64,000 bases of DNA, taken from NCBI GenBank assembly GCA_017517275.1, contig JAFWZX010000038.1, positions 388-64,387 of the forward strand. The letters run 5' to 3'. The notes under the pieces are model-generated. The model worked only from the letters and a program-made list of their open reading frames with translations, had not been told where the DNA came from and searched no databases. Position numbers and translations under genes: made by a program. The stretch's first letter is position 1. Every line of letters starts with the position of its first letter. The stretch comes from Clostridia bacterium (lineage in GTDB: Bacteria > Bacillota > Clostridia > UBA1212 > UBA1255). Positions 1 through 64,000 of the stretch are shown one piece after another.

Positions 1-331
1 AGCTGATTTTTATATGATCGTTAAAAAATTCTACCACTACGTCCACTACAGCATTTCTTAGTGCCGACACACTCATAATTGTAATAAATGCTACAGATAA
101 CAGAATCATTATTGCCAGAGCTATTCGGAAAAGGAGCCTGTAGCGTCTGACTTTCCTTGGCTTGCATCTTTCCTTCTTAGTCAAAGCCTTTTTCTTTTGC
201 TCAAATTTCCTACTGAAAACAACTTGCGTTACGTCTAATGATTCAAATAATTCTATATCATCCGACAATTTATTATCACAAAGAGCCGAAGCTATCATGA
301 TGTCTAATTTATCAAAATTATCCTTATTCAT
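1..331 (-). CDS. anti-sigma-factor-like membrane protein (partial, C-terminus lies beyond the window start)
   Basis: The minus-strand frame is open from the ATG at 331 to the window edge. It reads MNKDNFDKLDIMIASALCDNKL...KPRKVRRYRLLFRIALAIMILLSVAFITIM, a basic stretch followed by one TM helix. Its start overlaps the stop of the upstream sigma gene (ATGAATAA), as is typical for sigma/anti-sigma pairs. It is absent from the ORF track because it has no stop in the window. Confidence 0.5.
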   Translation of the reverse strand, partial: MNKDNFDKLDIMIASALCDNKLSDDIELFESLDVTQVVFSRKFEQKKKALTKKERCKPRKVRRYRLLFRIALAIMILLSVAFITIMSVSALRNAVVDVVVEFFNDHIKIS

Positions 332-893
332 ACAGTCTGGCACCTCCTTTCTCAAGGAGAATCTTCTTTGCTCTGCTGATTCTGGTAGCAACAGCACCGG
401 GATTAATGCAAAGAAGTTCTGCAATCTTATTATTTCCCATATTGAAATAATATTTGAGAATAAGTACGTCTCTGTATTTATAGTCCAGTTCGCTTACAAG
501 CTTGAAAAGAAATCTGTTATTTTCTTCACTAATTATGATTCGTTCAGGATCGTATGTATCGTCAATTACCGCCTCTTCTTCCATAGACTCCTCATCCATA
601 GTTATTGACTTTTCGCGGACTCTTTTCAAATTACCGTTTCTATAGAAGTTAAAAGCTTCATTTCTGCAATAAATCATAATTAACCTTATCAGATCGTCAC
701 CTTCTACAGATCTGAAAATTTCCAGGTGGTTAATTATTCTTTTTACAACTTCGTGAACACAATCTTCCGACGACTCGTGATTTCCTAATATCTTAAAGAT
801 ATAGGCAAACATTTTCTTTGAGTATTTTTCGTATATATCCTCTACGAAGATTTTATCCTCTTCAGAAGATATACACGTTATTATTGGTAACAT
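324..893 (-). CDS. RNA polymerase sigma factor, sigma-70 family (small ECF-like, regions 2 and 4)
   Basis: The product is ~190 aa. It has a C-terminal region-4 HTH (KYYFNMGNNKIAELLCINPGAVATRISRAKKILLEK) and a region-2-like segment (DCVHEVVKRIINHLEIF). The ATG at 893 is preferred over the TTG at 908. Confidence 0.8.
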   Translation of the reverse strand: MLPIITCISSEEDKIFVEDIYEKYSKKMFAYIFKILGNHESSEDCVHEVVKRIINHLEIFRSVEGDDLIRLIMIYCRNEAFNFYRNGNLKRVREKSITMDEESMEEEAVIDDTYDPERIIISEENNRFLFKLVSELDYKYRDVLILKYYFNMGNNKIAELLCINPGAVATRISRAKKILLEKGGARLYE

Positions 894-946
894 ATATATC
901 ACTTCCAAGGTCTATTTTAACATATAATAAGTAAGTTTGCATTTTA

Positions 947-2293
947 TTATTTTACTGACAATTGTTGTTTAATAATATTTGCAACTTTTTCACATATATC
1001 CTTGGTTTGTTGAGGATCCTCTCCTTCTGTCATAACACGAACCAAAGGCTCTGTACCAGATGGTCTTACAACAATACGCCCTTTATCGGCAAACTCTTCA
1101 TTTGCTGCCATCAAGGCCTCTTTTATTACGTGGTCTGTATAGAAAGCAATCTTGCCGTCATTCGATACCTCTACATTTATCATGTGCTGAGGAAAACGAG
1201 TCATTACTGAAGCTGCTTGTTCTAAGGAGATTTTCTTTCGTTTCAAAATTGATAACAGCTGAATAGCAGTAAGCTGTCCATCTCCGGTTGTAGCATAATC
1301 GTTGAAAATAATATGTCCCGATTGTTCTCCTCCAAGGTTAATTCCTTCTAAGAGCATTTTTTCCAGAACGAACCTATCGCCAACTTTTGTTGTTTGAGTT
1401 GTAATACTATTTTCGCGAGCAAATTTTTCAAAACCCATATTAGTCATAATCGTTCCGACTACTGAGTTTTTATACAGTTTGCCGCGTTCCTTCATGTCCT
1501 GCGCGCAAATTGCCATAATAAAATCTCCGTCAATTACATTTCCTTTTGAATCAACACAGATGCAACGGTCAGCATCACCGTCAAAAGCTATGCCCGCATC
1601 CATTCCATTATCCACAACGTACTGCCTTAAAGGTTCAATATGGGTAGATCCGCAATTCTTATTTATATTCCATCCGTTAGGGCTTGCATTTAGTATGGTA
1701 ACGTCTGCCCCTAACTCTGTAAAAAGTGTTTTTGCACTTACAAAGCTACTTCCATTAGAGCAGTCAACTGCCACCTTCATTCCGTCAAGAGAGTTCATTA
1801 CAGTACTCTTTAAGTGATCAACATAATCTCTTACTGCCTTTGTTGCATATTTTATTTTACCGATTTCCGTTTCAGACAGTATGCTATCACTCTCATCTAA
1901 TACAATAGATTCAATCTTCTCCTCCAGTTCATCCGGAATCTTATATCCTTCACCGCCAAAAATTTTGATACCGTTATATTCCGCGGGATTATGCGAAGCA
2001 GATATCATTATTCCACTGTCAGCCTTATATTTATTAACCAGATATGCAAGTGCAGGAGTAGGCACTACCCCTAAAATTATTACATCCGCGCCAGCTGAGC
2101 ATAGCCCTGCGGCAATACTGTGACAAAGCATATCAGAAGATATTCTCGTATCGCATCCTACGCAAAAGAGTAATCTGCGTCTGTCATCTTCTAACACCTG
2201 GGCTGTCGCTCTTCCGATTCTCAGTGCCATCTCGCACGTAAGATAAGTATTTGCCTTTCCTCTAATTCCATCAGTTCCGAATAATCTGCCCAT
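947..2293 (-). CDS. glmM: phosphoglucosamine mutase
   Basis: N-terminus MGRLFGTDGIRGKAN, phosphoserine loop SASHNPAEYNGIK, metal site FDGDADR and GEQSGH are all present. The length (448 aa) also fits. Confidence 0.95.
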   Translation of the reverse strand: MGRLFGTDGIRGKANTYLTCEMALRIGRATAQVLEDDRRRLLFCVGCDTRISSDMLCHSIAAGLCSAGADVIILGVVPTPALAYLVNKYKADSGIMISASHNPAEYNGIKIFGGEGYKIPDELEEKIESIVLDESDSILSETEIGKIKYATKAVRDYVDHLKSTVMNSLDGMKVAVDCSNGSSFVSAKTLFTELGADVTILNASPNGWNINKNCGSTHIEPLRQYVVDNGMDAGIAFDGDADRCICVDSKGNVIDGDFIMAICAQDMKERGKLYKNSVVGTIMTNMGFEKFARENSITTQTTKVGDRFVLEKMLLEGINLGGEQSGHIIFNDYATTGDGQLTAIQLLSILKRKKISLEQAASVMTRFPQHMINVEVSNDGKIAFYTDHVIKEALMAANEEFADKGRIVVRPSGTEPLVRVMTEGEDPQQTKDICEKVANIIKQQLSVK

Positions 2294-2916
2294 TAGTAAT
2301 TTCTCCTTACCACGTTATCTTTTGATTTGTAAATACTATTGTTAGGGACAGTGCCCCTTACCATCGATAAAGGATATACTATTGACTCTCTGCCTATAAT
2401 ACTTCCGGGACACAGTACGCTGTTAGATCCTATCTCTGCATAATCTCCTACTATCGCACCAAGCTTTCTAAAGCCAAAACGCACCGGCGCTTTGTCACTT
2501 CTGACATTCGCTGTTATAACGCCGGCACCAAAATGTGCCTTATATCCCAGTATCGAATCTCCCACATAGTTAAAATGCGGCACCTGAACCCCGTCGAAAA
2601 GTACACTGTTTTTTATTTCTGTTGAATTTCCAACAACACAGTTTTTACCAATAATGGCACTTCCCCGTATAAAAGCACAATGCCTTATCTCGCTGTTTTC
2701 ATCAATAATACAAGGAGCATTTATGCATGCATTTTGCGCAATCACAGCGGTCTTTGCAACCCATACTCCGGGCTGAGGATTATCAAAGATCTCCTTAGGA
2801 AGCTTAGGTCCAATATCATAAATAAAATCGCATATCAAAGGCAGCGCCATTGATAAATCTTCCTTGCAACAGAAAAGATCTCTTGCTATAGTCCTGTCGA
2901 TATCAAGCATTGTCAT
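2293..2916 (-). CDS. hexapeptide-repeat (left-handed beta-helix) acyltransferase, GlmU C-terminal-domain-like
   Basis: Imperfect hexapeptide repeats run through the 207-aa product (IRGSAIIGKNCVVGNSTEIKNSVLFDGVQV...GAIVGDYAEIGSNSVLCPGSIIG). There is no nucleotidyltransferase domain. Its stop overlaps the glmM start (TAATG). Confidence 0.6.
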   Translation of the reverse strand: MTMLDIDRTIARDLFCCKEDLSMALPLICDFIYDIGPKLPKEIFDNPQPGVWVAKTAVIAQNACINAPCIIDENSEIRHCAFIRGSAIIGKNCVVGNSTEIKNSVLFDGVQVPHFNYVGDSILGYKAHFGAGVITANVRSDKAPVRFGFRKLGAIVGDYAEIGSNSVLCPGSIIGRESIVYPLSMVRGTVPNNSIYKSKDNVVRRNY

Positions 2917-3046
2917 ATATTTATATATCCTTTCTCAAATAGCCCTCATTTTAAAACTACCACACGCAATTACAGCTGTCAATACTTCTTTACTACTATT
3001 TATTATTCACATTCAACGAAAATAATGCACCTACATAATTCAACTC

Positions 3047-3082
3047 ATAAAAAAAGGCATTATTCAGTGAGAATAATGCCTT
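3047..3082 (-). terminator. rho-independent terminator after the surface-protein pair
   Basis: In the minus sense it reads AAGGCATTATTC-tcact-GAATAATGCCTT followed by TTTTTTTAT. That is a 12-bp perfect stem about 20 nt downstream of the stop at 3105. Confidence 0.75.
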
Positions 3083-3104
3083 ACCTTTTCACTCAATCAA
3101 CAGA

Positions 3105-4250
3105 CTATTTTCTCTTTTTGATAATAACAGTTGCACCGAGAATCATCAGAATCTGAGCGATTGCCATAGAAGATCCGCATCCGCCTGATTTTTCATTCTT
3201 GTTGTCTGCAGTAGGAGCCTGTGTAGCTTCAGGAGCTTTAGTAGCAGGAGCCTGCGTAGGAACTGTAGTTGGAGCAGGTGTAGCTGTAGGCTCAGGAGTT
3301 GTGTTAATCGGATCATCAACATCAGCACTGAACTCATACGGCACTACTGCCCAATTGTCGATACCCATGATACCGGGGTTGAGAGACGCTAAGTTGAAGT
3401 TTGCATATGTGTTGATATATGCATTTGAAGTAGAGGCTACTTCCTCTCCTGCTGCATTGTAAATAACAGCTTTTGTAAAGAAGTCATCCTTAATTTCAGA
3501 AAGCTTCATAGTAGCAATAAGCTGATTTGTATTGCAATAAAACTTTACAGTACCTGAAATATCATCAATGACAGTAATCTTATTCCATGACTCTAACGCA
3601 CCGTTAGCCAAAGTATGAACGTATTGAGCTTTGACAGTAGCATCTTTATCAACAACGTAAATAACAATCTCGTCTTTTGTATCATCTGCTACGTTAAATG
3701 CTACACAGAAACCAATCTTTGCAGCATACTTGTCAGATTCGGAATTTGTAGCAACACATACCTTCTCTTTGCCCTGCGGGCCTTTGCCGTCTGCATTCTC
3801 ATCTACGTCAAAAACAAGACCTACAAATTTGTCTGCTTCTGCGCCAATTAACTTTATATCCATCTGAATCATATATGAATCAGCAATATACTGGTCAATC
3901 ATAAAATACGTATCTTTTGTATAAGAAACGTAACGATTATCTTCTTCATCACTAAAATACGGTGTCTTGGTATCGTCAAAATCAATATTGAACATCGAAA
4001 CATTATCCCTGATATAACTGTAATAAGCTCTACCAGATCTTATGATCTCACCGTCCTCAAACGTCTGGGCGATGTCATCTTCACTGTCCATCCAAAAACC
4101 ATCGTTCTCATCATTTACAACTTCTCCACCATAAACGTCAAAGAAAGTTCTATCCTCCGGATAGGGAGCTGCCATCACAGTCGTAACAGACAAAGATGCC
4201 AGGATGATGATAGTTAGTGCAAGCAACAACAATTTTGTAAAAAGTTTCAT
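3105..4250 (-). CDS. secreted protein with Pro/Thr-rich linker and conserved C-terminal SGGCGSS-TM-KKRK module (paralog A)
   Basis: It has an N-terminal signal peptide (MKLFTKLLLLALTIIILASLSVTTVMA|AP) and a ~270-aa globular part of unknown fold. A TPEPTATPAPTTVPTQAPATKAPEATQAPT linker follows. The C-terminus is SGGCGSSMAIAQILMILGATVIIKKRK. Confidence 0.8.
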   Translation of the reverse strand: MKLFTKLLLLALTIIILASLSVTTVMAAPYPEDRTFFDVYGGEVVNDENDGFWMDSEDDIAQTFEDGEIIRSGRAYYSYIRDNVSMFNIDFDDTKTPYFSDEEDNRYVSYTKDTYFMIDQYIADSYMIQMDIKLIGAEADKFVGLVFDVDENADGKGPQGKEKVCVATNSESDKYAAKIGFCVAFNVADDTKDEIVIYVVDKDATVKAQYVHTLANGALESWNKITVIDDISGTVKFYCNTNQLIATMKLSEIKDDFFTKAVIYNAAGEEVASTSNAYINTYANFNLASLNPGIMGIDNWAVVPYEFSADVDDPINTTPEPTATPAPTTVPTQAPATKAPEATQAPTADNKNEKSGGCGSSMAIAQILMILGATVIIKKRK

Positions 4251-4287
4251 TGTTTAACCTCCTCATATTTTATATCAATTATTTGAA

Positions 4288-5439
4288 TTACTTTCTCTTC
4301 TTTATAATCAAGCCACAGGCCAGAACTGCCATAATTTGAGCAATAGCTAATGATGAACCACAGCCGCCGGACTCTTTATCTGTCTCAGGGGCTTGCGTAG
4401 CAGGTACCGTAGTAGGTGCTGTAGTAGGTGCTGTAGTAGGTGCACTTGTCGGCGGAACCGGAGTCTCCTTAACAGCTTCTTTGATAGGATCATTAAGTGT
4501 CATATCATATTCATCAGGATAAATGCCCCAATTGTCAACACAAAAGTCTCCTGTGGAAATATTTGCAATACTAACGTTAGACTCTTGATAAACCTTAGCC
4601 TTTGAAGTTGACGCTACTTCCTTTCCCGTTTTATCAAGAATTGTTGCTTTAGTAAAATATGAATCTTTAAGTTCTGCAAGGTTAATCGTAGCAACCAATT
4701 CATCTTTAACATAAAGCTTCATTACGCCTTCATTATTGTCAATAAGAGTAATATTTGTCCATGTATCAAAAGTTGCATTATCATAGTCGATTTCATATGA
4801 AGCAGTAACAGTTCCGTCACTATTTACAGCATATATAATAACCTGATCTTTTGTATCATCTGCTGCATATACACCAAAACCAAGACCAATTTTACTTGCG
4901 TATTTCAAGGAATCTGACAGGGTAGCTGTGCAAATGACTCCGTTATTATATTCAGCAGAGTTTGAATCCTGGTCTCCGCCCATTACAAAACCTGCAAAAG
5001 CGTCTCCCTCTACGGAGCTTTCTAATTTAACATCTACGTCCATGCGGAAAGCATCCCTGATAACAAAGTCAAAAATAATATAAGTACTTCCATTAAATCT
5101 AATATACTTGTTCACTTCATCTTCGCCGACCGCCTCATCTTTAAAAAAGGGACCGTCTCCGTCTGCACCGCTTGTATGCTTAGGTGTACTTGCATCTCTC
5201 AGATAACTCTGATAATGGTCACCTGATCTTACAGGTTCACCATCAGGAAAGGCAAGGGAAATATCATCTTCCGAATCCATCCAGAAGCCTTCGTTCTCAC
5301 TGTTAACGACAGAAGAACCGTAATGATCAAAAAAAGATGTAGAATCATCATAAGGAAATGCAACTACAGATAACTGCATTATTATAATGCTAAGCGAAAT
5401 AATAGCAATGATGCCCACAATCGATAATCTTTTCTTCAT
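4288..5439 (-). CDS. secreted protein with Pro/Thr-rich linker and conserved C-terminal SGGCGSS-TM-KKRK module (paralog B)
   Basis: It has a signal peptide (MKKRLSIVGIIAIISLSIIIMQLSVVA|FP). It shares N-terminal motifs with paralog A (FFDxYGxxVVNxENxGFWMDSEDDI), has an APTTAPTTAPTT linker, and ends SGGCGSSLAIAQIMAVLACGLIIKKRK. It lies 37 nt upstream of paralog A. Confidence 0.8.
   Translation of the reverse strand: MKKRLSIVGIIAIISLSIIIMQLSVVAFPYDDSTSFFDHYGSSVVNSENEGFWMDSEDDISLAFPDGEPVRSGDHYQSYLRDASTPKHTSGADGDGPFFKDEAVGEDEVNKYIRFNGSTYIIFDFVIRDAFRMDVDVKLESSVEGDAFAGFVMGGDQDSNSAEYNNGVICTATLSDSLKYASKIGLGFGVYAADDTKDQVIIYAVNSDGTVTASYEIDYDNATFDTWTNITLIDNNEGVMKLYVKDELVATINLAELKDSYFTKATILDKTGKEVASTSKAKVYQESNVSIANISTGDFCVDNWGIYPDEYDMTLNDPIKEAVKETPVPPTSAPTTAPTTAPTTVPATQAPETDKESGGCGSSLAIAQIMAVLACGLIIKKRK
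4409..4444. repeat. 3 x 12-bp in-frame tandem repeat (gtagtaggtgct) encoding APTT units
   Basis: There are three consecutive near-identical 12-mers inside the linker of the 4288-5439 CDS. Confidence 0.85.
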
Positions 5440-5506
5440 AACTAAACACCTCTTTGTTTTATTCTTTGTTTTATTTTTTTTGTAAAAGTATTAAAAATCA
5501 CAAAGT

Positions 5507-5535
5507 ATTCTACTGTACTGTTAATTATTTGTCAA
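5507..5535 (-). promoter_or_regulatory. putative sigma-A promoter for the surface-protein pair
   Basis: In the minus sense it reads TTGACA - 17 nt - TAGAAT, about 65 nt upstream of the ATG at 5439. Confidence 0.5.
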
Positions 5536-5573
5536 TACATTGTTCATATTTATCAAGTTTTATGTTCGGAAAT

Positions 5574-6440
5574 CTACAAAGACGCAATATAATCGTAGTC
5601 TGTCGGGTCGTATGTACAGGAAGCATCTATATCATCCCTTTTCAATGCATTCCACAGCATAGGATCTTCCTTACCCTCTATCGTGAAAACATACGACCAA
5701 GCAGCAACATTTTCATATATCCATTTAGAATCCTCTACAGCAAGTCGTATACAGCCGTCAGAGGCAGGAGTACCTAATTTATTCCAATCTTGCCACTTAA
5801 GGGAATTGTTATTTCCCCTTGATCCATACGGAACTGAATGGAATAAATAGTGGCTGAATGAATTTGATTCGTTACTCTGTCCGTAATTTGTCACAGAGAA
5901 CATTCTTGTTGCATAATGCCCGTAAACGTTATTAAATAATGACCGCCAAGTATATCTTGAATCTGATTTTATGTTATTTTCCAAAATAACCCAAGTCCCA
6001 ATGGGCGTCTCGTCTCCGCTTCTTCCTGAAGAACATATCATAGCACGTACAAGCTCGCCCTTGCCTCCGTTGTCAGTCATATCATAAACGTATACAATTT
6101 GCGCTTTAAGTGATACTTCAATATAATACTTCTTTTTCACAGGAACAGATACAGTCTTATCTATTATATGAGTCGGAACAGGACTTGGAGTCGGTGTATG
6201 CAAAGGATCAGAAGTAGGAGTTACAGACGGAACTACCGTTTGCATAGAACCTGAATGCATCGGCGATGAAGTATGTAACGGAGACTGCGACTGTATAACG
6301 GTGGCAGGCGGAGTTATATTTGGCAAATCATGCTCGTCATTAGAACATTTAGAAAACATCAACAAACTGAGTGTCGTAATAAAAATCAAAATTGCAAAGG
6401 CAAACGTAATATAAATTATTTTTTCTCTTTTGTGTTTCAT
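5574..6440 (-). CDS. L,D-transpeptidase (YkuD fold) with N-terminal membrane anchor and Pro/Ser/Thr-rich linker
   Basis: The catalytic motif is HSVPYG...GTPASDGCIRL (His ... Ser-x-Gly-Cys-Ile-Arg). There is one N-terminal TM helix (IIYITFAFAILIFITTLSLLMF). The start at MKHKREK (6440) has a GGAG RBS; the longer ORF to 6488 is less likely. Confidence 0.85.
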   Translation of the reverse strand: MKHKREKIIYITFAFAILIFITTLSLLMFSKCSNDEHDLPNITPPATVIQSQSPLHTSSPMHSGSMQTVVPSVTPTSDPLHTPTPSPVPTHIIDKTVSVPVKKKYYIEVSLKAQIVYVYDMTDNGGKGELVRAMICSSGRSGDETPIGTWVILENNIKSDSRYTWRSLFNNVYGHYATRMFSVTNYGQSNESNSFSHYLFHSVPYGSRGNNNSLKWQDWNKLGTPASDGCIRLAVEDSKWIYENVAAWSYVFTIEGKEDPMLWNALKRDDIDASCTYDPTDYDYIASL

Positions 6441-6487
6441 TATCTTTTGTTCTCCGTTATTTCTTATTCTTTTCCATAAGTATAGCA

Positions 6488-7255
6488 CTAAAAGCTCTCT
6501 ACGGCAAACGATACACCGTCAAGGCTCTCTAATTTCTTGATTTTATCTTCTCCATCCTCAAGATTTGCCGTGTTAATACATACTGTAACGCCCAAATATC
6601 CTACAGTATTACTTCTTGACGGAATTACCTGAAGCGACAGCGGTTTATAATTATCTCGTATATGATTCACAACAAAGGCAACCTTGTTGATATCCGAGAT
6701 CTCAAGATATATGTAAATCTGTTTTACTCTCTTATTTATATTAAACTCTACTTTAATCAAGATGGTAAACGTTAAAAGTACTATTCCAGCAACAATAATA
6801 GCGCCCTCGTAGAAACCGGCACCACAGGCAAGACCGACAGAAGCAGTAGCCCACAGACCGGCCGCTGTTGTAAGTCCCGTAATCTTCGCATCACCTTTTA
6901 TAAGTATCGTACCTACACCAAGAAAACCTATACCGGATATTACTTGAGCACCAAGGCGCATAGGATCTGATACATAGCCTAAAATCTCTGTTGTGTATAG
7001 TCCAAGCATAGCAGTAAGTGTGGCGCCTATACTAACCAAAATATGGGTTCTGAGTCCGGCAGCTCTACCGTGCTTTCCTCGCTGCATACCTATAATTCCG
7101 CTAAGGCAGGCGGCAAGTAAACACCGTATAATTATACTTATAATATTTAACTCCCGAATCGGATCCAAAAAATCCAACAACTGCGACACCTCTTCTTCTA
7201 ATATTGCATATAGAGTTGAATGATTTATTTTATGCTCCGTCACCTTTTGTGTCAA
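6488..7255 (-). CDS. MgtC/SapB family membrane protein
   Basis: It carries GMQRGKHGRAAGLRTHILVSIGATL and multiple TM helices, plus a C-terminal ACT-like soluble domain. The annotated start is a TTG, so the exact start is uncertain. Confidence 0.8.
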   Translation of the reverse strand: MTQKVTEHKINHSTLYAILEEEVSQLLDFLDPIRELNIISIIIRCLLAACLSGIIGMQRGKHGRAAGLRTHILVSIGATLTAMLGLYTTEILGYVSDPMRLGAQVISGIGFLGVGTILIKGDAKITGLTTAAGLWATASVGLACGAGFYEGAIIVAGIVLLTFTILIKVEFNINKRVKQIYIYLEISDINKVAFVVNHIRDNYKPLSLQVIPSRSNTVGYLGVTVCINTANLEDGEDKIKKLESLDGVSFAVESF

Positions 7256-7263
7256 GCAAATAT

Positions 7264-7299
7264 TTATAAAAATACAGCACGTGTAATCACGTGCTGTAT
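7264..7299 (-). terminator. rho-independent terminator after the lipoprotein gene
   Basis: The stem is ATACAGCACGTG-atta-CACGTGCTGTAT (12-bp perfect), followed by TTTTTAT in the minus sense. Confidence 0.75.
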
Positions 7300-7335
7300 T
7301 ATATATATGTGTATTAAGAATATATATTCGATAAA

Positions 7336-8139
7336 TTATTGAGCGTTTGTTACGTGTGCAGGATTCCAGTTCTGAGCTGCTTCTACAGTATCAAAGAAAC
7401 CGATGTAATCAACGTGGAAATAAAATTCGCCTGCCTGTTGTAAATCACTTAAATACTGATCAACAGAAAGTGCGTCAAGTCTTAAGTAACCAATATCAAT
7501 ACCGTTTGCAGCATCAACAAAGGACTTTCCCTTAACTGCTGTTAAATCAATAATGTATTCCTGGAATTCTGTGTCATTTGTTGATATCTGGTACTGTACG
7601 GTAGCCGCACCTAAGTTGCCGCCTGCGGCACACACAAATACCTCAAAAACTGGTACAGGGGTGGGGTTTTTAACTCTGATCTTCATTACCGGATAGTCGT
7701 AGAAAGACCATGGCATACCATCATCACCTGTTATCGGTAAATAAAAATACGGGTCATTAGCTACTATTTTGATTGTAAGTCCGTTGCCTTCCTCGTAATA
7801 ATATTCGCATGCTGTTCCCAAAGGAGACGTACCTACATCTGACGAAGAAATAAATCCTTCTAAATCCCACATATACATATCTTCTTCCCAGAATCTATAA
7901 AGAACCGCATCCACCTCAGGATCCGCCAAAGATGGGTCTTGAGTAGGCTTCAGGGTAGGCTCACTGGTCGGCTCTGTAGTAGGGGCTGTAGTAGGTGCCG
8001 TAGTTGGAGCAGCAGTCGGAGCAGTAGTCGGTGCTGTAGTTGGAGCTGTTGTTGGATCAGCATTATTATCATCTGAACAAGCAGCAAAGAACGTTACACA
8101 TAAGCACATAGTTAAAAGCAATGCTATTATTTTTTTCAT
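7336..8139 (-). CDS. lipoprotein with (A/E)PTT-repeat linker and C-terminal domain of unknown function
   Basis: It has a lipobox signal (MKKIIALLLTMCLCVTFFAAC|SDD). The linker PTTAPTTAPTTAPTAAPTTAPTTAPTTEPTSEPTLKPT follows, and then a ~190-aa globular domain. Confidence 0.8.
   Translation of the reverse strand: MKKIIALLLTMCLCVTFFAACSDDNNADPTTAPTTAPTTAPTAAPTTAPTTAPTTEPTSEPTLKPTQDPSLADPEVDAVLYRFWEEDMYMWDLEGFISSSDVGTSPLGTACEYYYEEGNGLTIKIVANDPYFYLPITGDDGMPWSFYDYPVMKIRVKNPTPVPVFEVFVCAAGGNLGAATVQYQISTNDTEFQEYIIDLTAVKGKSFVDAANGIDIGYLRLDALSVDQYLSDLQQAGEFYFHVDYIGFFDTVEAAQNWNPAHVTNAQ
7970..8056. repeat. imperfect 12-bp in-frame tandem repeats encoding the APTT linker
   Basis: The sequence reads ggctctgtagtaggggctgtagtaggtgccgtagttggagcagcagtcggagcagtagtcggtgctgtagttggagctgttgttgg. 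It shares a 14-nt core (gctgtagtaggtgc) with the repeat at 4409-4444. Confidence 0.8.
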
Positions 8140-8222
8140 ATATTAACCTCCAATTTCATATTTTTATATAATTTTAACACGGTGTTAACATTTCATCAAC
8201 CACTTTTGTACAAAATCGCTTA

Positions 8223-9479
8223 TTACATTCTACTTTTTTCTTCTAAATCATACGTCTCAACCAGCGCTTTAGTTATGGCATCGGCAATAACAGGCTTGTT
8301 ATCTATAATCCATTGAGCAGTTATCGGATTATCGTGAAAATTGACTTCTACAATCAATCCCATTATACCTACACTGTGAGGATTCCTTACCTCTCCGTAT
8401 CCGGCACCGTCAAACGCCTTCATACCGTCAATCAGCCACCCTTGATTAGATTCAATCGGACAACATTCTGTCAGTTCATCAATCAAATTACGTCCCAGCG
8501 TCATTCCTTCCTCGTCATCCGGATAATGGAAACACACAGGTCCGGTAGCAGTAGGAGCTTTACCTGTTGCGTTAGAGTGAATTGCCAGATATACGTCGCA
8601 ATTATTAGCTGCCGCTTCTGCAGAACGTTCACTAAGTCCGATTCCTATAGTCAAATCAGCGAGCATAACTTCACATTTGTACTTTTGAAGATTGTTATAA
8701 ACCATTTTAGCAACTGCAACCATTTGTTCCTCTTCATTAGTATCGCCCACGGCATACAGGTTTCCCGGCTGTTTGGATGGAGACAGATATATTTTCACGT
8801 TACCTTTATTAATTTCTTCCAATTCGTTTACCTTCTTTACATATGGAATACCTACTAATATTATTGCTGCGAGGCATAATGAAACAACGCATAACGGTTC
8901 CCAGATACTATGTCTTATGTTTTTTACTGAGTATTGAGGATTTTTACCTTTATTAACCAATGAAAATACAACTTTGAAGAGGAGGAAGCCTATCAACAAT
9001 CCAAACAGTCTGTATACTAAGAACGTAGTCCTTAATACGTATCCTACGTTAAGCAGACAAACGACTTCTATAATAACAGGAAACAATATTATGTAAATCG
9101 GTGCAATGTACAATTTCCTTGCTTTGTCCCATACGAGAGGAAACATTGCCCCCACTACGGTGAAAAGTAGCAGGGTGGTGACAATATCAGCCGTTTCCCC
9201 CGGTACAAAATGATATATATTGCCTGTAAGATAATTAATTTCCACCTCAAAAAACGGTATAGGATGTGCGTTTTCTAAATTAATTTGTGTTGTAAATCCC
9301 TGTCCTGTTATAATATCAGCCGACCAAACAGCAGCAGCGAATGTAATAGAAAAAACAAGAACAAATATAGCATGCAACCAATCAAAGGGCTTATTTTTAA
9401 CCTTTTTTAAAATGAAAATAACCATCTGCAAAAGTAACGTAATAATAAACGCTGCTGATAAAATGTAAATTTGTCCCAT
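8223..9479 (-). CDS. polytopic membrane (VanZ-like) domain fused to N-acetylmuramoyl-L-alanine amidase (Amidase_3)
   Basis: The C-terminal half carries DVYLAIHSNA ... GLIVEVNFHDN, typical of Amidase_3/CwlD-type enzymes. The N-terminal ~220 aa have 5-6 TM helices and VanZ-like motifs (INLENAHPIPFFE, ETADIVTTLLLFTVVGAMFP). Confidence 0.75.
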   Translation of the reverse strand: MGQIYILSAAFIITLLLQMVIFILKKVKNKPFDWLHAIFVLVFSITFAAAVWSADIITGQGFTTQINLENAHPIPFFEVEINYLTGNIYHFVPGETADIVTTLLLFTVVGAMFPLVWDKARKLYIAPIYIILFPVIIEVVCLLNVGYVLRTTFLVYRLFGLLIGFLLFKVVFSLVNKGKNPQYSVKNIRHSIWEPLCVVSLCLAAIILVGIPYVKKVNELEEINKGNVKIYLSPSKQPGNLYAVGDTNEEEQMVAVAKMVYNNLQKYKCEVMLADLTIGIGLSERSAEAAANNCDVYLAIHSNATGKAPTATGPVCFHYPDDEEGMTLGRNLIDELTECCPIESNQGWLIDGMKAFDGAGYGEVRNPHSVGIMGLIVEVNFHDNPITAQWIIDNKPVIADAITKALVETYDLEEKSRM

Positions 9480-9542
9480 AATTTCCGTCTCCTATTAATT
9501 AATCTTCTTTCATTTTAATTCATTAGAATAAATAAAACAAGA

Positions 9543-11276
9543 TTAATTATCCTGTTTTGCACTTATTTTCGGAGCGAAAGCTGAGGATATTTTCCTTGAA
9601 AACGGTGCAAATGCTTTCCTGGCTGCAGAAGCTAATTTAGGGTTTTTGAAAACATTATCGATTATCATCTCAACATTTTTGGTTATAACCCGAGAGGAAG
9701 GAATCTCATTGAAAACAAGTTCTAACGATTCGGCATCATTTTTCGTTCTGATATCTATGGTCCTCGAACATGCAAGTTCAAGAAAGGATACTCTGATTGA
9801 AAGCTTTCCGTAGACCACCTCACCCATAACAGCTATCTCGTATGATTCTGCTCCGATTTGTATAGTCTGCCTTGTAACCTTTCCGAAAGTGACGCAAAGC
9901 ATATATTCGTTGTTATTTTCTTTTACGGAAATTTCCAGCGTAGGCAACTTTTTTTTACCGTCACAAACTATTTTTTTCAGGAAAGAAATATTTGTTATTC
10001 CTTGTGAAAAATTATTATGCATTGCTTGTGAAATCAATGGAAACAAAGCCCCGCGTGCTGTATTTTTACCTGTAATAATATACTTCTTATTTTGTATTTT
10101 ATCTGAAAACCTGATAAAGGCCGCCCGTTTATTTTTATCATAATTCGGAATAATATTTGACTCAGTCGGAGCAGGTTTTGGAAGCGGTACCGATGAGGGA
10201 AAATAAGTTTTACCGAAGTACTTATGTGTTATGGCAAAAAAAGGTCCATTCTGTCCCAGTTCCTCATTACCGCAATTAGATACTATAAGCATATCTTTAT
10301 CTGTAAATCCAAGTATGTTTTGTCCAAAGATTCCGTTAAACAAGAATGTATTATCCTCACGGCCTACCCATATCTGACGGCCATAGTCATAATCTCCCAT
10401 CCACGAAGGAACAGACACTTTCTCTGCAAGCATATTATTTATTATGTTCACGGGAATTACAGCCTGCCCTTTCCATTTTCCTCCATTCAAAAAAAGTTGG
10501 CCCAGCTTTGCCGCATCATACAAGGTAAGGTATAGTCCCCAACCGCCTTTTTCAATTCCACACGGTGACAGCTCCCAGCATACGTCCGTAATATCAAGAG
10601 GTTGCCAAAGACGTGGCTTTAGATATTCCATCATATTTATTCCTGTTTTTTTCTTTACTATAGCACTCAACATAAAAGAATTCATACTGTCATAGTAGAA
10701 AATTTTTCCAGCCTTCTTGATTGCAATAGCATCAAAGTATCCTTTTATCCAGTCCGGCTCGTTCAAAGAGGATGATTCATTAAAAAGAACTCCGCTTTGC
10801 ATATTAAGAAGATGCTTTACCGTCACGTTTTTTCGCGCATTATATTGATGTTTTGTAATGTCTTCAGCAAAGATATCTGAAATACTTTCACCTATATTTA
10901 ACAAGCCCTCTTCCTGTAAAAAACCGACGGCAATACCTGTAATCGTTTTACTCAAAGAGTAGCACTCATGCCATATTCCGGCTTCATAACCGTGAAAACT
11001 CTGCTGCCATATTATCTTTCCGTGGCGAAGTATCATTATATTATGAAGATCAATCGTTCTTACACTTTTGAGGGCCTCAATATATTCCTTAATATATCTT
11101 GTATTAACGCCTTCGTCTTCAGGCAATACGTATGGAAAATCATTACCGTGCTTATCTTCCGATTTCCTCTGGACAGTTTTTTGCGTACAAAGAGGGAGCG
11201 CCGGAGTCAATCTTTTATCCGGAGACAGAATATCCATTATCATTTTTATACTTTTCAATTGCCTTTTTATACTCAT
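9543..11276 (-). CDS. serine hydrolase, beta-lactamase/transpeptidase fold (class C-like) with long C-terminal extension
   Basis: The SxxK motif appears in CYSLSKTITGIAVGFL, in a beta-lactamase-family context (HLLNMQSG). The product is 577 aa, with ~200 extra C-terminal residues of unknown function. Confidence 0.75.
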   Translation of the reverse strand: MSIKRQLKSIKMIMDILSPDKRLTPALPLCTQKTVQRKSEDKHGNDFPYVLPEDEGVNTRYIKEYIEALKSVRTIDLHNIMILRHGKIIWQQSFHGYEAGIWHECYSLSKTITGIAVGFLQEEGLLNIGESISDIFAEDITKHQYNARKNVTVKHLLNMQSGVLFNESSSLNEPDWIKGYFDAIAIKKAGKIFYYDSMNSFMLSAIVKKKTGINMMEYLKPRLWQPLDITDVCWELSPCGIEKGGWGLYLTLYDAAKLGQLFLNGGKWKGQAVIPVNIINNMLAEKVSVPSWMGDYDYGRQIWVGREDNTFLFNGIFGQNILGFTDKDMLIVSNCGNEELGQNGPFFAITHKYFGKTYFPSSVPLPKPAPTESNIIPNYDKNKRAAFIRFSDKIQNKKYIITGKNTARGALFPLISQAMHNNFSQGITNISFLKKIVCDGKKKLPTLEISVKENNNEYMLCVTFGKVTRQTIQIGAESYEIAVMGEVVYGKLSIRVSFLELACSRTIDIRTKNDAESLELVFNEIPSSRVITKNVEMIIDNVFKNPKLASAARKAFAPFSRKISSAFAPKISAKQDN

Positions 11277-11294
11277 GCAAAACCATCCTTATTG

Positions 11295-11332
11295 ACAAAT
11301 AAAGCCTGCTTAACTGATGATAAAGCAGGCTT
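11295..11332 (-). terminator. rho-independent terminator after rubrerythrin
   Basis: In the minus sense it reads AAGCCTGCTT-tatcatcagtt-AAGCAGGCTT followed by TATTTGT. Confidence 0.6.
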
Positions 11333-11354
11333 CGTAGTTACTATAGTTATTATA

Positions 11355-11894
11355 TCAATAATTCTCAGCTTTAATCTGGAAATATGCCTGTGGATGATCG
11401 CATACAGGACATTTTACAGGAGCTTTCTTGCCGACCATAATGTGTCCGCAGTTAGCACACTGCCAAATAACGTCACCGTCTTTTGAGAAAACAGCCTCGC
11501 CCTTAACGTTTGCAAGGAGTTTTCTGTATCTTTCTTCATGCTCTTTCTCAATCTTAGCTACAGCTTCGAATAAATAAGCAATTCTTGTAAAGCCTTCTTC
11601 TTTTGCTTCTTTTGCAAAAGTTGCGTACATATCCGTCCACTCATAATTTTCCCCCTCAGCTGCATCAAGAAGATTATCTGCTGTTGCAGGAACTCCGTCA
11701 TTATGAAGAATCTTAAACCATATTTTTGCATGTTCTTTTTCATTATTTGCTGTCTCTTCAAATATAGCAGCAATCTGCTCATAACCGTCTTTTCTTGCTT
11801 TTGATGCGTAGTAAGTATACTTGTTTCTTGCCTGTGACTCACCTGCAAATGCTGCCATCAAGTTAGCTTCTGTCTTTGAACCTTTTAATTCCAT
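11355..11894 (-). CDS. rbr: rubrerythrin
   Basis: It has an N-terminal diiron ferritin-like domain ([28 protein letters not shown]) and a C-terminal rubredoxin-like CANCGH...CPVCDHP. The ATG at 11894 (MELKGSK) has better RBS spacing than 11903. Confidence 0.9.
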
Positions 11895-11956
11895 TGTAAT
11901 CATACTCCTTTTATTTTTTTATCTATTATACCAAAAAAAAATGAATTCCTCCACTT

Positions 11957-12598
11957 TTATTTCTGATATTCTTCAATACTTCTTGCAATTATTATATATG
12001 TGTCATTCTTCATCAAGCGAAGAGCAGCCAGCATATTCTCCTGCGGAATGCAGACGCATCCGGCAGAGCCGTCAGACCCTTTGCGAGTACAATGAAGAAA
12101 TATAGCCGACCCTCTTGCGGGAATTATCGGATCGACGTTAAAATTAATCATCGCTGCATAATTATATGACTCTTTATAGTCAATTAAATGTTCTGAAGCT
12201 CCGCGATTCCAGTTATCAGGCATATCACAGCCGCGTACGTGAGTATTATACGTAGGAGAGTTACAATCCCCATCCCAATAGTCTTCCTCATCTACTTTTG
12301 TATATGAACAACTGAGTCCCCCGGGATTATCACATATTCCAAACTTTTCACCGATAGAATATATGCCTTGAGGAGTAGTCATGCTGCCTTCTTGTCTATA
12401 TTCAGGATGCATATCAACACCGTTTCTGCCAAGATATCCGCGACATTCAAAGGCTTGCCGCCACTGATTACCGTTTTTAATAAAAGCATGAAAAGTGCAT
12501 TTATTGCAATCTCTGTCTTGATATGTCAAAAAGACGGTATCAGCCGTCTTTCCGTTTAATATTTTATTAATTGCTGCAGTAAAGTCATTATTTAACAT
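11957..12598 (-). CDS. L,D-transpeptidase-fold protein (YkuD_2/YafK-like), no signal peptide
   Basis: It carries GSAIFLHCTRKGSDGSAGCVCIP (His ... Gly-Cys active-site arrangement). It is a paralog of the upstream gene (shared ASEHLIDYxESYNYAAMINFNVDP). The start is uncertain (12598 or 12619). Confidence 0.65.
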   Translation of the reverse strand: MLNNDFTAAINKILNGKTADTVFLTYQDRDCNKCTFHAFIKNGNQWRQAFECRGYLGRNGVDMHPEYRQEGSMTTPQGIYSIGEKFGICDNPGGLSCSYTKVDEEDYWDGDCNSPTYNTHVRGCDMPDNWNRGASEHLIDYKESYNYAAMINFNVDPIIPARGSAIFLHCTRKGSDGSAGCVCIPQENMLAALRLMKNDTYIIIARSIEEYQK

Positions 12599-13316
12599 AA
12601 TTCTCAAATTCCTCTGCATTACGTAATATCACGATATAGCCGTCTTTATTTCCCATAAGTTTGAGACACTCTATCATTTTATCTTCCGGAATCGCAACAC
12701 ATCCGGCGGAAGAGGAAGCACCTGTTCTTGTACAATGCAGGAAAATACACGAGCCTTTCCCCGGAATCGCAGGATCAACGTTAAAGTTAATCATCGCTGC
12801 ATAATTGTATGATTCTACATAATCTATAAGATGCTCTGAAGAGGCAGGATTCCATGAATCCGGCATTTCACTTCCCTTTACGTGCTGATTATACGTATCG
12901 GTACTTGAATCTCCGTTCCAATAATCATCTTCAGTGACCTTTGTATATTGTCCTGCAAGACCTGAGGGCCTGTCATATATTCCGAAACGCTCTCCTAAAG
13001 AATATATTCCGCCGGGAGTCGTACCGTCACCGGCATGGCGTGTATCAGGGTCGGACAATACTCCACTCCTGCCAACGTATCCTTCTGTAACGAATTCTTC
13101 TGTCCATACTCCCCAAGACTTAGTGTATGCATAATACGTGCAAAATGTAGTAAACTCGTCTTGTACAACAACGAAAATCACGTCGGCATCATCTGAAATT
13201 GGAAGTTCCTTTAACCTCATACCGAATGTTCCTCCGACTTTTTCAGGATCCGGTGCGCATCCAATCATAGAAAAGAATACTGCAATCAACAGAAAAAAAC
13301 ATAAAAACTTTCGCAT
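12588..13316 (-). CDS. L,D-transpeptidase-fold lipoprotein (YkuD_2/YafK-like)
   Basis: It has a lipobox signal (MRKFLCFFLLIAVFFSMIGC|APD) when started at 13316, and GSCIFLHCTRTGASSSAGCVAIP. The 13355 start of the ORF track would overlap the upstream deaminase gene. Confidence 0.7.
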   Translation of the reverse strand: MRKFLCFFLLIAVFFSMIGCAPDPEKVGGTFGMRLKELPISDDADVIFVVVQDEFTTFCTYYAYTKSWGVWTEEFVTEGYVGRSGVLSDPDTRHAGDGTTPGGIYSLGERFGIYDRPSGLAGQYTKVTEDDYWNGDSSTDTYNQHVKGSEMPDSWNPASSEHLIDYVESYNYAAMINFNVDPAIPGKGSCIFLHCTRTGASSSAGCVAIPEDKMIECLKLMGNKDGYIVILRNAEEFENYVK

Positions 13317-13320
13317 AACT

Positions 13321-13809
13321 TTAGTACCCACGGACACCCTCCACTGATTCATCATTCTCTATCCAATCTGATACCTTAATAACTCTGTACGAATCTTTGT
13401 CGTCTCTTATGTATACTGTCTCAATGCCACTGTTTATTACAACTCTTTTGCACATTGAGCAACACATACCATTAGAAACGTAGCTGCCGTCTTTAACGTT
13501 TATTCCGGTAAGAAACATCGCGGCTCCTATCATTTTATCGCGGGGAGCAGATATAATTGCATTCATTTCAGCATGTACACTTCTGCACAGCTCGTAGCGT
13601 TCCCCCCTGGGAATTTGCAGCTTTTCACGAATACAAACACCAATATCCGAACAGTTTTGTCTTCCTCTGGGCGCTCCCACGTATCCGGTGGAGATAACCT
13701 CGTCATTCTTTACGATTACTGCGCCATAGCGTCTTCTGAGGCACGTGCCTCTTTGTGAAACGACTTCTGCCAAATCGAGGTAGTAGTTAATCTTATCCCT
13801 GCGTGCCAT
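13321..13809 (-). CDS. comEB: deoxycytidylate (dCMP) deaminase, ComEB-type
   Basis: The zinc motifs are VHAEMNAI and CCSMCKRVVINSG. The N-terminus (YYLDLAEVVSQRGTCLRRRYGAVIV) is typical of dCMP deaminases. Confidence 0.85.
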   Translation of the reverse strand: MARRDKINYYLDLAEVVSQRGTCLRRRYGAVIVKNDEVISTGYVGAPRGRQNCSDIGVCIREKLQIPRGERYELCRSVHAEMNAIISAPRDKMIGAAMFLTGINVKDGSYVSNGMCCSMCKRVVINSGIETVYIRDDKDSYRVIKVSDWIENDESVEGVRGY

Positions 13810-13816
13810 AAAAACC

Positions 13817-15025
13817 TCACTTTTTGAATTTTACAAAGTTCTTCTTACCTATCTTAAGAACATCTCCATCTTCTAATTCTTTATCAATCTGAGCAAAGCT
13901 TATCTTATCCCCATTGAGCTGTACGCCGCCTTGCTTGAGCATGCGGATAAATTCGCTTTTACTTGGGACGAATTTCATCTCTACAAAATTTAACGCCACA
14001 CTTCCGATTGTTGCACCTGCTTCAATAGTAAGTTCCGGAATATCATCAGGAATTGCTTTTTTACTAAAAGCCGCATCGTAGAAGCTCATAGCCTTTTGAA
14101 CTTCATCCTCGCTATGATAGAGACCTGTAATAACCTTAGCGAGCCCGTATTTGACGTCGCGTGGATTCGCTCCGTTTGCAAGTTGCGCCTTTATAGCATC
14201 CACTGTATCGGGATGTTCATCTGTACAAAGCTCATAATACTTGATAATAAGTGAATCCGGAACCTCCATCACCTTCTTAAACATTACTTCGGCCGGCTCG
14301 TTTACACCGATGTAATTACCAAGACTCTTCGACATCTTCTCCACTCCGTCGAGTCCTTCAAGGATAGGCATGAACATAGCGATCTGCTGTTCCTGACCCA
14401 CTGACTTTTGAAGCATTCTGCCCATGAGAATATTAAAGGTTTGGTCTGTACCGCCAAGCTCGATGTCCGCTTCCAGTTCCACAGAATCTTTTGCCTGCAT
14501 AAGCGGATAGAAGAATTCGTGAATTCCAATCGGTACCTGCTTTGCATATCTGTTTTGGAAATCGTCTCTTTCTAACATGCGAGCTACTGTAGTTGTAGAA
14601 GCAAGACGAATTACGTCTTCAAACGTCATTTTTGAAAGCCACTCGCTGTTAAAACGTACATGAGTCTTATCTCTGTCCAGTATTTTGAAAATCTGATCGC
14701 AATACGTCTTTGCATTGGCTCGTACCTGCTCGTCAGAAAGTGCCACACGACCTTTCGATTTTCCTGTAGGATCACCAATCTTGCCGGTGAAATCTCCAAT
14801 AATTATAACAACCTGATGGCCCAAATCCTGCATCTGTTTAATCTTACGTAAGACAACGGCGTGTCCTATATGGATATCCGGTGCAGACGGATCAAGACCC
14901 AATTTTATAATAAGCGGTTTATTATTATCGTATGACTTTTGCAACTTCTGCATAAGTTCTTCTTCATTAACAAGTGTTTGTACACCTTTTGTGATTATTC
15001 TGTATTGTTCTTTTGGTGATAACAT
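13817..15025 (-). CDS. tyrS: tyrosine--tRNA ligase
   Basis: It has the class I HIGH motif (PDIHIGHAV), KMSKS, GDFTGKIGDPTGKS and a C-terminal S4-like domain (RMLKQGGVQLNGDKI). Confidence 0.93.
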   Translation of the reverse strand: MLSPKEQYRIITKGVQTLVNEEELMQKLQKSYDNNKPLIIKLGLDPSAPDIHIGHAVVLRKIKQMQDLGHQVVIIIGDFTGKIGDPTGKSKGRVALSDEQVRANAKTYCDQIFKILDRDKTHVRFNSEWLSKMTFEDVIRLASTTTVARMLERDDFQNRYAKQVPIGIHEFFYPLMQAKDSVELEADIELGGTDQTFNILMGRMLQKSVGQEQQIAMFMPILEGLDGVEKMSKSLGNYIGVNEPAEVMFKKVMEVPDSLIIKYYELCTDEHPDTVDAIKAQLANGANPRDVKYGLAKVITGLYHSEDEVQKAMSFYDAAFSKKAIPDDIPELTIEAGATIGSVALNFVEMKFVPSKSEFIRMLKQGGVQLNGDKISFAQIDKELEDGDVLKIGKKNFVKFKK

Positions 15026-15102
15026 AATAATGCCTACCTTTTTTATTTTCTATCTAATTAATTATATCGGTATTCAGATAAAAGTCAAATAAAATCCAAT
15101 TA

Positions 15103-16977
15103 TCATTTCACACTTACGTCAACGTAAATAGGCAAGTGATCCGATGTTTTCCTTGCAAAAGTCGTTTCTATTACGTCAAAAACGTGAACATCTAAATCAC
15201 TACCCATATAGAAAATGTGATCTATAGTGGTATTCTGTTTATCTTTCTTCGGATTTCCGTATTCATAGTAATATCCGTAGTAGGAATCATATTTAGGATA
15301 TCCGGTATAAGCTGTATGTGCATCTGCAACAGGAACAGTCAGCTGAGCTGACTTCATACCATTTTTTTCCAATTCACGAAGTGCAATTCTGCCGCCGTGA
15401 AGAGTAATAACGGAGTTGCGAGTCTCATCTATATACCTGCTGTTAAGGTCGCCTCCCAGCACAACAGGTAAATCGGCATATTCAGGGGTTGATTTTATTT
15501 CATCCAAGACTTCGAACAATTCGCGAACATTGTCGATTCTCGCAAGATTAGCACCTGCTATGTAACGTAAATCAGATTTGTCATAAGCCTTTCCGTCAAG
15601 ATCATATCCATCAGCATTCCAGTACATATGTGTGTTAAGCAAAATAATCATTTTACCTGTTTTCTTAATCCTCATAACAGCCCAAGTCACACCCTTGGAG
15701 TTCGAATCATTTTTAACTCTGCTGTCAGTCTGACATACGTACGTATACAAATATCTGCCGGCTTCTACAACTTCAACAACGTCTTTCTTATAAAAAATCG
15801 GCGTGTATAAGCGTATTCCGTTAATTTCAACAGGTACCTCGCTGTAGCCGGCTGCTTTTAATCCGGATACAGCTCTTTGGGCAGTGGGACTAAACTCCTG
15901 CAACATCAACACATCGGCATCATATTCCTCGTAAAGTTCTCGCTGAATTCTGAATCTTCTGGTGGGATTAATTGTAGGATTTCTGTCGCCGCCGAAAATA
16001 TTATGAGACAGTATTCTAAGATCTCCTGTTTTATCCCCCAGCATATTTGCATCTAATTTAAATTCGAAACTCAAATCTTCCCTCCGATTGAAGCCGTCTG
16101 AAATATCAACAGACTCTTTATCTATAAAAATCTCAGTAAATGCCTGATACGCAGCATCATATGCAGCAGCTGATCCTGCACTGATATATAAGTTGCCGTT
16201 CTCCGCTGCAATCTCATATTCGGTTAATGTCAATTGTTCTGCTCGTTCCGAAGAATAGCCAATATATACTGCCTTTCCGTTTGCCGGCTGTTTGTCTGAT
16301 ATTTCCAGCAATTTACCGCAAGCTTGCGCAACAGCCTGCTGCACCATTACCGCAAACTCATTTTCAATTGTAGTTTCATTTGCATTCAATATAATTGTGA
16401 AATTTTTTATATCGGTTCCGTTTATCGTCATACTTTTCACAGCATATCCTCCTTTATTATGAACATTCATTTCATTTTCATAATCAATATATGAGGTGCC
16501 GTCTTCCAAAGAAATCATATTATTAAATGCTTCAACAGCCTTCGCAGTAGCTTGAACGCAGCCGCCGGCAATTACAATTTTATTGCCGATTCTCTTGATC
16601 TCGTAGTCGTTAAAATCAAGTTCTTCAATTACGGAGTCACTTTCAGGAAAGCCTGTGTCACCTACAAGAATCTGGAAAACCTCCTCCTCATAGAACAAAG
16701 CCTCTGACACTTCCGTTGGCAGCGTTGCGTTTGTTTTAGTCTTTGCAATTTCCAGCAAATTTCCAATATTTACCTGAAGATCGTTATTGCTTTTATATTC
16801 CTTCTCAACGTATACCACAGTAAAATCACTCATACCTGCAGAGGCTATTGTCATCGTGTTGTCATCCGCTACGTAATGCCTTTGCAAATCATCTTCCTTA
16901 CAACTTACAAGTACAATACAAATAATCGATATAAGAACAATCAAAACAATATATATTTTATATCTGCGTTCTTGCAT
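15103..16977 (-). CDS. membrane-anchored endonuclease/exonuclease/phosphatase (EEP) family protein
   Basis: The C-terminal EEP signature includes ILSHNI, DVLMLQEF, GGDLNS and the terminal TSDHLPIYVDV. There is an N-terminal TM helix and a ~300-aa uncharacterised domain. Confidence 0.75.
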   Translation of the reverse strand: MQERRYKIYIVLIVLISIICIVLVSCKEDDLQRHYVADDNTMTIASAGMSDFTVVYVEKEYKSNNDLQVNIGNLLEIAKTKTNATLPTEVSEALFYEEEVFQILVGDTGFPESDSVIEELDFNDYEIKRIGNKIVIAGGCVQATAKAVEAFNNMISLEDGTSYIDYENEMNVHNKGGYAVKSMTINGTDIKNFTIILNANETTIENEFAVMVQQAVAQACGKLLEISDKQPANGKAVYIGYSSERAEQLTLTEYEIAAENGNLYISAGSAAAYDAAYQAFTEIFIDKESVDISDGFNRREDLSFEFKLDANMLGDKTGDLRILSHNIFGGDRNPTINPTRRFRIQRELYEEYDADVLMLQEFSPTAQRAVSGLKAAGYSEVPVEINGIRLYTPIFYKKDVVEVVEAGRYLYTYVCQTDSRVKNDSNSKGVTWAVMRIKKTGKMIILLNTHMYWNADGYDLDGKAYDKSDLRYIAGANLARIDNVRELFEVLDEIKSTPEYADLPVVLGGDLNSRYIDETRNSVITLHGGRIALRELEKNGMKSAQLTVPVADAHTAYTGYPKYDSYYGYYYEYGNPKKDKQNTTIDHIFYMGSDLDVHVFDVIETTFARKTSDHLPIYVDVSVK

Positions 16978-17051
16978 AACAAATCACCCATTTTCTTAGC
17001 ATATGCAGAAAAGTATCATATTTTACGTAAAAACTCAAGATTTTTTTATAT

Positions 17052-17087
17052 ATATAAAGAAACGTGGTATATTACAATACACCACGT
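17052..17087 (-). terminator. terminator closing the mdh-to-transporter operon
   Basis: In the minus sense it reads ACGTGGT-gtattgtaatat-ACCACGT followed by TTCTTTATATAT, about 35 nt after the stop at 17121. Confidence 0.55.
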
Positions 17088-17120
17088 CGTCAATGTTTAA
17101 AATGTTTTTAATATACAATA

Positions 17121-18362
17121 TCAGAATAACAATATCAGGAACTGTGATACCAGTACTACTGCAATCAATGCAATAGGATACGTTGCAGCATAAGCTGCAG
17201 CAACGTCTTCCGTCTTAGCTACGTTAATGAGCGTACCCAGAGCCGGAGTACTTGTCATACCGCCTGTAATAGAACCAAGGTTATTGAGCAAGCTTAATTT
17301 GAGAACGTATTTTGCAAAAATATAGCCTACAATCATAGGGAAGATTGTCATGATTACACCGTAGATAAAATACGTAAGATTGAACAGTTCAATAAATTTA
17401 GCCCCGCCTGCAATACCGGCACCGATTAAGAATAACATCAATCCAAGTTCACGGAACACCTTAAGAGTATGCTCATCAGGCATAATAGAGATCTTGCCGA
17501 TTCGGTTGAAATGACCGAAGATAAGAGCTATCAGCAAACATCCTCCTGTTGTTGTCAATGAAAAGGTAGTGCCGCTTAATCCGTTTCCTGTAAGAGGAAT
17601 CTTTATAGCACCGACAAAAACACCTATAATGGCTGCCAGTGAAAAGGCTGCAAAACCAAATCCGTCAATGTGAATTAATTTGCCGTTGTAAATCTTTTGT
17701 TTACCCTCAGATACTAAAACGAGCTTCTTACGTTCATCGTCCATATTTGCCTTAGAAAACTTAGGCATAAGCTGTACAAATAATACAACGCCTATAACAC
17801 CGAAGATGTATGCAATACCGTGTCCCACAGATACAAGATTCTCAAGTTCAGGAGCAACAGTGTCCTTTGCCGCGGAAAATGCCGGTGTAGAAGTCAATGA
17901 ACCGGATAAAAGGCCTACAATCATAGCTGTAAATCCGTCGTTATCAAGTCCTCCTGTACCAACAGCTCTGCCAATATATATACATGCTATAGCAGAAACA
18001 CCGCCTGCAAGTATTACTATGAGACCCAAAAGTACGTAAGACTTAAAATTCTTTTTCATGTTTCCGAAGAATTTAGGTCCTGCGATAAAACCAACTGAAG
18101 TAACAAATAAAATCAATCCGAAAGTCTCAACTAATTTAAGCGATTTACCTATATCCATTCCGTTTGCTGTTAAATTCTCCTGAAGCTGAGTGTAGAACAA
18201 GCAACCAAATAATAAAGCTATAATAAATACGCCGGCTGTACCAAGAGATACACCCTTAATTGTAACCCTGCCAAGTAGATAACCAACAGCAGCAATCGCA
18301 AATACACAAAAAAGCAAGAATGCAACACCGTTTACGGTTATTACTCCTCCAAATAAATTCAT
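17121..18362 (-). CDS. AAE-family (AspT/YidE/YbjL, Asp-Al_Ex duplication) transporter; putative C4-dicarboxylate (succinate) exporter
   Basis: The product is 413 aa with two homologous halves of ~5 TM helices each. The N-terminus LGRVTIKGVSLGTAGVFIIALLFG is typical of the YidE/YbjL family. There is no central TrkA_C domain. Confidence 0.7.
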   Translation of the reverse strand: MNLFGGVITVNGVAFLLFCVFAIAAVGYLLGRVTIKGVSLGTAGVFIIALLFGCLFYTQLQENLTANGMDIGKSLKLVETFGLILFVTSVGFIAGPKFFGNMKKNFKSYVLLGLIVILAGGVSAIACIYIGRAVGTGGLDNDGFTAMIVGLLSGSLTSTPAFSAAKDTVAPELENLVSVGHGIAYIFGVIGVVLFVQLMPKFSKANMDDERKKLVLVSEGKQKIYNGKLIHIDGFGFAAFSLAAIIGVFVGAIKIPLTGNGLSGTTFSLTTTGGCLLIALIFGHFNRIGKISIMPDEHTLKVFRELGLMLFLIGAGIAGGAKFIELFNLTYFIYGVIMTIFPMIVGYIFAKYVLKLSLLNNLGSITGGMTSTPALGTLINVAKTEDVAAAYAATYPIALIAVVLVSQFLILLF

Positions 18363-18390
18363 TGTTATATTACCTCTTTCCCAAACTTAA

Positions 18391-19986
18391 TTACTTTCTC
18401 CTGTAATCAGGAAGCAGCTTAGGTGATACTGCATCTGTATCAAGGCCGGCTGCTTTAATTTCATTTTCGAATGCTTCAACATGTGCAAGAGTAAGCGTAC
18501 CCACTTGAACATCTTTACATTTTGCAGCTGCACTCTTACCTGCACTACGGCCAAACACAATAATATCGAGAAGTGAATTACCCATAAGCCTGTTTCTACC
18601 GTGTATTCCTCCCACTGCCTCACCTGCAACGAAGAGATTCTCTACGTTTGTTGTCATACAGTCAGCACTGATATCAAGACCGCCATTCTGATAATGAAGT
18701 GTGGGATAGACAAGAATCGGTTCTTTACGGATATCAATACCGTATTTACCAAACATACGCATCATAGCAGGAATTCTCGCTTCGATAGTGCCTTCTCCTC
18801 CGATTTTCTCAATCATAGGCGTATCAAGCCATACTGCAAGGCCGCTGCCTGTATCTATTCCGTTGCCTCTTGTGGAGCATTCACGAATAATGGAAGCTGC
18901 TGAAACGTCACGAGTTTCTAACGGATGCATAAATGCTTCGCCGTTTACGTTAATAAGTTTAGCGCCAAGAGATCGAACTTTCTCTGTAACCAAAGCACCA
19001 AAAATTTGTTCAGGATATGCGGCGCCTGTAGGATGATATTGAAGTGTATCTGCATAAAGGAGCTTTGCGCCGACACGGTAACCCAATACTAAACCGTCAG
19101 CGGTAGCTCCGTAATGGTTTGAGGTAGGGAATCCCTGGTAATGCATACGACCTGCACCGCCTGTTGATATAATAACTGTCTTTGCTTTAGCAACAAGCAG
19201 TTCTTTTGTCTCCATGTTAAGGAGAACTGCACCTGCAGCATTTCCTTTATCATCTAAAATCAGCTCTATTGCAGCAGTAAAATCAACTACCGGAATACCG
19301 CGATTGAGAACCTCATCACGAAGTGTACGCATAATCTCAGCACCCGAATAGTCTTTTGCAGCGTGCATACGCTTTCTTGACGTACCGCCGCCGTGTGTTG
19401 TAATCATGTTGCCTTCTGCATCTTTATCAAACTCAACTCCAAGATCGTTAAGCCATTTAATAGCATCAGGAGCATCACAAACGAGTTTTGATAAAAGCTC
19501 ACGTTTAGCAGCATAGTGACCGCCGCCAAAGGCATCTACAAAGTGAATTGCAGGAGAGTCATTTGCTTTATCTGCGGCCTGTATACCACCTTCTGCCATC
19601 ATTGTGTTGGCATCTCCGATACGAAGCTTTGTTACGATCATAACGTTAGCCCCAGCCTCATGAGCTTCGATTGCAGCTGAAGAGCCTGCGCCGCCGCCAC
19701 CGATAACAAGTACATCTACGTCATAATCAGGTTTATCAAGGTTAACACTGTCTGCGGTGATACGGCTGTGAGCCTGCAAAATCGCAGCCAATTCAACCGG
19801 TACCTTTTCACCTTTATTAGGACCGATCTTTAGCTCTGTAAATTGATCTTCTTTATAATCCGGATGATATGCCTTAAGCAAATCTTCTTTTTCCTGAGCC
19901 GTCATACGACGCGGTTCTAATTTTATATTATTCTCTCTTGCTGCCTCAACAGCCTTTAAGGATTCTGCAAATCTTTCAGGATACAT
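18391..19986 (-). CDS. fumarate reductase/succinate dehydrogenase-type flavoprotein (FrdA/TfrA-like, soluble)
   Basis: It has the FAD dinucleotide fold DVLVIGGGGAGSSAAIEA. The FrdA active-site counterparts are present: QYHPTG, TEKVRSLGA (Arg), LHYQNGG and HGRNRLMGNSLLD. Where SdhA/FrdA have the FAD-linking His (SHTVAAxGG), this protein has ANTMMAEGG. It also has a ~95-aa N-terminal extension. Confidence 0.8.
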   Translation of the reverse strand: MYPERFAESLKAVEAARENNIKLEPRRMTAQEKEDLLKAYHPDYKEDQFTELKIGPNKGEKVPVELAAILQAHSRITADSVNLDKPDYDVDVLVIGGGGAGSSAAIEAHEAGANVMIVTKLRIGDANTMMAEGGIQAADKANDSPAIHFVDAFGGGHYAAKRELLSKLVCDAPDAIKWLNDLGVEFDKDAEGNMITTHGGGTSRKRMHAAKDYSGAEIMRTLRDEVLNRGIPVVDFTAAIELILDDKGNAAGAVLLNMETKELLVAKAKTVIISTGGAGRMHYQGFPTSNHYGATADGLVLGYRVGAKLLYADTLQYHPTGAAYPEQIFGALVTEKVRSLGAKLINVNGEAFMHPLETRDVSAASIIRECSTRGNGIDTGSGLAVWLDTPMIEKIGGEGTIEARIPAMMRMFGKYGIDIRKEPILVYPTLHYQNGGLDISADCMTTNVENLFVAGEAVGGIHGRNRLMGNSLLDIIVFGRSAGKSAAAKCKDVQVGTLTLAHVEAFENEIKAAGLDTDAVSPKLLPDYRRK

Positions 19987-19998
19987 GAAACTACCTCC

Positions 19999-20673
19999 TT
20001 ATTTTTCAATATCTCTGTGATTGTAAAGCTCTTTAATCTCATCTACCGGCTTATTCATAAGGGCCTCGATAAGATCTGTGAATGTTCCGTCTTTAATCTC
20101 TTGTACTCTGTTCTCAAGATGAGCTGACTTAGGAGCAAGATATTTGCCGTTAAGTCTGCGCGCAAGCATTGCCACTTGAGGATGTGAGATTCCGGCAGGA
20201 CAACGTGATGAACATACGCCGCACATTACACAGTCAAATGATTCTTCTGCGCATTTCTCGTATTCTCCTCTTTGAGCGTATGCAATGTACTGCATTACGT
20301 TAAGATCCTGTGTACAACTCTTTGTACAAGCATTGCAACCGATACAAGCATAAATCTCAGGATAGAGTTGCATCATTATCTGTTCTGTAGGCTTTACTTC
20401 TTCAATGTTATATACTTCTTTAACAAGGGGGAAGAAAGGAAGTGTTGCAATATACATGTTGTCTTCTACCTTTGTTTGACAAGCAAGACATGCTTTTAAC
20501 TCTTTATCTCCTTTGATTCGATAAATCGTTGCGCACGCACCGCAAAATCCGTTACGGCATCCACAACCACGCACTAACTGATATCCTGCATATTCCATAG
20601 CAGTCATGATTGTAAGGTTCTCCGGCACTGTATATTTTTTACCGAATAAAAATATATTTACCATATTTTCCAT
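19999..20673 (-). CDS. iron-sulfur subunit, FrdB/SdhB-like (2Fe-2S + two Cys-cluster motifs)
   Basis: It has an N-terminal plant-ferredoxin-like motif (CGCRNGFCGAC...C), followed by CIGCNACTKSC and CVMCGVCSSRCP. The product is 224 aa. Confidence 0.75.
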   Translation of the reverse strand: MENMVNIFLFGKKYTVPENLTIMTAMEYAGYQLVRGCGCRNGFCGACATIYRIKGDKELKACLACQTKVEDNMYIATLPFFPLVKEVYNIEEVKPTEQIMMQLYPEIYACIGCNACTKSCTQDLNVMQYIAYAQRGEYEKCAEESFDCVMCGVCSSRCPAGISHPQVAMLARRLNGKYLAPKSAHLENRVQEIKDGTFTDLIEALMNKPVDEIKELYNHRDIEK

Positions 20674-20693
20674 CTTTATTATCCTCCTTGTTA

Positions 20694-21527
20694 TTAATAC
20701 TCATCAGGTAATTCTTCTAACTGGTCACAGCGGAATACCGGGCCGTCTTTGCAAACGTATTTTGAGCCAATATTACATCTTCCGCATTTGCCCACTCCGC
20801 ATTTCATGCGAAGCTCCATCGTTGTGTAAACCTGCTGTTTGTTGTAGCCCATAGAAATAAGGCCTTCTAACGTAAATTTAATCATTATCGGTGGGCCGCA
20901 GATAATTACTGTCTTATTTGTATCGAAATTAAGTTCTTTTACATAATTTGGTACGAATCCAACGTGTCCGTCCCAGCCTTCTTGTTCACGGTCGATAGTA
21001 AGGTGAACGTCAATACCGTCATCTTCCATCCACTCGTTAATGATTTCCTGATAATCTACCAGATCATCTTTACTTCTTGAACCATATACTATGTCAATCT
21101 TGCCGTATCTGTCTCTGTAGTGTCTGCAATAATTGATTACAGAACGTAGCGGTGCAAGGCCGATACCACCGGCAACAAACAGAAGATCTTTTCCCACAAA
21201 TGCGTCATCTACAGGGAACGGATTGCCGTAGGGACCTCTGATTGTTATTTGTTGTCCTACTTCTGCTTGGTGAAGCCACTCAGTAACACATCCGCATTTC
21301 TTTATTGAAAATTCCATATATTCTGTATTTGTAGGCGCAGACGTTATTGAAAACATTGCCTCGCCTACGCCCGGAATAGAAAGCATCGCGCATTGTCCGG
21401 GTTTATGGTCAAAAGCCTTCTTGCCATCCGGAGTGACAACTCGGAAAGTCTTAACATCCGGAGTATCTATACGTACGTCGGTAATCACACCGACTTTCGG
21501 AATCAAAGCTTCGTAATTAACGTCCAT
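20694..21527 (-). CDS. FAD/NAD(P)H-binding oxidoreductase with C-terminal 2Fe-2S (PyrK/AsrB/HydG/FlxA-like)
   Basis: It has an FNR-like fold with a GGIGLAP nucleotide motif and an FSITS flavin motif. The C-terminal motif is CGVGKCGRC...C. Confidence 0.8.
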   Translation of the reverse strand: MDVNYEALIPKVGVITDVRIDTPDVKTFRVVTPDGKKAFDHKPGQCAMLSIPGVGEAMFSITSAPTNTEYMEFSIKKCGCVTEWLHQAEVGQQITIRGPYGNPFPVDDAFVGKDLLFVAGGIGLAPLRSVINYCRHYRDRYGKIDIVYGSRSKDDLVDYQEIINEWMEDDGIDVHLTIDREQEGWDGHVGFVPNYVKELNFDTNKTVIICGPPIMIKFTLEGLISMGYNKQQVYTTMELRMKCGVGKCGRCNIGSKYVCKDGPVFRCDQLEELPDEY

Positions 21528-21528
21528 A

Positions 21529-22545
21529 TCATTCTTCTCCTAACTTCTTCATAACTTTAACAATATTCATTGAGATCGGGCATTTAGCCAAACATCTTCC
21601 GCAACCGACACAGCCAAAAATGCCTTCGTTGTTTTCCGGATAATATACAAGCTTGTGCATAAATCTCTGACGAAACCGCTCTACCTGGGAATTTCTTGAA
21701 TTACCGTGAGCCATTTTCGTAAAGTCTGAATACATGCAGGAATCCCAACAACGGAAACGAATGACGCCATTGCCTGTATCATAATCTTTTATATCATAGC
21801 ACTGACAAGTAGGACATACAAACGTACAAGTACCACAGCCTAAGCAAGCTTGTGACAACTCTTTCCATGCCGGAGAATTAAAGAATTCATTTGTTTTTCC
21901 GCCACCGAATTTCTCAGCGGAAAGATTCGCAAGAGGCAATCTTTCCATGATTCTGCGGGTCTTGTCTTGCTGAGCTGAAACTGCGCTGTCATCACATTCT
22001 TCAGTAAGACCGTCTAATTTAGCCAGCAATTTCTCTCCTTTGTCTGTATTTGCACGCATATATATACTGTCTTGTGTTTTCCAACAAGTAATATCACCGG
22101 CAGGATTTGCAGCATCAATATCAAACGTACCGCAAAAACACGTCTCTGCAGGTCTTGTACATGCCATAGAAATAATAACACTATGTGCTCTTCTATTTGC
22201 ATAATAGCTGTCAATAGGTTCTGAAAGGAAAACTCTGTCTAATATGTCAAAGCTTCTTACGTCACAGGCGCGAACACCAAATACAACAAAGTCTTCATTT
22301 TCATTTCTAACGTCAATGATATCAATCTGTTTTCCCGTTACTTTAAACTCTATTAAATTCTCAGTCTGCGGGAAGAAGAAATCTTTTGCGCTACGTACAG
22401 TATTAAGAGCGTCGCTCATCTGAACTCCGGGCTCCCAAAGCTTGTAGTTACTGCCGTTTTCACCGTCAACAGGCAGATAAAGCTTCTCATCTGCAGCAAT
22501 CTTTGCAAATATTGTATCTAATGCTTGTATTGAAAATTTACGCAT
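21529..22545 (-). CDS. Fe-S protein, AsrA/HydB/FlxB-like
   Basis: It carries CLGCGTCTFVCPTCQC and CVGCGRCLAKCP, plus the conserved WDSCMYSDFTKMAHGNSR block typical of AsrA-type subunits. Confidence 0.7.
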   Translation of the reverse strand: MRKFSIQALDTIFAKIAADEKLYLPVDGENGSNYKLWEPGVQMSDALNTVRSAKDFFFPQTENLIEFKVTGKQIDIIDVRNENEDFVVFGVRACDVRSFDILDRVFLSEPIDSYYANRRAHSVIISMACTRPAETCFCGTFDIDAANPAGDITCWKTQDSIYMRANTDKGEKLLAKLDGLTEECDDSAVSAQQDKTRRIMERLPLANLSAEKFGGGKTNEFFNSPAWKELSQACLGCGTCTFVCPTCQCYDIKDYDTGNGVIRFRCWDSCMYSDFTKMAHGNSRNSQVERFRQRFMHKLVYYPENNEGIFGCVGCGRCLAKCPISMNIVKVMKKLGEE

Positions 22546-22549
22546 ATTC

Positions 22550-23536
22550 TCACACTCCTCTGCCTACAGCTTCGCCGGGTTCAAGATCGTCAAACGTATA
22601 ATTGATAAGAGGTGCTCTGGAGCCTTCCTCCTGTCCTGCCTGGTAATCACCGTAGAAACTGTTAATGTCTTTAATGAACTTTCTGTTGAGCAAGTGAAGC
22701 GGAATTCCCTGAGGACATACTCTTGAGCATTCACCACAGTCCGTACATCTTCCGGCAACGTGGAATGCACGTATGATATGGAACATTTTTTCTTCAAAGC
22801 TGTCAGAAATCGCCTTGTTGTTTACGCTGGATTTCGGATTATCGAAAACACACTTTTCACACGTACACGCGGGGCAAATATCACGGCAAGCGTTACATCT
22901 TATGCATTTTGACAGTTGGCTTTGCCAGAAAGCAAAGCGCTCGTCTGCTGACATTTTTTCGATTTTTTCAACTTCGTCGAAGCGATTTGAATCAATTACG
23001 TCGCCTTCTTCACCCATAAGCTCGTCGTATACAACGTGTTTTTTGCTCTTACAGCTAAGACATCTTTCTGTAAGAACGTCTCCGTATGCAAGTGTCTTTT
23101 CTTCCTCGTAAAGATTCTTTACCGTAATAGAACCTTCACCTGGTATAACATCAATAATGCCCTCTCCGGCAAGAGCTTTAATCTTGCCGATATCTAACAT
23201 ACCTTCACAAGGAATGCCTACTGCATATACTTTTTCTCTTGAGAAACGGTGTTCTGTAAGAAGTTGGTTAAAGCTATAAGTGTCGCAGGGTTTTAAGAAT
23301 ACAAGCACCTTCTCTTCTGCTTTGCGCGTTTCTGCTATAAGATATTTTGAAAAATTAGCATTGCAAAAGTCATCAAAGATAAAATCTTTTTGAAGGTCTT
23401 CTTTTGTTGTGAAAACTGCCGGAGTTACGTCGTATGCAAACTCACCGATCTTCCAACCAAGAACTCTGCTCACAGTGCCGTTATCTAACAGTTCAATTGC
23501 TTTGTTTATGAGATTTTCCCGAGTTATCTTTTGCAT
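22550..23536 (-). CDS. Fe-S protein, FlxC-like (two 4Fe-4S binding motifs)
   Basis: It carries CIRCNACRDICPACTCEKC and CTDCGECSRVCP. The product is 328 aa, and its start overlaps the mvhD-like gene by 13 nt. Confidence 0.65.
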   Translation of the reverse strand: MQKITRENLINKAIELLDNGTVSRVLGWKIGEFAYDVTPAVFTTKEDLQKDFIFDDFCNANFSKYLIAETRKAEEKVLVFLKPCDTYSFNQLLTEHRFSREKVYAVGIPCEGMLDIGKIKALAGEGIIDVIPGEGSITVKNLYEEEKTLAYGDVLTERCLSCKSKKHVVYDELMGEEGDVIDSNRFDEVEKIEKMSADERFAFWQSQLSKCIRCNACRDICPACTCEKCVFDNPKSSVNNKAISDSFEEKMFHIIRAFHVAGRCTDCGECSRVCPQGIPLHLLNRKFIKDINSFYGDYQAGQEEGSRAPLINYTFDDLEPGEAVGRGV

Positions 23537-23961
23537 CTTAAGTCCTCCAATCTCTTATTTTCACCTAACGCAGCTACAGTCTGAGTAAAATCATTCATTG
23601 TTGCTGCAAATTTAGCACCCTCGGCAGCGGATACCCATTCTACACGTGTACGTTCTTTCTCAATACCAAGATATTCCAACATGGAGAATAACAGTGCCAT
23701 TCTTCTTCTGGTGTAATAGTTTCCTGACGTATAATGACAATCTCCCGGGTGGCAACCGCAAAGAATTACGCCGTCTGCACCGCGTTGGAAAGCACGCAAT
23801 ATAAACATTGGATTTACTCTGCATGAGCAAGGTACTCTAATAATCTTTACATTTTCAGGATATGCAAGACGATTGCTACCTGCAAGGTCTGCACCTGCAT
23901 ATGAACACCAGTTACAACAAAAAGCCACAATCTTAGGCTTATATTCACTATTTATCGACAT
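23524..23961 (-). CDS. mvhD: MvhD/FlxD-type iron-sulfur protein (methyl-viologen-reducing hydrogenase delta subunit family)
   Basis: It carries KIVAFCCNWCSYAGADLAG ... VPCSCRVNP ... DGVILCGCHPGDCHY, the canonical MvhD Cys pattern. The product is 145 aa. Confidence 0.88.
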   Translation of the reverse strand: MSINSEYKPKIVAFCCNWCSYAGADLAGSNRLAYPENVKIIRVPCSCRVNPMFILRAFQRGADGVILCGCHPGDCHYTSGNYYTRRRMALLFSMLEYLGIEKERTRVEWVSAAEGAKFAATMNDFTQTVAALGENKRLEDLRCKR

Positions 23962-25946
23962 ATTGCATCCACCTCCGCAATGATCTGAGCACTTTCAAAA
24001 CCGTTAAGGTCCATAGCGCCTGAAGGACAAGCTACCGTACATGCACCGCAACCTTGGCAGACAGCCGGATTGACAGATGCAACACGTCTTATGGCAGTAG
24101 TTCTGTTTGGCATACGGAACTCTTTGTCAATATATGAAATAGCACCGTAAGGACAAACGTTTGCACAAGATGAACAGCCGTTGCACATAAGCTCGTCAGC
24201 GTGTGCAACACATGGATTACTTGTAAGCTTATCTTTTGCAAGCAATCCGATAACTTTAGCTGCAGCTGCACTTGCCTGTGATACAGTTTCCGGAATATCC
24301 TTAGGTCCCTGACACGTACCTGACAGGAAAACGCCGGCAGTCGGACTCTCAACAGGACGAAGCTTTGGATGCGCTTCTGTGAAAAAGTCGTTTGTGTCCA
24401 TACTTGCAGTGAGCATTGTTGCGATTGATCTAGCTGATTTGTCAGGCTCTATTGCAGCAGCTAAAACAACCAGATCTGCTTCTATATGAAGTTGTTTATT
24501 TGCGAGAAGATCAGAAGCCTGAACCATAAGCTTATCGCCCTGAGGTGATACCTTGCCTACCATCCCCTTGATATAATGAACACCATATTCTTCTACCGCA
24601 CGACGATAGAACTCGTCGAAATTTTTACCGGGTGTACGAACGTCTATGTAGAATACGTAAACGTCAGTATCAGGATATTTATCTCTGGTGAGCATAGCGT
24701 GCTTTGCAGTGTACATACAGCAAATCTTTGAACAATATTCCTTGCCTTTGTCTGCACATGCAGCGCATCTTGAACCAACACACTGTACAAAAACGATAGT
24801 ATGAGGATGCTTTCCGTCAGAAGGACGAAGAAGCTTTCCTGCTGTGGGACCTGCCGCATTTGTAAGACGTTCGAATTCCAACGATGTAATAACGTCCTTC
24901 GACTGGTTATATGCATATTCATCAAATTTATCAAGGCTGATAGGGTTAAAACCTGTAGCTGCTACGATTGCACCGTACTGCTCTTCGATGATCTCATCTT
25001 TTTGTGTATAATCAATAGCGCCTGCCGTACATACCTTGGCACAAAGTCCGCACTTTCCTGTCTTAAGCATTGTACAATAGTCTGCATCAATAGTTGCAAC
25101 CTTAGGTACTGCCTGAGCAAAAGGAATATATACAGCTCTTCTGTTATCCATACCAAGGTTAAATTCGTTAGGCACCTTTTTCTGTGGACACTTCTCTGTA
25201 CAGATACCGCAACCCGTACATACATCCTCTTTTACAAAGCGAGCTTTTTTCTTTATTTTTACATTAAAATTACCAACAAAACCTTTTACTTCCTGAACTT
25301 CACTATATGAGAAAATTCTGATATTTTCGTTTTGTGCAACGTCAACCATCTTAGGTGTGAGAATACATGCCGCACAGTCAAGTGTCGGGAACGTTTTGTC
25401 AATCTGTGCCATCTTACCGCCGATTGTAGGTTTCTTCTCCACGATATCAACAGGAAAACCTGCTTCTGCGATATCTAAAGCTGTCTGAATACCTGCAATG
25501 CCGCCTCCGATTACGAGAGCTCTTTTTGTAACCGGAGTCTGACCAGGAATAAGAGGCGCGTTGAGATTTACTTTTGCAACTGCAGCGCGGCCTAATATAA
25601 TAGCTTTCTGAGTACCGGTCTCCATATCTTTGTGAATCCACGAACATTGTTCTCGGATATTGGCAATCTCTACCATATACGGATTAAGGCCGGCGGCCTG
25701 TGCTGTCTTACGGAATGTGGCTTCATGCATTCTCGGAGAACATGAACATACGACAACACCTGTTAACTTGTGTTCTTTAATAGCTTCCTTAATAATCTCC
25801 TGTCCCGCCTGTGAACACATGTATTGATAATCTGTGGAAAAGACAACACCGGGTTCACTTCTAAGAGCCTCAGCTACAGCCTTAACATCTACAGTACCTG
25901 CGATATTACTACCGCACCAGCATACGAATACACCAATTCTTTGCAT
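23952..25946 (-). CDS. hdrA: heterodisulfide reductase subunit A-like flavoprotein (HdrA)
   Basis: It has an N-terminal Cys domain (IGVFVCWCGSNIAG) and the FAD fold ALVIGGGIAGIQTALDIAEAG. An inserted ferredoxin domain (CTGCGICTEKCP, CGLCAKVCTAGA), CVGSR and a C-terminal 2x4Fe-4S domain (CNGCSSCANVCP, CQGCGACTVACP) are also present. The product is 664 aa. Confidence 0.9.
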   Translation of the reverse strand: MQRIGVFVCWCGSNIAGTVDVKAVAEALRSEPGVVFSTDYQYMCSQAGQEIIKEAIKEHKLTGVVVCSCSPRMHEATFRKTAQAAGLNPYMVEIANIREQCSWIHKDMETGTQKAIILGRAAVAKVNLNAPLIPGQTPVTKRALVIGGGIAGIQTALDIAEAGFPVDIVEKKPTIGGKMAQIDKTFPTLDCAACILTPKMVDVAQNENIRIFSYSEVQEVKGFVGNFNVKIKKKARFVKEDVCTGCGICTEKCPQKKVPNEFNLGMDNRRAVYIPFAQAVPKVATIDADYCTMLKTGKCGLCAKVCTAGAIDYTQKDEIIEEQYGAIVAATGFNPISLDKFDEYAYNQSKDVITSLEFERLTNAAGPTAGKLLRPSDGKHPHTIVFVQCVGSRCAACADKGKEYCSKICCMYTAKHAMLTRDKYPDTDVYVFYIDVRTPGKNFDEFYRRAVEEYGVHYIKGMVGKVSPQGDKLMVQASDLLANKQLHIEADLVVLAAAIEPDKSARSIATMLTASMDTNDFFTEAHPKLRPVESPTAGVFLSGTCQGPKDIPETVSQASAAAAKVIGLLAKDKLTSNPCVAHADELMCNGCSSCANVCPYGAISYIDKEFRMPNRTTAIRRVASVNPAVCQGCGACTVACPSGAMDLNGFESAQIIAEVDAICR

Positions 25947-25960
25947 TTGTCTTTCCCTCC

Positions 25961-26359
25961 TTATTTATGATATTTTCTTAAAGCACTTACGATAGCCTGC
26001 TGCGGCAGATCCTCTTCTACCATTGCAGGAATACTGTCAGGCTTCATATGATTTGCGCCTTGTTTACGAATTACCTCAAGACGTACGGCTTCAACTAATT
26101 TTGCAGGTTCAACGCCTCTCGGGCATCTGTCCACACATGCAAAGCATGTAAGACACTGGTACAGCGAATTGCTGTTCATAAGAGGCTCGATGTCTCCGCT
26201 CTCTACCATGTACACAAATTGATGCGGATGATATTCCATAGTATCAAATGCAGGACACGTAGCCGTGCATTTACCGCAGCGCATGCATTTTACCGGATTA
26301 ACACCGCTTCTGCGTATAATCTCGCTGCGAACGTTGTCATTCTTGTTATGCATTTGCAT
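25961..26359 (-). CDS. hdrC: heterodisulfide reductase subunit C-like (2 x 4Fe-4S)
   Basis: It carries CMRCGKCTATCP and CLTCFACVDRCP. The product is 132 aa. Confidence 0.85.
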   Translation of the reverse strand: MQMHNKNDNVRSEIIRRSGVNPVKCMRCGKCTATCPAFDTMEYHPHQFVYMVESGDIEPLMNSNSLYQCLTCFACVDRCPRGVEPAKLVEAVRLEVIRKQGANHMKPDSIPAMVEEDLPQQAIVSALRKYHK

Positions 26360-27137
26360 CCTCCTTTACTCCAAATGCTTCTGCCATAAGCTCTGTGAAA
26401 TATACAACGGGAATAGGACTTCCGTTTTTCTCCAGGTTGTATTTGCAAAGCGGGCATGCCGTTACAATCAGGTCAGCGCCGCTGTTATAAGCACTTTCTG
26501 TTACTTTATGACTTCTCAAAGCGGAAAACTCAGGATTTTCAAGAGTTATATAGCCGCCGCAACATTCATTTCTTTCTGAATATATTACAGGCTCTGCACC
26601 AAGCGCCCTGATAAGATCTTCCATAATAGTAGGATTTTCAGGATCATCTGTATGCATAACACTGTTTGGACGAAGTAGCAGGCAACCGTAATAAGCCGCA
26701 ACTTTTTTGCCTGCAAGTGAATTTATTACCTTCTTCGCAACATTGTCGTATCCTACTTTGTCTCTTAATAGCTCAAGATAGTGAAGTATCTCGGTAGTGC
26801 CGTCATACTCTTCACCTTTGCCAAGATAATTGTTGACACGTTGTGCAAATTCAGCGTCGTTTTGCATCGCGTAATTCGTCTGCTTGATAACGTTGTGGCA
26901 AGCAGAACAAACAGTCACCAGAACATTGTTGTTTTTCTTGGCAGCAGATAAGGCTCTTACGGATGAAAGTTTGGTTGCCACTTCGTCGCGTGAGGTAGTA
27001 AATACGCCGCCGCAGCACTGCCAATCTTCAACCTCTTCAAGAGAAACGTCAAGTATTTCAGCGCACTTCCTTGCATATCTGTCAAGCTCTTTTGCTTTTG
27101 TTTTTAATGTACAGCCCGGAAAGTATGCCACCTTCAT
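26346..27137 (-). CDS. hdrB: heterodisulfide reductase subunit B-like (two CCG domains)
   Basis: It has two Cx(n)CCGx(n)CxxC units: PGC...QCCGG...CSAC and YGC...ECCGG...CPLC. The product is 263 aa. Confidence 0.85.
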   Translation of the reverse strand: MKVAYFPGCTLKTKAKELDRYARKCAEILDVSLEEVEDWQCCGGVFTTSRDEVATKLSSVRALSAAKKNNNVLVTVCSACHNVIKQTNYAMQNDAEFAQRVNNYLGKGEEYDGTTEILHYLELLRDKVGYDNVAKKVINSLAGKKVAAYYGCLLLRPNSVMHTDDPENPTIMEDLIRALGAEPVIYSERNECCGGYITLENPEFSALRSHKVTESAYNSGADLIVTACPLCKYNLEKNGSPIPVVYFTELMAEAFGVKEDANA

Positions 27138-27156
27138 TTAATATTGCCTCCTTTTA

Positions 27157-28533
27157 TTAAACCATCTGTTCAGGATGGAAAACTTCATCAAATTTTTCTG
27201 CTGTAAGGAAGCCAAGTTCTACGCATGCTTCTTTAAGCGAAATATTATCTTTAAATGCTTTTTTTGCTGTCTTAGCGGCATTTTCATATCCGATATACGG
27301 ATTAAGAGCCGTAACAAGCATTAATGAATTATGCAGATTATGGTGCATTTTTTCCTTATTAGCCTTGATACCTACTGCACAATTCTTATTGAAAGACAGA
27401 ATTGCTTCTGCTAAAAGTCTTGCCGACTGTAAAAAATTGTAAATACATACCGGCATAAATACGTTGAGTTCAAAGTTTCCTTGGGAAGCTGCCATGCCAA
27501 CGGCTACGTCATTTCCCATAACCTGAACGGCAACCATTGTAACGGCTTCACACTGTGTCGGATTAACTTTTCCGGGCATAATTGATGATCCCGGTTCATT
27601 TTCCGGAATATAAATCTCTCCCAATCCGTCTCTGGGTCCGCTTGCAAGCCACCTTACGTCATTTGCGATTTTCATCATGTCGCAAGCAAGAGCCTTAATA
27701 GCTCCATGAGCAAATACTATCTCATCTTTTGATGTAAGTGAATGGAACTTATTGGCAGCTGTTACAAAGGGCTTGCCGGTAAGACCTGCAACCTCAGCTG
27801 CCACAACCTCACCAAAGCCTTTTGGTGCATTCAAGCCTGTACCTACAGCAGTACCGCCTAATGCCAGTTCACAAAGTGGTGCGATAGAACGTTCAATAAG
27901 CTCGACGTCTTTTTCAAGACTTGATCTCCAGCCGCTTATTTCCTGGCTAAAAGTAATAGGTGTTGCATCCTGTAAATGGGTTCTGCCGCTTTTTACAATA
28001 CCTTCGTTCTCTATTTCAAGGTGTCTGAAAGTATCAATTAATGTACGTGCAGCCGGAATAAGCTTATTTTCAAGCATCAAAACAGCTGCAATGTGCATAG
28101 CAGTAGGGAAAGTATCATTCGAAGACTGACTCATATTAACGTCATCATTTGGGTGCAGAAGCTTTTTACCTGCAATCTCATTACCTCTGTTGGCGATTAC
28201 TTCGTTAGAGTTCATATTAGATTGAGTTCCGGAACCGGTTTGCCATACAACTAAAGGGAAATTATGGTTCTGTTTACCTGCAATAATCTCGTCACAAGCA
28301 GTAGAAATAGCAACCAGCTTTTCTGACGTCATCTTTTCCGGACGAAGCTTATGGTTAGCCTGGGCCGCTGCCTTTTTCAGTATTCCGAACGCATGGATAA
28401 TCTCCATAGGCATTGTTTCAATATTAACACCAATTTCAAAATTCTCGTGACTTCTTTGTGTTTGGGCTGCCCAAAGCTTATCGGCAGGTACTCTTACCTC
28501 GCCCATAGAGTCATGTTCGATACGATATTCCAT
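27157..28533 (-). CDS. fumC: class II fumarate hydratase
   Basis: It has the signature [16 protein letters not shown], plus [12 protein letters not shown] and THLQDA. The product is 458 aa. Confidence 0.93.
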
Positions 28534-28566
28534 TTTTAATCCTCCCGTAATCTCTGTGAAAATTAC

Positions 28567-29499
28567 TTAAATCTCAACGCTTGCTATCGTTGCTTTGAGA
28601 GCATCTGCACTCTTTTGAAGTTGCGCAATCTCATCGTCAGTAAGCGGAATGTCCACTTTACTCTTAACACCGTTGCGATCAATAATATTAAGAGTACTAA
28701 GGCAAACATCACTGATACCGTACTCACCGTTCATCATTGTTGATACAGGAAGAACAGTAGGCACACCGTCAATAATAGCTCTGCATATTGCACATACAGC
28801 AATTGAAATTGCATAATATGTAGCACCTTTGCGCTCAATAACCTTTCCGCCTGCTTTACGAACGTACTCTTCTGCTTCCTCGCGATTAAGCTCGTAATCA
28901 ACGTCGAAAGCTTTGCTGCACTGATCCAACGGAATACCGCAAATATTTGCATTTGACCACGGAACAAATGATGAGTCGCCATGTTCGCCCAATACGTAAG
29001 CATGTACGTTTTCATGTCCAATCTCATATTTTTCTGAAAGATACGCACTAAGACGTGCTGTATCGATTGTATTACCGGAACCAATTATTCTGTTGAGCGG
29101 GATACCGGAACACTTGCAGAATGCATATGTAAGTACGTCTACAGGATTGCTTACCAAAACGTATATTGCCTCAGGAACACGACGTGTAATTTCCGGAATA
29201 ACGCTCTTTAAAATGTCAATATTAACCTGAGCAAGTTCAAGTCTTGATTGACCGGGTTTTCTGCCCACACCGGATGTGATAATAACAATATCTGAACCTA
29301 TAGCATCATCATACGTGCCACCATAAATTTTTCCTGGATTACAGAAAAAGATACCTTGTTCGATATCCAGCGCTTCGCCCTCAGCTCTTGCTTGATTAAT
29401 ATCAATAAGAACGATTTCCGATGAGAGACCGGAAACAACTAATGAGTGTGCAATTGTTGCGCCAACCTTTCCACTTCCGATAATTGTAATTTTGTTCAT
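28567..29499 (-). CDS. mdh: LDH-like malate dehydrogenase (L-2-hydroxyacid dehydrogenase, Arg at the substrate-discriminating position)
   Basis: It has the Rossmann motif KITIIGSGKVGAT and a catalytic His in GEHGDS. The substrate loop GVGRKPGQSRLEL has Arg where LDHs carry Gln (..NQKPGETRLDL). Confidence 0.8.
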   Translation of the reverse strand: MNKITIIGSGKVGATIAHSLVVSGLSSEIVLIDINQARAEGEALDIEQGIFFCNPGKIYGGTYDDAIGSDIVIITSGVGRKPGQSRLELAQVNIDILKSVIPEITRRVPEAIYVLVSNPVDVLTYAFCKCSGIPLNRIIGSGNTIDTARLSAYLSEKYEIGHENVHAYVLGEHGDSSFVPWSNANICGIPLDQCSKAFDVDYELNREEAEEYVRKAGGKVIERKGATYYAISIAVCAICRAIIDGVPTVLPVSTMMNGEYGISDVCLSTLNIIDRNGVKSKVDIPLTDDEIAQLQKSADALKATIASVEI

Positions 29500-29596
29500 A
29501 CTTTCTACCTCTTTTTTCCACTTTCTCTAATGCTACGGCTATTTACAACCATGCAAAAAGCCACCTATTGTTCCAAATTAACACATAGGCTTTGCG

Positions 29597-29625
29597 ATTG
29601 TATCACTTTTATTTCTTTTTTACAA
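29597..29625 (-). promoter_or_regulatory. putative sigma-A promoter of the mdh-fumC-hdr-flx-frd operon
   Basis: In the minus sense it reads TTGTAA - 17 nt - TACAAT, about 95 nt upstream of the mdh ATG (29499). Confidence 0.5.
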
Positions 29626-29720
29626 CATTTTATTACATAGCAAAATACAAAAACATACAGTTTTTGATAAAAACAATTATTTAACTTTGTTACGATAGTA
29701 TTACTTCAAAAAGGCTTAAA

Positions 29721-30962
29721 TCATTCAGCATTCAGAACTGCAACAATAATCTCCGGCCTGTTATTAACCCTAAACGGGAAACGGCTGTTGCCAAGTCCTC
29801 TGCTAACGATCATCTGTGTGTTATTTTCGATAAAAAGACCACTGTCATATTCCGGAAATAATCCCTGTCCCGGGGAAAAAACGCCACCAATAAATGGAAT
29901 CCTTACCTGACCTCCGTGCGCATGTCCTGTAAAAACCAGATCCGCATCACACTCTACATACTCATTAAATAAATCAGGTCTGTGACTTAAAAGTATAGTA
30001 TAATAGTCTTTCGTTTCTTTTAAAAGTTCCTCAAGAGCATTTTTAAACTCATTCAAATCATTTTGATCGTATGATCCCGTTACAAAAAAACCAAGATCGT
30101 TTATTCCGGCAATGCAGATTTTATCACCGTTTTTTTCAATTATGTCATATTCCTCATCTAAAACCACTACGCCGGCATCCTCTAAACGAGCCTTGAATCC
30201 GTGATATTGTCCGTATATACCCGCCTCGTGATTACCTGTTACAAAATACGTAGGAGCAATTTGTGTAACCTTTTGGGCAAAATTAACCGTAACGTCTATA
30301 TCAGTTCTGTTCCCGTCTATCATATCTCCCGTAAAAAGGATGACGTCGGGTTTGGCAGCTTTTATATCATCTATAAGCTTTTTGTTATTCTTTCCGAATT
30401 CTGCATTATGCAAATCAGATATCTGAACTATTTTAAATCCATCAAAGCCTTCAGGTATATTCTCGCTTTTGACTATAATATTCGTCGTTACAAGTGCTTT
30501 ATTTCCCCATGCAATCCATATTCCACCAACAATAATCAAGACAGCAAGAGCAGACAGGATAATCAGTTTGCGAGATTTCCTTGTCTTTTTCTGTTCTTCA
30601 GTCTTGTTTTTACGATTTTTCACAGCTAATTTCGCCTTTTCATGTAATTTTCTTAATATTGCAAGGGTTTTTTGATCGTTCGGAAATAAAAATCTTAATA
30701 AGGCAATTGCAATTACCAGCGTTATCAGTTTCTCCGGAGTGAAAGGAAACCACAAGAATGCCATATATCCTCCGCCTACAGCGGCCATCCATCCGATACC
30801 AAAGTACGTTCCTACCGCAAAGAAGACGTATGACCAACCGTTTGTAATTATCCAAGCAAGTCCCAGGCACAAAAGAAGTCTAGGATTCAGTATAAATTGC
30901 AATACAGTTTTTATTATGTTCTTTACCTTTTCCTTATTCATAACATTTTTATTATGGCACAA
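29721..30962 (-). CDS. membrane-anchored metallophosphoesterase (calcineurin-like)
   Basis: It has the motifs ISDLH, GDMIDG, GNHE and GHAHGG, with N-terminal TM helices. The start may be the second Met (MNKEKV, 30941). Confidence 0.8.
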   Translation of the reverse strand: MCHNKNVMNKEKVKNIIKTVLQFILNPRLLLCLGLAWIITNGWSYVFFAVGTYFGIGWMAAVGGGYMAFLWFPFTPEKLITLVIAIALLRFLFPNDQKTLAILRKLHEKAKLAVKNRKNKTEEQKKTRKSRKLIILSALAVLIIVGGIWIAWGNKALVTTNIIVKSENIPEGFDGFKIVQISDLHNAEFGKNNKKLIDDIKAAKPDVILFTGDMIDGNRTDIDVTVNFAQKVTQIAPTYFVTGNHEAGIYGQYHGFKARLEDAGVVVLDEEYDIIEKNGDKICIAGINDLGFFVTGSYDQNDLNEFKNALEELLKETKDYYTILLSHRPDLFNEYVECDADLVFTGHAHGGQVRIPFIGGVFSPGQGLFPEYDSGLFIENNTQMIVSRGLGNSRFPFRVNNRPEIIVAVLNAE

Positions 30963-31039
30963 TTATCCGATTTTGACAATTTAACTTTTAATGACAAACA
31001 TGGTATAATCTATACATAGCATTTACAGGGGGTGTTCAG

Positions 31040-31699
31040 ATGGTAAGTACAATCAGAAAAACAGCAATATTTCTTATGTTTGCCCTTTGTGCGGTGATGC
31101 TCGCGTCCTGCGCAAACATATTTGGTGAAAATCCGCCTGCAGCTGAACCTGTAGCAACTCTGACGCCCGAACCGGATAATCCCACCATAGCCCCGCCAAC
31201 TAAGGCTCCGGAGCTGACACAGGAGGAAGTGGTGGCGGATTATTTTGAAAAGCGTCAATTATGCATATCTTTCTACCTGCCTTTTTTTGGCAACACGCAG
31301 ATAGGACAAGAGAAATGCTCTGCAGATGACGGACTTATCTTTATTTTAAGCTACTATGACTTTTATAACAAATATACAGAATACAAACACGATATCGATG
31401 ATGACACATTCTATTATGAAATCCCGGCGCAGCTCATTCAGAGCTTACTTGATAAAACGTTTGTAAATCCGCCGCTGATAACAGACAGCACATTTTATAT
31501 AAAAGGTTCAGATATCGTAAAATACCAACATACCGACAGCGTTTTAGAGTCCGCCACCGGTATGCTTACAATCAATTCTGTCAGAAAAGAGTCAGACAGA
31601 TTTTTAATATTTTTCGCAGGAGACAATATTTCTTCTGTATTAACTGTTTATCAACGGGAGAACGGCTATATAATAGAAAGCTATTTACCCAATGATTAA
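31040..31699 (+). CDS. lipoprotein of unknown function
   Basis: It has a signal with a lipobox (FALCAVMLASC|ANIF) and a short Pro-rich linker. I do not recognise a family for it. Confidence 0.65.
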   Translation: MVSTIRKTAIFLMFALCAVMLASCANIFGENPPAAEPVATLTPEPDNPTIAPPTKAPELTQEEVVADYFEKRQLCISFYLPFFGNTQIGQEKCSADDGLIFILSYYDFYNKYTEYKHDIDDDTFYYEIPAQLIQSLLDKTFVNPPLITDSTFYIKGSDIVKYQHTDSVLESATGMLTINSVRKESDRFLIFFAGDNISSVLTVYQRENGYIIESYLPND

Positions 31700-31707
31700 A
31701 CCCGCAA

Positions 31708-33933
31708 TTATTCTTCATACGTCAGAAATTCTTTCTCAACCGAAGCTGTAACGTCTTTGTTGATATCTGTAAGAGATAAGTTATTTTCTTTGATATAGTC
31801 ATCTATTTTATTATCAAATTTCTCTGCTTTAATTGCATTTGTAATTTGAGTCTTAACAGCTTCACAGGAAACGTTCTCATCATCTGCCGCGATGCCCTTT
31901 TGTTCTGTAATCGTTGTAATTCCCTCTATAACAAATATCTCGTAGCCCTCTTTCGTTTCGAATACTTTCTTTGAACCGATTTCTGTCTGGCTGTAGATCC
32001 ACTGATTAATCTGGTCATCGAAATCTGAATATGCTTTTACAATGTCTGCAAGTCCTTCGTCTGTATCAACGCCGGAATCCTGTGACCATGCCTTTGCTAA
32101 AGCAGCCAGAGAATCTCCGTCATCAATCTTAGCTATAATAGCTTCAACGATCTTATATACCTCTGCCTTCTGCTCATCTGTGTATTCCTTGCCATCACTG
32201 TCGACAGTAGATCTTAGTATTCTTCTTACAGTGATAATCTTAAGTTCTTCTTCATGTTGAACGTAATATTCAGCTATCTCATCATCAGAAGCTGTAATAT
32301 CCTTAATGATAGCTTCTGAATAGTCATTTACCTGAATCTGATCTATATATATCTTTTTGTAATCTTCAACATTCATACCTACGTAGAGGTTCATAAACTC
32401 ATCTCTTGTAGAAACTTCATAATACGAGCCGTAATATGAGAGCATTTGATCGATTTGGCTGTCCAGTTCAGCCTCGTATGAAGCTATTTTTTCTTCAGTA
32501 AGTGCATGTTCTGACTCCATAGCAATCTTCTTTGTTACCATAAATTTCAAAAGCAATTCTACAGCTTTGTCATGAGTAGCCTGGGAATACGTTTTACCGT
32601 CTTTATACTCTTTTTTCATCTGTTCAATAAGATATTCATACTGTTGCTCCAGCTCCATATCCTCCGGAATCTCCAGGTCGGGTAATAAAATCGTAGATAC
32701 CGCCTGTGAAAAGAATTCTCTATAATACGGCTTAGTTATGATTATATCACCAAGCTTTGCAACAACCGTAGTATCTGCCGCAGCATCATTATATTCTACA
32801 GGTGTAGCGCTGGGAGCCTGTGTGGCACTCTTATCATCGTCCTCATCTTCGAAGTCACCTACAAGACTTCTTAAAATGATCTTCTCTGCATATGACTTAT
32901 TAACGTCTTTTATTTCATAAACTTCCTTCTTCGACTCTTCTTCGATAAGCTTGCTTACAACGTCATCAGCATATCCTATCTCTACCTTTGCTTTGACAGT
33001 CTCATCATCAAACGTCTTTATACCTGTACATTGCATTATATGATAGCCATACGTTGTCTCGACTATTTCCAAATCATCAGATACTTCCTTGCGAGAGACT
33101 GCCCACTGCTGGAATTCCGGAACAAATTGTCCGTTTGCAACTACGTCGTAATAACCGTCTTTGGAATCGTCACTTTTCTCAACAATCTCATCCATAGTCA
33201 TTTCACCGTTGTTATATTTCTCAATGTACTCTTCTGCCTTTGCAAGAACCTCAGCCTTCTTTGTTTCATCAAGGCCTTCAGTTTTTAGCAGTGAGTGTCT
33301 TACTGTAACTATTCTGTATAAATCAACGTTCTCTTCATAAAACTTCTTCAAATCTTCTTCGGTAAACTCTACTGTCTTACCTAATTCATCCTGGAATTTG
33401 TTAAGAGCTGAGGTAAAGGCAAAATATTCCATATAATCGTCAGCAGTCATTCCATACATCATACCTGCCAGTTGATTTATAGAAGAAAACGAATATCCAT
33501 AATACTGATAGTACGATAAGTAATATTCAAGCTCTGACTTAGCCTCCTCTTCAGAGCTTTTTAACTCTTCACTTGTAGCCCACTTGTTATCCTTTACAGC
33601 CATTTGCTTTGCAACGATCATAAGTTTCGCTCTTGACAAGGCCTCATTTATAAAATAGTCAATATAAAGCTCCCCTGATTCTGTTTTCTTTTCTTTCAGT
33701 TGCTCAAAGAATTTTTCTCCCTCTAATGTGTAATCCAGACCGGTATCTTCATCTTTGTATAATTCATCAAGCACTTCGTTAAACATCGCCATAAATATGC
33801 CGTCAGCTACATTGTCTCCGTTAATTTTTGCAACATAACTTACGGGCTTCTTGTCCTTGCAAGCTACGAAGCACGTTACCATAAGGCATATCGCCAATAA
33901 AACTAATGCAATCTTTACTATATTCTTCATCAT
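31708..33933 (-). CDS. PrsA/SurA-like foldase lipoprotein with two PpiC (parvulin) domains
   Basis: It has a lipobox (LMVTCFVAC|KDK). Two parvulin-type segments end in TTYGYHIMQC and TKEGYEIFVIEG. The product is 741 aa. Confidence 0.75.
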   Translation of the reverse strand: MMKNIVKIALVLLAICLMVTCFVACKDKKPVSYVAKINGDNVADGIFMAMFNEVLDELYKDEDTGLDYTLEGEKFFEQLKEKKTESGELYIDYFINEALSRAKLMIVAKQMAVKDNKWATSEELKSSEEEAKSELEYYLSYYQYYGYSFSSINQLAGMMYGMTADDYMEYFAFTSALNKFQDELGKTVEFTEEDLKKFYEENVDLYRIVTVRHSLLKTEGLDETKKAEVLAKAEEYIEKYNNGEMTMDEIVEKSDDSKDGYYDVVANGQFVPEFQQWAVSRKEVSDDLEIVETTYGYHIMQCTGIKTFDDETVKAKVEIGYADDVVSKLIEEESKKEVYEIKDVNKSYAEKIILRSLVGDFEDEDDDKSATQAPSATPVEYNDAAADTTVVAKLGDIIITKPYYREFFSQAVSTILLPDLEIPEDMELEQQYEYLIEQMKKEYKDGKTYSQATHDKAVELLLKFMVTKKIAMESEHALTEEKIASYEAELDSQIDQMLSYYGSYYEVSTRDEFMNLYVGMNVEDYKKIYIDQIQVNDYSEAIIKDITASDDEIAEYYVQHEEELKIITVRRILRSTVDSDGKEYTDEQKAEVYKIVEAIIAKIDDGDSLAALAKAWSQDSGVDTDEGLADIVKAYSDFDDQINQWIYSQTEIGSKKVFETKEGYEIFVIEGITTITEQKGIAADDENVSCEAVKTQITNAIKAEKFDNKIDDYIKENNLSLTDINKDVTASVEKEFLTYEE

Positions 33934-34184
33934 AGTCCTCCGTCTGAAATAATTCTAAACATTTCTTTACTGTCTTCTTTTTTTGTACTGTTATTTATAC
34001 ACATTACTTCAAATTTTGTTTTACTACTGCCAAAGCTTACCTCAACAATATCTCCCACATTTACATCCGTGCAGGCCTTTGCTACTTTGCCGTTAATTGT
34101 TACTCTGCCTGCATCACACGCATCGTTTGCAACCGTACGTCTTTTTATAACTCTGGATACTTTAAGATATTTATCTATTCTCAT
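33930..34184 (-). CDS. S4-domain RNA-binding protein (YabO-like)
   Basis: It reads MRIDKYLKVSRVIKRRTVANDACDAGRVTINGKVAK, an S4 motif. The product is 84 aa. Confidence 0.8.
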   Translation of the reverse strand: MRIDKYLKVSRVIKRRTVANDACDAGRVTINGKVAKACTDVNVGDIVEVSFGSSKTKFEVMCINNSTKKEDSKEMFRIISDGGL

Positions 34185-34846
34185 AACTCGTCCTTCTTTG
34201 CTGCATCTATAACTTTGTTTGTATATTCTCTCAATGCCAGATTACTGTCTACTCCTTGCTTTTCGGCCAGGCAGCACACATCAAAGAGCATTTTACCAAT
34301 ATCTTGTGAAAAATCTATGTTATTTAATGTGTTTTCAGGAAGATTTTTACCTGACTTTTTGATTCTCTTATACACTTTCTGTGCGCGGAGTGTTGCCGGA
34401 AACACTTCCGGGATATCATCAAGTTCCTCAGAAAGTGAAGTAAACCCCTTCTCCTGCGTCTTCATCTTCTCCCAGTTAACCAGAGCCTCCTTGCAATCCT
34501 GCGCATCTACATCACCAAACACGTGAGAATGCCTGAATATCATCTTGCGGGCACAACCGTCTACCACGTCATCAAAGCCAAACTCGTTATCCTCAGTACC
34601 GATAATAGAATGAAAAATAACCTGCAAAAGCACATCGCCTAACTCTTCTACCATTTTAGGAGTGCTCTGCTTGTTAATCGCATCGACCGTCTCATAAGCT
34701 TCTTCAACCATCCCTTTTGTAAGGCTCTTGTGCGTCTGTACGCGATCCCAGGGACAACCGTCAGGAGACCTCAATATTTCAATAATTCTATACAATTCGT
34801 CTAAAGTATATTTCTCATGATCTTGCTTAATCTTAATATCTGTCAT
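34181..34846 (-). CDS. mazG: MazG-family nucleoside triphosphate pyrophosphohydrolase
   Basis: It carries GCPWDRVQTHKSL...EEAYET...EELGDVLLQV, an EExxE/D MazG motif. The start is placed at MTDIKIK (34846); the 86-aa upstream extension in the ORF track is hydrophobic junk that overlaps the divergent tadA promoter region. Confidence 0.85.
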   Translation of the reverse strand: MTDIKIKQDHEKYTLDELYRIIEILRSPDGCPWDRVQTHKSLTKGMVEEAYETVDAINKQSTPKMVEELGDVLLQVIFHSIIGTEDNEFGFDDVVDGCARKMIFRHSHVFGDVDAQDCKEALVNWEKMKTQEKGFTSLSEELDDIPEVFPATLRAQKVYKRIKKSGKNLPENTLNNIDFSQDIGKMLFDVCCLAEKQGVDSNLALREYTNKVIDAAKKDEL

Positions 34847-34972
34847 ATATATTCCTCTTGTTTTACATTGTTTTATTGCTGAGTGTATCGTATAATTATA
34901 GCACCGTTGTTTGATTCTTACAAACATTATTATAAATGTGACGGGGGTTTTAATTTGTTCCATTCCGATTAT

Positions 34973-35392
34973 ATGCGCAAGGCAATATGCGAAGCGCTGA
35001 AATGTGATTCTGACGTTCCTGTGGGCGCCGTTATAGTTAAGGATAATATTATCATAGGTTCCGGCCATAATACCCGGGAAGAAGATAATAAAATCACCGG
35101 ACATGCTGAGATTTGCGCCATTAATGCAGCCTGTGAAACGTTAGGTTCGTGGCATCTTGAGAATTGTGATATCTACGTAACGTTAGAGCCTTGTCCTATG
35201 TGCGCCGGTGCAATAAAAGCTGCCAAAATACGAAGCGTTTACTTCGGAGCGTTTAATAAAACGGACGGGGCAGCTTTATCGGTTTATAATCTTCTTTATC
35301 CTGAAGTAATCGTCTATCCCGGTATTCTTCGGGAGGAATGCAGCAGTTTACTTACGGATTTTTTTGAAAAACTTAGACTCAGGAATTCTTGA
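34973..35392 (+). CDS. tadA: tRNA-specific adenosine deaminase
   Basis: It has the motifs GHAEICAI and PCPMCAGAI with an N-terminal VPVGAVIV. The start at MRKAICEAL is likely; the GTG at 34883 in the ORF track is probably too far upstream. Confidence 0.85.
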   Translation: MRKAICEALKCDSDVPVGAVIVKDNIIIGSGHNTREEDNKITGHAEICAINAACETLGSWHLENCDIYVTLEPCPMCAGAIKAAKIRSVYFGAFNKTDGAALSVYNLLYPEVIVYPGILREECSSLLTDFFEKLRLRNS

Positions 35393-36014
35393 TAATCGCA
35401 TTTTCAACAGATCTTCCTAATTCCTGGCATTGGTCAAAGCACTCTTCAAGCAATTCGTATATTATTCTCCATTTTTGTAATTCAATTGGATCTTTTTCGC
35501 CGGCAAACAGTTCTTTTACTGTGCTACGATATAAGTTATCTCCTTCATATTCCATTTCATTCAACTCATCAATGGATTTACGTATTGTGGTGGATTTCTT
35601 AAATGATTTAAATTCTTCTAATACGTTGCGGGCTTTTGCCAGACATTTGCACAGCAGCGAGACGAAAACATTAATGTTCTGATTCATTCTTTTTATATTG
35701 TACATATTAAACGCAAAAGCCAATTCTTCAATTGCATCTGTTACGTCGTCGATTCTCTTTGCAATTTCCAGAATATCTTCACGCTCTATCGGTGTAATAA
35801 ATGCGATATTGAGTTCGTATACGATTTTAGAATATATTTCATCTGCCTCATGCTCTTTTTTGTGCATTACGTTTAAAATTTCCGGCAGACTGTTTTCGCT
35901 GAATTGAGGCGAATACTGTTTTATTATATCAGAAAGCATATCTCCCAGTATAATTGAGTAATCTATTGCCTCTACGAATAATGCGTAATAATCCACTTCT
36001 TTCTTCTTTGCCAT
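35379..36014 (-). CDS. DUF47/PhoU-like phosphate-transport regulator (YkaA-type)
   Basis: It is an all-helical 211-aa protein with a repeated E-x-x-x-D pattern (HKKEHEADEI, MEYEGDNLY). It lies immediately downstream of a PiT transporter, the usual pairing. Confidence 0.7.
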   Translation of the reverse strand: MAKKKEVDYYALFVEAIDYSIILGDMLSDIIKQYSPQFSENSLPEILNVMHKKEHEADEIYSKIVYELNIAFITPIEREDILEIAKRIDDVTDAIEELAFAFNMYNIKRMNQNINVFVSLLCKCLAKARNVLEEFKSFKKSTTIRKSIDELNEMEYEGDNLYRSTVKELFAGEKDPIELQKWRIIYELLEECFDQCQELGRSVENAIIKNS

Positions 36015-36035
36015 AATATTTAACCTCCTTGCTCA

Positions 36036-37100
36036 TTAAAAAATTATCACGAAAATTTTGGCCATTATGAATCCTATGATTCCGCATCCGGGAAACGTAA
36101 GTACCCAGGCAGCAACCATTTCCTTTACGATAGACCAATTAACTAAAGATAATCGTCTCGCAGCTCCTACTCCCATTATCGCCGTAGTTTTCGTGTGCGT
36201 TGTACTGACAGGCAATCCTGTTACAGATGCACATAACAAGCATGCTGCGCCGGCAATATCTGCAGCAAAACCCTGATACCGTTCCAGTTTAACCATATCC
36301 ATTCCTACGGATTTTATTATTTTATAACCACCAATAGACGTTCCTAAGGCCATTATGGCTGAAACAAGAATCATCAACCAGATCGGAATGGACGAGAAGC
36401 CTTGATTTGGCTGATAGGTTCCCTTAGCCAGCGTTTGTCCAAGCAAAAAAACACCGATGAATTTTAATCCGTCCTGAGCTCCGTGCATAAAAGCCATTGC
36501 TGCGCCGCCACATATCTGAGCCCCTTTAAAGAAACTGTCTGCCTTGCGTCTGTTAAAACCCTTGCAAATGGCAGTAATAAGCTTTGATGCTCCAAAGCCC
36601 ATTGCAAAACCGAGAACAGCCGATAAACCCAAACCGTAAATAACATTTATCCATTCATTCATATTGATGCCGGAAGCACCGCTCATAGCCATAGCCGCTC
36701 CTGTAATACCTGCAATCAAGGCATGACTCTCACTTGTAGGAATCCCAAAAAACCATGCTCCGACAGCCCATAAAACGATAGCAAATAAGGCGGCGCAAAG
36801 CGCAACCTGCGCTTTTTTATTATCGCCGCCAAAATCAACCATTTTATAAATCGTATCAGCAACTTTTTTGCTGAAAATCGACATAACAAGAACACCAAGA
36901 AAATTAAACACAGCCGCCATTAAGATAGCAGTCCGTGGTTTTAAGGAACGGGTAGATACTACGGTTGCAATAGCATTAGGGGCATCTGTCCAGCCGTTTA
37001 CAAGGATTACACCTAAGACCAACACGGTAGTTATAAGCAATGCCGGATTACTTATACACATTCCGAAAAACTCAATCATATTTCTTATTTCACCTATCAT
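36036..37100 (-). CDS. inorganic phosphate transporter, PiT family
   Basis: It has the PiT signature NGWTDAPNAIATVVSTR, and a second copy GAQDGLKFIGV/PVSTTHT. The start at MIGEIRN (37100) overlaps the HIT stop (TAATG). Confidence 0.85.
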   Translation of the reverse strand: MIGEIRNMIEFFGMCISNPALLITTVLVLGVILVNGWTDAPNAIATVVSTRSLKPRTAILMAAVFNFLGVLVMSIFSKKVADTIYKMVDFGGDNKKAQVALCAALFAIVLWAVGAWFFGIPTSESHALIAGITGAAMAMSGASGINMNEWINVIYGLGLSAVLGFAMGFGASKLITAICKGFNRRKADSFFKGAQICGGAAMAFMHGAQDGLKFIGVFLLGQTLAKGTYQPNQGFSSIPIWLMILVSAIMALGTSIGGYKIIKSVGMDMVKLERYQGFAADIAGAACLLCASVTGLPVSTTHTKTTAIMGVGAARRLSLVNWSIVKEMVAAWVLTFPGCGIIGFIMAKIFVIIF

Positions 37101-37444
37101 TATACTATCTTTTCTCCCATATCTCTGCCTGCAAGTATATGATAATGTATATGCGGTACGGATTGTTTCGCATCCCTTCCGCAATTATTTATTACTCTAA
37201 AACCACTTTCTGTAAGCTCCAACTGACGTGCAATCTTAGCTATCGCCAATTGAATCCTACCTAAATGAGACGCGTCATCTTCACTGAACGCCAAAACACT
37301 CGGAAGATGTTTCTTTGAGACTACCACTATATGTATTGGAGCCTGAGGATTGATATCGTAGAAAGCAAGACAATCCTCATCTTCGTATACTTTTTTGCAG
37401 GGTATCTCTCCTTTGATTATCTTACAAAAAATACAATCATTCAT
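37100..37444 (-). CDS. HIT-family (histidine triad) nucleotide hydrolase
   Basis: It carries CIFCKII... and the triad VPHIHYHILAG. The product is 114 aa. Confidence 0.9.
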   Translation of the reverse strand: MNDCIFCKIIKGEIPCKKVYEDEDCLAFYDINPQAPIHIVVVSKKHLPSVLAFSEDDASHLGRIQLAIAKIARQLELTESGFRVINNCGRDAKQSVPHIHYHILAGRDMGEKIV

Positions 37445-37457
37445 TTTATATCACCCT

Positions 37458-40085
37458 TTATGAAATAAACTCTTCTGCTCTTGAGATCATTTCGTCAATC
37501 TTTTCAGGAGCCTTACCTCCTGCTTGAGCCATATCGGGACGTCCGCCTCCGCCACCCTGGCAAATTGCAGCAGCCTTTTTAACCACAACGGAGCAGTTGA
37601 TTTTCCTTTCAACGGCTGATTTTGTAGCCATAGCTACAATTGTCACTTTGCCTTCAGCGCCTGAGGCAACAAGTGCAACACCGCAATCCAGCTTATCTCT
37701 GATTGCTTCACACATTTCACGAAGTCCGTCTGAGCCAAGTGAATCAAAGCGAGCGGCAACAATACTTACGTCTCCAACTTTCTTTGCACCTGCAATTAAG
37801 TCGTCTATATTAGAACCGGCTGCAGCCTTCTTTACCTGCTCAAGTTCTTTTGCAAGCTGCTTATTCTCAGCAATCAAGTCCGCAACTTTCGTTGGAACTG
37901 TGAAATAATCAGATTTGATGCTATCTGCTGTCTGAGCTAAAGCACTTTCATATGATTTATAAATGTTTCTTGCAACGTTACCTGTCACGGCCTCTATTCT
38001 GCGCACACCGGCAGCAACAGCGCTTTCTTTTACAATCTTAAAAAGACCTATTGCAGACGTATTCTTTACATGAGTACCGCCACACAGCTCCACACTATAA
38101 TCGCCCATGTTTACAACTCTTACATTTTTGCCGTACTTTTCCCCAAACAAAGCCATAGCTCCTGATTTTTTTGCTTCTTCCACGTCCATAACTTTTGTTA
38201 CCACGTCATAGTGCGCATAGATAGCTTCGTTTACAAGTTCCTCTACCTTTGCCAATTCTTCTGCTGTTACAGCCTGCAGATTATTAAAGTCAAATCTAAG
38301 TCTGTCTTCATTTACAGAAGAACCCGCCTGATGAACGTGATCACCAAGTACTGTGCGAAGCGCCTTTTGAAGTAAGTGAGTTGCACTGTGGTTTCCTTCC
38401 GTAGCATACCTTTTGGCCTTATCGATAGACATTGTTACCTGCTGACCTACAGCCAAAGTTCCTTCTGTTATATTGCCTATATGCTTGAACTTACCGTCTT
38501 CTGTCTTTGTTGTATCTGTAACAACAACAGTTACATAGTCATTTTCAATAATACCTGTATCAGCAGTTTGTCCGCCGCTTGTAGCGTAGAAAGGTGTCTT
38601 GTCGCATACGACTACAACGTTCTCGCCTGCGTTTGCTTCAGAAGTAAACTCGCCCTTTTCATTTATTATATACAAAACTGTTGCTTCACTGCTTTGTTTT
38701 TCATAGCCTTCAAAAACAGTCTGAGGACATTCTTTCGGCAATACGACTTCCTGGCCTGCCCATGAGGTATCTCTCTTGATTGCATCCCTCGCCATCTGTC
38801 TTTGAATACTCATTTGAGCCTTGAAGCCTTCTTCATCAACCTGAATACCTGCTTCTGCGCAAATATTTCTTGTCAGGTCAAGAGGGAAACCGTACGTATC
38901 GTGAAGCTTAAATGCTACGTCGCCCGGCAAAATCTTTTGCGAATCACTCTTCTCAATCTCACTTATAAATCCGTCAAGCATGTTCATTCCGGCTTCAATT
39001 GTAGAAGCAAATCTATCTTCTTCCGTCTTAATAACCTTCTTGATATATGCCTGTTTTTCTTTGAGTTCCGGATATGCTCCGCAAGACAGCTCAATTACAA
39101 CGTCGCAAAGTTCGTATAAGAAACAACCCTTGATACCAAGCTTTCTTCCGTGTCGGGCAGCGCCTCTTAACAATCTTCTGAGAACGTAGCCTTTACCTTC
39201 ATTGGAAGGAATAACGCCGTCGCTTATCATCATAACAGTACTTCTGATGTGATCAGTAATTACACGGATAGAAACGTCGTTTTGTGTGTCGTCTCCGTAA
39301 TTTTTGCCGGAAAGTTCACACACTGTATCGATAATCTTTCTGATTGTATCTACTTCAAACATGTTGTCAACATCCTGCATTACGCAAGCAAGTCTTTCAA
39401 GACCCATACCCGTATCAATATTTGGGTGAGCAAGTTTTAAGTATGAGCCATCCTTTTGCTGATCAAACTGCGTAAAAACAAGATTCCAAATTTCAATAAA
39501 TCTGTCGCAGTCGCACCCAACGCCACAGTCAGGGCTACCGCAACCGTATTTTTCTCCTCTGTCGTAATGAATTTCAGAATCCGGACCGCAAGGACCGAGC
39601 CCAAGCTCCCAGAAGTTCTCTTCTTTACCTTGTCTTTTAATCTTATAAGCCGGAATTCCAACTTCTTTTGTCCAAATGTCAAAAGCCTCGTCATCATCTT
39701 CATAAATAGTAACCCACAGCTTTTCACCCGGAATCTCCATAACTTCCGTCAAAAATTCCCATGCCCATGTAATAGCTTCTCTCTTAAAATAATCTCCAAA
39801 AGAAAAATTACCCAGCATTTCAAAGAAAGTTCCGTGTCTTGCCGTCTTACCTACGTTGTCAATATCAGGAGTTCTTATACATTTCTGACATGTTGTAACT
39901 CTCTTGCAAGGAGGTGTTTGTGTGCCTAGAAAGTACGGCTTAAGCGGTGCCATACCTGCATTTATAAGTAAAAGGCTGGGATCATTTTGCGGCACAAGTG
40001 AAAAGCTTGGCAATCTCAGGTGCTGCTTTGATTCAAAAAATGCTAAATATTTTTCTCTAATTGTATTTAAACTAAGTTTTTCCAT
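37458..40085 (-). CDS. alaS: alanine--tRNA ligase
   Basis: The product is 875 aa. It has the N-terminus FFESKQHLRLPSFSLVP, the class II core FEMLGNFSFGDYFK, the editing domain HSATHLL...CGGTHV, and a C-terminal DHHA1 domain (GGGGRPDMAQAGG). Confidence 0.95.
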   Translation of the reverse strand: MEKLSLNTIREKYLAFFESKQHLRLPSFSLVPQNDPSLLLINAGMAPLKPYFLGTQTPPCKRVTTCQKCIRTPDIDNVGKTARHGTFFEMLGNFSFGDYFKREAITWAWEFLTEVMEIPGEKLWVTIYEDDDEAFDIWTKEVGIPAYKIKRQGKEENFWELGLGPCGPDSEIHYDRGEKYGCGSPDCGVGCDCDRFIEIWNLVFTQFDQQKDGSYLKLAHPNIDTGMGLERLACVMQDVDNMFEVDTIRKIIDTVCELSGKNYGDDTQNDVSIRVITDHIRSTVMMISDGVIPSNEGKGYVLRRLLRGAARHGRKLGIKGCFLYELCDVVIELSCGAYPELKEKQAYIKKVIKTEEDRFASTIEAGMNMLDGFISEIEKSDSQKILPGDVAFKLHDTYGFPLDLTRNICAEAGIQVDEEGFKAQMSIQRQMARDAIKRDTSWAGQEVVLPKECPQTVFEGYEKQSSEATVLYIINEKGEFTSEANAGENVVVVCDKTPFYATSGGQTADTGIIENDYVTVVVTDTTKTEDGKFKHIGNITEGTLAVGQQVTMSIDKAKRYATEGNHSATHLLQKALRTVLGDHVHQAGSSVNEDRLRFDFNNLQAVTAEELAKVEELVNEAIYAHYDVVTKVMDVEEAKKSGAMALFGEKYGKNVRVVNMGDYSVELCGGTHVKNTSAIGLFKIVKESAVAAGVRRIEAVTGNVARNIYKSYESALAQTADSIKSDYFTVPTKVADLIAENKQLAKELEQVKKAAAGSNIDDLIAGAKKVGDVSIVAARFDSLGSDGLREMCEAIRDKLDCGVALVASGAEGKVTIVAMATKSAVERKINCSVVVKKAAAICQGGGGGRPDMAQAGGKAPEKIDEMISRAEEFIS

Positions 40086-40108
40086 TATTTATTTTCTCCT
40101 TTACTGAA

Positions 40109-41302
40109 TTATTTACCTGTAGCTTCTTTATAAAGCGCCGCAAAGGCTTCTTTAGACCCGGTAATTTGACTCATTGATACGCAATATGCAATTCTGAAAT
40201 AGCCGGGGTACCCAAAGCCCTTACCACTTACAATTACTATATTATGTTTAAGTGCCATATCGCAAAAAGCGCCGTCATCTTCTATAGGAGACTTTACAAA
40301 CAGATAAAAAGCTCCTTTCGGAAGAGTGCACTCAAAACCGATATCTGTTAGAATTTTGTAAAATACGTCTCTTCGTTCCTTATATGAATCAAGGCCTACA
40401 ACGTCATCAAGATGATCTGCTACCAACTTTTGGAAAAGCGACGGTGCATTTACAAAGCCCAGGGTACGATTTGAATAAATAAGCGCATCAACCAGTATAT
40501 CAGAATCTTTGATAAGAGGATTAACCGCAACGTAGCCTATACGTTCGCCCGGAAGAGACAATGATTTACTGAATGAATTTACAATAATCGCATTATCAAA
40601 GATAGATGCAACTTCAGGAATCTGAACGTTATCATATGAAACCTTTACATACGGCTCGTCTGATACAACGTATATCGGCTGTCCGTATTTTGTCTCTGCG
40701 CCAAGAAGTACCGAATTAAGTTTGAGCAAATCCTCCTCAGGATATACTGCACCGCTTGGGTTATTGGGTGAATTGATTATGATAGCCTTAGTCTTTGCCG
40801 TAATAGCATTACCGATCGCATCTATATCAAGCTGGAAAGTACCGGGAATCGCACGCACAGGAACTATAACACCGCCATATTGTGTTACGTATGACCTGTA
40901 TTCGCCAAAAAACGGTGCTATAACGATAACCTCGTCTCCCGGATTTAATATTGAATTCATAGTAATCGTAAGTCCCGCAGCCGCGCCTGTACACATAATA
41001 ATGTGTCTGGCTTCGAAAGCAACGTCAGTCTTATTCTTCATAAAATCAGCAATCTTCTGCCTTACATCGGCATGTCCTGCATTTGCCATATATTTATGAA
41101 TATCCGGCTGTGAAACAAGTGCTTTCATATCCTCAATTATCTCCGCAGACGGTTCTAAATCAGGATTGCCAAGTGCAAAATCATACACGTTTTCAGGACC
41201 GTAGAGCTTTTTTAAAGCGTTACCCTGTTCAAACATCGCGCGTATCATTGAGCCTGAAGCTAAACTTTTTACGATTCTTTCGGAAAACATACTATTTACC
41301 AA
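40109..41302 (-). CDS. class I/II pyridoxal-phosphate aminotransferase (aspartate aminotransferase-like)
   Basis: The PLP-Lys motif is in NSFSKSLSLPGERIGY, with NPSGAVY as well. The product is 397 aa. Confidence 0.8.
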   Translation of the reverse strand: MVNSMFSERIVKSLASGSMIRAMFEQGNALKKLYGPENVYDFALGNPDLEPSAEIIEDMKALVSQPDIHKYMANAGHADVRQKIADFMKNKTDVAFEARHIIMCTGAAAGLTITMNSILNPGDEVIVIAPFFGEYRSYVTQYGGVIVPVRAIPGTFQLDIDAIGNAITAKTKAIIINSPNNPSGAVYPEEDLLKLNSVLLGAETKYGQPIYVVSDEPYVKVSYDNVQIPEVASIFDNAIIVNSFSKSLSLPGERIGYVAVNPLIKDSDILVDALIYSNRTLGFVNAPSLFQKLVADHLDDVVGLDSYKERRDVFYKILTDIGFECTLPKGAFYLFVKSPIEDDGAFCDMALKHNIVIVSGKGFGYPGYFRIAYCVSMSQITGSKEAFAALYKEATGK

Positions 41303-41324
41303 ACCTTTCAGAATTCAATATGAG

Positions 41325-41981
41325 TTACTGTTTACTTTTCATCAGTGAAATAAGTCCTTTGGGATCATCAGACGTGAAGATTGCATTGCCTGCAACCAAC
41401 ACGTTCGCGCCGGCATTTACTACTTTGCTGTACGTGTTTGCATCAACGCCACCGTCGACTTCAATATCCATATCAGGATAACCTTCTCTGATGCACATCT
41501 GTCTGCAATCTGCAATTTTCTGCGTAACGACAGGAATATATGATTGAGCACCAAAACCGGGATTAACCGACATGATAAGGATCATATCAATGTCAGGTAA
41601 AATATATTTGAGTGTCTCAACGTTTGTCATAGGATTAAGCGCGACACCGGCTTTGATGCCGTGCTTTTTAATCATTTGGATTACTCTGTGAAGATGTACG
41701 CAAGCTTCCTGATGCACAGTGATTATATCGGCACCGGCATTAACAAATTCATCTATATACTTCTCAGGATTCTCAATCATAAGATGCACGTCAAACGGAA
41801 GCTTTGTAACTTTCCTGAGTTTCTTTACTACCGGCATACCTAAAGTAATATTAGGTACAAAATGGCCATCCATTACGTCTATATGAATAAGGTCAGCTCC
41901 CGCTGCCTCCACACTTGTGATTTCCTCTCCCAGCTTTGAAAAGTCAGCTGATAATATTGAAGGTGATACTCTAACGTCCAT
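41325..41981 (-). CDS. rpe: ribulose-phosphate 3-epimerase
   Basis: It carries SPSILSADF, HIDVMDGHFVPN, DVHLM and VDGGV. The product is 218 aa. Confidence 0.93.
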   Translation of the reverse strand: MDVRVSPSILSADFSKLGEEITSVEAAGADLIHIDVMDGHFVPNITLGMPVVKKLRKVTKLPFDVHLMIENPEKYIDEFVNAGADIITVHQEACVHLHRVIQMIKKHGIKAGVALNPMTNVETLKYILPDIDMILIMSVNPGFGAQSYIPVVTQKIADCRQMCIREGYPDMDIEVDGGVDANTYSKVVNAGANVLVAGNAIFTSDDPKGLISLMKSKQ

Positions 41982-42000
41982 ATCTACATCCCTTTCACTA

Positions 42001-42915
42001 TTACTTATATTTGTTCTTATTCTTTATAACCAGCTCGTTATAAATCTCTACGTATCGTCTATATCGATCGGAAGACAAATCTCCTCTTTCCAGAGTATCC
42101 ACGACAACACACCCCGGCTCTCCGGTATGACTGCAGTCTTGGAATCTGCACGAGCCATTCTTTGTATTATACATCTCCGGATAGTAATTTGACAAGTCTT
42201 CAGGCGGAATCATTTCTATGTCGTACATGCTAAAACCGGGAGAATCGATGATCAACGTTTTATCAGCAAAAACTCCTTGTTCCGGTATAAATATTTCTGA
42301 ATGTCTTGTGGTATGTCTTCCTCGATCTGTCTTATTACTTAAATCCCCTGTTTGCATCGCTTTTATACCGAGCATATGATTCAAAAGAGTAGATTTACCC
42401 ACCCCGGATTGGCCTGCAAGGACACATGTAAAGCCTTCAATCTCACCTTTTATCTCATCGATACCTGTTCCGTCTACATTATTTGCCACGATGCATTTAA
42501 CTGCCTTTGAGTAGCATGTGAAAACATTCTGTGCAAACGTGAAGTCCTGATCCGACTTGTTGATAATCAATACAGGTTCAACGTTGTTCATAAAAGCTGT
42601 AATCAACATTTTGTCTACCAGCATAAAATCTGCAGCAGGTTTTTTCGAGGCTATAACTATTATCAGTTTATCAATATTGGCAACGTCAGGTCTGTAAAAT
42701 CTATTTTTACGTGTAAAAAAGGACGATATTGTCGCTTTTTTGCCAATATCGTCACATTCCGTTATTTCAACTCTGTCACCGGGAAGCGGTTTAAATTTTT
42801 CTTTTCTGAATATACCTCGGACGTTACATTCGTAGATATTCCCCTCCGAATATACAAAATAGAGTCCGCCTATTCCTTTTAAAATTATACCTTCTTTAAT
42901 AGTCTGCATACACAT
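42001..42915 (-). CDS. rsgA: ribosome small-subunit-dependent GTPase A
   Basis: It has a circularly permuted GTPase layout (INKSD before GQSGVGKSTLLN) and a C-terminal zinc motif CRFQDCSHTGEPGC. The start may be the Met at 42909. Confidence 0.9.
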   Translation of the reverse strand: MCMQTIKEGIILKGIGGLYFVYSEGNIYECNVRGIFRKEKFKPLPGDRVEITECDDIGKKATISSFFTRKNRFYRPDVANIDKLIIVIASKKPAADFMLVDKMLITAFMNNVEPVLIINKSDQDFTFAQNVFTCYSKAVKCIVANNVDGTGIDEIKGEIEGFTCVLAGQSGVGKSTLLNHMLGIKAMQTGDLSNKTDRGRHTTRHSEIFIPEQGVFADKTLIIDSPGFSMYDIEMIPPEDLSNYYPEMYNTKNGSCRFQDCSHTGEPGCVVVDTLERGDLSSDRYRRYVEIYNELVIKNKNKYK

Positions 42916-45442
42916 ATTTTATTTCATACAATTGAGCTGTAATCGCGTTAGCTCCCATATACACCGTTACCTTTGTATGTTCTCCTAAGACAGATACAGG
43001 TACGTTGAATTGAAGCGGGAATTGACCTGCCTCGACAATAGCACCACCACCAAGAGGGAATGACTTAGTTCCGTTGAAATCCTCAACCTCCGCATAAATA
43101 TAATATGAGGTAAATCCTGCCATCATCGGATCTTCTATAGACACTGTTTTATATTGTGTAAGCAAAGATAAATCGTGATAGAAGTATACGTGAACAGTTT
43201 CATTTGCCAGAACTGTCTGATATGCCCCGGGATACTGGTTCACAACCGTTAAGGATGCGTAATTAGGAGTAGGAGTAAGTTCCGGCGTAATATCCGGCGT
43301 AATATCCGGCGTAATATCGGGTGTAATATCGGGCGTAATATCGGGTGTAATATCAGGTGTAACATCGGGTGTCGTACCGGGAGTAACATCTAATGGCGGC
43401 TCCGGAGTTGTTAATCCGGGTGTTGTCTCAGGAGTCTGCTCTAAACCAGGCAAAGCCGGTGTAGCATCATTGAGTATGATAGGTTCATCGCTTGGTTCCG
43501 GAGTATTTTCATCCGGCTTGTCATTATCCCCCGGATTATCTGTAGTATCGGGTTCAACACTCGTACCAGGTGTGGAATTTTGCGGATCCTCAGTAGGATT
43601 CTGTACGTCAGGAGTAGCATTAGGATCAAGAGTCGGCGTAGGAGATACGATCTCGGGTGTGCTGTATAAGCCGTCTACGACTGTTCCCGGTTCAGGGAAT
43701 ACAACACCTAACTTCAGATTTATCTTCTTAAGTGCAGCTTCTGCCTCTTCAAGAGTCATCCCAGTAAGATCCGGCACATTCACGTATGAATATCTTGTGC
43801 CTGCACTGTAATATACAATAATTTCCGCACCGGGAGTTATAATAGAGCCGGCTTTAGGACTTGTGCGAATAACAAGAGAATTATTTACTTTGCTACTGTA
43901 AACTGCTTTATAACGGACTACTGCACCGTTCTCTTCAAGTTTTGTACCAATTTCTTTATAGTCTTTCTTAGAAGCAGAGTAATCATCAAGAACGAAAGAG
44001 CCCTCCACACTTGATACACTGAAGGTTATTCTTAGGTTACTCTTAAGTTCTGTCCCCTTCGGTACGTCCTGACCAATAATATATCCGCTGGGATACTTGT
44101 CTGTTTCTACAAGAACCTTGTCCACGTTAACGTCGAATTCTTCCAGCGCTGCCTCCACAGCATTAATCTGCATTCCGGTATAGTCTTGAATGTATACCTT
44201 TGTATCAACAAACTGTATGATGTTGTCCTTTGCAGCTTCGTATCTGTTGTGTATAAAATATATACCGACAATGCCGACTATAATAGCTATGGCATAAGTT
44301 ATCGTAGCAAATACAATTCTTCTTACACTAAGGTCTCCCGAAAGCACTTCCTCGTCTTCATAGGTATAATCATCAGTGGTATTTTCCGCCTCTTCAAATC
44401 CCTCTTCTGCTTCCGATTTATTAACAATAGGAACTATCACTTCCTCGTCTTCTGCTTCATTAGCTTCTTCAAAGAAATCATCGTCATCTACAAATTCATA
44501 TTGTGAATTATCTCCATTGTCACCATAGGAAATATCTTCGTTAGATATTTTCACAGGTTCAAGTTTTACATCATGTGTTGTAGGAATTGTGCTCAAGAAT
44601 GATGTGTACGGTACATTCAAAACTTTCTCCAATCTAAGCAACATGTCCTTAGCTGATTGGAATCTCATTGCAGGGTCTTTCTTTGTTGCAAGTACGATAA
44701 GATCGCTCACTCCACGTGGTATACCCGGATCGACCTCATGCGGGGGCGTTATCTTCCCGTCAATGTGCTTTAGTGCAATTGAAACGTGGGAATCACCATC
44801 AAACGGAGCCGTTCCGGTTACCATCTCATACATCATGATGCCTGTAGAATACAAATCAGTACGTTCATCTACAAATCCGCCTCTTGCTTGTTCGGGTGAA
44901 AGATAATGTACGCTTCCGGCGCTGTCGGGTGTTGCCGATTTTGTAGCTCCTGATACTGCCTTAGCAATACCAAAATCTGCTAATTTAACCACCCCGCCCG
45001 GTGTAAGCATAATATTTTGAGGTTTTATGTCTCTGTGTATTATTTTATGTTCGTGAGCGTGATCTAACGCAGTTAATATCTGTCCCGTAATATTGAGAGT
45101 ATCTCTCCATTTAAGAGAATGCTTTGCTATAATATATTCCTTAAGTGTAATGCCTTCTATTAACTCCATTACAATATAATGCGTATCTCCGTCGCACCCC
45201 ACGTCATATATCTCAACAATGTAAGGATGTGACAAATTTTTAGCAGCATTGGCTTCATTATTAAACCGTCTAATAAAGTCCTCGTCAGTACAAAATTCTT
45301 CTTTCAAAATTTTAACGGCAACAAAACGTTCTTCTATAGCATCTTTAGCTTTATAGACAACCGACATGCCACCGCAACCGATTTTCGACAGCAGTTTATA
45401 TCTATCATTTAAAAATCTACCTTCGTATGCGTCGTGAATCAC
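42896..45442 (-). CDS. prkC: Ser/Thr protein kinase with three PASTA domains, long Pro/Thr/Asp linker and C-terminal beta-rich domain (PrkC-type)
   Basis: It has the Hanks kinase motifs GCGGMSVVYKA, VAVK, HRDIKPQN, DFG and SPE. One TM helix, three PASTA-like units (e.g. VPDLTGMTLEEAEAALKK) and a (TPDI)n repeat follow. The product is 848 aa. Confidence 0.9.
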   Translation of the reverse strand: MIHDAYEGRFLNDRYKLLSKIGCGGMSVVYKAKDAIEERFVAVKILKEEFCTDEDFIRRFNNEANAAKNLSHPYIVEIYDVGCDGDTHYIVMELIEGITLKEYIIAKHSLKWRDTLNITGQILTALDHAHEHKIIHRDIKPQNIMLTPGGVVKLADFGIAKAVSGATKSATPDSAGSVHYLSPEQARGGFVDERTDLYSTGIMMYEMVTGTAPFDGDSHVSIALKHIDGKITPPHEVDPGIPRGVSDLIVLATKKDPAMRFQSAKDMLLRLEKVLNVPYTSFLSTIPTTHDVKLEPVKISNEDISYGDNGDNSQYEFVDDDDFFEEANEAEDEEVIVPIVNKSEAEEGFEEAENTTDDYTYEDEEVLSGDLSVRRIVFATITYAIAIIVGIVGIYFIHNRYEAAKDNIIQFVDTKVYIQDYTGMQINAVEAALEEFDVNVDKVLVETDKYPSGYIIGQDVPKGTELKSNLRITFSVSSVEGSFVLDDYSASKKDYKEIGTKLEENGAVVRYKAVYSSKVNNSLVIRTSPKAGSIITPGAEIIVYYSAGTRYSYVNVPDLTGMTLEEAEAALKKINLKLGVVFPEPGTVVDGLYSTPEIVSPTPTLDPNATPDVQNPTEDPQNSTPGTSVEPDTTDNPGDNDKPDENTPEPSDEPIILNDATPALPGLEQTPETTPGLTTPEPPLDVTPGTTPDVTPDITPDITPDITPDITPDITPDITPELTPTPNYASLTVVNQYPGAYQTVLANETVHVYFYHDLSLLTQYKTVSIEDPMMAGFTSYYIYAEVEDFNGTKSFPLGGGAIVEAGQFPLQFNVPVSVLGEHTKVTVYMGANAITAQLYEIKYVYADY
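43281..43376. repeat. about 8 x 12-bp in-frame tandem repeat (cggcgtaatatc-type) encoding TPDITPDITPDI...
   Basis: The sequence reads ccggcgtaatatccggcgtaatatccggcgtaatatcgggtgtaatatcgggcgtaatatcgggtgtaatatcaggtgtaacatcgggtgt. It lies inside the extracellular linker of prkC. Confidence 0.9.
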
Positions 45443-45463
45443 AATACATTTCCTCGCATTTCA

Positions 45464-46201
45464 TCATAACTTGATAAGAGCAACAGATATATTATCCGTA
45501 CCGCCTGCATTATTAGCTTTTTGTATTAATTCTTCGCAAGCATCAAATACGTTATTCTTTTCAATAATACTTGTTCGAATATCCTCGTCGCTGATCATAT
45601 TTGTAAGTCCGTCAGAACAAAGGAGCAGATAGCTCCCTTTTTTATATTCACCGACAAAAATATCAACCTCCACGTCTTCGCCTGCTCCAAGAGCTCTGGT
45701 TATCTCGTTCTTTCTCGGATGGTTCCTCGCATCAGTATCATCAATCAAACCCTGTTCAACTAAATACTGCACATATGAATGATCTCGCGTAATTTGCTTG
45801 ATCTCTTGATCTTCAACAGCATATGCTCTGGAGTCTCCTACATTTGCAATCATAAAGAACTTCTCAGTAACAGCAGCCACAACAAGAGTCGTACCCATGC
45901 CTTTGAGTGCTGAATTAATCTGCGCTCTTTTATAAATAAGCGAATTGGCTTTCTTTATCGTGTGAACAATAAATCGTTCTAAGCCTTTATCGCTGTCAAC
46001 GTCAAAGAAATCCTTAGAGGCATCAATAAAAGTGATTGCAGCCATAGAGCTGGCAATTTCTCCGGCATTATGGCCGCCCATGCCGTCTGCAACGAAAAAG
46101 AAAGCAATTTCATATTTATCTGCAACGTGATACCCGCAAAAGTCCTGATTTGCGTTTCTCTTGTTTCCTATATCCGTTCTGGTGCAAAAATTTAATATCA
46201 A
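45464..46201 (-). CDS. PP2C-family Ser/Thr phosphatase (Stp/PrpC)
   Basis: It has the motifs RNANQD, VADGMGGH and GGTDNISV. It lies directly downstream of rlmN and upstream of prkC, as in other Firmicutes. Confidence 0.9.
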   Translation of the reverse strand: MILNFCTRTDIGNKRNANQDFCGYHVADKYEIAFFFVADGMGGHNAGEIASSMAAITFIDASKDFFDVDSDKGLERFIVHTIKKANSLIYKRAQINSALKGMGTTLVVAAVTEKFFMIANVGDSRAYAVEDQEIKQITRDHSYVQYLVEQGLIDDTDARNHPRKNEITRALGAGEDVEVDIFVGEYKKGSYLLLCSDGLTNMISDEDIRTSIIEKNNVFDACEELIQKANNAGGTDNISVALIKL

Positions 46202-46202
46202 A

Positions 46203-47243
46203 TTATTCTTCTCCGTTTATAGCACTTCGTCTCAACTGTCCGCAGGCCGCTTCTATATCCCTGCCCAAAGATCTCCTTATCGTTACGTTTATTCCGTCTT
46301 TCTCAAGAAGCGCTTTGAATCTCTCTACAGCTTCTCTGTCTACGGTAACAAAACCCGTGTCACTTACTTCATTTACAGGAATTAGATTTACATGACATAG
46401 AATCCCACGGATCAGCTTAACTAATCTCGATGCATGTTCCTGCGAATCATTGACCCCTTTAATCAACGCATATTCGAATGTTATGCGACGATTCGTTCTC
46501 AATCTATAAATATTACACGCATCAAGCAATTTGTCAAGTGCGTATTTCCTATTGACCGGCATAATCACAGATCTCTGCTCGTCTATAGGATTATGAAGAG
46601 AAATACACAAGGTAATCGGTAAATTCTCATCGGCAAGCCTGACTATTTTGTCTGCCAGTCCGCAGGTTGACAGAGAAATATTCCTGTAACTTATATTCAG
46701 CCCTTCTTTATCGTTGATTAAATGTAAAAATTTAACAATATTATCGTAATTATCAAGCGGTTCTCCAATTCCCATTATAACAACTCTGGTTATTGTAACT
46801 CCGTTATCCGTATTCATACCGATAATCTGTCCCAAACACTCTCCCGGTGTAAGGTCTCTTATAAAGCCACATTTGGCCGACGCACAGAAAGTACAACCCA
46901 TTTTGCAACCTACCTGAGATGAAATGCATGCCGTATAACCATATTTATACTTCATTAAAACACTTTCTATAAGATTCCCGTCTCCGGTATCAAATAAATA
47001 CTTAATTGTGCCATCAAGTTCAGACGTAAGTTTCTTGAATATTTTTAACTTCCCGGAAGAAAATTTTTCACTCATGGATTGTCTCATTTCCTTAGGAAGA
47101 TTTGTCATTTCGTCAAAATCCCTTCCCTGATATATCCATTTGTAAACTTGTTCTCCCCTAAAAGGCGCAAACCCCTCGGCCTTCATTAAAACTTTTAATT
47201 CATCTAAGGAATAATCAAGTAAATTGCGTAACCTTGTGTCCAT
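46203..47243 (-). CDS. rlmN: 23S rRNA/tRNA (adenine-C2)-methyltransferase, radical SAM (RlmN)
   Basis: It has the radical-SAM motif CKMGCTFCAS, FRGEQVYKWIY and a C-terminal ...IEAACGQLR. The start at MDTRLRN (47243) has an AGGAG RBS; the ORF-track start 47294 overlaps fmt more deeply. Confidence 0.88.
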   Translation of the reverse strand: MDTRLRNLLDYSLDELKVLMKAEGFAPFRGEQVYKWIYQGRDFDEMTNLPKEMRQSMSEKFSSGKLKIFKKLTSELDGTIKYLFDTGDGNLIESVLMKYKYGYTACISSQVGCKMGCTFCASAKCGFIRDLTPGECLGQIIGMNTDNGVTITRVVIMGIGEPLDNYDNIVKFLHLINDKEGLNISYRNISLSTCGLADKIVRLADENLPITLCISLHNPIDEQRSVIMPVNRKYALDKLLDACNIYRLRTNRRITFEYALIKGVNDSQEHASRLVKLIRGILCHVNLIPVNEVSDTGFVTVDREAVERFKALLEKDGINVTIRRSLGRDIEAACGQLRRSAINGEE

Positions 47244-48186
47244 TGATAAAGTCTCCTGCTGCCATTCGTTTGGCTCCGTCTGCCTGAATTTCAATAATCC
47301 TCAGTACTCCATGTCCTGTTATAACGTCTATACCGTCTTTATCTGCTTTAATAACAGTTCCTGGCGCTCCTTGAGTGGTCGCCTGCTGAGAGGAAACAAT
47401 GCTTTTATGGATTTTTACTCTCTCACCACCATTGTACGTCGTATATGCAGACGGAAAAGGATTCGTTCCCCTTATAAGATTATGAATCTCCATAGCAGAT
47501 TTATTCCAGTCGATATGCCCCGTATCACGATTTACCATAGCTGCATACGTTGCTTTACTATGATCCTGCTTTATAGGAACAAGAGTTCCTTCTTCAAGCA
47601 GTTTAAGGGTTTTTATCAATACAGGACCGCTAATTTCTGCCAATTTATCATGTAGCTCACCGGTAGTCATATTGTCGTCTATATCAACTGTTTCGGTAAG
47701 AAGCATATCTCCGGTGTCAATCCCAGAGTCAGTCATCATCGTAGTTACGCCGCTTTGTTTGTCACCGTTTATGATGCTATGCCATATCGGAGCCGCGCCC
47801 CTTAGCGCAGGAAGCAAGCTGGCATGAACGTTTATGCAGCCAAGTCTCGGTATATCTAATACAGCCTGCGGAAGAATTTTTCCATATGAGATTGTAACGA
47901 ATACGTCAGCATTGTAACTTCGAAGTTGATTCAAGATAGGTTCAAGTACATCCTTCTTGTAGCTCTCAGGTTGCATAATATCTATAACGTTACCCTGTAC
48001 AGCTCCTGATAATACATCTTGATTATGTTGCTGTACGAAGACTTTTACAGGCGGAGGAGTCATTACGTTACCTCTGCCCTTAGGACGGTCAGCTTTCGTA
48101 ACTACGCAGACAACCTGGTGCGTTTGAGTTAATATTCTTAACGTGGGCACTGAGAAATCAGGTGTGCCCATAAATACTATTTTCAT
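47215..48186 (-). CDS. fmt: methionyl-tRNA formyltransferase
   Basis: It carries MKIVFMGTPDFSVP..., the HASLLPxxRGAAP motif (HASLLPALRGAAPI), and a C-terminal beta-barrel domain. Confidence 0.92.
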   Translation of the reverse strand: MKIVFMGTPDFSVPTLRILTQTHQVVCVVTKADRPKGRGNVMTPPPVKVFVQQHNQDVLSGAVQGNVIDIMQPESYKKDVLEPILNQLRSYNADVFVTISYGKILPQAVLDIPRLGCINVHASLLPALRGAAPIWHSIINGDKQSGVTTMMTDSGIDTGDMLLTETVDIDDNMTTGELHDKLAEISGPVLIKTLKLLEEGTLVPIKQDHSKATYAAMVNRDTGHIDWNKSAMEIHNLIRGTNPFPSAYTTYNGGERVKIHKSIVSSQQATTQGAPGTVIKADKDGIDVITGHGVLRIIEIQADGAKRMAAGDFINGHKVTQFT

Positions 48187-48656
48187 TATTTTTCCTCCGG
48201 TGGTATTGGCTCATATACAAAAGCAACGTCCTTGTATAAAATTCCGTCCAGATGATCTATCTCATGGCAAAGTATAACAGCCAGGAAGCCTTCTGCGTTT
48301 ACAGTAATCAGATTGCCGTTTTCATCTAATGCTTTAACTTCTACCTTATATGGCCTTTTAACTTTCCCTCTGTAGCCGGGAAGACTAAGACAACCCTCAT
48401 CTGAATCTTGTTCGCCCTCTTTTAACGTGAATTCAGGATTTATAAGAGCCATTTTATGACCAACAGTGTCGTCTATAACAACAATTCTCTTTACAACGCC
48501 GATTTGCGGAGCTGCCAGACCCACTCCGTTTGTAGCATACATAGTCTCAAACATGTCACCTATGAGTTGGCGTGTTCCTCTGTTTACTTCGGCTACTTTT
48601 TTACATTTTATTCTGAGAACTTCATCCTCTTCTGTTCTAACCTTTCTTATAGCCAT
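48186..48656 (-). CDS. def: peptide deformylase
   Basis: It has GVGLAAPQIG, EGCLS and HEIDHLDG. The stop overlaps the fmt start (TAATG). Confidence 0.93.
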   Translation of the reverse strand: MAIRKVRTEEDEVLRIKCKKVAEVNRGTRQLIGDMFETMYATNGVGLAAPQIGVVKRIVVIDDTVGHKMALINPEFTLKEGEQDSDEGCLSLPGYRGKVKRPYKVEVKALDENGNLITVNAEGFLAVILCHEIDHLDGILYKDVAFVYEPIPPEEK

Positions 48657-48673
48657 AATACTTCCCTCCTTAT

Positions 48674-50932
48674 TTATTCAAACTTTATGTTCACGGTTAT
48701 ATTGCCCCCGCGCTTCTTTACATTAATCCACCTTTTAAGAATTTGCAATATTTTTTCTCTCGAATTTGCTTTAATTGTGATATTCCATCTGTATTTTTTG
48801 TTCATTTTTATCATTGTATCTCTCGCGGGGCCTAACACCAGTACGTCTTGTTCATTATTTTCACATATTATATTCCTTAGTTTCGCCACTTGAGTTTTTG
48901 CATGAAGAAATACTCTTTTATCATCATTCGCGCTGAATCTTATCGTACACATACTGCAAAAAGGGGGAAAATCTAAATTCCTCCTTACAATTATCTCGTT
49001 CTTGTAAAAATCCATGTAATCACCGTTTGCGCCGGCAGTAAGCGGATATGAATCAACGTCATATGCCTGAATAAGAACCTTGCCGGGGAGTTCCGCGCGT
49101 CCGGCTCGGCCCGCTACCTGGGTAAAAAGTTGAAATGCCCGTTCGGAAGCCAGATAGTCTTGCATATTCATAAGAGAGTCTGCGTTAACTATGCAGACTA
49201 ACGTAACGCCAGGAAAATCGTGTCCTTTTGCAATCATTTGTGTCCCCACAAGAATATCAGCCTCTTTTGAGGCAAAGCGTGATAGAATATCACTATATCC
49301 ATCCTTTGTAGCAGTAGAATCCGCGTCCATGCGTAATATTCTTGCCTCAGGAATCAGCGCATGCAGCTCCTGACACAGCTTTTGCGTACCCGGACATTGA
49401 TTATTAAATTCTGTGCTTCCACATTCAGGACATTTCTCCGGTTTAATTACAGTATTACCGCAATAGTGACAAATAAGTCTGTTTTGAGACGAATGATAAG
49501 TCATTGGGATGTTGCATTTTTTACACTTTAATGTCTTTGTGCAGCCTGCACACATCACCTGTCCGCTGTATCCTCTACGGTGCACGAATACCATTGTCTG
49601 AAGACCTTGGGCATAATTCTTTATTATCTCCGTCTTCATGTCGTCACATATAATGGAATCACCCATGCCGGACAAGCGTTTTTGGCGCATATCGTATATA
49701 CAACATTGCGGAAGCGGCTTGTTGTTGGCTCTGCTTTTGAGAGCCATATAATACATATCATGATTTACGGCTCTGTAAAAAGTTTTAACGGAAGGAGTCG
49801 CAGAGCCGTATAGGACCACTGCATTCTCCTGCTTTGCTCTCATAACAGCAACTTCTCTTGCATCATAATGAGGATTTGCTTCTTCAGAATAATATGATGT
49901 ATCATGCTCCTCATCAATAATGATTATACTGAGATTTTTCACAGGTGCAAAGACAGCAGAGCGAGTTCCAATGATAATCCTCACTTCTTGATTCCTGATT
50001 CGCTGCCATTGAGTACCTCTTTGTGAATCAGTGAGCTTGCTGTGAAGGACAGCTACCGTATTCCCGAACCTTGCCGTAAAATTAGCTATCATCTGAGGTG
50101 TAAGTGCAATTTCCGGAACAAGAACCATACTGCTTGATCCTTTTTCCATAACCTTGGATATTATTTGCATATATACTTCAGTCTTGCCGCTGCCTGTAAC
50201 ACCATGAAGCAAACATTCTGCAAATTTACCGTTATTTACTAATCTTACAATAAAATCATGTGCTTTTTGCTGTTCTGATCTGAGAACATGAGCCTCGTAC
50301 GTGTTCATCCCCCTGACATCAACAGGTTGATTATATTCCTGTAATTGTATCTCTTCTTCAATACGCACAAGACCTTTTTTTATCAGTGTTTTTACTACAG
50401 AATCTCCTTTGAGTCCTAAGATGCTCATTATCTCTTTGCAGGTCATGCCTGCAGTATTCTCTGTAAGGATCCTTAGTGTATCAATCTGTTTTATATTACG
50501 AAGAGTGTTTCCGTTAATAATATCATCTATGTCGCTACGAGGCTTAGCGAGAAAAACTTTCTTTACAACACGTGCTTTATATCCTTCTTTTGCTATAAAG
50601 CATCTTATCGCATCTCCTACGGTACAGAAGAAATACTCATGCATTTGCCATACTAATTTAAGCTGCTTATCGTCCAAAGCAGGAATATTCTCACAGACGT
50701 CGCTTATGTATTTGAGTTTAACATTATTTATATCACGGTCAGGAGGCAAAATCGACCATACAACAGCACGTATAGGCTTATTTGTTCTACCAAAAGGTAC
50801 AGTAACAAAACTACCTCGTTTAATTTTGCGGGCATAATCGCGCTCAACATTTACGAGGTAGCTGTATTCAATATCAAATTCATTTGTACTCTGCAGCAAG
50901 TAAACACCCACCGCATAATCCGCAGTACACAC
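48674..50932 (-). CDS. priA: primosomal replication-restart helicase PriA
   Basis: It has Walker A (GVTGSGKTEVY), DEEH, a zinc-binding Cys cluster (CAGCTKTLKCKKCNIPMTYH...CHYCG...CPECGS) and helicase C motifs (QVAGRAGR). Confidence 0.92.
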   Translation of the reverse strand: MCTADYAVGVYLLQSTNEFDIEYSYLVNVERDYARKIKRGSFVTVPFGRTNKPIRAVVWSILPPDRDINNVKLKYISDVCENIPALDDKQLKLVWQMHEYFFCTVGDAIRCFIAKEGYKARVVKKVFLAKPRSDIDDIINGNTLRNIKQIDTLRILTENTAGMTCKEIMSILGLKGDSVVKTLIKKGLVRIEEEIQLQEYNQPVDVRGMNTYEAHVLRSEQQKAHDFIVRLVNNGKFAECLLHGVTGSGKTEVYMQIISKVMEKGSSSMVLVPEIALTPQMIANFTARFGNTVAVLHSKLTDSQRGTQWQRIRNQEVRIIIGTRSAVFAPVKNLSIIIIDEEHDTSYYSEEANPHYDAREVAVMRAKQENAVVLYGSATPSVKTFYRAVNHDMYYMALKSRANNKPLPQCCIYDMRQKRLSGMGDSIICDDMKTEIIKNYAQGLQTMVFVHRRGYSGQVMCAGCTKTLKCKKCNIPMTYHSSQNRLICHYCGNTVIKPEKCPECGSTEFNNQCPGTQKLCQELHALIPEARILRMDADSTATKDGYSDILSRFASKEADILVGTQMIAKGHDFPGVTLVCIVNADSLMNMQDYLASERAFQLFTQVAGRAGRAELPGKVLIQAYDVDSYPLTAGANGDYMDFYKNEIIVRRNLDFPPFCSMCTIRFSANDDKRVFLHAKTQVAKLRNIICENNEQDVLVLGPARDTMIKMNKKYRWNITIKANSREKILQILKRWINVKKRGGNITVNIKFE

Positions 50933-50953
50933 TATATAATCACTTCACCTGTG

Positions 50954-51361
50954 TCAAATATATTTTGCGATAAAGTCAGGCGTTGCAGCTTCATCTCCGT
51001 TGATACTGATATAGAAATGTGCATTATGTTCTGCTGAAATCTTCTCTACACCTTCAAAAAAGGTCCTAAGAGATTCCGGTGTCTGGTGAACGATATAAGT
51101 AAGACCGTCAATGAATATTGTCTCAATATCATAATTCTGTGAAACAACACCACAGAGGAATCCCAAAAATGGCTCTGAACCGTAAATCGGATAATCCAAT
51201 ATATTAATAAATCTGATTTTATGAGATAACTTCATCATCAGTTCGTTACTGTCATCAATATAAACTACGGAACCGCTTGTTTCTTTTGAACAAGCATTTG
51301 CAGCGTCGAGCATTTGCTTTGTTTTGCCAGTACCTTTTTTGCCATAAAATACTTTTATCAT
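50954..51361 (-). CDS. small P-loop NTPase-like protein of unknown function
   Basis: It has a Walker A-like motif (MIKVFYGKKGTGKTKQ) and a Walker B-like hydrophobic strand + DD (VVYIDDS). A GGAGG RBS sits 8 nt upstream of the ATG at 51361. Confidence 0.5.
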   Translation of the reverse strand: MIKVFYGKKGTGKTKQMLDAANACSKETSGSVVYIDDSNELMMKLSHKIRFINILDYPIYGSEPFLGFLCGVVSQNYDIETIFIDGLTYIVHQTPESLRTFFEGVEKISAEHNAHFYISINGDEAATPDFIAKYI

Positions 51362-51439
51362 CTTTATCGCCTCCAAATGTTTTATGCATAAAGTATACAA
51401 CGAATCCAGTCGAATATCAAGGATGTTTTCTGCCCATGT

Positions 51440-51474
51440 AAAAAATCCCGCACAAATATAAGTCGGCGGGATTT
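51440..51474 (-). terminator. rho-independent terminator after the SleB-like gene
   Basis: In the minus sense it reads AAATCCCGC-cgacttatatttgt-GCGGGATTT followed by TTTAC. Confidence 0.7.
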
Positions 51475-51505
51475 GTAAAGTCTCACAACAAATTGCTACG
51501 TTTTA

Positions 51506-52240
51506 TCATGTCGCATGGCAAAAAACATGTCGTCCGATTCTCACGGACACAGGTAAAGATCTAATCCACTTGTTTGAAGCTGTAGACGGATTGTAGTAAT
51601 AAAGGCATCCATAGGTTGGATCCCATCCGTTTAAGGCATCTCGAGCAGCTTTATACGCAGTATCGTCCGGAGTAAGATTTATTTGTCCGTCTGAGACAAC
51701 GTCAAAAGCCCCGGCCTGATAAACTACACCTGCAACAGTTTTGGGAAAACGTGAATCTGCAACTCTATTCAATATCACAGCGGCCACAGCAACCTGTCCC
51801 ATATACGGCTCACCTCTTGCCTCCCCGTATATAACTCTGGCCAGTAATTCAAGATTGGAATCCACACTGGATGAAGCTGAAGACTTATATATCCCCATAG
51901 CTTGCAAGGTTATCGGGCCTGCTACACCGTCTACCGTCAGACCGTTTCTTTTTTGAAAAAGTTTCACAGCCTTTTCAGTAAGACTTCCGTAAATCCCGTC
52001 AACACTACCCGTATAATAGCCCCACGTCTTTAATTTTTTTTGAATACTTGTTACTTCACTCCCCCAGCTTCCTCTTTTAGAAAGCACAGGAGCAAACTCT
52101 TCTACGTTTTGTTCACTTACCTCATCAAAAATCACATCCGGAGTCATATCTGTTGTAAAAACAGAAGCACCCAGCAATGTAAGACCGCTTATAATCAGTA
52201 TAAAAGAAATAACTAATAATTTTGTTATTTTATCTGTCAT
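51506..52240 (-). CDS. spore cortex-lytic enzyme SleB-like (PG_binding_1 + Hydrolase_2 domains)
   Basis: It has a PG-binding repeat (VTSIQKKLKTWGYYTGSVDGIYGSLTEKAVKLFQKRNGLTVDGVAG) and the SleB/CwlJ catalytic domain (LLARVIYGEARGEPYMGQVAVAAVILNRV). An N-terminal TM/signal is present, and a GAGG RBS supports the start at 52240. Confidence 0.85.
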   Translation of the reverse strand: MTDKITKLLVISFILIISGLTLLGASVFTTDMTPDVIFDEVSEQNVEEFAPVLSKRGSWGSEVTSIQKKLKTWGYYTGSVDGIYGSLTEKAVKLFQKRNGLTVDGVAGPITLQAMGIYKSSASSSVDSNLELLARVIYGEARGEPYMGQVAVAAVILNRVADSRFPKTVAGVVYQAGAFDVVSDGQINLTPDDTAYKAARDALNGWDPTYGCLYYYNPSTASNKWIRSLPVSVRIGRHVFCHAT

Positions 52241-52310
52241 AAAAAAACACCTCAAAACATAAATTGTTTTCAGGTGTAGTATTTACGCACTTTTACGAAT
52301 TTATTCGTTA

Positions 52311-53303
52311 TCAATATGTACCTATAAAATCAGCCGGATTGATACGTTCATTATTCTCATGTACCTCGAAATGAAGATGAACTCCCGTAGATAAACCGGT
52401 GGTTCCCATAGTGGCGATATGTTGGCCTTTATCGACTTCGTCTCCCACAGAGACAAGACACGTTTTATGTGATTTTAAATGAGCATATCTTGTTTTGTAT
52501 CCATTGCCGTGATCTATTTCAATAAACCAACCGTAACTATCATTCCACTGGACCATTGTGACAACACCTTTGCCGGCAGCATATATGGCAAGGCCACCGC
52601 TCTTTGACAAATCAACACCGTAATGGAACTTAGTATAACCGAGGACCGGATGTTTCCTGTATCCGAAAGGAGAAGTCGTCTTGCCTGCAGCAGGCCTGTA
52701 ATTAGGTATTCTGTCATAATAATCTTGCAAGGCAGCGGCTTGTTCATCTATTGATGCTATCAGGTCTGATACTTGTTGCTCATCCTCAAACAATTGGGAA
52801 ACGTACTCTTTAAGCTCTTTGATTTCCTGAGAAGCAGTAAGCCATTCCTCCTGACCCTTGGTAGCAAGGCCAGAAGAACGTGCAGCATATCCATCATATA
52901 AGCCGTTGGTTATATAGTCGGAAATAAAATCCTTAAGATCTTCTATTTCTTGTTTCAGCTCTTCCTTCTCAGCAGTGTCCTTTTCATGTTGATTTTCTTG
53001 GTCTTCCAAGGAGTTTTCCAAATCCTCTATCTGCTGATCTTTCTCGTTTGCGGAATTTTCCTGATCTTGAATAGTATCATTCTTTATGTTATTTATTTCC
53101 TCTAAATTGTTTCTTTCCTGTTCAAGATTGGAAACACTCTTCTCCAAGTCAGAAATTTTTGAGTTATACTTAACAATAAGAGAAACACTCACACAGAGAA
53201 CAGCCACAACAACGGCAACACAAACAGCACATATAACCAGGTCAGTGCGACCCTTTATACGCGCTATCGCTGTCTTAATTTTATTTGTAAAACCAGTAAA
53301 CAT
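52311..53303 (-). CDS. M23 family metallopeptidase with N-terminal TM helix and coiled coil
   Basis: It has the motifs HYGVDL (HxxxD) and HLHFEV (HxH). A long E/Q/K-rich coiled-coil segment is also present. Confidence 0.85.
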   Translation of the reverse strand: MFTGFTNKIKTAIARIKGRTDLVICAVCVAVVVAVLCVSVSLIVKYNSKISDLEKSVSNLEQERNNLEEINNIKNDTIQDQENSANEKDQQIEDLENSLEDQENQHEKDTAEKEELKQEIEDLKDFISDYITNGLYDGYAARSSGLATKGQEEWLTASQEIKELKEYVSQLFEDEQQVSDLIASIDEQAAALQDYYDRIPNYRPAAGKTTSPFGYRKHPVLGYTKFHYGVDLSKSGGLAIYAAGKGVVTMVQWNDSYGWFIEIDHGNGYKTRYAHLKSHKTCLVSVGDEVDKGQHIATMGTTGLSTGVHLHFEVHENNERINPADFIGTY

Positions 53304-53366
53304 ACTAAATTATCCCTTGTTGCTCTATGTGACACCGAACCATTTTACCGCGGCTTCAAGTATTTG

Positions 53367-54740
53367 TCAACTTTTACTCAAATTCTTAAATTCATCTGCC
53401 AATTTATCAAGATCTCCGCAACTTAAAAGGACAATCATATCCTTACTCGTAACGTGTTCTTCTAAATAAGCAGCAATTTGAGAAAAAGATCCTATATTTC
53501 TTGAATCCAGTCCTTTCTGAACACAATAGTCAGAAATCTGTTTTCCGGTAATCTCATGCTTATCTATTTCTCTTGCGGCATAAATATCCGTAACTATAAC
53601 AACGTCTGCATCTTTAAGAACTTCCGGAAACACTTCAAAAAAAGCCAAAGCGCGTGAAAACGTAACAGGTTGGAAAACAGCATAAATCTTCCCACCCTCT
53701 TGCTTCTTACTCTTTGCTATTTCCAAAGTCACCTTAAGTTCCGTAGGATGATGGGCGTAATCATCGATAAGAGGAGCACCGTTTACGTAGCCCACACATT
53801 CAAACCGTCTTTTTGTACCAGTATACTGGTTAAGTCCGTCACAAATCTCTTCCGGACTACAACCAAGCTCGCAGCAAACAGCACATGCAGCCAAACTATT
53901 CAAAACGTTAAAGCTTCCCGGCACACTTATCTTAACGGCGAAAGATTCCCCTGTTGCTTTTCTTAGTACTTTATAAGAGGTTTTGTCTTTGCCGATGCAA
54001 ACGTCAGTAGCGCAATAATCAAAATCTCCGTCAATTCCATACGTCAGTACGCGGCACTTCGCTCCGGCCGTAATCTGAGAGATATATTCATCATGACCGC
54101 ATACTACCGCAAAGCCGTCATCACGGCATTGCAATACAAATTGTCTGAAGGCAGCAATAAGATTATCAAATGTTTTATAATAATCAAGGTGATCTTCCTC
54201 AATGTTCGTGACGACTGCCGCATAAGGGTAAAAATGAAGAAAACTGCCGCTGAATTCACAAGCCTCAGTAACAAAATAGTCACCGTCAGACGGCAGTACA
54301 TTATTATGAATACGTTCAAGAACCCCGCCTATGTGTATGCAGGGTTCTTTGTTAGCTGAAATCATTATAGATGAAATCATAGAAGTCGTAGTAGTCTTCC
54401 CGTGAGTGCCGGAAACAGCTACCGTATACGGATGTCTCTTGGCCAGTTGTCCCAGATATTCGCCACGTTCTACCGTAGGAATACCTCTTCTTCTTGCCTC
54501 AACAAGTTCCGGATTATCAGATGCAATCGCTGCGGAATAAACCACCAGATCGATATCATCAGATATATTTTCGGAACTGTGCACCGGATATATGGTAATA
54601 CCTGATGCCATAAGCTTCTTTGTCTTAGAGTTTTGTGCTCTGTCTGACCCACTTACCCTACATCCGCTACTTCTTACAAGCTCAGCGATTCCGCTCATGC
54701 TTGATCCGCCAATTCCTATGAAATATACATGTTTTGGCAT
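53367..54740 (-). CDS. murC: UDP-N-acetylmuramate--L-alanine ligase
   Basis: It carries HVYFIGIGGSSMSGIAE and VSGTHGKTTTTSM (P-loop). The Mur ligase middle and C-terminal domains are present (DDYAHHP). Confidence 0.92.
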   Translation of the reverse strand: MPKHVYFIGIGGSSMSGIAELVRSSGCRVSGSDRAQNSKTKKLMASGITIYPVHSSENISDDIDLVVYSAAIASDNPELVEARRRGIPTVERGEYLGQLAKRHPYTVAVSGTHGKTTTTSMISSIMISANKEPCIHIGGVLERIHNNVLPSDGDYFVTEACEFSGSFLHFYPYAAVVTNIEEDHLDYYKTFDNLIAAFRQFVLQCRDDGFAVVCGHDEYISQITAGAKCRVLTYGIDGDFDYCATDVCIGKDKTSYKVLRKATGESFAVKISVPGSFNVLNSLAACAVCCELGCSPEEICDGLNQYTGTKRRFECVGYVNGAPLIDDYAHHPTELKVTLEIAKSKKQEGGKIYAVFQPVTFSRALAFFEVFPEVLKDADVVIVTDIYAAREIDKHEITGKQISDYCVQKGLDSRNIGSFSQIAAYLEEHVTSKDMIVLLSCGDLDKLADEFKNLSKS

Positions 54741-54765
54741 GTTAAATAATCATCCTTTTTGTTAA

Positions 54766-56523
54766 TTACATTGCGTTTACGCGGTTGCAAAGAGCTTCGT
54801 ACTGAGCCTTGATCTCTGCAGGGAGCTTTTCGAAGCGAGCAAGGTGTGCCTTCTGGTCTTCGATTTCCTGGAGCCAAGCATCCTTGTCGATGGAAAGAAG
54901 GTTCTCAAGAACTTTCTCATCAACTTCACAGCCTTCAAGATCAATGTCCTTAGCATAAGGCAGATAACCGATAGCAGATTCGCGTGCATCAACTGTACCG
55001 TTACATCTTGCAAGAATCCAAAGAAGAACTCTGAGATTGTCGCCAAATCCCGGCCAAATGAAGTTTCCTTCATCATCAAGACGGAACCAGTTAACGTTGA
55101 AGATCTTAGGCGGGTTAGGAATCTTCTTGCCCATTTCAAGCCAGTGAGCAAAATATTCACCCATATTGTATCCACAGAAAGGAAGCATAGCCATAGGATC
55201 TCTTCTTACTACGCCAACAGCACCCGTAGCAGCTGCAGTTGTCTCAGAAGCCATTGTAGCACCAACAAACACACCGTGTTCCCAGTTAAATGACTGATAT
55301 ACCAACGGAGCAACTTTAGCACGTCTACCACCAAAGATCATTGCTGAAATCGGTACACCTGCAGGATTCTCCCACTCCTTAGAAATGCAAGGACACTGAC
55401 AAGCAGGAGCTGTAAATCTTGAGTTAGGATGAGCAGCCTTGGTCTCCATATCAGGAGTCCAATCGTTGCCTCTCCAGTCAAGAGCCTTCGTCGGTGCAGG
55501 AACACCCATCTTCTCCCACCAAATCTTCTTATCCGGTGTAAGTGCAACGTTTGTGAAAATTGTATTAGCTTTGCATGTGAGTAAAGCGTTAGGATTGGAC
55601 TTCATACTTGTTCCCGGAGCAACGCCGAAGAATCCTGCTTCAGGGTTAACTGCCCACAGTCTACCATCACTGCCAATTCTGAGCCATGCAATATCATCGC
55701 CGACAGTCCATACTTTATAGCCAAGCTTCTGATATTTCTCCGGAGGAATAAGCATAGCCAGGTTAGTCTTACCGCAAGCACTGGGGAAAGCGGCTGATAC
55801 GTATTGAACATTTCCGTTAGGATCTTCTACACCAAGAATAAGCATATGTTCTGCCATCCAGCCTTCCTTACGTCCGAGCCAGCTTGCAATACGAAGAGCA
55901 AAGCACTTCTTACCAAGAAGAACGTTTCCGCCGTAGCCTGAACCAAATGACCAGATACTATTGTCCTCAGGGAAGTGGCAAATAAATCTTCTTTCCGGAT
56001 TAACGTCGCCTCTTGCATGCAGACCCTTGATAAAGTTAGGAGAATCTCCCAACATATCCATAGCAACCTTACCCATTCTTGTCATAATTCTCATGTTAAG
56101 AACAACGTAGATACTGTCTGTAATCTCAATACCAACCTTGCTGAACTCTGAGAACGCAGGTCCCATGATATAAGGAATAACGTACATCGTACGACCTTTC
56201 ATTGATCCTGTAAAATAAGTACCTAATTTTGCATACGCAGCGCTCTTCTCCATCCAGTTGTTAGTCGGACCTGCATCTTCTTTATGTTCAGTACAAATGA
56301 AAGTAAGGTGCTCAACTCTGGCAACGTCATTTTCAGCTGTTCTGTGATATAAACATCCGGGATATTCCTGTTGATTTAATTCAACTAATTCGCCTGTAGC
56401 TACAGCTTCTGCTGTGAGGCGGGCTTTTTCTTCTTCTGAGCCGTCGAGCCAAACAATCTTATCAGGCTGTGTCATATTAGCCATCTGCTCTACCCACTCA
56501 TTAACATATACATTCTTGTACAT
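54766..56523 (-). CDS. pckG: phosphoenolpyruvate carboxykinase (GTP)
   Basis: At 585 aa it has the length and blocks of GTP-PEPCK: FPSACGKTN (kinase-1a P-loop), WLGRKEGWMAEHMLI, GDDIAWLR and NWFR. It does not look like the ATP-type PckA. Confidence 0.88.
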   Translation of the reverse strand: MYKNVYVNEWVEQMANMTQPDKIVWLDGSEEEKARLTAEAVATGELVELNQQEYPGCLYHRTAENDVARVEHLTFICTEHKEDAGPTNNWMEKSAAYAKLGTYFTGSMKGRTMYVIPYIMGPAFSEFSKVGIEITDSIYVVLNMRIMTRMGKVAMDMLGDSPNFIKGLHARGDVNPERRFICHFPEDNSIWSFGSGYGGNVLLGKKCFALRIASWLGRKEGWMAEHMLILGVEDPNGNVQYVSAAFPSACGKTNLAMLIPPEKYQKLGYKVWTVGDDIAWLRIGSDGRLWAVNPEAGFFGVAPGTSMKSNPNALLTCKANTIFTNVALTPDKKIWWEKMGVPAPTKALDWRGNDWTPDMETKAAHPNSRFTAPACQCPCISKEWENPAGVPISAMIFGGRRAKVAPLVYQSFNWEHGVFVGATMASETTAAATGAVGVVRRDPMAMLPFCGYNMGEYFAHWLEMGKKIPNPPKIFNVNWFRLDDEGNFIWPGFGDNLRVLLWILARCNGTVDARESAIGYLPYAKDIDLEGCEVDEKVLENLLSIDKDAWLQEIEDQKAHLARFEKLPAEIKAQYEALCNRVNAM

Positions 56524-56601
56524 TTCGTTTACCTCTTTCTAAATATTGTGTATTTGCGCACGTATAAAAAGCACGTGAAATCTCAAATTCCCACATTTAT
56601 A

Positions 56602-57456
56602 TTATACTCGCAAACTCGATTTGTGCAACAAGAAATTTGCAATTGTCGCAAACTCCTCTGGAGATAATACTTCTCCGCGTACAAGTTCATTACGATTGAT
56701 TGATGCCAGGGCCTCGCGCACATCTTCGCGGGTAATTCCAAGATATCCGGCATTAGTCAGGGAATTAACAAGCATTTTTCTGCGTTGACAAAAAGAAGCC
56801 TTGATTATTTTGAAGAAATACTCCTTATTTTCAAGTTCATACGGCGGATTTTCACGAATGAGGAGCCTTACTACGCAGGAGTCTACGTTAGGTTGCGGAT
56901 TAAAACAATGAGGAGGCACGGTAAAAAGCATCTTACCTTCTGCAAAAAAACCTACCGAAACGCTGAGAGCACCATATTCTTTACCTCCGGGTGTTGCTGT
57001 CATACGCTGCCCTACTTCTTTTTGAACCATAAAAGTCATAGAATGAAGGTAAGGCACGTCACCCTCCAGGAAGGCCATAATAATAGGTGTTGTTATATAA
57101 TATGGGAGATTTGAAATAATTTTCACTCTCTGCAACTGTGGATTTGCCGCAAATTGTTCTTCAATAAGATTCCTTATGTTGACCTTCAGAATGTCGTCGT
57201 ATACAACCTTAATATTACCGTGAATTGTCTCAAGGACAGACAGCACAGGTTGCAGACGTTCGTCTATCTCTACAGCAAGAACAAGTCCTGCATACGTTGC
57301 TAATTCTCCTGTCATAGCGCCCATTCCGGGACCGACCTCAATTACCATATCTTCTTGAGTAAGGTCTGCTGATTCTACAATATGCCTGACAATATTCATG
57401 TCATTCAGAAAGTTCTGGCCAAGGCTTTTTATCGGTTTGATTGTGCTGTTTTTCAT
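56602..57456 (-). CDS. rsmA: 16S rRNA (adenine1518/1519-N6)-dimethyltransferase
   Basis: It carries KSLGQNFL, EVGPGMGAMT and SNLPYYITTPI. The start is placed at MKNSTIK (57456). Confidence 0.9.
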   Translation of the reverse strand: MKNSTIKPIKSLGQNFLNDMNIVRHIVESADLTQEDMVIEVGPGMGAMTGELATYAGLVLAVEIDERLQPVLSVLETIHGNIKVVYDDILKVNIRNLIEEQFAANPQLQRVKIISNLPYYITTPIIMAFLEGDVPYLHSMTFMVQKEVGQRMTATPGGKEYGALSVSVGFFAEGKMLFTVPPHCFNPQPNVDSCVVRLLIRENPPYELENKEYFFKIIKASFCQRRKMLVNSLTNAGYLGITREDVREALASINRNELVRGEVLSPEEFATIANFLLHKSSLRV

Positions 57457-57495
57457 ATATATATTCCTGCTTCGTAAAAAAATCAAATCTTTTCA

Positions 57496-57524
57496 ATTTT
57501 ATACAAAGGCAGAGTAAGTGTCAA
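57496..57524 (-). promoter_or_regulatory. putative sigma-A promoter for rsmA
   Basis: In the minus sense it reads TTGACA - 17 nt - TAAAAT, about 40 nt upstream of the rsmA ATG. Confidence 0.45.
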
Positions 57525-57620
57525 ATAGTATTATATTAGAGGATTTGGTGTCTGATAAATAACGGGTGTGATTATTAATATTTGAATTTGAGCCCAGTAA
57601 GAAACTGTCTGCTGTGTTAT

Positions 57621-58400
57621 TTATGGCATTTCAAAAAATCTTTTCGCATTTTCCGTTGTCATATCGCATACGTATTCGTACGACAAATCTAAGATATCTG
57701 CAATTTTTCTGATTGTATAGACAGTCTTACCCGAATCATTTCTCGTTCCGCGAAATGGTTCAGGTGTAAGATACGGACAGTCCGTCTCTATCAAAATGCG
57801 TTCTCGCGGCATAACTTTGACCGCTTCTACTAATTTCCTTGCATTTTTGAAGGTTACAACTCCTCCAACAGAAAAGCAACAATTCATACTTACATATTCT
57901 GCAACAGACTCACTACTGCCTGAATAGCAATGAATCAAAGCGCCGCGCTTTGCATCAAGATGTTCTTTGAGTATAGTCATTGTATCAAGATGAGCATCTC
58001 TGTTGTGAACGATAACAGGTTTTGACAGTTCAGAGGCCAGTGCAAGATGTTTTACAAAATTCGTTTTTTGCGCTGCAATCTGTTCTTCTGAATAATCATA
58101 ATGATAGTCTAGACCGGTCTCCCCTATTCCAAGAATCTTCCTGTTATTTCCGCCGGTGAAAAGCTTCCTTATTCTATCAATTTCAGTATCGTTTGATTCT
58201 AAAGCATATTCAGGATGAATGCCCACGGTAACAAACATATTGCTGTATTTGTTCGCAAGCATAACAGCATCATCAATATCACCCGGACAAGTTGCTGAGT
58301 TGATTACGTATATGTCATCATCCAGAAACGACTTCATCAGACTATCTAAATCCTCATCGTATCTATCATCATTATAATGTGCGTGTACGTCTATAATCAT
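57621..58400 (-). CDS. tatD: TatD-family metal-dependent hydrolase
   Basis: It carries MIIDVHAHY, GETGLDYHY and a C-terminal ETDCPYLTP. The start overlaps the upstream stop by 4 nt (ATGA). Confidence 0.9.
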   Translation of the reverse strand: MIIDVHAHYNDDRYDEDLDSLMKSFLDDDIYVINSATCPGDIDDAVMLANKYSNMFVTVGIHPEYALESNDTEIDRIRKLFTGGNNRKILGIGETGLDYHYDYSEEQIAAQKTNFVKHLALASELSKPVIVHNRDAHLDTMTILKEHLDAKRGALIHCYSGSSESVAEYVSMNCCFSVGGVVTFKNARKLVEAVKVMPRERILIETDCPYLTPEPFRGTRNDSGKTVYTIRKIADILDLSYEYVCDMTTENAKRFFEMP

Positions 58401-60130
58401 GCAGTTTCAATACCTGCCGCTTCATGTAAATTAAGGGCGTCAATAGCCGCCTCGCGCATTTTATACTTCTGAATCTTTCCGCTTGCTGTCATCGGGAATT
58501 TATCCATAAACCAAATGTAACGGGGCATCTTATGGCGTGACAGGTTAACTCTGATATATTCCTTCATTTCCTCTTCTGTACATACTTCATTCTCTTTGAG
58601 AATAACACACGCGCATACCTCTTCGCCGTAATTCTTATCCGGAACGCCGATTACCTGGACGTCTTTTACCTGCGGGTGTGTGTAGAGGAATTCTTCCAAC
58701 TCTTTCGGATAAATATTTTCACCGCCGCGAATAATCATATCCTTGATACGTCCCGTAATTTTAAAATATCCGTCTTTATCTATTGTAGCAAGGTCACCTG
58801 AATGGAGCCAGCCTTCGCTGTCGATAACAAGACTTGTTGCTTCAGGCATGTTGTAGTAGCCTTTCATAACTGAGTACCCTCTTATTACCACCTCGCCTGG
58901 AGTGCCGCATGGAACATCCTCATAAGTCTCAGGATCAACTACTTTTACTTCAATGAAAGGCATTTTGCGGCCTACCGTGGATACTCTCTTGTCAATAGAA
59001 TCATAAATATTTGTCATAGTACAAACAGGAGATGCTTCTGTCAAACCGTACGGTATTGTAATTTCAGTCATATGCATAAGATCTACGACTTTTTTCATTA
59101 TTTCAATAGGACAAGGAGATCCTGACATGATGCCTGTACGGAGAGTTGTGAAATCATATTTAAAGAAATCCGGATGTTCCAGCATCGCAATGTACATAGT
59201 GGGCACACCGTACGTAGCCGTACATCTTTCTTTCTGAATTGTCTGCATAACTCTTACAGGGTTATATCTTTCAACGGGAACAATTGTAGAACCGTGGGTA
59301 ATACATGCCATTATACCAAGTACACATCCAAAGCAATGGAAGAATGGCACCGGCAGGCAAACTCTGTCTTGAGGGGTAAGAGTCTGGTTATCGCCTATAT
59401 TTTTACCATTGTTTAAGATGTTGTAATGTGTAAGCATTACGCCCTTCGGGAAGCCGGTGGTTCCTGACGTATACTGCATATTAACAACGTCATAAGGACT
59501 TACAGAGGCCTTAACCTCATTGAAATATTCCATCGATATCTCTTCAGCCTTTGCGCTGATATCTGACCAGTGATACATACCTTTGGGTGTCTTTTCCTTT
59601 TCATCAAGATAGATTATCCTCTTGAGTACGGGAAGCGACGGACTTAAGAGGTTACCGGGCCGGCTGTCTTTGAGTTCCGGACAGAGTTCATTTATTATTT
59701 GTACGTAGTTTGTATCTTTAAGACCTTCCATAAGGATAAGCGTATCTGTATCTGATTGCTTTAATAAGTATTCTGCTTCAAATATTTTATAGTTCGTATT
59801 GACCGTTACAAGTGTAGCTCCGATTTTTGCAGATGCGAACATCGTAACAATCCATTGGGGATAATTCGTAGCCCAGATTGCAACGTGAGAGCCTCTCTTA
59901 ACACCCATTGCCAGCAAGCCTCTTGCTACTTTCTCACATTCCTCGTTGAATTCTCTATAAGTCATTCTAAAGCAATTATTCTTCTGAGATGCAGGCGAAC
60001 TGACTTCATTAAAAAGAACAGCCTCGTTGTCCGGATATACTTCAGCTACTCTGTTGAGTAAATTGCCCAAAGTCATCGTTATGAGAGAATCTTTGCCTTC
60101 TCCGAATAATTTGTAAGTTTCCATTTCCAT
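58397..60130 (-). CDS. AMP-forming acyl-CoA synthetase-like adenylating enzyme (ANL superfamily, FadD/YngI-like)
   Basis: It has the AMP-binding core YTSGTTGFPKGVMLTH. It also carries YGLTEASP, GWLHSGDLATIDKDGYFKITGRIKDMIIRGGENIYP and a C-terminal SGKIQK. The product is 577 aa. Confidence 0.85.
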   Translation of the reverse strand: MEMETYKLFGEGKDSLITMTLGNLLNRVAEVYPDNEAVLFNEVSSPASQKNNCFRMTYREFNEECEKVARGLLAMGVKRGSHVAIWATNYPQWIVTMFASAKIGATLVTVNTNYKIFEAEYLLKQSDTDTLILMEGLKDTNYVQIINELCPELKDSRPGNLLSPSLPVLKRIIYLDEKEKTPKGMYHWSDISAKAEEISMEYFNEVKASVSPYDVVNMQYTSGTTGFPKGVMLTHYNILNNGKNIGDNQTLTPQDRVCLPVPFFHCFGCVLGIMACITHGSTIVPVERYNPVRVMQTIQKERCTATYGVPTMYIAMLEHPDFFKYDFTTLRTGIMSGSPCPIEIMKKVVDLMHMTEITIPYGLTEASPVCTMTNIYDSIDKRVSTVGRKMPFIEVKVVDPETYEDVPCGTPGEVVIRGYSVMKGYYNMPEATSLVIDSEGWLHSGDLATIDKDGYFKITGRIKDMIIRGGENIYPKELEEFLYTHPQVKDVQVIGVPDKNYGEEVCACVILKENEVCTEEEMKEYIRVNLSRHKMPRYIWFMDKFPMTASGKIQKYKMREAAIDALNLHEAAGIETA

Positions 60131-60233
60131 TTCTGATACACTCCTTTTGGTTCGTACTTTTGCGGCAAATAAAAAATCGCCTTAATTCAATAATCATAAG
60201 ATTATATGAATAGAGACGAAAATGTTATCATAT

Positions 60234-60450
60234 CCGCGGTACCACTCTAATTAACAGACTCCGTTTGGCTGTGTGCCTCCCATTTATCCGTTCCCTCAAA
60301 GTGCAGTTAACGCCTGCCCATACGTCTTTGGTTACTGTGCTTCGCCAAAGCTGCTCCGGAACGAGTTCACATGAATCTAATGCATATCCCGTCTCACCAT
60401 CCCGGGACTCTCTGAAACGCCGACACCAGCTACTACTTTCCTTCATCGCA
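60234..60450 (-). promoter_or_regulatory. T-box riboswitch leader (tRNA-sensing) upstream of the acyl-CoA-synthetase-like gene
   Basis: In the minus sense, Stem I starts with UGCGAUGA (GA/K-turn), followed by an AGUAGUA box. An AGAGAG bulge and a distal hairpin UCCCG-GGAUGGUGAGA-CGGGA (GGUGNRA-type loop) follow. An F-box-like GCGUUA and the near-consensus T-box sequence AAUUAGAGUGGUACCGCGG (60234-60252) complete the set. The specifier codon and expression platform could not be assigned by eye. Confidence 0.85.
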
Positions 60451-60473
60451 TTTATCAATATTAAATTGGATGA

Positions 60474-60502
60474 AGTATACACTGTGCAAAAACTCATGTC
60501 AA
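60474..60502 (-). promoter_or_regulatory. sigma-A promoter driving the T-box leader
   Basis: In the minus sense it reads TTGACA (60497-60502) - 17 nt - TATACT (60474-60479). This places the TSS ~15-20 nt upstream of the Stem I start. Confidence 0.7.
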
Positions 60503-60577
60503 GACAAAACTATCAGATTCTTGAAAAAAAACATGCTTAATGTTAATATTATAAAAGAGTTCAATAGGAGGTGTAAT

Positions 60578-61522
60578 ATGTCTTCGAAAAACAGTAAGAA
60601 AATTAAAGACAGTTATCTATGGTTAATTCCTGCAGGTACGTTAACTGCAATGATTATTGCCTGTTGCGTTGCCATCGTCATGCTTATAAACACCGGTCTT
60701 CCGGGATTATTTTCACAGATTGATTTAGGAGTAACGATTTCTCAGGAATCTTTAGACAGCTTTGCGCAGAAAGCCAATATTGCAATAGACTCTTCAATAG
60801 CAGAAAAATCTTTGTCAACTCACAAATACATATGCCAAGGAGAAACTTTTCACGAAGAACTGCCTATATCAAGTGATGAATTTTCCTCTTTTATCGCATA
60901 TACCATGCCGGGAGATTTTCCAATAAAATCAACTCAGGTAAAGTTCAACGACGGAGGAGTTGAGATGTCCGCCAAAGTTAAACTTTCTGATTTTATAGAC
61001 ATGTTTGAAGAGGGAGACTCAGAATCCGGTTCCACGGATGACCCCACAGAACCTCTTAGGCCATTTGAGCCCGACGAGTTCCCCACACCTGAAAATCCTG
61101 AAAATTCAGGTTCGTTATTTAGTCCTGCCGCGATACGCACTATGGATTTATTTGAACCTACTCCGTCTGAGGGGGATAATGATTCTGAAGATGAAGACGA
61201 TGATGATTCCGGCGAAGAAGGTTTGAAGGAATTAATGCGCCGGCTTCCAAACACCGTAAACGTATACGTAAAAGGTACAGGTGTGATTGTGAATAACGAA
61301 ATAGCTGATTTACGCGTTGACGTGCTCAATCTTTCCGGTTTTAATCTGACAGACTTTGTAGACGAAGAAACGGCTTACGAATTGTCAAAAGCTATTATAA
61401 ACGGTATTCTCGACATAATGAATGAACAGTTAAATATCAATTTTGCATATGCAGTATTTACCGCAGATTCAATGGTTTTCACCGGTACAATGCCCGAATC
61501 GATTACAATGGTTGAGAAATAA
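60578..61522 (+). CDS. membrane-anchored protein with highly acidic low-complexity segment, unknown function
   Basis: An AGGAGG RBS lies 7 nt upstream of the ATG at 60578. There is one N-terminal TM helix (YLWLIPAGTLTAMIIACCVAIVMLI) and the acidic stretch SEGDNDSEDEDDDDSGEEG. The upstream part of the ORF-track frame (from 60470) overlaps the divergent promoter. Confidence 0.65.
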   Translation: MSSKNSKKIKDSYLWLIPAGTLTAMIIACCVAIVMLINTGLPGLFSQIDLGVTISQESLDSFAQKANIAIDSSIAEKSLSTHKYICQGETFHEELPISSDEFSSFIAYTMPGDFPIKSTQVKFNDGGVEMSAKVKLSDFIDMFEEGDSESGSTDDPTEPLRPFEPDEFPTPENPENSGSLFSPAAIRTMDLFEPTPSEGDNDSEDEDDDDSGEEGLKELMRRLPNTVNVYVKGTGVIVNNEIADLRVDVLNLSGFNLTDFVDEETAYELSKAIINGILDIMNEQLNINFAYAVFTADSMVFTGTMPESITMVEK

Positions 61523-61576
61523 AATTTATTGTGAAAAAAGAGCCCTTCGTTTAGGCCGGTGCTCGTAAAACAGTTA

Positions 61577-61614
61577 AATCCGACCTATGGTTTCGATCAT
61601 AGGTCGGATTTTTT
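61577..61614 (+). terminator. strong rho-independent terminator
   Basis: The stem is AATCCGACCTATG-gtttcgat-CATAGGTCGGATT (13-bp perfect), followed by TTTTT. Confidence 0.85.
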
Positions 61615-61635
61615 GCGATGTTATTGCTTATTTTC

Positions 61636-61830
61636 CTATTTTTCGTGATGGTAATGAGCATTGTTAGCGTGATAATAGTTACCGCTCGTCTTAACGGAAT
61701 CAAGCGCAAGCATACTTTCGGGGATCAGAGGAATGCCGTTTTCGCTCTTCTTCTCCTTCAAGAACCAACAGAACACAATACGTCCAATAAGTCTTACGGC
61801 AAACTCGGCATACTTAATGCTTTTTACGCC
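61636..61830 (-). pseudogene. remnant resembling the N-proximal helical region of an N6-adenine DNA methyltransferase (type IIG/BREX-like)
   Basis: A 64-codon minus-strand frame with no start codon reads ...KYAEFAVRLIGRIVFCWFLKEKKSENGIPLIPESMLAL.... The RxxFxxFLxEK(g)LIP pattern is what I associate with that family. It is bounded by stops on both sides. Confidence 0.35.
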
Positions 61831-61988
61831 TTAACAAACTTCTGGTTTGAGCTCTTAGGCTTGTCGGGCATAGTCATTTTCAGCTTGCCTTCAGCAACAA
61901 GCGGGCAAACGATCTGCGTCATTACATGGTTTTTAGATTTACCTACAAAAGCTACGATTTCTGCTCTTGTTCTGGGTACGGTTAAAAT
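61824..61988 (-). pseudogene. remnant: C-terminal winged-helix tail of a larger ATPase/regulator-type protein
   Basis: A minus-strand frame without a start reads ...RTRAEIVAFVGKSKNHVMTQIVCPLVAEGKLKMTMPDKPKSSNQKFVKA*. The ending (L..G.L..t.PDKP.S..QKy) resembles the C-termini of AlbA_2/HATPase-type or Fic-associated wHTH proteins. It sits directly after a terminator. Confidence 0.3.
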
Positions 61989-62000
61989 TCAAGTTTGAAC

Positions 62001-62048
62001 GAAAAAAAATCAGAATTAACGATTTCGTTCATTCTAATCGTTAATTCT
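62001..62048 (-). terminator. rho-independent terminator after the AAA ATPase gene
   Basis: In the minus sense it reads AGAATTAACGATT-agaatgaacga-AATCGTTAATTCT (13-bp perfect stem) followed by GATTTTTTTT. Confidence 0.85.
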
Positions 62049-62086
62049 CAATTCATTCTTTGCACTTTTGATATGTGCGGTTGTTG

Positions 62087-63406
62087 TCAGAGCGCAGTCA
62101 GCAAAAATGCCATATAGTGCGGCAAGGTCAGCACCTGGTCATTTCGTCCTACGTTGTAATCTCCTAATTTAATAGCACTGTTGACATGATACTTCTCAGG
62201 ATGCGCCAAAATTGTTTTTGTACTCTTGATGTTTCCGCTTGCCGCCTTTACTTCCACAAGCGTGCATTCACCCTTATAGCGGATCACGAAATCCACTTCC
62301 AGTCCGGAGTCCTTATGAAAGTAATATATCTTGCGGCCCATCTTGGCAAAAATATCGGCAATCAGATTTTCAAAGACAGCACCCTTGTATCTGTAAAGAT
62401 TTCCCTGGAGAATATCGTATTGGGTACCATCTTCCAGCATACTGACAAACAAACCCATATCCCGCATATAGACCTTGAATACACCTTCTTCTGCATTGCC
62501 GTCCAACGGCAGCTCGGTGATGGAAAGATTATAGCAACGGGAGATAATTCCTGCGTCCTCCACCCATTGCAGACTTCCTGCGAATTTCGAAGCAGTCGAA
62601 CCTTTTTTTACAACGGAATACTGGAACTTCTTGTTCTCCTTTGCAAGCTGGCGAGGGATAGATTGGAAACAAGCCTTGATATGGGGCTTATCCTTTTTCT
62701 CAGCGTGCTTAACCATATCGTCCTCATAGGAGCGGACAATATCTCTTTGGATGCGCAGTACCTCGTCCATTTGCTTTGTGTTTACAAAAGTCTGAACCGC
62801 ATCGGGCATACCACCTACAACTGCATACTGCAACAAAAGCTGGCACATACGGTTATGGAGGGCTTCGGGTACCGGTGTTTCATTATCCAGACACTTTTTC
62901 AGCACATTGATGACCGTAGCATCAATGCCATTTGCCCACAAGAATTCTTCAAAATCAAGGGGATACATATCAATAACGGTTTCCGATCCCACAGGAACAG
63001 ATTTTGGGTCCTTGCCATAGCCTTTTACACCAAGCAAAGAGCCGGTGCCGATTACATCGTACCGTCCGTCAATACGGAAGAATTTCAGTGCCGTTCGTGC
63101 CTCTGGGCAATCCTGTATCTCATCCAAAACAAGTACGGTTTCTCTCGCTTCAAATACAGCTTCCTTGCCAAGCAAGGCAGACAACAGCATAACGAGGTTA
63201 TCGATCTCCAGGGATCCGGAAAACACCGAAGCATAGTCCGGGTTCTCAAAGAAATTCAAATACACAACGTTCTTATAGTTCTTGCGTGCAAAGTCCAAAA
63301 CGGAAAAGGTTTTGCCACACTGCCTACAGCCCTTGATAATAAGAGGCTTGTGGTCAGGTGTGTTTTTCCATTCGATCAATTTTGCTTCAATTTTCCGTTT
63401 CAGCAT
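62087..63406 (-). CDS. AAA_14 + DUF4143 family ATP-binding protein
   Basis: It reads MLKRKIEAKLIEWKNTPDHKPLIIKGCRQCGKTF (Walker A), with Walker B VLVLDEIQ. The C-terminal part is typical of DUF4143 proteins (EVDFVI...LVEVKA). An AGGAGGG RBS lies before the ATG at 63406. Confidence 0.8.
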   Translation of the reverse strand: MLKRKIEAKLIEWKNTPDHKPLIIKGCRQCGKTFSVLDFARKNYKNVVYLNFFENPDYASVFSGSLEIDNLVMLLSALLGKEAVFEARETVLVLDEIQDCPEARTALKFFRIDGRYDVIGTGSLLGVKGYGKDPKSVPVGSETVIDMYPLDFEEFLWANGIDATVINVLKKCLDNETPVPEALHNRMCQLLLQYAVVGGMPDAVQTFVNTKQMDEVLRIQRDIVRSYEDDMVKHAEKKDKPHIKACFQSIPRQLAKENKKFQYSVVKKGSTASKFAGSLQWVEDAGIISRCYNLSITELPLDGNAEEGVFKVYMRDMGLFVSMLEDGTQYDILQGNLYRYKGAVFENLIADIFAKMGRKIYYFHKDSGLEVDFVIRYKGECTLVEVKAASGNIKSTKTILAHPEKYHVNSAIKLGDYNVGRNDQVLTLPHYMAFLLTAL

Positions 63407-63455
63407 ATGTGATCCCTCCTGCGATTTTCTTGTTTGCATTTAGTATGCCACAAAC

Positions 63456-63504
63456 AATCAACTTTTTCAAGGGAGTTTTATAAAGTTTAATCAACTTTTT
63501 CAAG
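63456..63504. repeat. two direct copies of a 16-nt element (aatcaactttttcaag), 33 nt apart, in the ATPase upstream region
   Basis: The copies lie at 63456-63471 and 63489-63504. In the minus sense each reads CTTGAAAAAGTTGATT and supplies a TTGAAA -35-like hexamer. The proximal one is followed 17 nt later by TG-n-CATACT. Confidence 0.7.
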
Positions 63505-63509
63505 CGACT

Positions 63510-63584
63510 TTATTTGACAATACGCAACTTTTTTGTCATGCCGGTTTCCTCGGCAATTGCTGTAATTAAGTCTTTCTTGTTCAT
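63510..63584 (-). pseudogene. truncated HU-family DNA-binding protein gene (first ~19 codons only)
   Basis: An AAGGAG RBS precedes MNKKDLITAIAEETGMTKK, the canonical HU/IHF N-terminus. The frame then diverges (LRIVK*) and stops after 24 codons, versus ~90 aa for intact HU. Confidence 0.6.
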
Positions 63585-63604
63585 TGTTATCAATCTCCTT
63601 TGTT

Positions 63605-64000
63605 TTATTGGATAGTAAACTTCAGACTCCAGCTTTCGTGAACCGAATCGCCGGCAACCGAATAACTGTTGCTTGCATGTGCGACAACAGGCTCTCCACC
63701 GCTTACAACCGTAACGGTATGATGGTCAACGTACACTTCGGCTTTGACGGTGTCGCTTTCTTGTGTAACCGAGCGGATTTCAACTTTTATCTTATCTTCT
63801 ATGGGTAGAGGATACTCAGCGCCTTCTCTTAATTGATACTGTTCTTCGCCGCTGTCTTCGTCAAACCAAGTGCTTTCCTTGTCGTACTTATAGTCCCATT
63901 TCATAGCCAAGTAACGGTCATTCATAGGCTCGGCGGTAACCTGTTCCGCTTCCTCTGCTGTTAACCACCGGATGGTTGCTGTAAAGTTCTCATAGCCACT
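63605..64000 (-). CDS. hypothetical protein (partial, N-terminus beyond the window end)
   Basis: The minus-strand frame stays open from the window edge (SGYENFTATIRWLTAEEAEQVTAEP-MNDRYLAMKWDYKYD...) to the stop at 63605. I do not recognise a family for it. Confidence 0.5.
   Translation of the reverse strand, partial: SGYENFTATIRWLTAEEAEQVTAEPMNDRYLAMKWDYKYDKESTWFDEDSGEEQYQLREGAEYPLPIEDKIKVEIRSVTQESDTVKAEVYVDHHTVTVVSGGEPVVAHASNSYSVAGDSVHESWSLKFTIQ

Follow-up and report, generated by a model that had tools for sequence, protein, structure and literature searches.

Within a 64-kb window of clostridial DNA, the whole stretch analyzed here, we found a canonical T-box leader with a novel, conserved, and noncanonical target gene. 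The leader sits between a TTGACA-17-TATACT promoter and the gene of a 577-aa enzyme of the ANL superfamily, a ligase-like acyl-activating protein. From the alignments and folds described below, attenuation of this ligase gene by a leucine-specific T-box is almost certain. As judged by comparison of related loci, the unit of Leu T-box and ligase is conserved over at least 35 Clostridia loci and is not a one-off. The features of the leader and the two genes behind it are listed in Table 1.

Table 1. Features of the T-box leader and the genes behind it (window coordinates)
Feature	Position	Strand	Basis
Sigma-70-type promoter, TTGACA-17-TATACT	60474..60502	-	11/12 matches
T-box leader (Stem I, Stem II, IIA/B, Stem III, antiterminator)	60209..60455	-	RF00230 full-length match
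UGCGAUGA, 5′ strand of GA (K-turn) motif, base of Stem I	60443..60450	-	Aligned to model positions 6-13
AGUA box	about 60437-60431	-	Expected model position
AGAGA bulge	60413-60409	-	Expected model position
GGUGAGA distal loop	60398-60392	-	Expected model position
Specifier codon CUC (Leu), then purine G at 60362	60363..60365	-	Rfam alignment and orthologous leaders
GCGUUA	60313-60308	-	Expected model position
Conserved T-box sequence AAUUAGAGUGGUACCGCGG	60234..60252	-	Sequence, Rfam alignment, and folding
Antiterminator helix, AGAG/CUCU and GCGGA/UUCGU around UGGUACC bulge	60212..60248	-	Structure line of Rfam alignment
Intrinsic terminator, interrupted 17-pair hairpin (60219-60177), then U6AU3 UUUUUUAUUU (60176-60167)	60167..60219	-	Folding
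Shine-Dalgarno AAGGAG, 10 nt before ATG at 60130	60141..60146	-	Sequence
ANL-superfamily adenylating enzyme (acyl-CoA-ligase type), 577 aa	58397..60130	-	Pfam, NCBIfam, motifs
tatD (TatD/YchF-family hydrolase), ATGA overlap with ligase stop	57621..58400	-	Pfam, NCBIfam

The Rfam covariance model of the T-box (RF00230) matched the minus strand at 60455–60209 over its full length (model positions 1–219 of 219) with 123.5 bits, against a gathering score of 93 (E = 6.8e-27). It was the sole Rfam family to reach threshold in the 64-kb window. An earlier sequence-only reading had called the T-box from its motifs and had given it a promoter of its own; the scan bore out the call, the motifs all aligned at the expected model positions, and the promoter was confirmed at 60502–60474, with a promoter also visible in the equivalent position of orthologous leaders. 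The elements of Stem I are complete in the alignment, comprising the UGCGAUGA...GGAGC K-turn base, the GAA-CUC-G specifier loop, CAGAGAG, and GGUGAGA. A UGGU bulge (60244–60241) lies within AAUUAGAGUGGUACCGCGG, and its predicted pairing partner is the ACCA 3′ end of the tRNA. The leader shares with class I transcriptional T-boxes, such as the Bacillus subtilis ilv-leu and leuS leaders, the K-turn, specifier loop, AG bulge and distal loop, Stem II with IIA/B, Stem III, a 14-nt T-box with a UGGN bulge, and a mutually exclusive terminator and antiterminator. The minimum-free-energy fold of the whole leader (z +1.08) did not reproduce the T-box fold, which is usual for tRNA-stabilized structures. 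No tRNA genes were found in the 64-kb window; the cognate one would be a tRNA-Leu with a GAG anticodon and A73.

The same reading had seen no clean terminator or U-tract, and on this point it was mistaken. A hairpin at 60219–60177 is followed by U6AU3; it appears in both the minimum-free-energy and the centroid structures and has −16.0 kcal/mol in targeted folding. A terminator consensus scan missed it because its stem is interrupted and AU-rich, and targeted folding recovered it. The strand UUCGUCUCU is common to the 5′ arm of the terminator and the 3′ strand of the antiterminator, so that the UGGN bulge lies inside an antiterminator competing with the downstream hairpin and U-tract. An equivalent hairpin and U-run follow 16 of the 17 other orthologous leaders folded; the leader of locus L081 was cut by the script at an internal T-run, and its terminator hairpin was read by eye. 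By these predicted folds, the leader has a classical terminator/antiterminator expression platform.

The specifier had been left undecided between CUC (Leu) and GCA (Ala), and the covariance-model alignment together with the orthologs upholds the first and discards the second. In the alignment GAA-CUCG stands ahead of the closing strand UUCCGGAGC, and the GGAGCAG that had suggested GCA falls on the 3′ strand of the K-turn and a linker; among orthologs, CUC gives way to CUG while GGAGC stays unchanged. All 33 leaders with a readable specifier (the window and 32 orthologs) carry a Leu codon, CUC in 29 and CUG in 4, and the synonymous change falls in GC-rich leaders. The B. subtilis ilv-leu leader uses the same CUC specifier. 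Bacterial tRNA-Leu has an A73 discriminator, which the UGGU bulge seen in 17 of 18 folded leaders fits. No non-Leu T-boxes (Ile, Val, or Phe analogues) were found in the ligase family among 167 loci. Locus L147 is ambiguous, its T-box preceding a true DAHP synthase.

Directly 5′ of ligase orthologs, a T-box also occurs at 34 other loci (35 with the window), drawn from genomes and metagenomes of Clostridia. The match reached the gathering score in 28 of them, fell just under it at full length in three (L016, L136, L109), and was cut off at a contig end in three (L124, L088, L090). About half of the clostridial-clade orthologs lack a T-box, and no other riboswitches were found 5′ of these. Whereas class I T-boxes regulate an aminoacyl-tRNA synthetase (aaRS), an amino acid biosynthetic operon, or a transporter, the target here is an ANL acyl-activating enzyme; the earlier suggestion of a noncanonical T-box regulon member holds across 35 loci. 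In the searchable literature we found no earlier description of a T-box tied to an acyl-CoA or AMP-binding ligase, and Vitreschak 2008 and Gutierrez-Preciado 2009 may mention one. The loci with T-box and ligase come from rumen, gut, and bioreactor Clostridia.

Assignment of the enzyme to the ANL superfamily was likewise sustained, by the Pfam domains AMP-binding (PF00501, E = 2.5e-98) and AMP-binding_C (PF13193, E = 4e-19) and by the core motifs YTSGTTGFPKG (A3), YGLTE (A5), GRIKD (A8), and PMTASGK (A10 lysine). Its closest family is NCBIfam PRK12583, "fatty acid CoA ligase family," which it matches over residues 9–568 with all core adenylation motifs but at 771.1 bits, under the curated cutoff of 832; PRK12583 is, therefore, its nearest family and not one to which it formally belongs. 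The closest solved structures, 8weu and 8wev, match the C-terminal 350 residues (E about 1e-82) and are distant relatives, too distant for a substrate to be inferred from them. A second 577-aa ORF in the window (9543–11276) is not a paralog and has a beta-lactamase fold. The clostridial clade has the T-box together with thioesterase and TIM-barrel associations, whereas members of the PRK12583-like family in Bacilli, Deltaproteobacteria, and Chloroflexota are without them. We take B. subtilis YngI to be a possible relative.

In the mechanism that we propose, the hairpin at 60219–60177 and its U-tract would by default end transcription ahead of the ligase gene. Uncharged tRNA-Leu would dock on Stem I, its free 3′ end pairing with the T-box bulge; the antiterminator (60248–60212) would then capture UUCGUCUCU and block terminator formation, and RNA polymerase would read through into the ligase gene and, in the window’s lineage, into the overlapping tatD. 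The genes induced through T-boxes increase the amount of cognate tRNA that is charged. Because induction would follow uncharged tRNA-Leu, this logic favors an acyl-activating enzyme that is induced by leucine starvation and adds to the leucine supply, and we consider such a role probable. Among specific activities, a high-affinity isovalerate (short branched-chain acid):CoA ligase forming isovaleryl-CoA is the likeliest prediction, and isovalerate as the substrate is itself a tentative assignment. From isovaleryl-CoA, reductive carboxylation by a 2-oxoacid:ferredoxin oxidoreductase would give 4-methyl-2-oxopentanoate, and transamination of the latter would give leucine; isovaleryl-CoA could also prime iso-fatty-acid synthesis. 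Taken as a whole, the explanation that joins Leu-T-box attenuation to a leucine-starvation-induced ligase, most likely for isovalerate, is the one toward which we lean slightly.

The reductive carboxylation of isovalerate to leucine in the rumen (EC 1.2.7.7 enzymes) offers a physiological reason for leucine-starvation-induced acid activation in rumen and gut Clostridia. Allison and Bryant reportedly saw, in the 1960s, ruminococci put isovalerate into leucine and iso-fatty acids. To our knowledge, the activating enzyme of this route has never been assigned to the family of the window ligase. How branched short-chain acids become branched-chain amino acids has been described as enzymatically unresolved (PMC7709123). 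Pfam and NCBIfam scans of 18 window ORFs, with ∼40 smaller ORFs lying outside the scan, found no 2-oxoacid:ferredoxin oxidoreductase (VOR/IOR type), ilvE, or leu genes. At locus L085, POR-family subunits lie about 7 kb upstream, an observation uninformative alone. The earlier idea of a starvation-induced acid-CoA ligase for salvage fits the Leu specifier and is the simplest reading; it did not predict the partner genes found in relatives, and a simple isovalerate-to-leucine route explains neither the thioesterase nor the TIM-barrel partner.

The TIM-barrel partner, an enzyme of the xylose-isomerase-like family PF01261, adjoins the ligase in about 19 loci and is fused to it in about 18, all of these (about 37) belonging to the ligase clade that also contains the T-box loci. 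N-terminal TIM-barrel–ligase fusions of 843–845 aa stand directly behind Leu T-boxes at L145, L150, and L152 and, by tblastn, at L140, and a TIM-barrel gene lies immediately 3′ of the Leu-T-box ligase at L092, L105, and L124. A PF04909 amidohydrolase-2 also recurs (L092, L083, L147, L030). These associations would suit an uncharacterized pathway in which ligase and TIM-barrel enzyme, sometimes with the amidohydrolase-2 or the thioesterase, convert a hydroxy- or keto-substituted acid to leucine or a precursor, with only the ligase step kept in the window’s lineage. We judge it unlikely, if the best of the alternatives. The available sequence of the window, L001, and L003 has neither TIM barrel nor thioesterase, yet the T-box and ligase are intact, and the TIM domain has no characterized close relative (best PDB match E = 4.5e-5; weak NCBIfam epimerase matches), so no chemistry can be assigned to it. 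We know of no leucine pathway that uses such a TIM-barrel enzyme.

The thioesterase partner points toward membrane lipids. A PF01643 acyl-ACP-thioesterase-like gene, whose PDB relatives are acyl-ACP thioesterases, adjoins the ligase in 10 T-box loci of the window’s subclade, in directly downstream, convergent, or divergent arrangement, and the nearest NCBIfam family of the ligase is, by name, one of fatty acids. Under leucine shortage, the ligase might supply isovaleryl-CoA primer or reactivate fatty acids freed by the thioesterase, which would keep iso-fatty-acid synthesis from drawing on leucine or its keto acid. Iso-fatty acids of clostridia derive from leucine via isovaleryl-CoA (PMC5223564), and a precedent exists in MbcS of Staphylococcus aureus, an AMP-forming ligase proposed or shown to convert short branched acids from outside the cell into CoA esters that otherwise derive from branched-chain amino acids; it supplies primers for branched-chain fatty acid synthesis (PMC10026030 and PMC11167679). 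MbcS, termed a refunctionalized acyl-CoA synthetase in the title of PMC13584741, would be an analogue in function of what we propose for the window ligase; none of the MbcS titles and abstracts covered mentions a T-box. A lipid role is, however, decidedly improbable: lipid or acyl-CoA genes were not found in the T-box regulon literature searched, the window lacks the thioesterase, as do most T-box loci beyond one subclade, and if thioesterase and ligase shared an acyl group, the result would be a futile cycle.

The neighborhoods of T-box-less orthologs give indirect hints of a short-chain substrate. A butyryl-CoA-dehydrogenase-like acyl-CoA dehydrogenase precedes the ligase in about 12 of them; for the one locus tested, the best PDB match was Clostridioides difficile Bcd (430 bits), and an identity as isovaleryl-CoA dehydrogenase was rejected since butyryl-CoA/short-chain dehydrogenases were closer (430 vs. 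309 bits). In ten Brevibacillus species, about 1.6 kb separates the ligase ortholog, which has no T-box, from genuine leuD-leuC genes. A leucine-catabolic (liu/yng) context in Bacilli was not found in Sutcliffiella or Brevibacillus massiliensis.

Coupling of tatD to the ligase through an ATGA overlap was verified at 58397–58400, and the family of tatD is clear (PF01026, 245.9 bits with a cutoff of 27; TIGR00010, 250 bits with a cutoff of 206). The direct junction is confined to the window, L001, L003, and near-identical contigs from public data; at L081 tatD follows the ligase with two genes between, and apart from its near-duplicate L082, no other locus examined has tatD nearby. Because it follows the ligase only in the window’s own small lineage, tatD is probably a cotranscribed passenger there. 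What lies 3′ of the ligase varies by locus (tatD, thioesterase, TIM barrel, purE, signal peptidase, or none), which marks the ligase as the regulated gene; comparison of related loci rules out tatD as the real target. The sequence-only reading had placed the ligase in the slot of metS, which in B. subtilis is followed by yabD (tatD)-yabE-rnmV-ksgA. This amounts to ordinary tatD-yabE-ksgA synteny and gives no functional clue, with tatD absent or separated in related loci. That synteny and the tatD overlap would suit a T-box that is a decaying leftover or hitchhiker (for example, of a lost aaRS gene) or one that serves a tatD-ksgA operon with the ligase incidental, but the very small chance we gave this is effectively refuted by the comparative data: the leader is full length and high scoring with its alternative helices intact, it is kept 5′ of the ligase in 34 other loci with tatD near so few, a metS relic should carry a Met and not a Leu specifier, and ksgA has a strong promoter of its own.

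A T-box specifier points reliably to function, and a Leu T-box at about 35 loci, therefore, gives a strong and cheap clue for a large clade of uncharacterized “AMP-binding proteins.” Should the substrate of the ligase be isovalerate, as in our preferred reading, or another branched short-chain acid, a gene could be put to one step in the assimilation of branched-chain acids, the process underlying the requirement of fiber-degrading rumen bacteria for branched-chain volatile fatty acids; in the searchable literature, we found no gene assigned to this step. Rather doubtfully, it may be the missing acid-activating step of the isovalerate-to-leucine route that labeling studies have traced in rumen bacteria since the 1960s and, with the thioesterase or fused TIM-barrel partners of its relatives, form a hitherto unrecognized tRNA-Leu-regulated leucine-salvage module widespread in anaerobic Clostridia. 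If its substrate differs, as the TIM-barrel fusions hint, it would point to a new leucine-linked pathway. Under either reading, the T-box regulon extends past aaRS, biosynthesis, and transport genes.

We ran all Rfam models against the entire 64-kb window, and the sole match above threshold was a T-box leader (RF00230) ahead of the ligase gene, covering the full model at 123.5 bits (gathering score, 93; E = 6.8e-27). The sequence-only reading had picked out this leader by its hallmark elements behind a consensus promoter and had proposed the RF00230 scan as a check. Each motif that it named falls at its expected model position, and the promoter was recovered as well, its 3′ end ~19 nt ahead of the first model position. 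The window's alaS gene (37458-40085, reverse strand) has no T-box leader in the same whole-window scan; entries in a published regulon table give alaS a T-box in Lactobacillaceae genomes.

Features of the T-box-ligase region and of homologous loci (L numbers; loci compared with the window)
Feature	Locus	Coordinates	Strand	Remark
Promoter TTGACA-17-TATACT	Window	60502-60474	-	11/12 consensus positions matched
RF00230 match	Window	60455-60209	-	Full model
GA/K-turn strand UGCGAUGA	Window	60450-60443	-	Expected model position
AGUA box	Window		-	Expected model position
CAGAGAG bulge	Window	60414-60408	-	Expected model position
GGUGAGA distal loop	Window	60398-60392	-	Expected model position
Specifier CUC (Leu)	Window	60365-60363	-	Model alignment; usual purine next
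GCGUUA, Stem IIA/B	Window	60313-60308	-	Expected model position
T-box sequence AAUUAGAGUGGUACCGCGG	Window	60252-60234	-	Expected model position
Antiterminator helix	Window	60248-60212	-	Rfam structure line
Terminator hairpin UCGUCU..AUUCA.AUAAUC-UUAU-GAUUAU UGAAU..AGGCGA	Window	60219-60177	-	Folding of 60260-60125
Ligase ORF, 577 aa	Window	60130-58397	-	Shine-Dalgarno AAGGAG ahead of start
tatD	Window	58400-57621	-	Start inside ligase stop codon (ATGA)
ksgA/rsmA own promoter TTGACA-17-TAAAAT	Window	57496-57524	-	Near-consensus
PF01643 thioesterase-like gene	L004-L007, L009, L011, L090, L098
PF01643 thioesterase-like gene	L081	9745-10542
PF01643 thioesterase-like gene	L083	9689-10438	-
TIM-barrel-ligase fusion	L145, L150, L152	2125-4656		Pfam
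TIM-barrel-ligase fusion	L147	2119-4656		Pfam
TIM-barrel-ligase fusion, further	L137, L142, L149, L157-L161			tblastn
Acyl-CoA dehydrogenase neighbor	L019, L024, L028, L033, L039, L050, L052, L103, L106, L118, L125, L143
leuD-leuC neighbor (Brevibacillus)	L021, L025, L026, L029, L031, L042, L043, L060, L070, L079

The RF00230 alignment places GAA-CUC-G on the 3′ side of the specifier loop, followed by the closing strand UUCCGGAGC, and the specifier is therefore CUC. The sequence-only reading had been undecided between this triplet and GCA (Ala), which the alignment assigns to the 3′ strand of the K-turn and the adjoining linker and which is rejected. It had also suggested looking for a conserved specifier among orthologous leaders. 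Read through covariance-model alignments or the conserved GAA-NNN-R context, the specifier was Leu in all 33 readable leaders, the window's included: CUC in 29 and CUG in four, all GC-rich (L007, L009, L098, L140). The window's T-box bulge is UGGU, the last base of which would pair with the A73 discriminator carried by bacterial tRNA-Leu. At L006 (3907-3917), the bulge is UGGC and would mismatch A73, the single such case in 18 leaders examined. We left L147 out of the tally: the specifier loop of its T-box (136-386), GUACUUCUCC, allows three readings, CUC (the one in the covariance-model alignment), UAC, and UUC. There, the T-box is followed by a bona fide DAHP synthase (525-1553; TIGR00034, 244 bits), a GNAT acetyltransferase (1550-2041), and a TIM-barrel-ligase fusion.

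Folding of the leader, another of the proposed checks, yielded a terminator of 17 pairs with small internal loops between them, with UUUUUUAUUU directly after the hairpin; the earlier statement that no clean terminator or U-tract is present thus does not hold. A simple consensus scanner did not flag this hairpin because its stem is AU-rich and interrupted. The terminator 5′ arm overlaps UUCGUCUCU, the 3′ strand of the antiterminator, and the two structures are predicted to be mutually exclusive, the classical arrangement. A script found a hairpin on the shared antiterminator strand, ending in U5-U9, in 16 of 17 other leaders, with 3′ arms that vary in sequence; the L081 hairpin was read by eye, the script having cut at an internal T-run. 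As a riboswitch, the window leader is ordinary and canonical in every respect: its sequence marks it as a class I T-box attenuator for tRNA-Leu, predicted to gate transcription of the ligase.

The first downstream ORF is an ANL adenylating enzyme, as initially read (Pfam AMP-binding, E = 2.5e-98; AMP-binding_C, E = 4e-19), with complete core motifs (YTSGTTGFPKG, YGLTE, GRIKD, PMTASGK). Among NCBIfam families, PRK12583 ("fatty acid CoA ligase family") comes closest, its 771 bits falling slightly short of the 832 cut-off. The ATGA overlap with tatD is present in the window sequence. Of the two genes initially placed under T-box control, the ligase stands as the target and tatD does not: the ligase is the sole gene constantly found behind the T-boxes of these loci and the genes that follow it vary, so tatD is probably a lineage-specific passenger. 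It follows the ligase in the window, L001, and L003 (lineages 86-100% identical), and L081 has a thioesterase, a metallo-beta-lactamase-fold gene, and then tatD. Elsewhere, the ligase is followed by purE/purM, a signal peptidase, an ECF S-component, convergent genes, or nothing obvious. The T-box-ligase unit sits ahead of a housekeeping tatD-(yabE)-ksgA block. We found no terminator hairpin between the tatD stop and the ksgA promoter (57486-57621), so T-box read-through transcripts may run on into ksgA. Upstream of the T-box promoter lies a divergent gene (~60581-61522, forward strand; the start called mechanically, 60470, probably lies too far upstream), which is kept in L003 and public contigs L168-L170. 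Its ~314-aa product matched no Pfam or NCBIfam family and has an apparent N-terminal hydrophobic segment by eye.

A search with one genome per GTDB species gave 80 loci encoding ligase relatives, 4 further homologs were traced to contigs, and a metagenome scan added 80 loci. Apart from the window, 28 loci have a T-box that reaches the Rfam threshold immediately ahead of the ligase gene. Three full-length leaders score just under that threshold (L016, 73 bits; L136, 77; L109, 92.6), and three are cut by contig ends (L124, L088, L090). These loci are clostridial, of rumen, gut, and bioreactor origin, and are labeled as Oscillospiraceae, "Ruminococcus sp." MAGs, Syntrophomonadaceae, or unclassified Clostridia. 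Two more labels, Acetivibrionales and Pseudobacteroides, belong to homologs P0098 and P0085, outside the leader set. In a neighbor-joining tree of 164 ligases, every T-box locus fell inside a single clade of ~72, roughly half of whose members carry one; none of the other ~92 (Deltaproteobacteria, Chloroflexota, Bacilli, Desulfotomaculia) does. Other riboswitches occur near the ligase, none of them upstream of the ligase itself: cobalamin directly 3′ of the fusion gene (L140, 4756-4945), c-di-GMP-I (L016, 2130-2215), M-box (L085, 2062-2230, reverse strand), and SAM before metK (L023, 4532-4624).

Because T-boxes induce genes in response to uncharged cognate tRNA, the ligase, once induced by uncharged tRNA-Leu, would be expected to contribute to restoring Leu-tRNA-Leu. 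Enzymes of this ANL type act by activating carboxylic acids. The ligase would convert isovalerate, and possibly other branched short acids, to the CoA ester; a 2-oxoacid:ferredoxin oxidoreductase would then carboxylate the ester reductively, and transamination would close the leucine supply route. An isovalerate-to-leucine route is known through labeling work in ruminococci, and an AMP-forming enzyme would be well matched to scavenging at high affinity. The window leader resembles the T-box of the B. subtilis ilv-leu operon in sensing Leu. Isovalerate is the simplest candidate substrate, but we favor it only tentatively, as somewhat less than an even prospect, since this simple model explains neither of the two gene families that recur beside the ligase in the clostridial clade.

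The first is an acyl-ACP-thioesterase-like gene (PF01643) whose PDB relatives are acyl-ACP thioesterases. Within the subclade to which the window belongs, it adjoins the ligase in 10 loci, placed directly downstream or in convergent or divergent orientation, and it suggests a connection with iso-fatty-acid or lipid metabolism; it is missing from the window, L001, and L003. The second, a xylose-isomerase-like TIM barrel (PF01261), lies directly downstream in ~19 loci and directly upstream in ~18, and is likewise absent from the window. In the four upstream-type loci analyzed with Pfam, it is fused to the ligase N terminus as a single 843-845-aa protein. These fusions point to a substrate that is more elaborate or of another kind; comparison with PDB and NCBIfam gave no close characterized relative of the TIM domain. 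The Leu T-box is present in seven TIM-barrel loci (L092, L105, L124, L140, L145, L150, L152). An amidohydrolase-2 gene (PF04909) also recurs (L092, L083, L147, L030).

Outside the clostridial clade, ~12 loci without a T-box (Bacilli, Desulfotomaculia, a Desulfatibacillum genome, or unlabeled metagenome contigs) have an acyl-CoA dehydrogenase resembling butyryl-CoA dehydrogenase ahead of the ligase, and in another set (L036, L052, L054, L055, L071, and L073) a sigma-54 activator lies upstream. These neighbors suggest a short-chain acid catabolic context in those relatives. In Deltaproteobacteria, the ligase lies behind an XRE-cupin regulator. In ten Brevibacillus species, a T-box-less ortholog lies ~1.6 kb from a convergent bona fide leuD-leuC pair with an adjoining LysR regulator, a second association with leucine biosynthesis that is weak evidence because it is confined to one genus.

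Full-text literature searches returned no paper joining a T-box to an acyl-CoA or AMP-binding ligase, although an earlier mention is possible. No such target appears in the regulon surveys of Wels 2008 and of Sun 2013 with its supplements or in the TBDB paper; Sun 2013 sampled Firmicutes at family level (e.g., Clostridiaceae), and "Ruminococcus" and "thermocellum" are absent from it. The proposal of a noncanonical T-box target is supported by the 28 further loci. In function, the closest precedent is MbcS of S. aureus, which acts as a short branched-chain acyl-CoA synthetase supplying fatty-acid primers (PMC10026030, PMC11167679); the MbcS literature examined reports no T-box. In a recent rumen study, the conversion of short branched acids into branched-chain amino acids is still considered unproven at the enzyme level (PMC7709123). 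The interest lies in the conserved noncanonical target and not in the riboswitch: the T-box links leucine starvation to a large group of ligases that lack annotation and have thioesterase and TIM-barrel partners.
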